Shown: in pieces, positions 1-64,000 of the stretch
Numbering within the stretch: the stretch's first letter is position 1
How the letters are laid out: each line of letters opens with the position of its first letter
DNA from: Octopus sinensis
Taxonomy: Eukaryota
DNA: 64,000 nucleotides
Direction of reading: 5' to 3'
Assembly: GCF_006345805.1 (NCBI RefSeq)
Contig: NC_043000.1
Location: 102,486,001-102,550,000, forward strand
Translations under genes and position numbers: made by a program
The notes under the pieces: generated by a model
Database searches by the model: none
What the model was told of the DNA's origin: nothing
What the model saw: only the letters and a program-made list of their open reading frames with translations

Positions 1-44
1 ATATATATATCTGTAAAATAATGTGACAATTATTCAATAGCCAA

Positions 45-105
45 GATAAAACTCTGAGTTTCGGATGCCGAGGTGGAAATCCACAACACCATCTCTTCAG
101 TTATC
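45..105 (-). ncRNA. Type I hammerhead ribozyme-like motif (PLE type)
   Basis: Minus strand reads GATAA-CTGAAGA-GATG..CATC-C-GAAAC-TCAGA-GTT-TTATC. This gives the CUGANGA/GAAA core, stem I GAUAA/UUAUC, stem II GAUG/CAUC, near-palindromic stem III CUCAGAG and a GUU cleavage triplet. It lies between (AT)n tracts. Confidence 0.7.
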
Positions 106-389
106 TGACCATATGAAAAACACTATGAAAAAATAATTGCCACATATTTTACAGATAAATTTCCTCTATTTACATAATATTGAGGTCTCTTTCTGTTGTT
201 ATCTTACCGTTTTTTACCAATATATATATTTATATATATATATGGGAGAGAGAGCGAGCTTTCAAATCAACCGTGTGTGTGTCTGTGTGTGTATGTGTAT
301 GTGTAATCTTTGGATTTGTATTACACATTCAATGCTTTATTAGAAACCACACTCCTATGGTCAGGTACGAGTTTGCATGATTTATTTTC

Positions 390-810
390 CCCAAAGTTTC
401 TTACCTCAAGAACTTGGGTGATTCCTCCATGTGGCCACACAATCTGCTAGAAATAGCAACCGAGTCACCTTCAAACCACAATTTAGTGTCTCAAAAATGA
501 ACACGTTGCCTAATGTAGTTCTACACGCACTATGTCTAAAAACACGTGACATCTTTCATTATGCATCTACTGGGTGAAGTTGGCTTTGTGTTAAAGAAAA
601 ACTACATCATCCCTTGACTTGCTACAAACAGCAGTCAAATTTCCTTCAAAGAAAAACTAACCACCTTTTTTAAAAGGGAATGATGCATTGATCAATGTAG
701 TCCAAGGTACATTTTGCCTAGAAAAAGACAGGATAATCATGGCAGGAAAGTCCGTGATTTGTAGACTCAAATCGGTCAGAGATGACATGGAGTTTAGACG
801 ACAACAATAA
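390..810 (-). repeat. Old dispersed repeat (two decayed copies), family with a 'gagatttggctgctatttctagcag'-like core
   Basis: The same degenerate core recurs at about 2260, 14925, 37335, 45195, 58770, 63400 and 63870. Confidence 0.45.
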
Positions 811-2339
811 CAACGTGTAGACAAAAAGCTTCTATATCGTTGTAAAACGATCTGTCTATTGTAGTATTCAAATTTCCTTGATCAATTTCTTATGTCATAT
901 TTTTAGTGTCCAAAAAATCATTACCACAATAAAGCTGAGTTAACTACAATCGATTGGAGCAAACCTTTCGTCCGACTGCTGAAGATGTAAAACAATATCT
1001 ATTGAAAATATTATAAACCTATTTCTCTGAATTTGTGCCGCTCAATAATATATAATGGAATACGTGTTTTATCTTTCATTTATTGTTTTCTAGTTTTGGT
1101 TTACCATTCCTGTCAGATGCAAATCAGAAGGGAAAAATACAAACCGTTTGAGGAGCGGATGACAAGGGCGAGGGTTGGATTTCTTTGTTTGAGGTAGAAA
1201 ATAGAAACGATTTCCGTGAAGCAATCATAAAAAGACAACAATTACTATCTCTTATTAGCACCAAAGTAGAAAAGAAAAGAACTATAAGAAATTAATGTTA
1301 ATTTTCATCATATCTCCTGTTTCATGCAGATCTTTTAGAGAAATCACAGACAAATTATTTTCTTTTTCTTCTTTTTTTTTCAATTCCTTTTTTTCCCCTT
1401 TTTTTCTTTTTTCCTTTTTTTTTTCCTGTTTCCCCGTCTATTTTGTATATGTTAAACAATTCACCAGAGAAATGAAAGTAGATATTACGAAAATTGAGCA
1501 ATAAGTAATAGCTCCGTGATTTCTACCTCATTAAATGGAGGAAATTTGCCGCTGTCATATCAATCGGGAAAGTATTAACATATAAAGGTAATAGTTAGCT
1601 TGCAGCTATAACAGTTTAGTCTGATGGTGAAATAGATATTTCATTAAGCCAAAAATAAAAAATCTTACATGCTTCATGCAATATTCATGAAAGATCTTCT
1701 AAAGTTATTATACAAAAGAAAGAAAAAATAATAATATACAAACCTATATATGTTTCTTATACTTCAAAAACTCTAAGATTAACGAAGCATATCAGTATAT
1801 AATTTAAGATTCTGATATCATGTGCATTATCTGTTTTGTATTTCTATACCGTATTATATAGAACTGGTTGATTGCGTGATTAATATTTTTTGTTAAATCG
1901 ATATTTTTTATTAACCACTTCGAAATGGTTGACTTAGATGAAGTATTGATTAGCTATTTGTTAGGTAAAAAGATTTTTTAAAAAGACAAAGTCTAAGAAA
2001 GTAGGTGATGGTCTACGTCAGCAAAAAGTTATACTGTGACATTTGTGAGCTTAGATTTTCTTTTATGCTTGCTAAGCTCGGAGAAAGGGGCAGCGCCTGT
2101 AGCCTCCGCTGGCCCTCCTAGAGCAATTAGATCGATGGCATTAATTTTTCAACTTGACCTAGCATATGTATAATGAAAGATGTTCTGTTCTTTTTAGACA
2201 TAGTGTATGTAGTGCCATATTATGCAATGTGTTCGTTTTTGAAACGCTGAGTTGTGATTTAAAAGTGACTAGGTCACTATTTCTAACAGATTGAACGACC
2301 ACATACAGACATTTAAGTCAAACCCCAGAAAGAAAGACA

Positions 2340-2620
2340 TGAGCAGAGTAGAAATTCCAGAGTGCTGACGTTCGCGGTAAAACGAATTGGAAATAGTGAT
2401 ATGTGCGAGGTTTAGACAGAGTTGTATACTATAAGGGTGACTGGAAGAGAATATATGATTGGGTCAGAAGTGATTGGCTGGGAGCGGTCACGATCCCTGC
2501 TAGTTCTGAGGAGCGAGGTGAATTATATTCACGATAGAATAAGTTTCTATGTCCCGGAGCGTATAGGACTCTAACGTTTTGTGAGTGTCTCGACATCAGA
2601 AACAATCCAAGCAAATTTCA
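2340..2620 (-). mobile_element. Decayed LINE 3' fragment (CR1/Jockey group)
   Basis: Minus-strand peptides LFYREYNSPRSSELAGIV and PRTYHYFQFVLPRTSALWNF resemble the LFYRY..CSSELA..PRT..LWN C-terminus of CR1/Jockey-group ORF2. Confidence 0.5.
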
Positions 2621-2695
2621 TCTCTTTCACGGACCAAGCTGCAGTGTCGATACCTCAGGTATCTCCTCATCTCACGATATACAAAAATATCTAAA

Positions 2696-2850
2696 CAAGT
2701 CAGGAGCAAGCTGTGGCCCGCGAGGCTTTCTGAATGGCACACCTATCGAAAAATTACCTTTATTATTATTTTTTATTTAGTAGTGCTGCTTGTCTGATGA
2801 TGAACAACGTTTCATGCGGCCCGGTTCTCGATACAGGGTGTCCATGCCTG
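2696..2850. mobile_element. hAT/Charlie-like MITE remnant
   Basis: Internal GTGGCCCGCG and TGCGGCCCG motifs, right end gtgtccatgcctg, and ATCTAAAC on both flanks (similar to the Charlie nTCTARAn target). The left terminal inverted repeat (TIR) is degenerate. Confidence 0.4.
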
Positions 2851-3689
2851 ATCTAAACTCATGAAAATCATAAAGCGTTTCTAGTTAGAGACAACTTGTC
2901 ACTTTCCAGCAAGACTTGTATGAGTCAGAACTTAACTCTATTTATTTGTTACTCTCTTTACGGTGAGGACATTTAGAGAGATATGCTCTAGTTTAACTGA
3001 AACCTCTAATCGGCTTCAATCTCAGAACATCGCAAAAACTATGTTCTGTTGTATTTCTTCTGGCTCTCTATTTTCAGAATTCAATTCCCACCGAAACTAA
3101 TTTTGTTTTTCATCCTTCCGGATTCAATGAAATAAAGTACTAGTTAAGTACTGGTGTGGGTAGCATCAACTGAACTCTTCGTAAATTTCTGGCCTTGTGT
3201 CTAAGCTATAAATAATTATTGCAAGGGCAGCGAAATAGCAGAATCAATAGAGCCTCGGAAAAAAATGTCCTTCGACTCTACATTTTCAGTTCAAATCACG
3301 CTAAAGTCAACTTTTTTTTTCATCGTTTCGTCATCAATAAAATACCCATCAAATACCGTGATCGATGGCAATGACTAACCTCTTGCCCTTAACACTACGG
3401 GCCTTGTACTTAAATTGGAAACAATCATCATCATTAGTAATTTTGTAAACAATACCATCGTTCGTTAAAGGTTTTCAAAGGGTTAATTACTGATTAATTT
3501 CATTGGCGATGGGGTGTATCTCAGACAGAATAAATATCATCTAGGATTTTTATTTGAAATCATCGGTTTATTGATTTGGTGTTCTTGCCAATATTTACAA
3601 CACTGAAAGTTATACACGGACAGAAGAGCACAGTATAGGAAGTGGGCTCATTGTAAACGCCCCTTGTAATATTTATGTTCTGTTTACGA

Positions 3690-5200
3690 TTAGGATAATT
3701 ATCAACAAAAACCTACAGGCCTTCCTCTATAAGTACGAACCCTTTAGTAATAATTTTCGTTACCAATGTAAGTAGCTAATCTGTAGTCTTAGCGTGTTCT
3801 TTTTCCACCAGCATCAGCACCTCGCTTGATAAACTTTTTCTCCGAGACAGTAGCAACTCAATCTCATTATCCTCTATGACTTCTTCAAATCCTATATTCT
3901 TCGTAAGCGTCACAATATCTTTCTGAATTTGATGTAGACTTTTTGCTTGTGAAGAACTTGTAATGTCATGGATACAGTCTGGCCATTTATTTTTCCAAGT
4001 ACTACTCAAAGTTGAAGGTTTCACTTCATCTCATGATTCAGCTATATTATTCACACCATCCATTATGTTCAGTTTCTTCCATAAATCTCTAACTGTAGGT
4101 TTATCCTCCCTGTCAACTGCTTTCATAAGTTGCATGAAATTTTTTCTCAGATATGCCTTGAAGTTAGCGATCACAGCCTGATCCATTCGCTAAAGCAAAG
4201 AAGTAGTATTCTTGAATATATATTCTACTCTCACAATATCAGAAAGGACATCTATGTTCGCTGGGTGATGATTCGGTGCATTGTCTAAAAGAAGCAATAC
4301 TTTGTTAGAAATATGTCCAGCACTATTTTTCTGCGGCAGGACAGAAGAAAACGTTTGTCAACCAGTCTTTGAAATGGCTCTTAGTTATCCATACCTTCTT
4401 TTGGAACACCAAATCAGTAGATTAAACTTAGGGTAACCCTTGGGAACCCTTGGATTTTCGGACTGATAAACTAATAGGCGTTTTAATTTCATATTACCTG
4501 CGGTATTTCCTCCCAAAAGAAGTGTCAGATGATTTTTGGAAGCTTTAAATCCTGGTGATGATTTTTCTTCTCCACAATGCATTTCCAGAGAAGTACAGCG
4601 TCATCAACATTGTATATGTGTTCTGGTGTGTAGATCCCTTCGACAATCCTTTTCTTCAACTGCTTAGGATATTTAGTAGCAGTCTCTGTATCAGCGCTCG
4701 CAGTTCCACCAATCATTTTTGTGTTGTGAAAATCCATGCGCATTTTAAACCTTTCAAACCATGTTTTACTAGCTAAGGGGGATTTTTCATTAGAAGTTTT
4801 ACCTTCTTTTTCTGAAAATCACCATATAAACTTTTGGATCTTTTTGAATTACTATTATGTTTATCTGCACGTTACGCCGATTCTGATCTTCAGTCTATAC
4901 GCTCATAAGTTCTTCCATTTTAAGCATCATATTAGATCAACGAAAAAAAAGGTCCTGACTGTCAACGGAGTAGCTTCTTGAGCACTTGACATAATTCTCT
5001 CTCTCTCTCTCTCTCTCTCTGTTGTCACATTTTGGTCCCACTGTAGACTATGCAAGATATAATGTTTTGGCGATACAACTTAGTTTTACTTTCGCATCAA
5101 GTCTTTTTAACGCATCACGTTTTAATATCCAGTGTAATGTCTTTACGGCTCCTTTTCGCATTGTTGCTTTCAGTTCTACTTGATACCTTCTTTACAAGAT
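3690..5200 (-). mobile_element. Tigger/pogo (CENP-B-like, DDE_1) transposase pseudogene
   Basis: Broken ORFs include PGFKASKNHLTLLLGGNTAGNMKLKRLLVYQSENPR, GGTASADTETA..YP, IYNVDDAVLLWK and VLLLLDNAPNH, typical of Tigger transposases. Many stops and frameshifts. Confidence 0.85.
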
Positions 5201-5446
5201 ATCTTAAATTGAAGGCAAATCCAACAGCAGAGACGATTAATTATCCACGACAAATAAGTAGTCAAAAACAAAAATAGGACTAAGAAGGATCTGATTTGTC
5301 AGACTTGGAAATTATCTTATTTCTATTGATGCAATCATGAAAATGAAAGGGAAAGATGAATGACTGAGGAAGAGAAAGTACTATATGACTACAGTTAGCT
5401 GAAGCTTCACCAGATTTTTAGGCAATTTTCCCCTTACACTTATGAC

Positions 5447-5617
5447 TTAAGACATAAATACACACACACACACACACGCACAAACACATGCGCGCACACA
5501 CACACATACACAAATACTCATACACTGACACACACACTCGCACACACACTCAAACCATAATCTTACAACCATGAATCCATCATCTGTAACCACCGACCCA
5601 CGCATATATATATACAC

Positions 5618-5685
<68 letters not shown>
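5447..5685. repeat. (CA)n and (TA)n microsatellites
   Basis: Seen directly. Confidence 0.9.
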
Positions 5686-6005
5686 AGACCACCTTCGGTC
5701 ATTCGGTCATGGATTACTATGGGATTGAACGTAGAAAGTTAGTTCTGTGCAATGTTGTTTATGAAAGACCAGCAGCTGCCCATGCATACTAGTCTCCCCT
5801 TTCCACGCCACCGATGTTATCCAATGTAAATACAAAGGTCGATACAGCTTGCCACCTGTGACGTCGCAACTCATTTCTACAGTTGAGTGAACTGGAGCAA
5901 CGTGAAATAAAGCGTCTCGCTCAAGAATACAACACACAGCCCAGTCCGGCCATCGAATTCGCTACCATGTGATTGTGAGTCCAAGTTTCTAATCATTGAG
6001 CCATA
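5686..6005 (-). mobile_element. tRNA-headed SINE (family C)
   Basis: Minus-strand head has A-box-like TGGCTCAATGATTAG and B-box-like GAATTCGATGGCC, followed by a ttgagcgagacgctttatttcacgttgctccagttcactcaactg core. Confidence 0.7.
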
Positions 6006-6165
<160 letters not shown>

Positions 6166-7084
6166 CATATGAATCCGACAAGCCTCTGCACAATTTCCTT
6201 ACGTCTACCACGTGTCATTCGTAAACCATTTTAAGTTGAAGCCATCAGAGACACTTGTGACCGGACTTAGAACTACGCAGCGAGCTTCTTAATTCCTGGG
6301 TCATGTCGGATTGAGGCCTTTCACTTTACGTTTCACATGTCTTCCGTATTCTGCTTTGTCTCCAATGCGTTAATGTTTCCATTGCCGTACATTTCATACA
6401 ATGTAATTTTTTTTTTTCTTTCTGCGTCTCCATCGTTATTTTGGGAAACGGAAGGAGAATGGCGTTTCCTCTCACAAATCATGATGTCAATAGTTTCAAA
6501 TTAGTTGATTGATGATATTTTTGGCGTGTACAAAATTGATAACTAGAAATGCATTTCTCTTCTTCGCAAGATAGTAAAGTACTCTAAATGTAAATTGTTA
6601 CCGCAATCTTTCTTGTTGCCATTCAATAAACTGAAATGAAAAAAAAATCGAGCAATAATATTACATTTATTATAAAAATCGTATTAAATAGGTAAAGTTG
6701 GAAAATGCTACGTATGATACATAGAGTTGTTTGCGATAAATTGTTTTCCTTATTTTCCTCCCAGTGAGCTTTGGAATAATTGCTTTACTGAATTTAGCTT
6801 AGTTGCAGTAAAATAAACTAGACTTTTCAAACACTTATAGCCTTCTCTTTTTTTTTTTTTTTTCAAGTGAGTTACTTAGGAAAAAATTTCAAAATTATTG
6901 GCAAAAAGGTGGTGAATTAAGATTCCAAGTTCAAGGTTTCCCATCATCCTTTTTGAACTTGGTAACTAATTAAGGACGATAATTCTGAATTTGCTAATCA
7001 GTGTATTATTTTACGCATGTTAATGCGCGATACGCAGCCGTTTCTGCAGCCACCCACTTGACTTGAATATTACCACCATATCTA

Positions 7085-7310
7085 TTTCTTTACTACCCAC
7101 AAGGGGCTAAACACAGAGAGGACAAGCAAGGACAGACAAACGGATTAAGTCGATTATATCGACCCCAGTGTTTCACTGGTACTTAATTTATCTACCCCGA
7201 AAGGATGAAAGGCAAAGTCGACCTCAGCGGAATTTGAACTCAGAATGTAGCGGCAGACGAAATACCGCAAAGCATTTCGCCCGGCGTGCTAACGTTTCTG
7301 CCAGCTCACC
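7085..7310 (-). mobile_element. tRNA-headed SINE family A, full length
   Basis: Head gagctggcagaaacgttagc (A box) and ctgagttcaaattcc (B box), central gactttgcctttcatcctttcggg domain (MetaSINE/MESC-like, from recall), tail ..agccccttgtgggtagtaaagaaa. Confidence 0.85.
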
Positions 7311-8464
7311 GTCTCCCTCTCACGATATTCACTGGATCGGCCTAATCCTTCTTCTGAGAATGCTCATAACTGCTTGTCAGACACATTGGATTGTTCCATG
7401 CACTTCTGTTTTCTTTTTCTTCTTTTTATCTTTTGTAAGCCTGACATTTTAAAACGCTTTATCTCCAGGCGTATTTTTTTTTATTTCTATCTTCGTTTTC
7501 TGTCTTCAGTTTGTCCCAGTCTTCTTCCGTCTTCTTTTTTTTTTTTTCTTATTCTTCTATCTTCTATCTCTTCTTTTCTGTTTTCTTCCAAACTTTTAGT
7601 TTGTAATGAACCAACAAGAAAAATGGAGGAAAGTGATAATTCAAAGCTGATGAGAAAGTCGTGGACGGGCAGTAATGTGAAGAAGGATTATTTTATGCGT
7701 CGGAATTTGATTGAAATATATTTGACAACGTCCCTTCCATCAGCCTACATTATCTATTTCTTGCAACAAAACAGTCATCAATTATTGGTCAAGCTTTTAG
7801 CCATTACTGTAAAGTCTTACACTATATCGCCACGATACATACAAAGCCGCGGTAATGACGTCAGCAGAACATACAGCCTTTCACTTGAAAATGTGGTTGC
7901 AATAACTTCCCCATTTGATCAATAATTACCATACTTTTCGTCAACCTAATTATTTCAAAGGTTTCACCTGAATTTCTTTTACGATTCTACACAAAAGGGG
8001 GAGAATAATACATTCTAATAATTTAACTAATAACCCAGCGTGTCGGATTTAAAATACTAAAGGACCATTTTCGGACGAAAGAATGGAATATTATGAAAGC
8101 TTCTTCAAATTGCTGAAAAGAAGTCTTTAATTAATTCCTGTGAGTGGCGTGCACTGTAAGGCAAGCCAAATCTTCGGTCCATATTCGATTCACGGTTGAA
8201 TTAACTCTCTTCTTTTATACTACTAATGCTATTAGGAATACTCGCTGGAACTTCACAACTTGACATTTTCTCCGCCTTCTCCTCGGAACGTTGAATAGAA
8301 GAAACGATTAATTCGACCTCATTATTTCACTGATATTTATTTTAGCAGTGCTGGGTGAGTGAAAGGAAAATTAACCTCGGTGAAATATGAACTCTGGGCA
8401 TAAAGAAACTCATCTTGAAAGACATTTTGTTCGAACGCGCAGCCACTTCAGTCATAATGATTTC

Positions 8465-8645
8465 TACTTTAAGCACACGGACATAAATTTGTGAGGAACT
8501 TGACTGATACTTTATTTTATCGACCCCGAAAATATGAAAAGCAAGATTCATCGCGGCAGTATTTGAACTCAGGACGTAAAGGGACAGAATAATTACTGCA
8601 AAGTACTTTTTTGACTCTCTACCGATTCTGCTAACTCACCGCCCT
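8465..8645 (-). mobile_element. SINE family A, decayed
   Basis: Same head and central domain as 7085-7310. Confidence 0.65.
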
Positions 8646-8805
8646 CTATAGATAATAATGATGATGATAATGATGATACTTTCTTTATTGGCCACCAAGA
8701 CCGAACACAAAACATAGATGACGATATATAGACGAAGGACTGTGAGGTTAAACGTGTAAACAGCAAACAACGATTAACAAAGAGATTAAATCAACAATAT
8801 GCTTA

Positions 8806-9150
8806 AGGGCGGCGAGCTGGCAGAAACGTTAGCACGCAGGGCGAAATGCTTAGCCGTATTTCGTCTGCCGTTACGTTCTGAGTTCAAATTCCGCCGAGGT
8901 TGACTTTGCCTTTCATCCTTTCGGGGTCGATAAATTAAGTACCCCCTTGTGGGTAGTAAAGAAATAGGTATTTCGTCTGCCGCTACGCTCTGAGTTCAAA
9001 TTTCGCCGAGGTCGACTTTGCCTTTCATCCTTTCAGGGTCGATTAAATAAGTACCAGTTACGCACTGGGGTCGATGTAATCGACTTAATCCGTTTGTCTG
9101 TCCTTGTTTGCTCCCTCTATGTTTAGCCCCCTGTGGGCATAAAGAAATAA
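8806..9150 (+). mobile_element. SINE family A with internal partial duplication
   Basis: A/B-box head, central domain, short tail, then a restart at gtatttcgtctgccg followed by a complete second body and tail. Confidence 0.85.
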
Positions 9151-9329
9151 ATATGCTTCCCCAATAGAGGTGAGTTCCACCGTAAGGTGACCTAAGAGAC
9201 CTCACACACGTTGGACCCCTTAACACTAAAGTTTCCTCAGGAAAGCACCCTCTCCTCTCCCTTCCGTCCTCACGAACTTTGGACCCTTTAACACCAAAGG
9301 CTCCTCAAGAAAGCACCCTTCCATCTGTG

Positions 9330-9745
9330 TGGCAGCAAAAACGAAACAATCTCACATGTTGTGAGTGTAGCAAACTGGCCCAAAAGCACTATAAAAGGAG
9401 GCACAATAACGTGGTTACGTTTATTCACCGGAGACTGTGTGAAAAGTACGGTCTGAGCATAGCATGGAAATGAAACAAACATGAACCGGAGAGTGTCACT
9501 GAGGATAATGAATATAAGATCCTGTGGGATTTTACAATCCAATGTGACCCCCTAATCGATGATCGGAGACTAGACATAGTTGTGGTCGAGAAAAAAAATG
9601 GAAACCTGGGTCATAGATATTGCCATGCCTGGGGATGCACGCGTAGATAACAAAGACAGTAAAAATGGAAAAATACAAACTACTAAAAGATGAAATTGCA
9701 AGAATAGGAGCAATTAGGAGAGTAACTGTTATATACGTGGGCAAT
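9330..9745 (+). mobile_element. R4/Dong-type RLE retrotransposon 3' fragment 1
   Basis: CECSKLAQKHYKRRHNNV (zinc knuckle end and RHN motif) and KILWDFTIQCD..RRLDIVVVEK (restriction-like endonuclease). Confidence 0.75.
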
Positions 9746-9754
9746 AGCATCACT

Positions 9755-10860
9755 TTGGTCTGGGGCGGGAATCATAAAATGGAAAAAGAGAGAAGTGAAG
9801 AAAATGGATACCAAGACCAGAAAACTGTTGACAGTACACGGAGTCTTCCACCCTAAGAGTGACACCATAGGCTATACTTGTCCAGAAGAAAGGATGGGAG
9901 AGGTTTGATCAGTTGCCAGGATTGTAGTGAAGCAGAGGAAAACAGCTTAGAGTAGTATATAAAAAACCGCTGCTGAAACACACGAAGGCCGATGTCATCA
10001 AAACTGAAAATTGTGTAACTAAAGAAAAATTTTAATAAGAAATGAACAGAAAAAAGAAAACGTACGGTCAGTTTGCAAGAGATGTGAACGCGAAAACAGA
10101 TGCAGGAGACCGGTGATTATGGATGAAGAGTGACCTGAAAATAGAGACAGAAGCACTCATATGCGCAGCTCAGGAACAAGCGTTAAGGACCAGCTATATG
10201 AAGTGCAGAATAGACAAGACTACTGATAGCGACAAACGCAGAATGTGTGGCGAAAGTGATGAAACGGTATGGCACATCGTTAGTGAATGCCCGAAATTAG
10301 CACAACGCGAATGCAAAACACGTCATGACAATGTGGCAAGAATGATCCATTTGGAACTCTGTGGAAATTACGGCCTACAAAGAGCAAGGACATGGTATGA
10401 CCAAACACCAGAAGGAGTCCCCGAAAATGACAACTGCAAAATACTGTGGGATGCAATGATCCTGTGCGATCACCCGAGCAGACATGGGAAACCGGACATT
10501 GTTGTGGTGATTAAAAAAGAAAGAACATGCATGATAATCGACATAGCATGCCCCAGTGACAGCACGATCGATGTGAAAGAAGAAAAAATAAACAACTATG
10601 AAGATTTGAAGTGGGAAATACTAAAGTTGTGGTCAATGAAGAGAGTAGACGTTGATACCAATAGTAATTGGTGCACTTGGAAGCATCAACACTCAACTAC
10701 CAGCATGGCTGGAAAAGATTGGTGCAAGTGTGAAGGTAGAACACCTACAAAAATCAGTATTGGTTGTAACTTCAAGAATTCTTCGCAGGGTTCTTGAAGC
10801 CTGACCAGTCAACAAGTGTCTGCTGGCTGTGGACAGCTGACAATTTCCATCATACCCAGC
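9755..10860 (+). mobile_element. R4/Dong-type RLE retrotransposon 3' fragment 2 (ORF 10123-10797)
   Basis: HPKSD..RLY..GRGLIS, ETEALICAAQEQALRT, RMCGESDETVWHIVSECPKLAQ..RHDNVA and KILWD..KPDIVV..IIDIACP: CCHC knuckle plus PD-(D/E)xK endonuclease. Confidence 0.9.
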
Positions 10861-12050
10861 AAACGAAGCTCAACTCAAGGAACCTTGTGACTGCCATCAA
10901 CATATGGGCTGTTGCTTTAGTCCGCTGTAATGCACCCAACCTGAGATGGACACAAGCGGAGAGCGACCAATTCGATCGCACTACCCGAAAGACAATGACA
11001 ATGCATGGTGCCCTCCACCCTAAGGTGAATGTACATAGGCTCTATATGAAGCGCGGTATGGGTGGACGTGGGCTGATTAGCGTACGGGAGTGCCTCAACA
11101 GTGAAAGAAGAAACATGGCAGAAAATTTGGTAAACAGCAAAGAAGACCTGCTACAGGTATGCTGCTAATGCAGAAAGAGTTAACAAAAATGGACTTGAGA
11201 GCGCTAATGAATTCCGAACAAGAACAGCCAATGAGAAAGAAGAAACCCTACTCCGTATGGAATTACATGGTCAGTTCCACCGTCAAACCAACAAATTAAT
11301 AGACCATGAAGCATCATGGAGGTGGATAAAAAAGAATACTGAAAGCCTAATCATCGCGGCCCAGGACCAGGCATCGAATACCAACTCAGTGAAAAAGAAT
11401 ATATACCACACAAATGAATCGGACCTCGTCAGAATGTGTGGAAAGAGGGTCGAAAGTGTGACTCACATTGTTAGTGCTTGTGAAAGTCTTGCGGAGAAAG
11501 ATTACAAGCGTAGACACGACAAAGTAGCCCAAAACCTCTACTGGTTATTATGCCGTAAGTATGGATATAAGGTTACGGGTGCTTGGTACCAACATACACC
11601 AGAAAAGGAGGGCAAAAATCCTCTGGCACTTTGATTTCCAGACAGACAAAGTATTAGAGCACCGAAGGCCAGATATAGTAACCTTTAGGAGAGACAAACA
11701 AGAATGCCTAATAATCAATGTAGTAGTGCCAGATCAACACACACATCATGAAAGAAAGAGAAAAAGTAGATAAATATGGAAAACTGAGAATTGAGATCGC
11801 TAAGATGTGGCAGCTTCGAGAGTTATCCCTATTGTCATCGGAGCATTAGGTTCAATATCAACCAATCTAGAAAAACACTGAAAACCTTAGAAATACCCTA
11901 CAATCTAGATGTATTGCAAAAGTCGGCATAACTTGGGACTGCATGCATATTGCTCAAAGTACTGTCTGTCTCAGGTCCTTATTGTGACTTGGGAAACAGT
12001 ACAAATCCCCAGTAGACACAATATCTTCAATAAACAACCTCATAATAATT
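10861..12050 (+). mobile_element. R4/Dong-type RLE retrotransposon 3' fragment 3, ending in (TAA)n
   Basis: LNSRNLVTAINIWAV, HGALHPKVNVHRLYMKRGMGGRGLIS, ESLIIAAQDQA, RMCGKRVESVTHIVSAC..RRHDKVA and RRPDIV. TAA/CAA repeats follow. Confidence 0.9.
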
Positions 12051-12440
12051 TTAATAATAATAATGATGATAATAACAACAACAACAACAACAACAATAAT
12101 AATAATAATAACTGTTTCAAATTATAGCACAAGGCCAGCAATGTTAAGAGAGGGAGTAAGCCGATTGCATCGATCCAAGTTTTCAACTGGTGTTTATTTT
12201 ACCAACCTCGAAATGATGAAAGGTACAGTTGAACTCTTCACGATTTGATCTCAGAACGTAAAGAGCCCGAAAAAATTATTCCGGATATTTACGCATTGCG
12301 TTCAAATACTACCGAGGTCAACTTTGTCTTTCATTGTTTCGAGGTCGACAAAAACAAAGTACCAAGTCAAGTACAGGGGTCGATATAATTGACTTAACCC
12401 TCTCCCTGAAATTTGCTGTCCGTGAGCCAAAATTCGAAAC

Positions 12441-12441
<1 letters not shown>

Positions 12442-12515
<74 letters not shown>

Positions 12516-12517
12516 CA

Positions 12518-12592
<75 letters not shown>
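12442..12592. repeat. (ATT)n microsatellite
   Basis: Seen directly. Confidence 0.95.
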
Positions 12593-12593
<1 letters not shown>

Positions 12594-13171
12594 CCTCACC
12601 ATCTTCTTTCAATTCTGTTTACATTTCTTGCCGAATGTCTTTCTGACACCTAGGGCAGAGAAACGCACTGTATACATTGGTTGGCCATTAAAATAAACAC
12701 ATCAGGTTTTCATTTACAAAGTCTTGTGATAGAGGAAAGAGGGAAGAAAGGCAGAGAGAAAAAGGAAAAAATTTAAAAATTGGAAAAATAAACAAAGAAA
12801 ATAGAAAGGAAAAAATGGAAAGAAAATTTACAGTGACAATGCTTTGCTCAGTACGTGTGAGGTACCAGTTAAGAATATCTTTTGTATTTCCTGTATAGAT
12901 GTAAGCTAGGGATTATTCTTAAATAATTTTCAGTTACATTTTTGATCCTTCCAAGTGCTCCTACAATCACTGGTATTGTAACCGTCTTCAGATGTCACAT
13001 CTGTTCGATTTCGATTAACAAATGATTATATTTTCTGACCTTATCAAATTCTTTTGCCTATGTCGATCAATAAACAGAATTTATTGTTTTGGTCTTTCAC
13101 AACAATATCTGGTTTATTTGCTATGATGGTCTGGTTTGTACATACTGGAAAGTCCCAAAGAATCGTTACAT
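12593..13171 (-). mobile_element. R4/Dong-type 3' fragment 4 inserted in (TAA)n
   Basis: Minus strand encodes VTILWDFPVCTNQTIIANKPDIVVKDQNNKFCLLIDI and QEIQKIFLTGTSHVLSKALSL*. Both ends abut (ATT)n. Confidence 0.8.
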
Positions 13172-13197
13172 TTTATTATTATCATTATTATTATTAC

Positions 13198-13249
<52 letters not shown>

Positions 13250-13268
13250 GTTGTTGTTGTTGTTGTTG

Positions 13269-13311
<43 letters not shown>

Positions 13312-13443
13312 ATTAATGTTTACACGAATGTGAAAACCCTTTGTATCGTCTTGCGTTGTCTTTTATGTATAATTTATATTAACCCTTGTGGCCAATAAAA
13401 GAATGAATTACTACTACTACTACTATACTACTACTACTACTAG

Positions 13444-13479
<36 letters not shown>

Positions 13480-13494
13480 CACCACCACCACTAT

Positions 13495-13526
<32 letters not shown>

Positions 13527-13680
13527 TACTACTACTACTACTACTACTACTACTGCTGCTGCTGCTACTGCCACTGCTGCTACTACTGTTGCTATTATTA
13601 TTATCATTGTTATTATTATTACTTTTATTATTATTATTATTATTATTATCATTATTATTGTTATTCTTATTATTCTTATT
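13172..13680. repeat. Compound trinucleotide microsatellites (TTA/TTG/CTA/CCA/CTG)
   Basis: Seen directly. Confidence 0.9.
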
Positions 13681-13829
13681 TTCTTGACTAGGCATCTCAT
13701 TTATATTTAATATTGGAGATATTTTCATTTATCCATATTATTGATATCCATAATTAACGTCTCTATAGATCTCTCTTTTTCTCTCTCAGTTTCTCTTCCT
13801 CTCTCAATTTATACATGGCTGTATGGTTA

Positions 13830-14040
13830 AAGGCGAATCCGAGCTGGCAGAATCGTTAGCAAGCCGGGTAAAATGCTTTGCAATATTTCATCCGTCTTTA
13901 TGTTCGAATTCTGCCGAGGTCGACTTTGCCTTTCATCCTTTCGGGTTCGATAAATTAATTACCAGTTGAGTATTGGGAGTCGATGTAATCGATTTACATC
14001 CGCACTCGAAATTTCAGGCTTTGTGCCAACATTTGAAACC
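13830..14040 (+). mobile_element. SINE family A
   Basis: gagctggcagaatcgttagc head and gactttgcctttcatcctttcggg domain. Further decayed copies at about 3060-3420, 12112-12440, 19793-20005, 36780-37040, 37800-37970 and 59560-59690. Confidence 0.75.
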
Positions 14041-15519
14041 AATATTTGTTCCGATTCTCAGTACTTCCTGAATTCAAATCCAGCCGAAACCAGAGTTATC
14101 TTCCATCATTTCGGTATCGATAAGAACAAGCTAAATTGAGGTTGCCGGATTATGGAAATTGTAAAAGTGTCAGACCGGATACCGAACTAAAGTTGTTTCA
14201 GTTTTTTGGGGTTTTTTTCTTTTGCCTGTATGTAAATTAGGCTTCATCCGTCTTGTCTAGTTTAACACCACCACCTGGTGCTCCGGTGCCTTTAATGGGG
14301 TCCACTCTGATGCAAACATTCGTGTCAGATATTCAGTCAGGCGATACCGTTTTATCTTTCGACCAGCCCATAAAAGTTCATGGACACTACCTTCCTTCCT
14401 TCCTTCTTGACTAAAACATAGAAAAGGCAATTCTGTAAATGTTTACAGTGTAAATGTAACTATGTGAGGGTTTCTCACATGTAGATGTAACTGTGTGAGG
14501 GTTTCTATTTATCGCAGTATAGTTTGTTCTAAAAGAACACCCAGATTTAAATGAGAGTAAATATTACCTCTCAGTATTAAAACTGTCTCTGTCACTTTCG
14601 TAACTATTAAAGATTGTTCTTGTCTATAGATAAGGTCAACAGATTGTAATTTGAGGTAAATCTATTGTTATTACCCAAAAATCCAAAAACGGTAAAGAAA
14701 ACCCCTTCATTACTTTGTTGTTACTGCTGCTGGTGCTGTTTTGTTGTTCTTGTTCTTGTTCTTGTTCTTGTTGTTTAGCTCTAAGTCAGCGCTTATCGAG
14801 CAGTTCTATGAACAAAAAAATCTTTCAAACCGTGGCTACCACGTCTTACTATCAAGAATTCCGAAAACCGGGTTACATTAACAAATACGTCCCTTTTCAA
14901 AAAGAACGGTAGAGTGTGCTTTCAGAGAGATTTGGCCGCTATTCTAAACAAATTGAACGACCATTTGGAAGTTCCTTCGTTGACTTGTTATTGGTACTGC
15001 TGCTGCTATGGCTGTTGCTGCTGCTGCTTTTACTCCCATTGTATTTCGATGTCGTGGTCTCAATCGATTTCTACTCCCGCCCATAACTTAATAGTCAATA
15101 GAACTGACAATGTCAATCGAAAATAGCTGTGAAAAAAATACAAAAACCTGTGAGGAGAGGCTAGGGTGTGGATGTCGGGAGAGGAAGATAAATGTTTCTT
15201 TTCAAGTACTGAAAATGGTTAAAGAATTTGCAAGAAACAGAACCTTACCTCGTTATCATCAATACCACTTGTTGCAAAATAGCACTCCAGGATTATAGAA
15301 TTTTCTCAATAAATAGATTTGTTTGAATATTTTGTATGGATGCATAAGTGTGTGGATGTGTGGATGTATATCCATGTATATAGTCATTCATGCTGGTATA
15401 CATGTATGTTAGATTCTTTTTTTTTTTTAACTATTAGAATTCTTCCTATAAAAACGGAGCTCATTTCTAAGAAAGAAACAAGTCTCAGTCGCTGGAAATT
15501 CGATGATTACGGTAAATAG

Positions 15520-15781
15520 TTACATATATGTACGTACGTATGCATGTATGGTATGGTATGTATGTATGTATGTATGTATGTATGTATGTATGTATGTATG
15601 TATGCATACATGTGATGTGTATGTGTGTATGCATGTGCATGTGTACTATGTAACTCCGTGTGTTTGCGTCTGTTTGTTCATGTCTTAACAAGAGGTCATT
15701 TTCAATTCGAAAAGTTAAAAACCAAGAATCTGAGGTGAGGTGAGGTGACTAATTTGGTAATTGCGTTTACATGTGAGTGTA

Positions 15782-15829
<48 letters not shown>

Positions 15830-15830
15830 C

Positions 15831-15881
<51 letters not shown>

Positions 15882-15985
15882 CATATATATATACCTATGT
15901 ATATATATATATATATGTATGAATGTATGCATGTTGTATATGAATATAAAGAGAGAGCGGGGGAGAGAGCAATAAAGAAAGAGAA

Positions 15986-16072
<87 letters not shown>

Positions 16073-16155
16073 AGTATGTGTGTCTGTGAGCGTCTTTATA
16101 TATATTACTCCCTTCTCTCCTTCTTTTTCTCTCTCTCTCTCTCTCTCTCTTTCTT
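15520..16155. repeat. (TATG)n, (TA)n, (GATA)n and (TC)n microsatellite cluster
   Basis: Seen directly. Confidence 0.9.
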
Positions 16156-18605
16156 TCTCTTTCACTTATTCTCCTTCCGTCTGCGGCCGTAGGAGTCCTT
16201 CACATGGTTTTTTTTTCGTTTTAAAGCACGAAATAGAAGTTCTGAATGTAGTAATAGTAGTAGTAATAGTGAAGGTGGAGATGATATAACCCCACTGGAT
16301 AAATGAATTAACACAATACTGACAATAACTCATGTTAGGACTGAAAATAACGAGAATAACAGCAACAACAACAACAATAGTGATAATAATAGTAACGACA
16401 ACAGCATCGTGAACAACAACAATAGTGATAAAATAGAACCACGTTGGCTATGGAACAAAAATGTCAAAGAAGGAAAATACTGAGAAGGGAAAAAAATGAG
16501 AATTTGATTCAATTCTCTAACTCAGCAACATGCAACCGTTATAAGTACTTTTTCTTGTTGGTTATTTTGTCTGTTTTAATATTGGTTTTCTTCTTTTTTA
16601 ATTAAGTATTTCTCGTTCCTTGTAATCAATCGCAGATTGAACATAAGAGTAACATTATTTTTGTTTTTTTGTTTTTTTAATGTGTTTGTTCATCGGAGAA
16701 ATTACCTTTCACGTTGGTGAATGAAGTTCTTGCTTGGTTAGAATGAAATCAGCATCTGACGTGTAATTATTTAGTCACGTGACGCAAAAAAAAAATACTT
16801 TTCTGACCAACAGCTAGCTAAAGGCTGATTGTAGTCAATAACGTCAACGAACAACTTCGCGATCGTTTAATTCTTGATCAAGAAAGGAGTTTAATTCTTA
16901 TCGATAATATAGTGCTGTTCTAGCCATTCACTTTTCTAGTCGCTTCTTTTTTTCTTTTTTTAGTAACAAGGTAGCATCGTTGTTTCCTTCTTTTCTCAGT
17001 TTCTCTCTCTCTCTCTCTCTTTCCTTCTTTCTCCGTCTCCCTCTCTCTCTCTCTCTCTCTCTTTTCTTACAGAGAAGAGCTAATTAGCGATAAATATGTG
17101 ACACACAGTGAAAATTGTAATTAAAATTATCATTATAATTCGATTTAAGTTAATTGTGGGAAAGTGTGGGATAACAAGCAAAGTCTCTCCTAATATGATT
17201 CGAACTCAGAATTTTGAGAGACAGATTTAAACTGCAAGGCACTTAAGTCCAACGTCCAACCGTTTCTGAAACACCGCCAACTTATTTCGATATCTACAGT
17301 AATAGGCAGACAAGAGTTTCGAAAGTTAAATCTGAATGGATTTCGAGTGGAATTCATGCTGGTTGACATTCGTCTGTCAATTTGATTGACACAATAAAAC
17401 AAAGTGATGGCTACGTCTTAAAGACTGAAGTTGTATCAAATAGCATTTTGGATAGGTTTATTATGACGCTGCATCAATAAATGTAAATGATAGGAACACT
17501 TTAAAACGATGCAGTCAATATCTTTTGTCTGACTGAGAAGAAATAGTGGAAAACAACTACAACACAACAGCTGCTGGCTACTGTCACAATCACCATCACC
17601 ACCAACAGCATTGTCTCCTCTATCTTTACTACTACTACTACTACTAATAATAATAATAATAATAATAATAATATAATAATAATAATAATAATAATACCAC
17701 TACTACTAATACTATTATTACTACTACTACCTGCCTACCTACAACAACAATAATAACAATAATAGTAATATTACTGTTGTTACTACAACTACTACTACTA
17801 CTACTACTACTTCTACTGTACCAACGACGATGGCGACGATGACGATGATCAATACGAAAGTAAAATGAAATTATTGGTTCAGTAACTGTAGGAAAAAGAT
17901 AATATGTTAACCAATTATAAACCGAGTTTATTGGAAATTTAATGCTAATACTTTTGACAAAGGTATGAAGGTGAAAAACTCATTTTCCTTGCTGTCTATC
18001 CAGACAGGTAATTCGCAATTCTCTCACTGGCTCACGATTGTGAGCCAGTATCCGTAATCAAGATACTTCACTCTAAAAGCCCAGTCCATTGAGTTCTAAA
18101 TATATCATAAAGTAGTTTCTATCTCCGTTGGCATGCACAAAATACCTCTGTGAAAGATCCAAGTGAAATTAGATTCAATGAATATTTCTCCTCCACTGAA
18201 TAAAACAATACGGTATCAGCAAATTTCTTCCTGCCACTGGTTCACAATTGTGTCCGTATTTTAGATATATTGACGGATATGAATAATTGAGAATATATGT
18301 TCTTCAACTAAGTATCATAAGTTCAAATTCAATGCAAACATTTCGTTGGAGTTTTTGCGATGGAGCGTCTGTTTCTACGGTGTCTCTATCAGACTTATGG
18401 GTCTAGGCACTAGGTTGTTGTTCAACTTCATGTCAGCTCTAAACAGAACAGACTAATCAAAAACGTTCCAACCATAACCATCTTGTTTTGTTGTTTTGAT
18501 TTGATTCTGTTGTAGTAAGTGTAGAACTAGATTATCTACTGTCTCTTTGCTTCTTTAAGACTTTATTGTGGGGTTGGAGGAAGAGCTGAGTGCTTTTACT
18601 AGAAT

Positions 18606-19010
18606 TGGCTGTGTGGTAAGTAGCTTACTTACCAACCACATAGTTCCGGGTTCAGTCCCACTGCGTGGCACCTTGGGCAAGTGTCTTCTACTATAGCCTC
18701 GGGCCGACCAAAGCCTTGTGAGTGGATTTGGTAGATGGAAACTGAAAGAAGCCCATCGTATATATGTATATGTGTATGTATATGTATATATGTGTGTGTT
18801 TGTGTGTCTGTGTTTGTCCTCCGCAACATCGCTTGACAACCGATGCTGGTGTGTTTACGTCCGCGTAGCTTAGCGGTTCGGCAAAAGAGACCGATAGAAT
18901 AAGTACTAGGCTTCCAAAGAATAAGTCCTGGGGTCGATTTGCTCGACTAAAGGTGGTGCTCCAGCATGGCCGCAGTCAAATGACTGAAACAAGTAAAAGA
19001 GTAAAAGAGA
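18606..19010 (+). mobile_element. tRNA-headed SINE family B (CORE-like) with internal microsatellite
   Basis: tggctgtgtggtaag (A box), gggttcagtccc (B box), accttgggcaagtgtctt core, internal (TA)/(TG) tract, and tail gaaacaagtaaaagagtaaaagag. Confidence 0.85.
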
Positions 19011-20249
19011 ACCATGAAGAATCTGTTCCGTTTGATCATACGTACCATTTCGTTTGAGCAAGTTACAGGGGATGGAGCCAACGTTCTATCTAGGATTAGG
19101 TTAGTATCTCTATTTTCTCACCTCTACAAAACGAATGTTGATCAGCATCCTTCAGATTACTATGTAGCTGAGAATATTTTTATGGCATACCCAATACATA
19201 TGCGATTTTAATCACAAGAAGTAAGTAGATAAACTCTCTCTGCTTGGAATCGTGTTATTATCTCAGTTAGTAGTCTCATAAAGTGAACTACGTCTGCATC
19301 CGCATCAGTTGATCACAGGATAAAAGGAAGAAAAAAAAGTACTGAAAACTTAGAATTGATTACCGGGATAACATGGCCTGCAGATTGTCGTAGGTTTCGT
19401 TTCCGCTTTATAACTATGGATTTATAAAAGCTCCAGAAAGAAAACTTCTCTGGACTATCTTATATAAATATCTCCCTGGGACATTTCGCTCGTGATCATA
19501 ACATCGCTAATAAAAATGTGCTTTCTTTAATATTTTTTTCATTCAATTTGCTATTTGAGTTCAACAATATATAAATTTTTGTCGTTTTGTGTTTACCCAT
19601 GTAAAATAATGGTGAGTATACAAGCCCCATATCAATCCTATCAGAACAAACTTATGAACAAAGACATTCCAACAGTGACCATCCTATCAGCTATGCTAGC
19701 ATAAATAATATTTTATCCTTATATGAGTATAGTTGCAGTAAAACAATTTTATCTTAGTTGTACCATCAAAATATTAATTATTAACTAATAAGTTTCAAAT
19801 ATTAGCATAAGACCAGCAGTATTATGGACAGGAGTAACTCGATTACATCGACCCCAGTGATCAGTTGGTAATTATTTTATTGACCCCAAAAGGATGAAAA
19901 GGAAAGTTAACTTCGGTGGTATTTGAACTCAGAATGTGAAGACAGACGAGATACCGTTAACTGTTATTGCCCGGTGTGCAAATAATTCTGCCAGCTCGCT
20001 GCCTTTTTAATAAGTAGTAATACTGGTAAATATTTTAATACTATATAAACATGCACATACAAACAAACACATTATATGAACGTATGTATATATATCAAAA
20101 AGGCAAAGGGGCCAAAGGTCCATCCCTAGGTATAGGTTCAAAAGACCAGTCTATAGATTCTGGGGCGTATATATTTCTCACCTTAACGGGACACCGGTCC
20201 ATTGCATGATTACTGATTTTTGCCAGCTGAGTGGACTGGGGTTTCTTGA

Positions 20250-20388
<139 letters not shown>

Positions 20389-20389
20389 A

Positions 20390-21618
20390 GTCTCTTTACT
20401 GGCCACACAGGGCTGCACACAGATGGGACAAATTTTGTGGGATGAAAAAAAACAAAAAACAAAAGAAACAAAAAAAAGTGGCGTAGGTTTTCGATCAAAA
20501 GGGATCGTAAAAGGGGAAAAAGAAAAAAAAAGAAAAGAAAAGAAAGAAAAAAAAGGAATAAAAGGAAAAGAAAAGAAAAAGAAGAGGAAAAAGGGGAGAG
20601 AAAAAAACGATCAATAGGGATCGTGTATCACAGTGTCATGATGTACGGTGTAAAGGGGAGCAGATAAGGTTTATCCGTGGGAAGAAAAGCCTACGAAAAA
20701 GACCACGGTAACCTCGGTCAATATTGTTATATGTTGCCGCATTTGATTGCAAGTGGGTAACCCTCTGTTTTCAATTTCTGGGTTCATAGGACTATGCTCA
20801 AGGTGGCTTCGTCATTCATACGTGCCATCCTTGCTACATTCACCCATCTTTTTTTTAAACGTTCGCTAGACAAAACTTGCCTCTCTACTCTCACTTTCCT
20901 TTTCAAGTGGTACTTGAAGAAGTTGATGAGAGGTTGACCGGAGAGGAAAGTGTTTGTCTCCAATCCTTTCAGATGCGTCCACCAGATACATTCTTTCGCC
21001 ATAGCCACAAGGATGATGAAAATAGTTCTTCCTTCCCGTTTGAAGGAAGGAGGCGTGACAATATTGACGATAGACTCAGCTGATAAACCGACTCGTCCCA
21101 CACGTGACAGCAGTTGTTCGACATAAGGCCACAGGTCGGAAATTGTTGGACACTGCACGAGTGCGTGCAGAACGGTTTCGTCGCTCTGACCGCATCTCGG
21201 GCAGGTCGGCTCCGTGTTTCTCGAGCCGTGTCTGTAGAGCTTATCCCGAACGGGTAGCGCTTCTCGGTAGCACTGCCAGGCCAGGGATCTCTGGAAGTTG
21301 TCCATGAGCCATGGCCCGAAAGTCGTCCCGAACAGGCGGGTCAGGTATTCCTCGTCAACGTCCAGGTTCGCCCCGAGCTCGTCGTCGTACCTCCCCTCCA
21401 CTAATCCCCTATAGAATGCTTTGGTTGTGATGGAGTCACTCAAGGTCGACCCAGGACGGCAGAGTTGCTTGAGAGCAACGCGACACTCGCGGTGCCATTC
21501 GCCCTTCCTCGGCCTCTTTCTGATCTACGACTGCAGTTCGGTCATGGAGACGAGCTGCGGGAAAGCGTGCCTCACAAACGGCGACCACACCTGTTCACCT
21601 TCGTCTACGAAGAGCCGT
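20390..21618 (-). mobile_element. Tx1/L1-clade LINE, 5'-truncated copy 1 (ORF2 C-terminus 20784-21443 plus 3' UTR)
   Basis: zf-RVT-like region SLAWQCYREALPVRDKLYRHG..TCPRCGQSDETVLHALVQCP. The 3' end abuts (TATC)n on the element strand. Confidence 0.8.
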
Positions 21619-21635
21619 GTTTGTGTGTGTGTGTA

Positions 21636-23070
21636 TTTAGCCACGCAGGGCCGAACACAGAGGGGATAACACAATGTAGAATTTTTCATTCCGAAAACGT
21701 TCAAAAGGGATCGAAAACGTTTTGGGACGTGTACAAAAGGAGATAACAAAGTGTCGTTTTTAGCAATTAGAGTGTCCAAAGTGGGGAGTAAATATAATGC
21801 TGACTAGAGTTATCCGTGGAAAGAAAAGCCTACCAAAAGAACTACGGTAACTTCGGAAAAAAGGAAAACAATATGAGAGAAAGTGCCCTCTTTTTGTTTT
21901 ATAGGTTCATGTTCAAAGTGGTTCCGTCATTCAGGTGTACCATCTTTGCTACAATCATCTATCTTTTATTAAACCTTTCATTAGACAAAATTCCCCTCTT
22001 TACTCTTACCTTCCTGTTCAATTGATACTTAAAAAGTTGATGAGAGGTTGGTCAGAGAGGAAAGTATTTATCTCTAAACCTCCACCATACACGTTCTTTC
22101 ACTATAGCCACCAGTACGATGAAAACTGCCTTGCCTTCCCGGTTAAAGGAAGGTGGCGGGGCAATATTTATGACAGACTCGGCTGACAACCAGACTTGTC
22201 CCACACGTGACAGTAGCCGATCGACATAGGCCCACAGGTCTGAAATATTTGGACATTGCTCGAGTGCGTGCAGAACGTTTTCATCGTTCTGGCCGTATCT
22301 TGGGCAGGTCGGTCCGGTGTTTGTTGAACCGTGCCTGTAGACCTTATCTCGAACGGGCAATGCTTCCTAATAGCACTGCCAGGCCAGGGATCTCTGGAAA
22401 TTGTCCATAGTTCCTAACCCGAATGGGGTCCTGAAGAGGCGGGTCAGGTATTCCACGTCGACGCCCAGAGTCTCCCCAAGAACGTCGTCGCACCTCTCCA
22501 CTAATCCTCTATAGAACGCCTTTGTGGAATCGAAATCGCACAAGTTTGAACCCAGTTAGCAGAGCTGCTCGAGAGCATGGCGACACTCGAAGTGCCATTC
22601 ATCCAGCCTCGGTCCCTGTTTGATCCACGATTGCAGTTCGGTCAATGAGACGAGCTGCGGAAAAGCGCGTCCCACAAACAGCGACTACACCTGTTCACCG
22701 TCGTCTATGAAACGCCGGAGATGTCGCAGTCTCAACGCATGTCTGCGCATCATCAATCACGGCATACACAGCCCTCCATTTAGCGGATGTCGACAGCAAA
22801 TGGATCGACTAGCCATCGGAACGCTCTCCTTCCACAAAAGGCGGAAGAATATACGTTCAAGTTTCGTGATGGTAGGATCGGAACAAGGCTCGACGGTCAG
22901 GCGGTAGTAGATGACGGATGCGATGTACGCATTCACCACCTCAGCCCGACCTTTTAGAGATAACTTCCTCTCAGCCCATAGCTGGGTGAGAATGGCCACC
23001 CTACGCGTTATCTCGTCCCAGTTCTTCTCCATCAGTCCAGTGTCCCACGATGGAGACGCTGTTGGACGGC
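21636..23070 (-). mobile_element. Tx1/L1-clade LINE, 5'-truncated copy 2 (diverged subfamily)
   Basis: MEKNWDEITRRV..WAERKLSLKGRAEVVNAYIAS..LERIFFRLLW..GGL and PVRDKVYRHG..TCPR..LHALEQCP. 3' UTR blocks are shared with copy 1. Confidence 0.8.
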
Positions 23071-23074
23071 TGGG

Positions 23075-25343
23075 GCTTGCGTAGGTGTTATTCTAAACAG
23101 CAATAGTAGTAAAGTAAGGAAGGAGGTGGCGGAGAGGAAGAAGAAGATGGGGAAAGAGAAGAGAGAATAATAAATAAATGCAGGTGGTATGACTGTAGTA
23201 GGATGTTAAATGGTCAAATGAGCTATAAGTGGTTCGTTGTGGATTATGGCAATGATTGGAACCGTTTTTTAGTGAATTCTTGGGTATCTCTTGAATATAT
23301 CATTTTTAATATTTGTGTGTGTGCTTGTGTTATTCTAAGGCTGTGGTGGATATGTCGTTTGTTGTAGATGCGCTCAAAAGGAGTTCGTATTTTGTAATAA
23401 AGAGAGTCTCTTTACTAATTCGTAGGCCACAGATTTTATCGTCCCTTAATTGGTAGAGGGGAAACATTCTGAAGCTTGGATTTTTGTTATTGGCGCAAAT
23501 GTCGACTGTTGGTAAGTTAGTGCGTATATCAGGTTCTCCGAAGCACATGTGAAGCTACTTTTTACTGTGAAATGTCCCTGTTTGAAGAACTCTGATCCAT
23601 CAATTAAATTGGCGCATATCTCACAGTTGGGTCTTCCGCATTTTTTTACTGACGGCTTCTGTGTTGTTGAGCGTATTCGGGCTTGTGTTAGGAGACGTTT
23701 CATAGATATGAGATGTCTCTTGCTTTTTATGATGGTGTGTGTTTGGAAGATTAAGTTCATTCTGTGCTCCTTTTTTAGTAGGGGAATGTTTTGAAGGATG
23801 GTGTCGAAAGCTTCATTGTTAAGAGGGTTGTGTGTAGAGATGTATGGTAGGGCTTTTGGTTGTAAATCCTTCTTTAAATTGGGATGTCTGAGTTCGTGGA
23901 TGTTGAGTTGTAGGGTACGTTGATAGTATATGTCAAGTAGTGAAGGTGAGTAGTTCCTGGTGATGAGTGTATCCTTTAGTTCATGTAGTCATGTGTCCCT
24001 GGTGCTTGCATGAGAAACTATAGTACATATCCTTTTTGCTAGGTTGAAGGGAATATTCATTCTGGTGTGTCGGGGGTGGCATGAGTTGAAAGGTAGATAT
24101 TGCTTGGAGTCCGTGGGCTTATAGTATATATCTGTTTCTATTACGTTGTTAGATTTCTTTATGAGGGTGTCGAGGAAGGAACGTTGTTAATGGCTATATT
24201 CCATCGTACGTCAAGTTTATTTAAAAGTGTTTGGAATTCTTTAAGTCTCTCAATACTTTCAGGCCAAAGAACGAAACAGTCATCCAGGTATCTCTTCCAG
24301 TTATTTTCTATGTAGAGTGAGAATGGACCGCCGTATTTTTCTCGAACCTTACAATAAAGATTAATTTCTAGATATCCAATGACTAGGTTAGCAAAGGAGG
24401 GGGCCATTCTCGTACCCATCGCAGTCCCCGATTTTTGTCGATACAAGTTGTCTTTGAAAACAAAGTAGTTATTCTCCAAGATGAATTTTAACCCTTCTAT
24501 CACGAATTCTTTTTTGATGCGATGTGGGAGTTCGTTGGCATAATTCTCTAGCCAGAATTGAATGCCTCTATTCCTAGGTTGTGGGTGAGATTGAAATAGA
24601 GGTTGACTACATCGAAGGATACTAGTAGGGTGTTTTTGTTTATTGTTTCAGGAAGGTGATTGAGCATATCCAGGTCGTCCCTTGTGTAGCTTTTGACATG
24701 CTTGAGGAATGGTTTTAAGGGGGTATCTAAAAAGTTACTGAGGCGGTGGGTTTTGCATGCGGAACCTGCTATTATAAGTCTTAATTTGAGGTCATTAGGA
24801 GAAGGTACCTTGATTATTATGTCTGTGGCTATCCTGCAAGCGTTACTTATTTTCTCACTTTTGTGTATCTTGGGAATAACGTAGAATTGATTGGTTTTAC
24901 TTTTGAAATTGGTCATATAGTCATATTCTTGTCGGTGAGCCCTTCTCTGTATAGGTTTAACATGGATTTTAAGTCTCTCATTATTTTCTGCTGACTGTAG
25001 TGTTGGGCTTTTCATAATATGTTGAGTTATATAGTATACCGTGTCCATTAAGACAACTGCACTTCCTTTATCATCCTCTTTGATTGTTATTGTTTTGTCA
25101 TCTTTTAATTTGTTCAGCTCAGCCCATTCTTTTTTGCTGAAGTTTGGTTTGTGCTTTTGTTTATGCATATGTTGATATGGGTAATTCGAGATGTTTTCAC
25201 AGAAATGATCAAGAGTTTTGTTCTTACCTTTTGAGGGGGTGTAGTTACTCCTATTTCTGACCAACGATTCGTCCTCGTTGTATTTGTCGTATAGCTCCTC
25301 AGCGAGTCGTAATTTTCTACAGTATTCCGCGATGTCTTCTTCC

Positions 25344-25345
<2 letters not shown>
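23075..25345 (-). mobile_element. Penelope-like element (RT + GIY-YIG), disrupted
   Basis: FYVIPKIHK, LRLIIAG, LLVSFDVVNLY, YRQKSGTAMGTRMAPSFANL and RYLDDCF (PLE RT), then KKCGRPNCEIC..FTCASENLIYAL (GIY-YIG start). The 5' end abuts (TA)n. Confidence 0.9.
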
Positions 25346-25403
<58 letters not shown>

Positions 25404-26199
25404 CTTAGCATGATCTATGGAACCCAGTATAGGAAGTTATTTTGTTATTTAGCTTAAAGCAGAACGAGAAGTGGGCAGTATACAATAGAATAAAATTCAT
25501 TAAGATCCTAAGTTACACACCACTTTTTCCCATATCGATTGTCTCCATACAACTTACAGTCAGCAACTAACGCTGCTAAGAATGCGAATAAAATCCTAAA
25601 ATTTATAAAGAGTGGGAAAAGTCGAGTACAGGCTACATATGTTTCTCAACTAATTGAGAAACATTATGTAAGTCTTATGCAATTAACCCTCCTCAGCGTA
25701 GTTGATTATCGGGCCGATATTAGATTCAGATTAATTCTTACTGTGGTCTGCTGTTAATAATGTAATCATAATTAATCACCTTCTGTCATACTCTAACTTT
25801 TCGTCACTTGGAGACAAAATCATCTTCTCCAATACTACTCCCCACCCTCAGTTGAGGGATCTTGCCTTGCAATTTTGGACTGGTGACTAGCTATGCTGAG
25901 GAGTATCCTTTGTGGAATAAACAGCAGCTGGTTGAGAAACATATGTAGCCTATATCTACTTATTCCACTCCTAATAAATTTTGGACTTGTGTATGTGTGT
26001 GAGTGTGTGTGGGGGGAACAACTTTTCTTTACTGTTATATTGAAAACACAGTAGATTAATAATTTATTTCAGAGCTTTTTACGTGTTTCCGGTATTAAAC
26101 TAGTGCAGTTCGTTTCTTATATGTGTGCTGCGCCTGGGTAGATTTGTTGAAGATAAGCAAGTTACCAACGCATGCAAATCTCTCTTCTCTATGAAACCG

Positions 26200-26510
26200 A
26201 TGTTTAAGGGAAATGCAACCGAGTTAGGCCGAATGCTGTCCTAGGGGTCGCTGTCAGAACGAAAGGAAGTGGAAGAGATGATGTAAAGTTATCTTTCTCG
26301 ACCTTGTAAGAGTTTTGTCAATACACTTTCCTGGATATGCGCATTTTTATCAACCCTCGAGAATTTGGACCTGGAGATCTCCATTTCCAGCAACTTCGAG
26401 GGCCACCTCCTAGTGGTGTCGGGCGTCAACGAAGAGCTCTCGACTACAACAAGACGACCAAAGTTGTTTTTTTTCCAAGGTCTGGGGTCTCTCGCCCCTA
26501 AACTCTAGAC
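26200..26510 (+). mobile_element. Very decayed LINE RT fragment
   Basis: Peptides VIFLDL and SWICAFLS resemble the RT domain 3-4 region. Weak. Confidence 0.3.
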
Positions 26511-27090
26511 CATCACCTAATCCCCTTACCCGCCTTGTTGCTTAACAACAACAACAACAACCTTCGAAAGGACAAAGACAAAGTTGGCCTTGGCAAGATT
26601 TGAACTTCCAGTGCAGATTATCGAACCAAATATCGCAGGACATTCTATCCGACACTCTGGTAACTCTGTCAGCTCGTCAATCTTGTGATACAGTTATTTC
26701 GTTTTAAGTGTCATGTATAGCGAGGGACAATTTAGTAGAGAAATACGTCATAAAGAAGCAATACTCCCATTTCAAACCAAAACCAGTGTTTTTATAGCTG
26801 CTATTGCTGGTGTAGCTGTTATAGTAATTGTTTGTGTTGTATATATTCCTGTCCAACGAAAAAAGCAAAATGGCTTACAAAATGTGTTTCAGGATTCCAA
26901 TGACGGCTTCATTGCGTAGAAAGAGTGGAAGATGATGGTGAAGTAACGCGTTGGAGTAGGATCAAAGGAGACTTCTATTGATTTGCGTTTTATTAGTCTG
27001 ACATTTTTGTGACATATTTGTCACGTTACATATATGTGTGTATGTGTGTATATGTATTTATACTTACATAAATACGTGTATGTATCTATC

Positions 27091-27125
<35 letters not shown>

Positions 27126-27129
<4 letters not shown>

Positions 27130-27383
27130 TCTTTTACTCTTTTACTTGTTTCAGCCATATATATATACACATGTAGATAGAAAGAGATAGATAGATAGAT
27201 AGATATACATGCATACACCTCAAATGAAAGAGTTCGACCGGAAGAAAAAGTATCCTCTTCACCTGTATAATTATTTACGCTTTTATGTAGGTATGTATAT
27301 ATGTATGTATGCATGCATGCATGATTGTATGTATGTGCGTATGTATGTGTATGTATATATATATATATATATATAATATATAT

Positions 27384-27423
<40 letters not shown>

Positions 27424-27644
27424 CTCTTTTACTCTTTTACTTGTTTCAGCCATATATATATACACATGTAGATAGAAAGAGATAGATAGATAGATAGATA
27501 TACATGCATACACCTCAAATGAAAGAGTTCGACCGGAAGAAAAAGTATCCTCTTCACCTGTATAATTATTTACGCTTTTATGTAGGTATGTATATATGTA
27601 TGTATGCATGCATGCATGATTGTATGTATGTGCGTATGTATGTG

Positions 27645-27650
<6 letters not shown>
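27126..27650. repeat. Direct tandem duplication of a unit of about 230 bp separated by (TA)n
   Basis: 27126-27355 and 27423-27650 look identical by eye (tactcttttactc..gaaagagttcgaccggaag..). Confidence 0.85.
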
Positions 27651-27712
<62 letters not shown>

Positions 27713-27827
27713 TATATATATATACATGTATGTATGCTTGTATGCATGTATGTATGAATGTATACATATTTATACATATTTATAAATATATATGCATGTA
27801 TGTATGTAAGCATATATGTGCATTGTG

Positions 27828-27860
<33 letters not shown>

Positions 27861-27929
27861 CTAGTTGCTTCACTCTGCTCTATATTTATCAAGTAGATCA
27901 ATGTCACAGCTTTATAGTTTATGCATTAT

Positions 27930-28500
27930 TCTTGGTTATTTATGGGTAACGTCTGCAACACTGCTTTATGACTGTGAGACCTGGAACATCTATTCCAAAC
28001 AAGAGCAGCAGCTCAACGTCTCACCGCTACACAGTACAAAATGGATCGTTAGCAATGGGGGTCCCAAGTCACCTGCAAGTTATCCAGCCCACTCTTTTAA
28101 TTGCAACAATGACTATGCTGTCTGAGTCACGTACAATGCATATCAGCTGAAAGGATCCCGAAAGACACGGTATATAGTGAAGTGATTTTAGGTAAGAGGA
28201 TGCGAGGACGACCCTGTCTTCTTTTCAAAGATATCTGCAATTGAGAAATGATGTTTTCTGATGTGAACGCAGAAATGTGGGAAGTTGTGGTGATCACTCT
28301 GCTGGAAGCTGAAAATAGACAAGGGTTTAAAAAGACGACTGGAGATGCTGAAGTTTGATGAAGAAAAGCAAAATCGACTGGGGAAACAGCACCAGAGAAT
28401 GTCTGACAGTCAGTACTTTCAAATGCAGTCGCTATAGACACTCACACGCCATTTACAAGCGAGTGTCTACAGTCACAACAACTACTGTTCTGTGCCAGCA
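27930..28500 (+). mobile_element. RTE-clade LINE 3' fragment
   Basis: TLLYDCETWNIYSKQEQQLN and RIPKDTVYSEV..GKR.RGRPCL.FKDIC. Confidence 0.7.
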
Positions 28501-28669
28501 AGACAGAAGCAAAACTTTCCAGGCCTAGATCAACGGTCTATGTATGCCTTCTATGTACATATGCATATGCGCTCGCGCGTGTGTGTCAATGTGTCAAATG
28601 TGTGTGTGTGTGTCAATGTGTCGATGCGTGTGTGTTTGTGTCTCTGTCTGTTTGTGCCTGTGTGAGTTG

Positions 28670-28945
28670 AAGCACTGGCGTGACAATGTGGTAAGAAGTT
28701 TACTTCCCAACCACATGGTTCGGGGTTCAGTATCACTGCCTGGTGTCATCTATTATAGACCCTGGCTGACCAAAGCTTTGTGAGTGGAGTTGACAGACGA
28801 AAACTGAAAAAAGCCCATCCTTTATGTGTGCTTGTGTGTACATATCTTGTCTGTGTTTCTCCTCCAGTATCGTTTAACAGTAGGTATCGGTTTGTCTACA
28901 TCCTTGTAACTTAGCGGCTCGTTAAAAGTAGAGGATAAAATAAGT
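28670..28945 (+). mobile_element. SINE family B, decayed
   Basis: gtggtaagaagtttacttcccaaccacatggttcggggttcag head and 3' gtaacttagcgg..ataagta. Confidence 0.7.
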
Positions 28946-29289
28946 ATTTATATATCGCAGTGTGAGCGATATATTTTTATAGAGTGAGAAAGTTTTTCAT
29001 GAGAAAGTGAGATAGACGAATGAAATTTTGAAAATTTACAAATTTGGTATATTGATCCACTTTTTCACGATGAATCCGAGCATGTAAATCATTTATTCCA
29101 GAAAGCTTTTAGAAAAATGTTGCAGAAGTTTAAAGTTTGATCATTCTTACCCAATCAGAAAACAGGATTTTTGTATGTGATAGCTGTGATAAAATGAAAG
29201 TAAGCATTAAAAGACGAAGTGTTAAACAAAATGAAAGCAATGCGTGAGAGTTAATACATACACAGAGAGAGTGAGTGTCAAAGAGTACA

Positions 29290-29349
<60 letters not shown>

Positions 29350-29357
29350 TATATATA

Positions 29358-31368
29358 TCTGCAACTCTCCCATGAAAAGGAAAGAGCAGACAAAGAAGCC
29401 TGGGCTATAGACAACATAAAATCTAACCCCAGAGCTTTCTACAGGTATGCCAAAGAAACAGCTACGGTGCACTGTAGGTTATGGCCACTCCTTGAAAAGG
29501 ATGGCACACTCACAGGAAATCCAATGAGGGTAAGTGAAATACTAAATGAGCAATTCAAGAGTGTTTTCACTCCACCCCTTGGGCATTTTCAAATCAGCAA
29601 TCCAATTGACTTCTTTACCACTGCAGATATAGAAACAGAGGCAGCGATGATTGATTACATCAATATAAAGGAAGACGATGTAATAAAGGCTATAGATGAA
29701 ATGAAAACAAACTCAGCTACTGGCCCCGATGGATTCCCGGCAATCCTTCTAAAAGTATGTAAGAGAGTCCTAGTAAGACCACTGCAGTTCCTCTTTCAGA
29801 GCTTCCTTGCAATTGGCAAACTTACAAGAAAACTGAAGGAAGGTAAAATATGCCCTATTCATAAAGGAGGTAGCAGAGCGGAGGCCAAGAACTACAGACC
29901 TATCTCTCTGACCTCATACATCGGCAAGGTCATGGAACGAATAGTCAGAAGGAAACTAATCACCTTCCTTGAAGAAAATGACTTGCTGCCTCACACCCAA
30001 CATGGTTTCCGACCAGGAAGAAGCTGCTTAACTCAGCTCCTACAACACTATGACTGGGTGCTGAAACGACTGCTCAACCACTCAAATGTGGAAGTGATAT
30101 ATCTCGACTTTGCAAAGGCCATTGATAAAGTCGATCATGGAATGATATGTCACAAACTGCGTGATCTTGGCATAGTTGGAAAGTTGAAAGAATGGTTTCA
30201 TGACTTTCTGAAGGATAGAAGTCAGGTGGTAGTAGCCAATATCTTGTCTGTGTTTCTCCTCCAGTATCGTTTAACAGTAGGTATCGGTTTGTCTACTTCC
30301 ATTAACACGCAAATAGTGAGCGGTGTTCCGCAGGGCAGTGTTTTGGGACCACTACTGTTCATAATGGCCCTCTCAGACATGTCCTCAGCCACGTAGAGAG
30401 CCACGATCACAAGTTATGCAGATGATACAAAAGTTTCACAGGCAATACAGAACCCTGAAGACACTAAGCACCTGCAATGTGAGCTGGACAAAATATACAA
30501 GTGGGCTGAAAAGAATAGCATGCAGTTCAATGCTGAAAAGTTTCAAGCTTTATGCTATCAGCATGCAAAACTAAATGCAATACCCAATGAATACACTGGA
30601 CCTAGAGGGATTGCAATCCCAGAGGCACAATCAGTGCGTGACCTGGGTATTTACATGAGTGATGACACAACCTTTCATGTACATGTTGCTAAATTGGCAA
30701 TGAAATGTAGACGGCTGGCCGGATGGATTCTTAGAACCTTTAGAACAAGAGACCAAGAAACCATGATGGTCCTCTGGAGGACACTTGTCCTAGGCCACTT
30801 TGACTATTGCTCTCAGCTATGGTCACCATCCAGTGTCAAGTTGATCACAGAACTTGAGGCGATCAACGAAGCTACACGAAGAAGATAGCCTCTGTGCGGC
30901 ATGTAAGCTACTGGAAAAGACTCAAGAGATTAAAACTCTATTCCTTGGAGCGTAGGCGAGAAAGAAATACCGTAATATACATCTGGAAGATCCTGGAAGG
31001 ACTTGTCCCAAACTTTGGCATCGAGAGTTACACAAATGCCAGAACTGGGCGCCACTGCGTGGTGCCAAGGACACCAAATTTGCCATCAAGATGTAGGACA
31101 AGATACTGTGATAGCCTGGGCTTCAGAGGCCCACAGCGCTTCAATATCCTCCCGAAGAACCTGAGGGACCTGCATGGGGTGGATGCGGATGTCTTTAAAG
31201 TAGGACTGGATCTCTTCCTGTCAGGTGTTCTGGATGAACCAACTTCACGGCAGGAGGTGGAGATGGGGGCAGCTGCATCGAACTCTCTCATGCACCAAAT
31301 GGCAGTTGCTAAAAAGCATTCGTGAAGTAAAATGTTAATATAGATATTTAAATAAAATAAAATATGAA

Positions 31369-31370
<2 letters not shown>
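29358..31370 (+). mobile_element. CR1-like LINE, 5'-truncated, near-intact RT (ORF pieces 29467-30396, 30520-30888, 30894-31325)
   Basis: GPDGFP, NYRPISLTS, QHGFRPGRSCLTQL, YLDFAKAIDKVDH, SGVPQGSVLGPLLF, in-frame TAG at 30394 then SYADD, DYCSQLWSP and LYSLERRRER. It sits within (TA)n. Confidence 0.9.
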
Positions 31371-31439
<69 letters not shown>

Positions 31440-32759
31440 TCTGATAGTAAGAGATAGAGAGTAGAAGAGTTGTCGATCTAAAAGTTGAGTTATTTCTCAT
31501 AAAAAATTAAATTTTGTATAAATATTTACGAACGACATTGTTTGTGGGACGCAGAATTCGAAAATCAATTACATCATGTGGAAAAAAAGCCGTTTCCTCC
31601 GGGTGAATTAAAGTCAAAATAAAATTTAACATTTAGGCTCTTTCACACAAGAGCCTAAATAAGAGATAAAGTAGGCGCAAAAGTACTTGCAAAAAAATAA
31701 TAAATAATAAATAAGCAATAATGAATAAATAAATGAGCTTACTACAGTGGAGGGAAGTGTCAGACACGTAAGAAAATAAAAGAAAGAGAAATGCATAGAA
31801 ATTAAAAAGAATAGAAAAGAGCAGGGTGAAGAACATGAAAAAAATGAGACAAGAAAAACAAGGAGAAATAAGAGATGGTTGTTGAATTAAAAGATAGAAG
31901 TAGTTAAAACGATTATATGTAAATAGAAGGATTAACGGAGAATCTTGCCTCTGGCAATATAAAAACATTTCTCATGGCACCAACAGACAAAATGGAAAAT
32001 GCGTTGCTTCGGATAGCGAGCGAGGTGCATTGGAACAGCCACTCTGACTCAGCAACTCATTCCCGATAGCGATGAGCAGGGTTATGGCGCTGGGGCCAAG
32101 AACGCCGGAGTTCTCAATTGTCACGGGCTCGACCATAAACCTATCAGAGAGTGAACACCGTGTATCTAATACGGGTAGCTATAAGCAATGGGAAGGAAGC
32201 GATTAGAAAGTGTACAATAGTTATAAAAATTAGATGGATATAGGGTTAAATGTAACGGAGAGTTACAAGCACAATGGAGGAAGCAATCAGAAAGCGTATA
32301 AAAGATAAAGAAATTAGGTTGATACGTAGTTGAATGCATATAAGAGGTAAAGGCCAAACTACGAACACACAAAATAAAACCAATAAAACGAGCGAAATCC
32401 AATTTAGAAATATTCATGGACATAGGAAAAAATACTTCTAACACACTAGTACTTTTTTTTATATGCATAGGGGTAAGTAAAAAAAATAGTCCAATCAATT
32501 CAAGGTAGAAGTAATAATAGAACATGAGCGATAAAACAAAGTTAAATACGATAATATAATATATAATTAACAATATAATAAACATCAGTGAAACCTATAT
32601 CCTGGTCGATAAAACTGCATATGAAAATATAATATACAATACTTACAAATACGTATAAATCAAATACAATATCGGAATAAAAGAATTTAGGATTACAAAA
32701 ATGCATTATTGTAAAATATGAAAAAGTATCCAACAAACTCAAAGTTATGCTAAAAGCAG

Positions 32760-33720
32760 TAACTTAATCATTCAGTAGCAAAGGTTTCGAAATCGGAAAT
32801 TTCAAAGAACGTCTACAACAGTTCAGACATTCCGTTTCACGATTCAATGCAGATCTATCTTGAAAAAGGATAAAATGTTTTTCACAAAGGGTATTTCATA
32901 GAAAAGATCCACGCCTATATGGGTTTGCTTTTTTCCAGAATAGGCCATGGTATTTTGAGAGGGGCAGAAACAGTTTATTTTTATTTCCATACATATTTAA
33001 ACACCTTGATTAATTTAACGGATATTTAAATAAATTTTCGTATTGATAAAGTCACATTTTCAAGTTGTTTTCTGTGGTTCAGATAAATATATTTTTATAT
33101 GTAGGGCTATTATCTATCATGATCATAGCCCTATAAGCAACTCCTTTGAACAGGAAATTATCATTAAGAGGACAGTTACTAGTATCTTCAAAATTGCACT
33201 TAAGGCCGTCATTATATTTATTAAATTCACCAAGCCTACTAACATTGTACAGGTCAACGAACTAGGCAAAGTTTTTGCAAGAATAGCTTTTAGGGTTTTG
33301 TTATATATTCTATAATATTTACGGTCTCCGGGAAAATGTTTTAATAGTAAATTTTAAATTTTTCTAGCTACATTAGTCCTAACAGTCACCTTTCTCGTTC
33401 TAGTTCTGCGAGACCTTCCGGTATTATATTCACAACTTACGTAATGGATCTGCTGGGAAAATCGGGCACTCTCGAGTGGTATAGTTGCAAGCCGCCTCAT
33501 CTGTTGGCAAGCAGGAGATCCGTTTACCTATGAAACTAACTATATTATGAAGTCAACAAGGCGGTTGACTGGAACCCTTGTTAATATAGAATATTTTTCG
33601 CTGGGCTTACGATAAGGTCCAAGACTGTTGGATTGCAGGTCTAAATTGATATCTAAGAAGTTGACACCACTAAAATTCTTGTGCTGGAAGAACAACTCTA
33701 TCGAGTTTATATGCATTTAT
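32760..33720 (-). mobile_element. Decayed Penelope-like element, second lineage (RT end + GIY-YIG)
   Basis: Minus-strand peptides VNFLDINLDL..PYRKP, KCNFEDTSNCPLNDNFLFKGVAYRA and IPWPILEKANPYRRG..LCEKHFIL..LNRETECLNCCR match the PLE C-terminal pattern. Many stops. Confidence 0.65.
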
Positions 33721-36700
33721 TACGATTATGCATCACACATATTCCCACCAGTGAAACTTTAGTATTATATCCGAGAAGTAAATAAAGGAGGTACATTAAA
33801 TAATGTGTCAACATAGTATTTTTAAAAAAGTGGGCGCTATTAATGGAGTAAGCCAAAACATTTTAATTGATTAAATTTCACTTGTTGAGGAACAATCATT
33901 AACTTAATCATTAAATTTGGTTGAGAAAAACAATGAAAATATAGGGAATATAAATCAAGTGTAACAGAATGCAATTGGGAGTGTAGTATACACCTGAGGT
34001 TTGGTTATTAATTATAAACCCGAAACTTATTATTCAGTATCTTACCCATACAACAATTTTGGTTTCACATTTTGCATAGATACAAATTTGTCGCTTCTGC
34101 AGTTTTGTCAAATTAACAATACAATGTATAAGATTATTACTGTTAGGGAAGACGTTTTTCGTCTTGCATTTAACGGTATATTGGTAAAATCGTTACTGCA
34201 TCGAATAGAATGTAGTGAGATAGTTATTGAACCAAGCTAATATATTGCCGAGGTCAACTTAGCCATTCATCCTTACGACATTGATAAATAAAATATCGCT
34301 CAAGTAATGAGGCATATTCACCTCTACCTCTTTCCCTATTTATCATCTTAGCTGCACTGGGAGAAAAAATGTCAGAGGACCACTTACAACGGATAACCAT
34401 CCTCTAAATATGGAGAAGGCTTTAGTCAGGGACTAGCAACATCTTCCAATAAAACAAACTGATATATTACTTTCACCAGTCAGGTAGATCTGTGGACACT
34501 TGAGATTCGGGAAAAGATTCAAGATTATTTAATATTCGATAAAAACCCAGCAATAATGTTCTTAATGTTATGCATGCAAAAAACTTTTTCTGGAAACATG
34601 TCTCTTTCCGTACAGCTCTCCGTTTTGTCGCAAATATATCTCCGTTTTGCATGATTAGCAAACATGAAATATATATCTTCATTATATTTTTTACACGGGT
34701 TTCTTTTTACACGGGTTTCTTTTTACACAGCATACACTCAAATAGTATTCTATACTGTTTCTACTTCAATATATTACTGGTACTTATTCAGGACATGCAA
34801 GGAGCAAAGTTTATTGTTGCAGTTAACTTTCATCTTCACCGTTTCTTTTACTAATTTATCCCTAAACTTACTTAAAATTTAACCCTAACCGTACATAAAC
34901 TTACTTCTAGTCATATATACAACAGTATAGAATACTATTTGAATACCATACCAACAACATTAACACACCCGCTCAGTAAAAACAAATATGAAAATAAAAA
35001 TTTACGCATCCATAAATAACTAAAATGAATAACCTCATATGCCTGAAACGCTGTAGAGACACATATGGATATGAATCGTGCAAAGCAGCGAAAATTGCCC
35101 CCTTCCTTTGCCAGCTTACATACTGAACAAGTTAACGTTGAAGATCGCTCCATACCCTAAATTGCATCCATTTTTATGCCCTAAATTGCACTCAGCCGCT
35201 TTTACATGAGGAAAGGTCATACTAGACAACATTGTCTGAGATATATCCCTAAGGCCATGGAGTGAACATTCCATGATTATCTCTAGTTCTGATACTTCTC
35301 AGAGGGAATTGCTCTTTGGCTAAGACATCAACAGCGACAACGGACGTAATAAGATTGATTGAAAGAAAGAAAGACCACAGCATGTCATCCAACTGTTACA
35401 GTTAATCCCTGTCCTTAACACTGCGAAGACACAGTCGATCCAAGACAGTCTGTGAATCACGTTGAGCCGCCTAATTACATGGACGCTTAATGTCTGCGCA
35501 ACAAAGAATACCTTGTAGCTATACAATAACAACAACTACAACAAGTGCTATTTATTTTATTGGCCGACTCCAGTGAAAAAGGATAAAAGGTAAAAAAATT
35601 TGAGGCTGGCGAGATTTTAATTCAAAGCTTAGAAGGACGTACTTAAACCCTGGTAAAACATTTAGTCCAATGCTGTAACATTAACTGTGAAATCCACCAA
35701 GTTCAAACAGATAAGAGAATACATTTTATATCATTAAAATTTATATTATTTCAAAGCAGCATATTTGCAGAAGAGGGTTATTGCTGGTTGAATCAATCAC
35801 AATACGAGCCAAATATGTTTTTCTTAAATTCTACATTTGTTTTCCCAGTTAAAATACAAACATCGTCATCTATATAGCCATTAAGTAATTAATATATAAA
35901 AATACATTAATTAATTTGAAAGAGATGAGTGAACTGTAAAGCCAAGGGAAAAATTTAAATATTACAGTTTTACTTCCAGATTTACTAATCTCATTCAATT
36001 ATGCATTTTTATGCTATAATTACGTAATTATTATATGAATGAGGCTGTTTGTAGTTTAACCATGGAAACAGCTGTAGAACTTGAAAAGGAAATTTTCAAA
36101 TAACAGTGAAATCTTTGCCTTTTATTCTTCTAGAGATTCTACTCTGAACATTTGTTTCAGGCCATTTTTTTTTCTTTACGCAAAGGGATTTTTGCTATGG
36201 ATAATTGATTTGAAGAAATTACATATTGGAATTTAATGATATGTCAAAAAATTGAACTCTTGAAGTCAGTGGATATATTTTTATATTGCTTTATGTGGGT
36301 TTGTGTGTGCGTGTGTGTGTGTCTGTGTGTGTGTGAATTTACCGCTCAACAGCCGATTGTTAACAGTACTTTCTTTGTTAAAAGAGCTACTTGCTACTGA
36401 AGTCCCCTTCTGTTAAAAACTAAGTGTCATTTCATACATACACACGCCCAGTCATTAAATTTATAAGATGAGAGTCAATTGAAATATGACACTTTCCTCA
36501 TGATTCTATTTTTTTCCTAACCAAATTTGTGACATTTTCCCGTTCACCGGTGGATCTCATAACCTTTTGAAATATTATATTTTATGTTTAATCAGGTACA
36601 ACCCAGTAGGATGATATTGTGTATCATCCATAACGTTCTCAGGATCACCATCAACTTAAGTAAAGGGAATTAATTTCCTGTAGAGAGAAAACTGAGTGAC

Positions 36701-37046
36701 ATAATTAATTTTTCTGAACCTGATCTCCTTCTCTTCAATGCACAATAACTGTGAAATGTATATATTGATTTATATTAAGCTTTGACTCAAGGCTTGCAAT
36801 TTCAACTGGTACTTATTTTATTGACCCCCCAAAAGGATGAAAGGTAAAGTCGACTTCGGCAGAATTTAAACTCAGAACACGAAGACGGACAAAATCCTGC
36901 TAAGCATTTTGCCCGGTGTTGACCCCGAAACGATGAAAAGCAAAGTCGACCTCGGCGGAATTTGAACTCAGAACATGAAGATGGACAAAATGCCGCTAAT
37001 CATTTTGCTCGGTGCTAGCGATTCTGCCAACTTACCGCCTTTGTGA

Positions 37047-37294
<248 letters not shown>

Positions 37295-38038
37295 CTAACG
37301 AGACAGCAAAGCACCTTCTATGCTGTCACCCACTTTGCAAGAAATAGCAACCAAATATTTCTTCATAGTTCACTATTGCAATGAGGGTTGACAGTCAGCA
37401 ACATCCTCAGATTCACTGTCCGAGGAGGTCCTATCAAAAATTTCCATCGGCAAACGTTTCAGCTGGATCCCCAAACGAGACCAACCGAAATAGTGGTCTA
37501 CCCTGAATCTCCTGTCGGTTGGCTTTACCGACAAAATTTGTTATATGATTCTTTTCCCAGGCATTCAAGCCATTCTATACCCGTAGTACCAAAGATGTAA
37601 GCTGTCAATGCAGAGAAGTTGTTGCTGGATGTTAAAAGAAACAGTAAACATTTTCTTACGAAAGGAGGCAGAATGGTCATGATTGGAAGCCTTATGATTA
37701 TAGCTCCGTTCAAACAGGGATAACCACCACCACCACCACCACATCATCATCAACAGTAACAACGACAGCAAGAATAATGATGTAAATAAAATATCAATTT
37801 CTGGCACATACATGGATTCAAACTTTGGTGGGAAAGGGTATAATCGATTTAATCAACTCTACCATCGTATTTCAATGATACATATTATATCGACCTCAGA
37901 AAGATGAAAGACAGAGTCAACCTCTGGAGGGATTTGAACACAAAACTTAAAGAGACGGAACTAAATGCCGCAAAGATCGAATTAAACACACACACTGATA
38001 TATATATATATATATATATATATCTAAATATATATTAT

Positions 38039-38082
<44 letters not shown>

Positions 38083-38682
38083 TATATATATACATACATA
38101 CATATATAGATATATATATATATATATTATATATATATATAAAAAGAAATATACAAGAAAAAAGAAAGAAAGAAAGAAAGAAAACGAAAGAAGAACAAAG
38201 AAAGAAGAAAGAAAGAAAGAAGAAGCAAAGATAGAAAGATAGAAATAAAGAAAGAAAGAAAGAAACAAACACAACACACACACACACACACACACACACA
38301 GGGGGAAGAGAGAAAGAGAGAGACAAACAAACAAAAGCTATATGCTTTGAAACGTATTTTTGAATGTAGTTCTTTTTTTTATTCCAGCTCGGTTTCCAAA
38401 TAACAACTCGAGGTAAAGTTACTGAGAAAATCGATGAGGATAGAATGGCTAATCCTTCAGGACTAAACATTCGAAAAGAGCGCATTTTATTTCTGAAGAG
38501 TACACAGAGAGCATTCGATGCTGCGCGCGGGAGACTGCTGGCTTACTTTACTAATGCAAAGCCAACCAATCACTCACCAAAGGATAAACGTCAAACACAT
38601 AATGGCCAACAAAGAACCTGGCTAATATATTTAATCGTAACAGCTCCGCTTTGCCCATTGCAGCAAGCTAAGTACAGAACCA

Positions 38683-38960
38683 ACGGTGGTGGTGGTAGTG
38701 GTGGTGGTGGTGGGTACTGGTGGTGATGGTGGTGGTGCTGGTGGTTCTGGTGCTAGTGCTGGTGGTGCTGCTACTGGTGGTACTGATGTAGATGGTAATG
38801 GTTTCGATAGAGGTGATGGGGGCCATTGGTACTGGTGCTTCTGCTGTTGATGATGGTGGTGGCCGTAGTGATAGAAGTGGAGTTGAAGTCGGTGGTAATG
38901 GTGGTGGTGGTGGTGGTGGTGGTGGTGGTGGTGGTGGTGGTGGTGGCGGTGATGGTGGTG
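38683..38960. repeat. (GGT)n-rich degenerate microsatellite
   Basis: Seen directly. Confidence 0.85.
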
Positions 38961-39200
38961 AAAGAGTGATTGGGAAATGGAAGAATGGCAGAACTAAATT
39001 CTGTGTGGAAATGTATGTGCGTGGGCAGGGAAGTATTAGTGTATGTGTCTGTGAGTCTTGAAGAAAGGGAGATGGTGATACAGAGTGAGGGTGTATACGC
39101 AGACGACTTTTTTTTCAGCACGAAACAAAACATTAGTGTTCAAAATAAGTTTCTGGGGAAGTGTATGTAGTCTGTGATATCTGTGTATGACTGCATAAAG

Positions 39201-39260
<60 letters not shown>

Positions 39261-39604
39261 GTGCGTGTGTGTGTATGTGTTTGTGTGTACAGAGAGAGTG
39301 ATAAATATCTCTGTAAGTATGCATATATATATATATATATATGTATATAGTTTTGTGAGTATGTGTGTGTGTGTGTGTGTGTGTGTGGTGTGCGTGTGCG
39401 TGTGTGTGTGCGTGTGCGTGTGTGTGTGTCAATGTGTGTGCGTTTTCTGTTTATAGTGCCGAAATTGCAATGATCTCCAGTCGACAAATGATGAAAAGAA
39501 TGTGATGCAGTATAAGCAATATGCACATATTATACATGTCTGTGCGCACCTGTATGTACGTATGTGTGTGTATGTATGTATACTTACATATATATATAAA
39601 CACG

Positions 39605-39638
<34 letters not shown>

Positions 39639-40367
39639 AACACATGTGTGTATGTATATGTAAATATCTATGATAAATATATATGTGAACTTATATATAT
39701 ATATATATATACATACATATTTATTTATTTATTCATATTTATATATCCTTTCCATATCTTGCTAGTTCCAATAATTCTATTGCCATCAAGGGTTTTTAGT
39801 CGATCATTTCGATAACAGTCAATACTCCAGTCGTGTACATATTTATCGATTGTCATTTATAAACTGTCTAGCTGATATTTTTGATATAAAGGAATGCAAC
39901 TCAACACGCCATTTTACAGCATTACACACAAGCAAAAACCACATACTCATACACATTCGCGCGCACACACTCACACACTCATATATACAAAGTTAAATAG
40001 ACAGATATATAGTTACATGTATACATACGTAGTACATAAATATATATACAGGCAAGCATATATGCATACATGATAATGGGCTAACACTAGTGTGAATTGC
40101 AATCGAGAGATGAAGCACTCAATACGAAAAGATAGAAGAGAATAACATCCATATAATGTTCATATTTGAGTCTCCTTGGATTGCTTATCAGAGTTCTGCT
40201 TTACTAAGGACATACATCGATTCATCCTTTGAATCAATATTATTTAAACACATACAGACAGGCACGCTTTCACAGACACATAGACACACATATACACTGC
40301 ATATATACATATATATATATAATATATATATATATATATTATATATATATAATATATATAATATATA

Positions 40368-40398
<31 letters not shown>

Positions 40399-40441
40399 GA
40401 TATATATATGTACATGTTGCGTTGTGTGTGTGTATGTGTGT

Positions 40442-40493
40442 ATTGTAGTCTGACGATGCCTTAGCAGGCCGAAATTTAGAAGTTACTGTCAAT
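40442..40493 (+). ncRNA. Type I hammerhead ribozyme-like motif
   Basis: ATTGTAGT-CTGACGA-TGCC-TTAGCA-GGC-C-GAAA-TTT-AG-AAG-TT-ACTGTCAAT: intact core, stems I-III can form, GUU triplet. Confidence 0.65.
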
Positions 40494-40529
40494 AATATTC
40501 TTGTTTAAAAATAACAAACTTAAAGAGAT

Positions 40530-40905
40530 TTGTTGTGTAAAGCCGGAGCCAATGCGAGAATGTACAGGGTAAACTACAAAAGGAAAAAGAAAACAAAAGA
40601 AAGTTGCAGTTTTACCTTGTATTTCTGTATTTCGGGGTCATGACCACTTCTTCAGGACATTTGGAAAAAGCGAGGGAAGGGAAAGTCGCGGCTGAGATGT
40701 GTGTAGTAAGAAAGAGGGAGGTAACGTGTGCAGATTGATGCTGCTATAGTAAGCAGTCTACTTCATGAAGTTCCTTCCTGCTATTAATGGCAGGTCTCAC
40801 TTTGTTGATACGGAAGGCCTCCATGATTCTGAAATTGCTTCTGTTGGGTTAAGTGACTCTGATGGATACTTTAAAATCCTGTGTTAGGCATTTATTTAGG
40901 TGGGG
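40530..40905 (-). mobile_element. PLE 3' end (GIY-YIG C-terminus + UTR with degenerate HHR at about 40615-40660)
   Basis: HLNKCLTQDFKV..FRIMEAFRINKVRPAINSRKE, then CTGAAGA-agtggtc-at-gacccc-GAAA on the minus strand. Confidence 0.65.
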
Positions 40906-41096
40906 TTTTTTTTTTATTGGACTCTAACTCAATTCATTGAACAATATCACAACACTATCATTAATTTATCAGTAAGTTAAAATAGTAAATATTTCACAAG
41001 ATTCAAATTATATGTGAGTGTGAGTGTGTATATATTTATATATACGGATGTAAGCATGTGTGTATGCATGTTCAATGAACGTAGAGCAACTAATCA

Positions 41097-42260
41097 TACA
41101 AGGGTCGGGTGAAAAGTTCATAGACTGACCAAGATATTCTCGGTGTTGCAGTCTTTGGATCCCATTAGTAAAGAAGCTTTCATCATGTTGATAAAAAAAA
41201 TCAGCAGCAGCAGTAGCAGCATATATGACGTCTTCATCCATGATTCTGGTTCCCAGCCAAGTGTTTTTCCTGTTAGGGAACTGATGATAGTCAGATGAGG
41301 CCAAATCAGGAAAACAGAGATTGTGATCAACCAGTTGAAAGTGACACTTAAGCAGCCATTGAGACCAATGACTTGTGTGATGCAGCATTGTCCTGATGAA
41401 GCAGGACTCCTTTCACCAGTCTTCTTGGTGCTTAGTCTTGCCAACCTTTCGTAACTGCCTCAACAAGGTGGCATAGTACTTTCCATTGATGGTGTACACC
41501 TTTTGAAGATAGTCAAAAATCACAATGTCTTTTGCATCCTAAAAAACTGAAGCCAGCTGAAACGACCTATGCCTTCTTTGGAGCAGGTGCGGGTGTGGAG
41601 CGGGTTTCACTGCATGGATTGTCTCTTTGTCTCATGCTTACCCTGGGTTGGGAAATATTCAAAGAAAGTAGCTGGGTCTGTTTCAAACAATGTCAGATTT
41701 CCCCTTGATATGATCGGCCTGATGCGCTTTTGACCAGGTGTCAGAAGACGTGACACCCATCGAGGAGAAACCTTCGTGATTCCAAGTTTAGAAATTTCTC
41801 AACTGTGCCGAAAATTCTCAACTCTCACGTGGAACATGTTAATAAGATTGGCTATTTGATTAATCATCAATTGCCTGTAATCTATCAGCATGTGGTGAAC
41901 AGGATCAATGTTTCCCTCGGTGGTGGCACTTGCAGGACGTCCAGACCACGGGTTATCTTCAAGACACTCCCTTCGCCTCATAAATACAGCTGCCCACTTT
42001 TTTTCACTGTTGATAAAGTTGGAGCATCATCCCCTAATGGAGCAACCATGTCAGCCTGAATGTCGTTGGGGGCTGAACCCTTTCTCTGCAAGTACTTGAT
42101 AACATCACGATGCCAAATTTTTGTCCATTTTAAAGAGAAGTCGCTACTAGTTTTCTCTGAACAGTCAGATTTCAGTTTACCCAAATGCAGTAAGAGATGA
42201 AGTTAACGCTTGCAAGTTTTCAGAGCATTACCTCTTCGTAACTTTTCAGCCCACAAAAGT
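41097..42260 (-). mobile_element. mariner transposon (irritans-like), decayed
   Basis: HRDVIKYLQRKG, EDNPWSGRPASATT, LLHQDNA and PDLASSDYHQFP (YSPDLAP.D motif). TIR-like ..tgaaaagtt.. at both ends. Confidence 0.85.
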
Positions 42261-42300
42261 GAATATGTACAATATGCACACATACAATATATGTACTATA

Positions 42301-42334
<34 letters not shown>

Positions 42335-42343
42335 CTATATATA

Positions 42344-42401
<58 letters not shown>

Positions 42402-42545
42402 CTGTATATATATGCCATTATGATATTTATTCTCCGGTTTGAAGTGACAGTTCTTTAAATATTGCACAATGAGTCTTCCATGGTAGCTTTCTCTCCGTAA
42501 CTCGCAAAGCCTTTCGGGTTTGTTTATAGTTATTATATATGTGTG

Positions 42546-42576
<31 letters not shown>

Positions 42577-42699
42577 ATTCATATACACATACACACACAC
42601 ACACACGTATTTATGTGATTCTTTTACGGGAATAGTGGATCTCGAAGTACACATAAAGATATAAATTAAAGCAACTAAATGACGTCGACAGTACATGCA

Positions 42700-42760
<61 letters not shown>

Positions 42761-43499
42761 CTATGTGTCTATGTATCTATGTATATACAAGCACACACAT
42801 CTATATAAATGTATATATGCATACATGTAAATATGTAAGTTTATATATAACCACATGCTGACATATACACATACACACACTCTCACACACATTCACACAT
42901 ACACACTCTCTTATAAACATTTATATACGTATAATCTATGAGCATGAATATCCATAATCATCTATAATTTTAAATGAATATAAAAATATACTCAATATCC
43001 TCGTCAATAAAATATATTGTTGTCAAGGCCAGATGCGGTTGATTACAATGCTATCATATTTATTCTAATTTTAAAAATGTCATTAAAAGGTCAGTTTTCT
43101 TTTTTTATCTCTTGCTTTAATATTTATAATTATATTTCCACAATAAACGTAATTACATTTTTCCGTATATTTAATAACATTTTCTTTAATGCAGTTTCGT
43201 AGGATTACATCTAATTCAAGGTGACCTTCGAATATAAAAAGACTTCCCACCTCTACTCTCCATTAGCGTGTATTCGGTAATGTCTTCCGCTTTCATTTAC
43301 AAACCATATAACATTTAAATCTATAAATAATATAAATGTGTGTGTATATGTGTACGTGTATGTCTGTGTGTGAGAGAGAGTTGTATGTATACATTAATTT
43401 TTTGTTTTTTTTACACCTGTCTAAAAATGAGTTTCCTTTATGTGACGTGTTTGTTTGTGTCTTATAATTTAACAGTTTGGCCATATGTATTGATTAAAT

Positions 43500-43805
43500 G
43501 AATTGGTTGTTCCTTTTCGAGCCATGCCTGGCTCATAAGCGCCTGTATCCCCGGTTTCAATGGTGTATAGGTTCCCCACCTGGACGGGACGCCGGTCTGT
43601 CATAGGTGAGCTGCTAGATGCAGGAGGAAAGAATGAAAGAAAGTTGTGGTGAAGGCGTCTGCAGAAGTTCGCCATTACCTTCTGCCGGAGCCGCGTAGAG
43701 CTTAGATGCTTCGCTCATAAACACACACATCGCCCAGTCCGAGATTCGAACCCGCAATCCCTGGACCGCGAATCCGCTTCTCTAACCACTAGGTCACGTG
43801 CCTCT
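43500..43805 (-). mobile_element. tRNA-headed SINE (family D)
   Basis: Minus-strand head aggcacgtgacctagtggttagag..gggttcgaatctc (A/B boxes). The tail carries gaccggcgtcccgtccagg. Confidence 0.7.
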
Positions 43806-43857
43806 ACGATTAAATGACTACCAGAGTTTAATAAGCCCCGGAATGATTCGTCTAAAG

Positions 43858-43990
43858 CAGGTGTTCTCAACCATTTTTTAGCCTATGGACCCCTTTGATT
43901 ATCGTTTTATTCCGGTGGACTGCCATAGACATTCACTGTTTAAAAACAAGTCCCATAAACACGTCTTTTAAAATTCCTATTTTGTATTCC
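43858..43990 (+). mobile_element. hAT/Charlie-like terminus
   Basis: gtctaaag|CAGGTGTTCTCAACC..ggacccct is typical of a hAT 5' end. No matching other end was seen. Confidence 0.45.
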
Positions 43991-44120
43991 GTCCATTCAC
44001 TTGCGCAAGTTGTGCAATAGAACTCTCTGAGAGACCACACTTCAGTAGCCAGAAACATGTAAAACGTGAGAGAAAGAGATTTAGTTGTTTCTTGCAATAA
44101 AAACAACTAATACAAGAATT

Positions 44121-44400
44121 TGATCATTTCCCTTTCAACGGCAGATCGAGAAATTAATTTTTTGTAACTAAACACTTTCAAACTTCGAGCACTGGTAGAA
44201 TATGTCATATAAAACATCTTTTATACTTAGTGTTGTTGAGAAAAGTTTATATTCTCAAAGTTATTTCATGTTAAAGTAGTCGTATTTCGGTAATTTCAAC
44301 CAATGAATGACGTGTGTTCAGCTGAATAAAATTACTGCTGTTGTTTGTCAACAACAACTTCCGGTGGATGGGATATTTCGTTTGTCACTAAGTACCATTC
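44121..44400 (+). mobile_element. MITE remnant related to the 61884-62322 element
   Basis: Shares tcaacggcag..gtaactaaacact..aaacttcg..actggtagaat..aaaacatctttt..aatttcaaccaat..tgacgt. Confidence 0.6.
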
Positions 44401-44569
44401 TCTGGGTCTCTATAATTAGTACATAGTGACGAGCCGAAGCCAGACGACTACTAATCTCGTGAGACGGTAGGCTTCGGCTTGTCACTGGGTACTAATTACT
44501 GAGACTCAGAGAATGGTTCTCGTGTTGTACAAGCATTTATCACTATAAACCCATAACGTACTGATGACA

Positions 44570-44720
44570 ACAACTAGCGACCCGACCAGGAGAGACTTGC
44601 TGATCTCTTTGCTATGCACTTTGTCGAGTAACATTACCCCAGAAACCCTTCGGAGAAATCCCATTTCGGCCATTTGTATTTGTGATCGTACTCTTTCGGT
44701 CATTATCCAATGTCTATAAG
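44570..44720 (-). mobile_element. RTE-clade LINE fragment
   Basis: WIMTERVRSQIQMAEMGFLRRVSGVMLLDKV. Confidence 0.7.
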
Positions 44721-45374
44721 CCACCTTGAATTCGTACTTTATTTATCCATCCTAAAACAATGGAAGATCAAAGTTGACTTCGGTGATATTTTAACTCAAA
44801 GCGTATAGTGTCGTAACAAAACCTGTAACTTCCTATACTCTGGTGACCCTTCCAATAATGTATCTTCCCTTAAATAGACGAATGACAATGGTGATGCAGT
44901 CAGAAATGGATATGAATTCCAGTTTCCGACCATATCTTATCAACTTCACCTGAATTGGATAACGTAATTTTAGATACATTTTCGGAAAATATGATGAAAT
45001 GGCCATGGCTGGGACGCTTTCATTACAAATAGGTTTAATCAGATTTGACAGGGACTAAGCAGCAACATGTACGTATTATTAGAAACTGGAGAATAAGGCC
45101 TATCTACAGTTACTTGTTTTATTAGTAATAGCGATCAAATTTCTGTAACGTTTGCCGAAGACAAAGTCTTCTGATAAACCAACGAAAGTTACTTAGCCTT
45201 CTAGAAAGAGCAACCGAACCTCCCTCACATCACTTTCTAATTTACTAAAAAAGAAAGTACTCGGTGGTAAAAAAAAAAGGGGGGGTGTAACTGGATTGTC
45301 TCCGTTGCAACATTTTTGGTCAAAGGTTTGCTTGATCAGAGAAGGTTTGTGGCTAAAGAAACATTTTTTTTTAC

Positions 45375-45529
45375 AGGAGCATGTATGGCTGTCTGGTCAA
45401 GAAGCTCGCTTTGCAACTGCGTGGTTTCGTGTTCAGTCTTATTGCGCAGCACCTTGGATAAGTGTCTTGAACTAGCTCCCCGCCGACCAATGGTAGGTGG
45501 AAAATGAATGAAAACCCGTCTCATATGTG
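45375..45529 (+). mobile_element. SINE family B 5' half (3' half at 48066-48296), split by the Gypsy element
   Basis: Head and core end at the internal (TG) tract. The matching 3' half (caacttagcggttcggcaaa..aaagataaaagat) resumes after the LTR element. Confidence 0.7.
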
Positions 45530-48065
45530 TGCAGTAGTAGTAGTAGTAGTAGTAGTAGTAGGAATATATATTCGGCACCAGGTGTTGACGTGGCTGCGTA
45601 TATATTATTACAAGAGTTCATATAGAGATGAAGAATAAATTCAAGAACAATATATTTACTATATAAAAATATTTTTTATTTACTGGTCGATGATGATACA
45701 TAATCAAAATGTAGAATCTAGTTGAATGAAGTAATCTATGCAAGGAAGTTCAGAGACAGGAAATATAGAAATAACAGCGAAGTGGTGGCTTTCAGTCATG
45801 TAGCATAGAGAAATAGTCGGACATAGCAATGACGTAAATGACTCAAAGTCTAATTGCTAAGCTTCTTGAATAATCAATAATCACGTCTCATAATACAGAT
45901 GCTTCGAGAAACTTAGAAAGGGAGGTTACTCTATAATCCTTTTTTGCAAGGGAGATCATTCAACTATTTAGCTACATAGACCACTACACACACCCTAGGC
46001 AGAGTAACGTTATACTATAATGAAAATAACAAAAATATATACATCATGAAATGTCAAACTATAGAAACAATATCACAGTTCAAATGTAATAAATGTTTGT
46101 TAAATTCTTGGGCCAAATCACACGTCTACTGCTTTTAGTAGTCATAGTTTATGAAGTTGTGTGTAAAGGACGCATTTGTAATGCTGTGGGTGTGTTGTCT
46201 GTTGTGGGGTTGGAAATAGTATTTTCAATATGAGCCCTTTTTAGTCTGTCAACATAAATAGTGCCTTTACGACCGTTAAGGCCTAAGGTGAAAAGCTTAT
46301 CTGTACAAGAAAGCACATGAAAGGGTCCTCAATACGATACTGTTAAAGGGTGTTTAATGGCATCGTTGTGAACAAAAACATGAGTCCAGGAAGAATAGTC
46401 TTTAGGCAAATATATTTTAATGTCTTGTTTTCTGGTGATCATATGTGGTAACTTTGACATATAATCACGCAAGCGTTCAACGAAATTTGTCGTGTCGATC
46501 TCTTGCGTGTTTGCAGGAACAATCATCAGACCAGGCAGCGTCAAGGAAAATCCATAAAGTAATTCTGCAGGAGAATATCCAAAATCCTCTTTGATAGCGG
46601 AGACCCAAGAGAACAACAGGAAGAAATTCAAACCATTGAGATGAATCAGCAGAAGCACACAACGCAGCTATCTTTCGATCATACCGTTCGAAGCTGGGTT
46701 GTAACTAGTGGAATGCATGTGTTTACTTCCTAAAATCTTGGTTAGTTCCTGGAAAAGTTTAGCTTCAAATTTACGTCCGTGGTCTGTTTTTATTTTTACA
46801 GGTGTTCCGAAACGCGAGATCCATCCTGTGACTAAAGCTTGTGCCACAGTTAGAGAAGAGATGTCTGTGAGTGGAATGACTCCTGGCCAGCGGGGAAAAC
46901 GATCAATACAGGTTAATAAAAACGTGTAGCCCTGACTTGCAGGCCAAGGTCCTACTATATATGTATGTGCTGGAATCGTGCATTTGGTGTTGAAAAAGTA
47001 TCTAACGGTGCACGAATATGTTTATGTACATTGGATCTTTGACAATAGACACAGGTACGGGTCCAATTAGCTATGTCTCGACGCATGTTCGGCTAAACTA
47101 AACGAGCTGAAATAAGCTTCAATGTTGCTGTTATACCAGGATGTGAATTATTGTGTAGTGCTGAGAAAACGATACGCGATGATTTTCAGGAACTAAAGGG
47201 CGAAGTTTACCAGAAGAAAAATCCCAAAGGATCTGTTTGTTTGATGTCGCAACTGGGAAATATTGGAGGTCGAAAGGACTTAATTCTGGTTGTTGTATAT
47301 TATTCAAATCAACGGATGATTGATCTTCCGGCATTTCGTCCAAGTTAATTTCTGCGGTTGAAAATAACGCGTTTACATGTAAACGGGATAAAGAATCTGC
47401 TACAATGTTCTCGGAACCTGGAATATATTGTATATCACTTGTGAATTGTGAAACGTAATCCAAATGTCGAATGTCTCTCGGAGAAAACGTATCTGGCTTG
47501 CGAAAGCGAAAGATAACGGCTCATAGTCCATAAATATTGTGAAGTTTCTCCCTTCCAAAATGTGTTGGAAGTGTTTAACTGAGAGGTAAATAGCTAACAG
47601 TTCACGACTGAACGTGCTATATTTAGTTTCAGCTGGTTTTAACTGCTTAGAGAAAAACGCCAGGGGTTGCCATTCGCCATAGTGGATTTGTTGAATGACT
47701 GCGCCGACGCCAATTTCGGACGCGTCGACTACAAAAATTAGGAATGGGGTGAGTTAACATGGAAACACGAGAGAGTTTCTGTTTAACATCGTCGAAAGCT
47801 TGTATTTCAGCGGGAGTTAAAGTGATCTTTTCTCTACTCTTCTTGCGGTGTTGCAGTAATTTGTTGAGAAGGTATAGTTTCAGCACAATGAAGTATAAAA
47901 CGTCGATAGAAATTAGCTAATTCAAGAGAAATGCAATGCTTCTTGAATAATTAAGAATCACATCTCATGGTGCAGATGCTTCGAGAAACTTAGTAAAGGG
48001 AAGTTACTCTATAATCCTTTTTGCATGGGAGATCATTCAACTATTTAGCTACAGAGACCACTACA
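45530..48065 (-). mobile_element. Ty3/Gypsy LTR retrotransposon, internally deleted (RNase H + integrase)
   Basis: LTR 45530-45988 and partial LTR about 47938-48065, both ending ..gaccactaca, with a TGTG TSD. RNase H VDASEIGVGAV..PLAFFSKQL..YSTFSRELLAIY. Integrase LLTCIDRFPRW..WISRFGTP..TDHG..YNPASNGMIER. Confidence 0.9.
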
Positions 48066-49109
48066 TGTGGGTGCGTGTGTGTGTGTGTGTGTGTGCTTGC
48101 TCACAGCACTATCACCTCTAGGTAAGCGTTGTTGGTTTGTTTGCGTCTCCGCAACTTAGCGGTTCGGCAAATGTGGCGATAGGATAAGTACCGGTTTTAA
48201 AAATAAGTACTGTGGATGATATTTTTTCGACGCAGCGCTTCGACGCAGTACTCAAGCCTGGCCGCAATCCAATGACAGAAACAAAAGATAAAAGATGCCA
48301 AAGAATAATCGCGAAGAAAACATTAAGTGATGACTAATGAGCATCTTAATGAGAGAATGCTCTATTGAAAATCTTACCTATTTCTTATTCCTTTCATCAC
48401 AATAACCTAACTATAAATAACACTTTATGGTTATGTCTGCGTAAATGAAAATCTCTTACATTAGTAAATGACCATCAGTTTGTAAGACGAGGACTGAGGT
48501 GTACAGTCGATTAAATAGATTCCTTTCCAAGAAAACGTGATGCCTTAGGGCCACCATACTTAATAAAGTACCTCAAAAATCTGCATGACTCAGAATAATT
48601 ATGCGGTGGGCAGAAGGCAGCATTAGTTCAATGACATTGTTGTAATCTGGCTTGTCAAGTATGGACGACAACTCGGGATATATTTCCTTATTCGGTCTCC
48701 TCGGCAAAGTATAGCTTTCACCATTCTTGAGACACTGTGAGGAGAGCCTCATTATATTGATGTTTAATATAGATATTTGTTTTATTCTTATTCAAAACAT
48801 GAAGATATAAAAGACATCCATTTCATCCGATAAACTAGTTGGCATTAGGAAGAACATCAAGTTGGAGAAACCATGGACAAATTGAAATGTACCGGTGGGA
48901 CGTAGTCAGTAACTCCAAATAAGAATTTGACCGAAACAATATATGAGCCGGCCAACCAATACCAGCAAATAAAGCTGATGCAGAATGATGATGGTGATGA
49001 AGATGGAGGTGTAGCAGTTGTTGTTGTTGTTGTTGCTGGTGTTGGTGGTGGTTGTAGTGGTGGTTGTGGTGTTGGTGGTTGACGCGCGCCTGGGGTGCGG
49101 CCGGCCCCA

Positions 49110-51140
49110 TATGCGTGCGTGTGTGTGTGTTGTGTGTGTGTGTGTGTGTGTGCGTGTGTGTGCGTGTGTGTATACATACATACACACATGCATGCATGCA
49201 TGCACGCGCGCAAACACACATACCTACATACACGCACGCACACACACTTACACACATACACACATACATACATACACACATACACACACACATACATACC
49301 TACACACATACATACACACACACATACACACACATACATACACATACATACATACACAAGACATACATACATACATACAGACAAACATACACCCATACAC
49401 TCACACATACACACATACATACACACACACATACATACATACACACCCACATACACACGCACAAGCATACATACACACACACACGCATACATACATACAT
49501 TACACCCACACAACTCCAGAGGAAACCCCACGCACACACGCATACATTCACACACACACACATACGTACACACACATACATACATATATTCATGCTTTCA
49601 TTCATACATATATACATACACACACAAACATACACATACACATACACACACACATACATACACACACACATACATACACACATACATACACACATACATA
49701 TATACACACATGCATACACATGTACATACATACACACACACACATACATACACACAGACATACATACACACACACATATACGCACATACACATATACATA
49801 CACACATGCATACACACACATATCCATACGCACATGCATGCATACATACATACACACACATACATACACACATACACGCATGCACACATACATACACACG
49901 CACATACATACATACATACACACACACACTTACACACATACACACATACATACATACATACACACACACATACATACATACATACATACACACATACATA
50001 CATGCACACACACATACACACATACATACATATACATACACACACACACACATACTTACATACACTCATACGGACATACATACACACAGACATACACACA
50101 TACACACTCACACATACATACATACATACATACCTACATACACACTCGCATGCACACGCGCACACATGCATGCGCGCGCGCACGCACACATACATACATG
50201 CATGCACGCATGCCTGTGGGGTCTGGCTTTATTTCGGGCGTACGTCGGAGCGTGTGCGTTTGTGCCTGTAGATTCGCATGCGCCCGCACCGCGAGAGTCT
50301 TTTCCATCAGTCTTTCAGTTGCGAAGTGTGTCCTTGCATGCATATATATACACACATATAAACATATAAACACACATATAAACCCCTACATTTGTACACA
50401 CATGCACATACATACATACATTCACTCCCATGCACGTACACACACACATTTAGATATATATACAATACACGCACACACACATACACACATACAAACACAC
50501 ACTAATTCACATACACACCGACACATATACATACACACAACATATACCTCCACGCGCACGCACATATACACATACGTATACACATATAAGCACAGACACA
50601 CACATACATACGCACACCAAAACATGCGCACACATACGCACGCACACGCGCATAAAGAAACTCACAACCCCACGGATACACGCATATACATCCATTTACG
50701 CCTACACACACACACATACAAACGCACATACATACACACGCACATACATACACACCCACATACACACGCACACACACACAAATGAACCCACACATACATC
50801 CCATACGGCACACAACCACACATACACGCACACAATTATACATACGTATATATGCACACACACGCACGTACAAGCACACACGCACACCTACACTAAGTTA
50901 AGCACAGTTACTCGCCATACACACAAAGAAACGCACACGTACACACACACATACTACAACAAAACACACACACGATACATATACACGCACACACACATAC
51001 CTCCCTGTTTCTGACCTGCCTTTCTGACTAGCTACGGTACTCCCACACCACCCCTTAATTCTACTACTGCCTGCTACTAGCCATTGTCCACCATACACAC
51101 ACACACACAGACACATACACGCACACACTCACACACACAC
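49110..51140. repeat. About 2 kb degenerate (CA/CATA/CG) microsatellite
   Basis: Seen directly. It is the source of the 417, 573 and 424 aa spurious ORFs. Confidence 0.95.
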
Positions 51141-51315
51141 ACTTGTCATCTCGCACACCTATTTTACCATTCCTTCTTTGATATAGCTCTCTTGTTTTTA
51201 AAAACATTTTCCTCCATTTTTACCACTTCCGTCTTTTTAGTATGTGAACTCGTGAATACCACCGGGGATTTTTTATTCCTCTGTCCTCCCGTCTCGGGAT
51301 CTTTCCTTCTCCCAT

Positions 51316-51350
51316 GTTTCCGACGAAGAGCTCAGCTCGAAACGTCAAAC
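51316..51350 (+). ncRNA. Minimal type I HHR-like motif (U4C variant) in a PLE-type 3' module (about 51222-51448)
   Basis: GTTT-CCGACGA-A-GAGC-TCA-GCTC-GAAAC-GTC-AAAC, with loopless palindromic stem III (ACGT). The module ends in (AT)n. Confidence 0.6.
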
Positions 51351-51445
51351 CCTCCTTCTTCCCTTCTTTCCTGAGCGTCCAATAATACTTTATTTGTTCC
51401 ACATCCTTGCGTTGTTGTCTTTTTGTTTTCTTGTTTGGATTAACT

Positions 51446-51512
<67 letters not shown>

Positions 51513-52121
51513 TATATTGTTATTGTATCAACCCGTGGAAAATTGAAAAACAAACTCTGCTGGATTTGGATTCAGAGTTTCGACCGTTAGACGCCAACTT
51601 CACAGTCATCGTATTAATGAAATAACTTTTACGAAGTTAAAAGGATGAAAAATACAATAAAATAACATTTTACAGTATTTACTTCCTTCCTTCCAGAATC
51701 TAGTTTGATTGAACCACTTAAAGTTAGCAGTATGTGTAAAATTTAATCAATAGCGAAACAGTAAGATTATAAAATCACAAATTCTGTACTGATTTACACT
51801 TTATTATGGCGGAAACAGCAAGCCTAAGAGATAGGTGAGAGAGAGGGGGATAGAGAGAGATAGAGTGACAGACAGACAGACAGACATACAGAGACAGAGA
51901 AACAAAGAAAGAGGAAGATGGAGTCAGAGAGAGAGGGAGAGGGGTGGAAAGGGGGATCAAATAGCAAAGTTCAGCTGTCAAATGTGATAGCTAAGAATCA
52001 TTTTGTAAAAACAATATATGAATGTACATAAGCATACGCAAGTGATACGCAGATACATAATCATACACATACATACACACAAACACACATACACATACAC
52101 ACACATATATATACATGCACA

Positions 52122-52212
<91 letters not shown>

Positions 52213-52363
52213 TATACGAATATAAACATAATATGGATACACATACATACACATAAACACACACACATACATATGCACTTACGAACCATGTGTGCATGTA
52301 TTAAAATATATGTGTATATATACTTTAATGTGCATATACAAACATATAGATTGTACATACATG

Positions 52364-52402
<39 letters not shown>

Positions 52403-52851
52403 TCACTCACTCACATACGCGCGCACGCAAACTTAATGTATCAACCTCTTCGTCTCCATCTAATGTATTATGGATAAGTCAGTGTTGCAGAGCCCATTGC
52501 TCTCCATGCTTGCTTGATACAATTTAATAGACAGAGTGAAGCAGTGTATCAATGATCAGATCATAGATGAACGATGAAATATTTGAATACTTTATGAAAG
52601 ATAAAAATCATTTCCAGTATATTATTACATACATTTAAAAATATTAATAGAAACTGTACTTCAGCCCTAGGTTAGCTTTGATTAAGTTAATAATGTGTTA
52701 CACATTGTGTCCTTGCCCGTTACAATACTGCCTTTATTCAAACATTTTGCATCAAGGACTCTTCAGACATCTTGCCAAGGCCTATAACTTAAACAGCGGG
52801 TCCTTAATTCAGCGAGAAATGCAAAGCATTCCGATACATTAATTTAATATC

Positions 52852-53125
52852 ATGTGAAAAGAGAGAAAACAGACAGCTTCTGACAACGCGTAAAGTTTTA
52901 TAAAACCTTTATATTTCGGGCTCAAAAGTCCATCTTAAGAAGAAAAGTCCATTAATGTAGAATCCGTTAAATTATTTAAACTCGAGTTTGAATCTTCTGA
53001 AGATGGTCTTTGGAGCTCGAAATATAAAGGTTTTATCAAACTTACCACATTATCAGAAGCTGTCAATTTTTTCTCTTTTTACATTCTTTGAGGTTACAAT
53101 ACTTCGAGCGAACTACAACGCTCTT
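52852..53125. mobile_element. Head-to-head inverted PLE-like terminal module with HHR motifs
   Basis: Imperfect inverted repeat 52852-52943 / 52993-53084. The right arm has TCTT-CTGAAGA..GAAA-TATA-AAGG and runs about 40 nt further. ATTAATTTAATA flanks it at 52838 and 53126. Confidence 0.7.
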
Positions 53126-53381
53126 ATTAATTTAATAGCTTCACTACAATATATGATCATATAATATCTATTACATTTTATTTTATTCAATTTCAGTGCA
53201 ATAGTTGAATGTGGTTATTTAAAACTTTAAAACATTCATGCAAATCCGGTACCCAAGATAGACTTTCTGCTTCATACGTTTTATTATTGGAGCAACGGGG
53301 TATATACCAACGCGCCTGAAGCAAAGTATGGCCGAATTTGGGATCTTGTGAAGAAAATGCATATCTTAACTCATATTCAAC

Positions 53382-53434
53382 AACTAATCGCGATATCGGG
53401 GACTATAAAAATCTGCAAGACCTTCTTCAGATTT
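53382..53434 (-). ncRNA. Decayed HHR-like motif
   Basis: aaat-CTGAAGA-aggtct..agtcccc-GATA-TCGCGA-TT-agtt. GAAA is mutated to GATA and stem III is palindromic. Confidence 0.35.
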
Positions 53435-53547
53435 AAAGGTGATGGTTAAAAGAAGATACTTTCCTTCACATCCTTGTTACCAAGCAGGTGGCCGGTCGAA
53501 ATTTGCTCCAAAATTAAAAAGAGAAAGAGAACATACACACATACATA

Positions 53548-53605
<58 letters not shown>

Positions 53606-53699
53606 ACACACACACAACACACACTTACATACATAGACATAAATACTCGACGCGACAAGTCGCGTATTTGGTGTGCGAGACTATTTATCGAAAATACAA

Positions 53700-54430
53700 T
53701 GAATACTATCTCTAACTTTGGAGCCGCAGCTATCAGCCTTGTTAAATAACTGGTTAATCTTCAGATGAATTAACTGAGGGAGCCTTGTATTCACGATTGT
53801 TGTGATTTTCGACTGAAACTTGAACTTAGCATGCAGAGAGTTGCTACAAACAACATGGCTGGACACAACATCAACAATAACACAATCGAGAAACAGAACG
53901 AAAACAACAGCTGAACAGATAAACACTTTCTTTCTAGTTGTAGTTATAGAAGAAACCGTAACTACAAAACTCATTTCTCTTGGAGTTATGAATTCAATAA
54001 TGATCTATTTAACTTCTGCGAAAAAGCGAAACAAAACTTCGCTGCTGGCTATATGAATCGATTGAAATCATATTGGCACAATCTGCATCCAGAATTAAAT
54101 CATTTTACAACAAGGCAACTACGCCAACAAGCAACATTTGTAGAACATAGAAAGAAGGTTAGTAACTGTAACTTTATCAAAAAATCGAAAATTAACCTTC
54201 TTTCCAACTCTATAAACAAAAACGAAAACGTGAATGATATAGGACCACCACGTGGTTTCGCTGCTAGCGACATTCCAACAGATTCCATAGTGCCTGCCAG
54301 CCAAACTACATTACTGGCTCAAGTAACTGACCACTGTCCCTCTACTATGACTATGGTAAATAGCAGGCACAACCGCAACGATTATTGTGGTAGTAGTGGT
54401 AGAAAAATCTGTAAAACTATCCAGAAGTTA
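53700..54430 (+). mobile_element. Possible 5'/N-terminal remnant of an RLE (R4/Dong-like) retrotransposon
   Basis: YMNRLKSYWHNLHPELNHFTTRQLRQQATFVE resembles the GY..M...W...P....Q.L..Q N-terminal motif of R4/Dong ORFs (from recall). Confidence 0.4.
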
Positions 54431-54699
54431 ATCATTTAAATATATATGAGCATGTCTAGATATGCAGATATATGCAAGAGAATACATACATAAAACATAC
54501 AAATCTGCACATATACATACATACATACACACATACATACTCACACATAGTACATACATACGTACGTACAAAAATACCCTGTTGTTAATGTTGAAATTTC
54601 AATGAAGGAGCCTTGGATCTAGGTTAGAAACCGGCTCTTTCTCTATTGGCAAGAAATCTTGAAATAAAACTGAATAATAACATACATACATACATAATA

Positions 54700-54769
<70 letters not shown>

Positions 54770-55307
54770 TAGGTAAACAGTAAAAATAATTACAGACATG
54801 GACAAGAACATGAAACACCACAGAGACGACACAAGAACCACAGGACGGGACATTCGAAGCCCTCAGTCATCAGTCAAGAACCAGATCATCTTAGCAATTT
54901 CGGCACACACACACACCCATATATGTATACGTTTGTATGAAGGGCGGGAGTGGTAAGGTAGCAAGTTGAAGGGGTGCCTTGGGTGGTACAGATTTTTGCT
55001 ATGTCACTGTCATTCTCTTAACGCTTTCTCAATTTTGTTTTTGTTAATTCTTTCCCCTGTTGCTTCGTAAAAGATTTTGTGATGTGTTTTTATGTTTTGT
55101 TTTTCTTTCTTCTTTTTCGCATATGAATGGAAATATCATCCACAGATATATACTTTGCATTTTGTTGACAATTTTATGCCACGTCGTTTGTACAGTTAAT
55201 CACTGCGCTTCCCGAACTCGACTTGCAGCGCTGATTGCATGCGGCGATACATGTCTGTGTCCAGGCTGTTGTTATATCAGACATCGTACTACCCAAATAT
55301 GTGAACA

Positions 55308-55691
55308 CTAGCAGTATCGCCCGGCGTTGCTCGGGTTTGTAAGGGAAATAACTATAAAGCATTTTTAGAGAGTTATAGCCAAAAAATAGCAAAAAAATGG
55401 AAAAAAAAATGATGGTAAATTTTTTTGAGAGTTAAAAAGGTCGAGTTGCACCCCCTAGACAGTCTGTGGTTTGTGTTTCTGATTCTCGACCCCATGTCGA
55501 ATTTATCGATTTTTTTCAGAGCTGGGGGAACTTTTCAAAATTTTAGCTGCGTTAGTTTTGAATTATGACATTGGGCTATGTGTGTGTTAAGTTTCATCAG
55601 AATCGGTTGAAAGCCGTGGTCAGGGTGAGGGTACAACCTAACAGACACACAGACACGCACACAGACAAACTGCCGTTTATATAGAGAGAGA
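55308..55691 (-). mobile_element. Non-autonomous Helitron
   Basis: Minus strand starts TC (tctctctctatataaacgg) and ends with hairpin CCCGAGC-AAC-GCCGGG then CTAG. Inserted between A and T with no TSD. Confidence 0.85.
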
Positions 55692-56362
55692 TTTTCATCA
55701 AACTTACAAGTTAATTCGCAATCATGAAGATCAGAGTTTCATGTTCCAGCATTCGAGATATGGAGTAAAATAACGCATTTTGAAACTGCAGCGTCTGGTT
55801 TCGGATTAGTATTACTAATATTACCTCACTTTGATTTTCATTACATACATTTCCAGGACACACAGGAACAATAATATATTACTCGTCAATAGCTGTTTCT
55901 TCTCTCTCGCGATGACCACTTAGTCATTTTCGTCCACGTTAGCTCTTTTAGCCGTTCTCTCTCTCTCCCTTTCTCTCTTTGCCTTTCTCTCGTTTACACA
56001 GCCACTGGCTCTTTCTTTTCTTTTCTCTGCATTTCCCTTTCTGTCTCTTTCTCTTGATTTATCTATTCTCATTGACACTTACTCTTCCTTCCCACTTTTA
56101 TTATCATTTTATTCCTCTTGCACGTTTTCTCTGTCCAACGCCTTCCTTGTACCTTAACAGCCGCTGCGGTCTGACCCATCTTAACGTTCCTTTTCTTAAT
56201 GCTGTCTTTACAATCACTGGTGCATCCAGGGGAACAGTTCCATAAGATTAAAACATTTGGTTCTTAATCTATGATGATTCTGGGTCCCATAGCTGACGAG
56301 AGGTGTTCGATATTTAATTCTCCTTTTCTGTTGATCTTTTCCCCGTCTCACTTTCATTTTCA

Positions 56363-56380
56363 GTGTGTGTGTGTGTGTGT

Positions 56381-56419
<39 letters not shown>

Positions 56420-56428
56420 GCGTGTGTA

Positions 56429-56508
<80 letters not shown>

Positions 56509-56560
56509 CATGCGTGTGTGTACATACGTATGTGTGTGTGTCTGTGCATGTATGTGTGCG
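56363..56560. repeat. (TG)n microsatellite
   Basis: Seen directly. Confidence 0.95.
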
Positions 56561-57258
56561 TATTGAGTTTGAAAGAAAATAAAATAGATACAGTGTAAAT
56601 GTCACAACCTGGTAAAGGAATTACGGGAATTTTATGTAATATATTTATAATACTATTATCTTGCATTAAGTATTAACATCGTTCGTCGCTCAACTACGAT
56701 CTTCTCACTGCTACTCTGAAGCATGGAGAGAAATGAGCTTCGCAAGGCTAACTTATCCATAATTTCATTCGATTGGTCAGCCATAAAAATCCCCAGACAA
56801 GAATATAGATATTTCAGAGAAAGCAGCTGTAATAATAATATACATCAGAAATAAAATTGTTATCTTGTAATAATTACACAATATAAATAAAGTTGTTATG
56901 ACATGCGCCGAAGTGTAAACAATAAGGTCAAATTAACCAATGAAAGTCACGCGGCTCACGACGGTTGATTAGTTTTAGTTTGATGAGTTTAATGAAGATT
57001 GTCTATTTAAATCTTAGGTTAGCGACATCTCTGTCAGTAGCTTTGATCGTGGCTACGACCGTCTTGTTAAGGCATTTACTATGCGTTTATATATAGATGT
57101 TTGTTGGTGCGGAATTGCAGAGAATAAATAGTTCTACTGGCATAGATAGAATTTGCCGTGCTTGTTGCATTTAATGTGTTACATTATATAAGCTCGGAAG
57201 CATGTTTGCGTTGCTGATCAGAGGTCGATAACAATAAATAAATACATAAATAAATAAG

Positions 57259-57289
<31 letters not shown>

Positions 57290-57589
57290 ACGTCCAGGCA
57301 TAATTCGAGTCTATATTAATCCACTATAAACTTCCTCTGACAGATTTTGTGGCTGTTGCAATATAGGAAATCAATCGATATTTTTATATGACGAATAATA
57401 TACTTTCTTTAATCGCCGAAAATTTGAATATAAAATATTTGTTTTCCACCGTAAATTATATGAATTCTTAAAATATTACTCTTAATGTTGCCTTTCTTTT
57501 TTATTTTTGCGGTAAATTTTATTTTTATTTTTTTCTTTCTAATTCCTGTATTCGCACATTAGACTGCTGACTCATACTGTGGTATTGCT

Positions 57590-57745
57590 TCAAATTCCGC
57601 CGAGGTCAACTTTGCCTTTCATCCTTTCGGGGTCGATAAATTAAGTACCAGTTACGCACTGGGGTCGATATAATCGACTTAATACCTATGTCTGTGCTTG
57701 TTTGTCCCCTCTATGTTTAGCCCCTTGTGGGTAATAAAGAAATAG
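57590..57745 (+). mobile_element. SINE family A (B box to tail)
   Basis: ttcaaattccgccgaggtcaactttgcctttcatcc..agccccttgtgggtaataaagaaata. Confidence 0.85.
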
Positions 57746-57775
57746 GTATTGCTTTCACGGGTCTTTGCGAGCACA

Positions 57776-57806
<31 letters not shown>

Positions 57807-57944
57807 CACACACACACACATCTACACGACGGACTACCGTCAAATTACCGTCTACTGCCCAAAGTGTTGTGCTGTAGGATCCAAACCAAAACCACGTGAT
57901 AGTGTAGTCATCTTCTTTACCGCACACAGCCAAATACTCTTTTT

Positions 57945-58425
57945 TTTTTACTCTTTTTACTTGTTTCAGACATTTGACTGCGGCCATGGTGGAGCACCGT
58001 CTTTAATCGAAGAAATTGGCCCTAGGACTTATTCTTTGTAAGCCTAGTACTTATTTTATCGGTCTCTTTTACCGAACCGCTAAGTTACGGGGACGTAAAC
58101 ACACCAGCGTCGGTTGTCAAGCGATGTTGGGAAGCAAACACAGACACACCACACACACACACACAATATATATATATATATATATATATATTTATCTATA
58201 TATATATATATATGATATATAATATATATAATATATATTATATATATATACACACATATATGACGGGCTTCTTTCAGTTTGCGTCTACCAAATCCACTCA
58301 CAAGGGCTTTGGTTGGCCCGAACCTATAGTAGAAAACACTTGCCCAAGGTGCCACGCAGTGGGACTGAACCCGGAACCATGTGGTTGGTAAGCAAGCAAC
58401 TTACCACACAGTCACTCCTGCGCCT
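57945..58425 (-). mobile_element. SINE family B, full length
   Basis: Reverse complement of the 18606-19010 type, with an internal TA/CA tract. Confidence 0.85.
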
Positions 58426-59291
58426 ATATATGTAATTTAAGACTCCAATTAGCGAATCGTAATGAATACGTTTCTCACTATGTTGTAAATGTGACTTTTA
58501 GGAAGAACTGGTGTCAAATATTCAATTAGTTCACAATATCTGAAATATTTCAGAAATATCTGGTTCTACTTCAGTTGTCTACAAATCATCAGTTATGCCA
58601 TGGCTTCAAAAGCTGTTTTATCAATTGTTTGGTGCTTCTGAAATATCTACTCTATACTGAGCGAACAGTTCTATGGTCAAAAGTAATCCAGCTGTAAAAA
58701 CCTTTTCTCGTTCGAGGCACAGTGTGTTCATAAGTTAAAAAAATACAAAGATCTCGGAAAAATCTGACTAACTCTTTCTAACAGGTCGATGTTTAATTTT
58801 GAAAATAGATACGTTGGATTTGGAATAAATATATGCTTCCGGCGCTATAACTAACTTTTACCCAGCTCGCCAGCGATATGCAACACCAGTGATTTGTTAA
58901 TCACAGTTTTTTCTGTATCAGTTAAAGCGAAATCTGTCTAAACATGTGGTTGCCTGTGTATGCTTGCTACTGATAACGCGCAAAGATACAGAGATCCGAA
59001 TTTAGCAATTCAATAGAAGCTGCTGGACGTTTTTCATCTGTTACTGATATTTCTGTGAAACTGAACAGATGCGTGCTGGATCTGTTCAGATTCACTCACA
59101 GATTTTTAATTACTTTTTTTTTAACTAAACAGATTGAAACTTTGTATACTGGTGTAATTTCTCACGCTGAACACGGTTTACTCTCAACATTTTCGACAAA
59201 ATTTCGTATTTTAGAAGTTAGTTCGTGTTGAAGTTGTCGTATTCGTGTTAAAGTTGTCGTGTGACTGTGTGTGTGTGTGGTGTGTGTGTGT

Positions 59292-59327
<36 letters not shown>

Positions 59328-60495
59328 GACAGGAAAGTGAAATTTTAGAAGGATCTGGCTGTTACTCGAAGCAAATCGAGTAACATGTAGATATACACTT
59401 AGAATAATTGTAGCATTTATCTCGTAGGAAATAAAATTGTTTTTCAACCCCCAAACCATTGCAGCATTTTAAAGTAAGATAATATTTTAAAACAATATTA
59501 GCAACGCTGTTTTTTAACTTAGTTACATAGCCTTGACTTTTAGGACAAAGCAATAAAGTTGATTTATATTGTCCCCAATACTTAACTGGTACTTTATTTT
59601 ATCAAATCCTAAAGGATAAAAGGCAAAATTGACCACGGTGGGTTTTGAACTCAGAACCCAAAGGATGTAATTAAATGCTGTAAAGCATTTTTATGATTTT
59701 GTCATATGAAGAGCAGCTATGACCCTTTCCAAGAGTCACTGATTCTTGTGAGCGAAAGAGTTGAAGTTAACTCGAAAGTAGAAATATGGCCCGAATTAAA
59801 AGCACTCAAGAGCCAGATGGTAGTGTTAAGCCAAGCAAAAATTGAAACATCCCTGCGGTGGTTTCCCCAATAATTTTCCACCCGTTAACTGAACGTCACT
59901 CAAAAGGATATAGTGGCGCGAATCTACGACAGATGCTTTTGCTCAAAGTGTCGGGCAACGAGATATCGAACCCAAAAAAACACGTTTTTCCGAAACGAAT
60001 TTCTTAATCATGCGGTCATGCTTACCACTATACTGATTGATTTCCCCCTCTCCAGCCTTTCGTAAATATTCGTAATACTACTAATGTTCTTTCAGTCATC
60101 GCGTGACTGCTGTCGAGTCAAGTTATAAATATATATAGAACTTTTAATAGATTGAGATTGGTTATTGCTAATTAATAGTTCTAAACACATAAAGACAGTT
60201 TAATAGTCTTGAAGCAACATGGTCTGATATGATTGTTAATGAGTCATTTATGTAATGGGCGCACAAATGATTATGTGGTTAATAAGTTTGCTTCACAACC
60301 ATATGGTTCTGGGTTCGATGTCACTGCGCAGCTACTTGAGCAAACAACCTCTACTGTGACCTCGAGTCGAATGTGGTATATGAGAGGTGTGAGAAACGCG
60401 TCTTATAAATATATACTCAAAATAAGCAACAAGAATGACTCCGGTAATTTGGTACGATCGTTTCGTACTACATCATTTTATTAAATGTTGTAAGT

Positions 60496-60584
<89 letters not shown>

Positions 60585-60667
60585 GGTCCGGGTTGATTCG
60601 GGGTTAACCACAGTAAATAAGGTACTCAATACATAGCAGAGTAAAATTAATTTATTATATAGAAGGA

Positions 60668-60716
60668 GCTTCTACAGGACTAGAACTGTTTCATTCAAGA
60701 GAAATCTTCAGGAAGC
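60668..60716 (-). ncRNA. Type I hammerhead ribozyme-like motif (minus copy)
   Basis: GCTTC-CTGAAGA-TTTC-TCTT-GAAT-GAAA-CAG-TTCTAGTC-CTG-TA-GAAGC. Confidence 0.7.
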
Positions 60717-60719
60717 AAT

Positions 60720-60766
60720 CTTCCTGAAGATTTCTCTTGAATGAAACAGTTCTAGTCCTGTAGAAG
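60720..60766 (+). ncRNA. Type I hammerhead ribozyme-like motif (plus copy)
   Basis: CTTC-CTGAAGA-TTTC-TCTT-GAAT-GAAA-CAG-loop-CTG-TA-GAAG, with predicted cleavage after A60762 (GUA). Confidence 0.7.
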
Positions 60767-60885
60767 CTCCTTCTATATAATAAATTAATATATATATATA
60801 TATATATATGTATGTATATATATATATATATGTGTGTGTATGAATATATAATGTGTGTGTGTGTGTATATAATGTGTGTGTGTGA

Positions 60886-60928
60886 CAGAGACTTCGAAGT
60901 TTCTCCTGAGATCACCTTCGTCAGACTG
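60886..60928 (-). ncRNA. HHR-like motif with weak stem II
   Basis: cagt-CTGACGA-aggtgatctcagga-GAAA-CTT-CG-AAG-TC-tctg. Palindromic stem III ACTTCGAAGT and a GUC triplet. Confidence 0.45.
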
Positions 60929-61064
60929 AATTCTTTAGTCTTGGATACTTCTTAAAAGCTTGGATCCGTTGAATGTTTGTTTCTCAAGTTACTGTTTGAA
61001 CAACTTTATAACTGCACATGGAATATACGCATAGATACACACACATACATGCATGCATACACGC

Positions 61065-61114
<50 letters not shown>

Positions 61115-61116
<2 letters not shown>

Positions 61117-61275
61117 CAGGAGTGGTTGTGTGGTAAGTAGCTTGCTTACGAACCACATGGTTCCGAGTTCAGTCCCAAAGCATGGCACCTTGGGCAAGTG
61201 TCTTCTACTATAGCCTCGGGCTGACCAAAGCCTTGTGAGTGGATTTGGTAGACGGAAACTGAAAGAAGCCCGTCG

Positions 61276-61325
<50 letters not shown>

Positions 61326-61510
61326 TTTGTGTGTCTGTGTTAGTCCTACCCACCCCCCACATCACTTGACAACCGATGTTGGTGTGTTTACGTCCCTGTA
61401 TTCTATCGGCAAAATAAACTGATAGAATAAGTACTAAGCTTACAAAGAATAAGTCCTGGGGTCAACTTGTTCGCCTAAAGACGGTGTTCCAGCATAGCCT
61501 GAAACAAATA
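61115..61510 (+). mobile_element. SINE family B
   Basis: Same head, core and tail as 18606-19010. Confidence 0.85.
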
Positions 61511-61532
61511 AAATAATATATATATATATATA

Positions 61533-62745
61533 TATTGGATTGGCAACATTTTCGCCATATTTTGCGAAGACAAGAAAGCTACTGAGGTTCACAAAGAGAT
61601 ATGTGAAGTTTATGGTGTTGATTGCTTAACAGAACGTACATATCAGAAATGGTTTTAAAAGTTCCGCTCTGGAGATTTTTCACTCAAAGGTAACCAACGT
61701 TCTTGCCGACCTATTGAAGTTGAAGTTGACCGAATCAAAGCCATAATTGAATCTAATTGTCATATAACTGTGCGAGAGATTCAAAGAGGATGAATATATC
61801 ACAGACAGCAACTGAAAATCGCTGAAAATATCTTGGACTAATTAAGAAGCTCGATTCTTAGATTCCACAGAAATTGAAAGAAAGGATCTTTTCGGTTTGA
61901 ACGGCAGTTTTTTAAAATAATTTCCACGTAACTAAACACTTTTAAACTTCGTATACTGGTAGAATGTGTTTATAAAACATCTTTTTCTTTTGGCTTTATT
62001 GAGAAAATTCTATAGTTTGTAAAATATTTGTTGGTTTTTTTCTTCAATTTCTGCAATTTCAACCAATCAATGACGTCTATTGAGGTGAAAGCATTCTGTG
62101 CCGTATTAATATGTCCCTCGTTTAAGAAACAGATTGGGTTTATTTACATTTGTGAAGAAAAAAAGATACCCTCCCCTCCACCCCTAAACCTAACCCTAAC
62201 CCTAACTAACACTAAGTCTAAAACAGATTGAAATGCAATAGATCGATACTAGGGTCATAATTATGGGTGACAATTTCATATGACACCGCTAGAAAAAACT
62301 GCCGTTCAAACCGAAAAGACCCGAAAGAAATTCACTTAACACAACGAATCAATATTTGCAATAGGCATCTCATACACAATGAAATCGACCTTTTTTTTTT
62401 TAAACGAATCATCACTGGTGATGAAAAATGGATTGTCTACAATAACATCAATTGAAAACAATCATGGTCCAAGCCTAAAGAACCAGCACAAACCACATCG
62501 AAAGCTGAATTGCACCAAAAAAAAAAAAGGCCATGCTGTTAATCTGGTGAGATTACAAAGGTGTTGTGTATTTTCAGATTCTTCCAAGGAACCAAACGAT
62601 CAATTCAGATGTTTACTATCAACGACTAATGAAACTGGAGGAAGCAATCATAGAAGAACGGCTAGAATTGGCAAATCGTAAAGGAATCGTGTTCCACCAT
62701 GACAACGCTAGACCACACACATCTTTGCTAACTCGTGAAAAATTA
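61533..62745 (+). mobile_element. mariner transposon, decayed and interrupted by a MITE
   Basis: TA + ttggattggcaac TIR-like start, ICEVYG..QKWF..FRSGDFSL, IPQKLKEIHLTQRINIC, KRIITGDEKWIVYNN and GIVFHHDNARPHTS. Confidence 0.85.
61884..62322. mobile_element. MITE with about 30-bp TIRs (GG...CC) and 8-bp TSD (Merlin- or Mutator-like)
   Basis: TIR GG(A/G)TCTTTTCGGTTTGAACGGCAGTTTTTT at both ends, and TSD GAAAGAAA at 61876-61883 and 62323-62330. Confidence 0.9.
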
Positions 62746-63147
62746 TTTAGGTATTTATTCAGTATTCAGTATAAGTGAGACCTATGGAAATGCCACGTTT
62801 TATAAATATTCTTGTTTCTGTTTTGGTGCATAAATTTATAGATGTTCATAATATTGCTTCACTGTGTGAACGATTGCGATTATAGCGTCGATGTCGATCC
62901 ATAGTCAAGCTTGTTTAAAGCATACTCCTCAGAATTGTTTCATAATACAAAAAATTTCGATTATGCCTTCGATATCGTTCCATAGTTTAGACTTACAAAC
63001 TTGACGTAGGAAGTCGTCGTTACAAAACAGAATAAATACGATAGATATTACGATACAAACATAGTTACCGATGCACAATGTTTCTGAGTCATCTGTTATT
63101 TATTATCTCAGCGGTGGTGTTATGTTGTTTTAGATTTATTAAACAAT

Positions 63148-63250
<103 letters not shown>

Positions 63251-64000
63251 ACTGTTGACATTTACCCAGTCTGGCGCCTTGTTAAATGTTTTAAAACATT
63301 CCTTTTCAAACGCACTGTAACAACGAGTTCTGGATTCAACTCTCGATTGTTCGTCCCAGGCTGTGAACGGAGCCTCGGGGTGGTCATTCGAATTGCCAGA
63401 AATAACAGCCAACTCTTCTTCCAATTACACCCAGTTATATAAACGCATATTATTAATGGTTTTAATTATTAATAATTATTAACGCTTCAAATATGAAAGG
63501 AAAACGAGAAAATAAAAAAGTTAGGACATTCTCCTCTAAGGATTCTTTACATTTGAATGGCAGTAAATTATAATATCTTGCTGTGATTGTATCCTTTTTT
63601 TAATTTTCTTTTAGCTTTTCCGTTCGTTTTGCCTATAATTTGTTATGCATATTAATAATTTACGTGTTACGAGATTAAAAAAAAACACATTTGTTAATTT
63701 ATTCCGAGATGCTTTAAGAGTAAAAGGAAAAAATGATGTTTTCCGTGGGTTGAATGTTTTCAATATGTCTGCTTGATTGCCTCTGGCGACGATGACGACA
63801 ACAGCAACATTGACTCCACCCGACCGTTCGAATTGGATCAAGGAGGCATCTTTCTATGAGGTAACTCGGCCTTACAGAAACAGCAGCTAAATCTCTCATA
63901 TATCACAGCAATCTGTTTTCGTAATGAAACAGATTTTATTCGATAAATTGGTGAAAAATTTGTTTTAGAAATAACCTTGAATTAAACAGTCTTCCCACAA

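What the first reader, a model, noticed from the sequence alone, without database searches (positions are those of the whole stretch)
60582..60789. Perfect 70-bp hairpin encoding a hammerhead ribozyme on each strand, embedded in (AT)n
Seen: exact inverted repeat (60646-60715 / 60720-60789, loop CAAT). Each arm holds a full type I HHR layout: stem I (G)CUUC/GAAG(C), CUGAAGA, stem II UUC/GAA closed by a U-U, GAAA, stem III ACAG/CUGU with an 8-nt loop, and a GUA site. One arm extends 64 nt further. Known: PLEs carry HHRs in their pseudo-LTRs and often insert as an inverted terminal copy plus a tailed copy. Inference: this is a very young, non-coding, ribozyme-only mini-PLE. Transcription from either side gives an RNA that can either self-cleave or fold into 70-bp dsRNA, which could be an ADAR or Dicer substrate.
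Basis: partly seen in the sequence, partly recalled or inferred. Interest (0 to 1): 0.8.

Follow-up and report, generated by a model that had tools for sequence, protein, structure and literature searches.

The report
Jumping-gene stubs that silence their ribozyme
This 208-base hairpin is one of about 650 similar stubs of a young Penelope-like jumping gene, each likely made when two copying enzymes ran off the capped start of the same kind of uncut RNA and were joined head to head, which would show how these poorly understood elements insert.

Summary
The perfect 70-bp inverted repeat and the hammerhead (HHR) layout are real. The hairpin is the end piece of a young, previously unlisted Hydra-clade Penelope-like element (PLE) with an RT plus GIY-YIG ORF, inserted in (TA)n. 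It is not a one-off and probably not a self-spreading mini-element: 648 head-to-head joints sit at the HHR 5' edge, against 12 a little further upstream. That edge lies 29 nt below a TATA box in the parent, and arms often carry one extra G there, the mark of a copied cap. Every hairpin checked (15 of 15) has one long (+137) and one short (about +68) outer end; a second Hydra family does much the same. Best reading: two reverse transcriptases prime on opposite target strands at two internal sites of capped, uncleaved RNA, run off at +1 and are joined. No pile-up of ends at the ribozyme cut site was found. In either reading direction the antisense arm is made first, so self-cleavage here is unlikely; family RNA shows A>G changes. 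Cleavage, start site and editing at this locus are untested.

The parts
60496..60581 (.). Left (TA)n target run
   Evidence: family ends abut (TA)n
60582..60645 (-). Unpaired 64-nt tail of the long arm (about +73 to +137 of the parent); in full-length copies it runs on into the ORF start
60646..60716 (-). Paired part of the long arm (+2 to +72 of the parent)
60668..60716 (-). Type I hammerhead motif, 5-bp stem I, core at 60705-60711, predicted cut between 60673 and 60672
   Evidence: sequence; activity untested
60717..60719 (+). Filler at the head-to-head joint; with the next 4 nt it repeats the 7-mer at 60703-60709 (locally templated)
   Evidence: sequence; similar fillers
60720..60789 (+). 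Short arm (+3 to about +72 of the parent), ending at the family's tail-less end
60720..60766 (+). Type I hammerhead motif, 4-bp stem I, core at 60724-60730, predicted cut between 60762 and 60763
   Evidence: sequence; activity untested
60788..60831 (.). Right (TA)n target run

Best explanation
The hairpin is a promoterless end fragment of a young Hydra-clade Penelope-like element, one of about 650 such stubs, and it likely formed when two element-encoded reverse transcriptases primed on opposite strands of a cut (TA)n target, copied capped, uncleaved element RNA from two internal sites to its 5' end, and the two short cDNAs were joined head to head. Steps. Shown: parent family and ORF; two fixed outer ends (+137 and about +68), one of each per insertion; pile-up of inner ends at +1, the outer edge of HHR stem I; TATA box 29 nt above +1; frequent single extra G; no pile-up at the cut site. 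Inferred: +1 is the transcription start and the G is the copied cap; the two ends are reverse-transcription start sites used together by a protein dimer; joining uses the self-complementary AGCT or short templated fillers (host end-joining; recalled as typical of polymerase theta). Inferred, weaker (about 0.4): long copies, which mostly run on upstream of +1, come from a continuous template (ribozyme-cut and ligated circle, or read-through RNA). Consequence, predicted: the stub cannot transcribe itself; read-through from either side makes the antisense arm first, so the RNA forms 70-bp dsRNA that blocks the ribozyme and is an ADAR substrate.
For: Parent: copies run upstream into a 3' UTR and an RT/GIY-YIG ORF; in full-length copies the same HHR-tail precedes the ORF. 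Hot spot: 648 joints with 0-30 nt spacer; 44 with 31-60 nt, of which only 12 hold real upstream sequence (hand count); of the first 30 exact core matches 6 stop at +1, 24 run on at least 40 nt, none end between. Paired ends: 15 of 15 hairpins, 8 of 8 head-to-head pairs in the unbiased set, second family 15 of 15 with one longer and one shorter arm. Two cDNAs: in 4 of 15 the short arm reaches further 5' than the long arm, which a single fold-back cannot give; several joints have the extra G on both arms. Cap: base before A+1 is G in 37 of 45 arms that reach it in filler-bearing joints, followed by a variable base (hand count), and in 6 of 6 rows with a TA-rich neighbour; the genomic base is T. 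Extra 5' G marks the cap in L1 and SVA (PMC11702581, PMC4859970, passages). Uncleaved template: about 6 of about 27 true 5' ends within 20 nt fall at the cut site, 1-2 of 100 rows end there. In vitro a PLE cuts both strands, starts at two internal sites that define the tail, and uses unprocessed RNA (PMC11167929). A>G changes in RNA-like runs.
Against: No 5'-end RNA data: only assembled contigs were served, which cannot show starts. About half of the 77 G rows can be read as partner-arm sequence. This locus itself lacks A+1 and the extra G. No ORF-bearing copy starts at +1 with a G (0 of 21), so the linear capped RNA does not explain long copies. In the second family my prediction (ends inside the core, from the nearer TATA-like box) failed: arms reach about 10-15 nt above stem I's start, are more scattered, show no clear G, and the pattern could not see longer joints. 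Here both start sites are TA-like and could pair with the target, unlike the non-homologous sites reported for the anole element. No intact ORF of this family was among the loci held.
Confidence: 0.65

Rival explanations
1. The cDNAs stop at +1 because of structure, not because the RNA ends there: the HHR helix or a cDNA snap-back at the mirror image of stem I ends synthesis, and the extra G is copied from the fold-back.
For: +1 is exactly the outer edge of the 6-bp stem I; the common GG-containing joint class (9 of 50) fits a 2-3 nt fold-back extension.
Against: Fold-back predicts GG; 23 of 37 G-bearing arms have a single G. Stem I is weak (pairing probability about 0.2 in context). TATA spacing of 29 nt would be chance. 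Tandem arrays pass +1 up to 7 times without stopping.
Confidence: 0.13
2. The edge is a 3' splice site (the parent reads TAG before the stem), and stubs copy a spliced RNA with a tiny first exon, as the Penelope intron ends at helix I in Drosophila virilis.
For: AG preceded by a pyrimidine-rich stretch; intron end maps to helix I in D. virilis (PMC4209133).
Against: No constant exon sequence above the edge in 100 rows or 44 joints; no splice joint in contigs (weak).
Confidence: 0.07
3. A self-propagating non-autonomous mini-PLE: the 208-bp hairpin is itself transcribed and copied.
For: Hundreds of near-identical short copies; 16 of 50 listed share one perfect joint.
Against: At least 15 different joints among 50 and many unique fillers; both HHR subfamily variants recur in hairpins and long copies alike; no TATA box; the perfect joint follows from the AGCT self-complement. 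Shared rare joints seen were adjacent duplications.
Confidence: 0.07
4. One cDNA, started at the tail, folds back at its own end and is extended on itself to the TA-rich +68 site.
For: Arms are identical; either mechanism gives a perfect hairpin.
Against: 4 of 15 hairpins have the short arm reaching further 5'; G on both arms; the +68 end also ends ORF-bearing arms that are longer than their tailed partner (L053, L069).
Confidence: 0.06
5. Fold-back artefact of long-read assembly.
For: Perfect palindrome in a microsatellite; the assembly has many small indels.
Against: Flanks on the two sides differ; joints sit at one element position genome-wide; the same joint appears in short-read contigs of other runs (25 contigs in X15, also X5, X6).
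Confidence: 0.02

Closest known systems
Hydra-clade Penelope-like elements (Craig et al. 2021, PMC8557442)
   Same: RW[K/R], DKT, CxCX5C linker, CxxC and CxH in the C-terminal nuclease, (TA)n target, HHR in the pLTR with U-U-closed stem II and ACAG/CUGU-A stem III as in several tabulated members; inverted 5'-truncated copies are described as common.
   Different: Unit is 5-5.8 kb because of a microsatellite-rich 3' UTR (most members are under 3 kb); tail about 68 nt rather than 30-40; loop III 8 nt with a central palindrome; HHR unlike Hydra-1_oBim's; the massive class of +1 stubs and the TATA-type start are not mentioned in the parts read.
Poseidon element of the green anole, in vitro (Frangieh et al. 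2024, PMC11167929)
   Same: Both strands cut and extended, two internal start sites that bound the tail, unprocessed RNA as template, AT-rich target.
   Different: That work is in vitro and does not show the two sites used together in one insertion; its start sites are not homologous to the target, here both are TA-like; here the HHR lies wholly upstream of the ORF.
Twin priming of LINE-1 and cap-derived 5' G (PMC4859970, PMC11702581, passages)
   Same: Two primers on opposite strands giving an inversion; extra G at complete 5' ends.
   Different: In L1 the second primer lands at variable internal places and copies different RNA stretches; here both sites are fixed and copy the same 70 nt, giving a perfect hairpin.
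Retroviral minus-strand strong-stop DNA (recalled)
   Same: Synthesis starts near the 5' end and runs off the cap; some products jump to another template position (L118, L121, L125, L130, L286, L289).
   Different: Target-primed, no tRNA, two start sites, product integrates; transfer to the 3' repeat is not shown.
Non-LTR retrozymes (Cervera and de la Pena; bioRxiv 10.64898/2026.07.22.740005)
   Same: Non-coding, type I HHR, PLE-derived. Two arrays of this family (L288, 247-bp units; L296, 420-bp units) fit the definition.
   Different: The window element is head-to-head, has no direct tandem HHRs and no promoter.

Membership tests
Type I hammerhead ribozyme | Core CUGANGA, GAAA, NUH around three helices | tested here: met
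   layout matches tabulated Hydra HHRs
Type I hammerhead ribozyme | Match to an Rfam hammerhead model | tested here: not met
   no hammerhead family among 40 and 4 listed matches
Type I hammerhead ribozyme | Structure-level conservation | tested here: inconclusive
   shared variants (10 or more of about 270 copies) at 5 of 51 positions, all in N7 or loops; six shared haplotypes, 209 of 235 ungapped copies, identical stems; no compensatory pair
Type I hammerhead ribozyme | Self-cleavage after GUA | not testable with these tools
   no genomic pile-up of ends at the site
Hydra-clade PLE (parent) | Single ORF, RT then C-terminal GIY-YIG nuclease | tested here: met
   YRDD and VY..YIG motifs in natural frames of 652 and 688 aa; 1297 homologues, best carrying PF01541 (GIY-YIG, name recalled) and one PF00078; direct Pfam scan gave no relevant hit
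Hydra-clade PLE (parent) | RWK, DKT, CxCX5C linker, CxxC and CxH | tested here: met
   RWR, DKT, CNCPDKTTC, CDLC, CMH (definitions)
Hydra-clade PLE (parent) | HHR in pseudo-LTR, tail, (TA)n insertion, tandem and inverted forms | tested here: met
Hydra-clade PLE (parent) | Generally short (under 3 kb; a tendency, not a strict criterion) | tested here: not met
   HHR-to-HHR 4.9-5.8 kb in 5 copies
Hydra-clade PLE (parent) | Placement in the Hydra clade on an RT tree | not tested
   no named reference proteins were held
Non-LTR retrozyme | Two or more direct tandem units each with an HHR | tested here: not met
   window element is inverted; met only by L288 and L296
MITE or fold-back DNA transposon | Inverted repeats at both termini of a uniform unit | tested here: not met
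   arms unequal, ends coincide with PLE ends, joints vary
microRNA precursor | Rfam match at gathering score | tested here: not met
   best 65.8 bits against 100 needed, driven by pairing alone

The most novel reading that the evidence does not exclude
Hydra-type Penelope elements integrate by obligate paired priming at two fixed RNA sites and use two RNA states: capped uncut RNA yields hundreds of 'strong-stop' hairpins that lock their own ribozyme in dsRNA and feed A-to-I editing, while ribozyme-made circles yield the long, promoter-bearing copies and retrozyme-like arrays. The stubs would be a genome-wide fossil record of the missing step in PLE transposition and of how retrozymes are born.
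Probability: 0.35. Interest if true: 0.8.

Novelty: new variant of a known kind. Interest (0 to 1): 0.6.

Why it matters
How PLEs form inverted and tandem insertions, how they regain their promoter, and what their hammerheads do are stated open questions (PMC8557442, PMC2377424, PMC11167929). This family supplies hundreds of in vivo products with fixed ends that map a likely start site to the base, show the two start sites used one per strand, and argue that uncut RNA is copied. That gives exact predictions for a cell-free assay. It also means a large animal genome is seeded with about 650 perfect 70-bp hairpins, a ready source of dsRNA for ADAR or small-RNA pathways. The single locus has no sign of host function.

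Tried and rejected
Rfam scans found no hammerhead, only microRNA models scoring the perfect stem. Pfam did not name the parent ORF. Tests for ends at the ribozyme cut site were negative; one copy (L077) ends exactly there and may be chance. Sequencing-run search: no RNA holder listed on record, 14 holders guessed as RNA, contigs only; no starts, joints or strand. No host exon was recognised in the window: 5 of 107 long frames hit Pfam, all transposon domains; short exons would be missed. Earlier findings of the scan: three look-ups, nothing. Obligatory stop-and-jump for all copies was considered: it predicts some ORF-bearing copies starting at +1, and 0 of 21 do (2 start at +9 and +14). An empty target site at this locus was not sought. 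Literature searches: Penelope+pLTR+strong-stop 0 papers; Penelope+retrotransposon+extra G+cap 0; Penelope-like+twin priming 3, none on PLE mechanism by listing.

Full report
Observation. The inverted repeat, the two hammerhead (HHR) layouts, the 64-nt extension and the (TA)n flanks are as described. Rfam's hammerhead models do not pick the motif up, but it fits the Hydra-clade HHRs tabulated by Craig et al., most of which have U on both sides of stem II and several the same stem III and cut triplet (PMC8557442 supplement).

Parent. The long arm matches at least 40 places at 99-100% (40 of 283 candidates scored); an exact 28-nt core word occurs 2476 times in the 2.72-Gb genome, 0 for the reversed control. 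Ten longer copies led upstream through a microsatellite-rich region to a reverse transcriptase fragment; 20 stretches around ORF matches gave natural frames up to 688 aa and HHR-to-HHR units of 4.9-5.8 kb. In full-length copies the HHR and tail also stand just before the ORF. The protein has the Hydra-clade marks and 1297 homologues at about 40-50% identity. No complete intact frame was among the loci held. The host is an animal; a cephalopod is likely from genome make-up and from Hydra elements being listed for Octopus (inference; not tested). I number from the A that begins stem I in the parent (+1).

The stub is a class. Head-to-head joints with 0-30 nt between fixed anchors number 648 (some may be duplicate contigs). 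With 31-60 nt there are 44, and by hand 12 contain true upstream sequence while 32 end at +1 with short fillers copied from nearby. Among the first 30 exact core matches, 6 stop at +1, 24 run well upstream, none stop between. All 15 hairpins fetched have one outer end near +137-141 and one near +67-71; so do 8 of 8 head-to-head pairs in the unbiased set. One locus of the G-selected set (L160) has two long arms. In 4 of 15 the short arm reaches further 5' than the long one, which excludes a single self-primed cDNA for those.

Why +1. The parent has TATAAA starting 29 nt above +1. Where an arm reaches A+1 the genomic base before it is T, but stubs mostly show G: 77 G, 14 C, 9 A in the first 100 of 394 matches of a pattern that leaves out T and perfect palindromes (hand count; 22, 6, 2 by script for the 30 fetched). 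About half of these G's could belong to the partner arm. The cleaner sets are 6 of 6 rows with a TA-rich neighbour and 37 of 45 arms in filler-bearing joints, 23 of them with a single G (hand counts). A short-read contig of run X15 also shows one G at a +62 to +1 joint. An extra 5' G is read as the copied cap in L1 and SVA. This locus's arms start at +2 and +3 with a 3-nt filler that extends a local 7-nt repeat.

The ribozyme in the template was uncut. Both arms run through the cut site. Of the first 100 of 1005 matches enriched for truncation, about 27 are true 5' ends within 20 nt of the site and about 6 lie at it, near the even share and ambiguous through TA overlap. Of the first 100 of 399 matches for 3' breaks, 1-2 lie at it. 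This agrees with the in vitro finding that unprocessed RNA is the main substrate and that two internal start sites bound the tail. The motif is nonetheless under constraint in the source copies: shared variants fall only on N7, loop II and loop III (loci were gathered by several patterns, so this is not a random sample). Loop III has a central palindrome and the co-fold of two copies pairs through it, as expected for dimer-type PLE HHRs, whose activity in vitro is low.

Long copies. All 52 matches to the tail-ORF junction were examined. Of 21 that run on into the ORF, 15 continue upstream of +1, 6 end at +9 to +128, none at +1 with G. Fifteen matches belong to two inverted arrays of identical-junction units: L288 (-34 to +218, 247 bp, 8 and 5 HHR-region pieces on the two arms) and L296 (-133 to +292); each has one short and one long outer end and keeps the TATA box. 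These point to a circular or multimeric template on which +1 is passed, as proposed by Cervera and de la Pena, and look like newborn retrozymes. Most of the rest are short pieces, several with the +1 end joined to the first 450 nt of another template (L118, L121, L125, L130, L286, L289). Circle versus read-through RNA cannot be told apart here.

Second family. A protein search found another Hydra family, 41% identical, with a different HHR in the same place. It has at least 202 short head-to-head joints near the HHR, and 15 of 15 fetched have one longer and one shorter arm, mostly +142 and +72 from the core. The inner ends are more scattered, reach 10-15 nt above the core, and show no clear G; my first prediction for their position failed and the pattern could not see joints over 36 nt. 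Support for generality is therefore partial.

What the stub does. It lacks the TATA box. On either strand the antisense arm is transcribed first, and the duplex (-117 kcal/mol) dwarfs the HHR fold (-7.3; about 2% of the ensemble even for the isolated parent motif), so cleavage at this locus is unlikely. At family level, A>G at +37 (the UAG in loop III) makes up 18.5 of 212, 117 of 558 and 10.9 of 159 depth units in three runs guessed to be RNA, against 291 of 2.5 million in a large DNA-like run and 0 of 273 genomic copies; run X5 has A>G at 11 places, the DNA-like run at none. An A>G form around the cut site seen in two RNA-like runs has 0 genomic matches. This fits A-to-I editing, but the runs are contigs from other individuals or species, their kind is a guess, and nothing ties them to this locus. 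The window shows only transposon domains.

Against artefact: different flanks on the two sides, one joint position genome-wide, and the joint in short-read contigs (25 in X15).

Papers seen: PMC4209133 parts 1-2 of 4; PMC11167929 parts 1-2 of 4; PMC8557442 passages, section 11, a supplement search and part 2 of 59 of the supplement file (the consensus sequences there were not read, so identity with a listed family is excluded only by the HHR table); PMC2377424, PMC11702581, PMC4859970 passages; bioRxiv 10.64898/2026.07.22.740005 part 1 of 5 and passages (supplements not seen). Searches that found no account of run-off hairpins or paired priming in PLEs; older subscription papers on Penelope structure are outside the library and may discuss it. 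Retroviral strong-stop DNA, polymerase-theta fillers and the ADAR preference for UAG are recalled.

Verdict. Real feature; a new Hydra-clade family and an abundant by-product class that exposes the insertion mechanism. New variant of a known kind, interest 0.6.

Noticed in passing
window 60885-60930, minus strand: A second hammerhead-like core with a palindromic stem III but poor stems I and II, ending on the (CA)n/(TG)n run; possibly the decayed end of another PLE family. No match in the other loci held.
   Followed up: partly
L288 (G000:C16:42874000-42878500) and L296 (G000:C9:87419800-87423200): Inverted tandem arrays of 247-bp and 420-bp units (TATA box, HHR, tail, ORF start) with identical junctions and one short and one long outer end: retrozyme-like arrays apparently made in one event.
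   Followed up: partly
L244-L264, L268-L282: Second Hydra-clade family with open 727-aa frames, a minimal HHR, at least 202 short hairpins, and a tail stem (TACTC/GAGTA-like) resembling that of the first family.
   Followed up: partly
L077 (G000:C1:1599688): A copy ends exactly at the predicted cut site and is joined to an upstream part of a second copy; a possible jump onto a cleaved RNA end, single case.
   Followed up: partly
joints: A recurring T in place of A at +1, often after G, only in short copies; possibly misreading of the cap-adjacent base.
   Followed up: no
window 61103-61232 and 58305-58434: SINE-like repeat in two inverted copies, 88% complementary, 2.7 kb apart, with further matching parts at 58000-58075 and 61406-61481.
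   Followed up: no
window 20787-21524, 29344-30393, 46671-47753, 62551-62775: Fragments of other transposons: zf-RVT, RVT_1, integrase and RNase H, and a mariner-type transposase domain.
   Followed up: no
L128, L129, L134: Copies whose 3' ends lie inside the ORF (+695, +762, +1167) next to (TA)n, yet extend upstream of +1: minor start sites on a continuous template.
   Followed up: no
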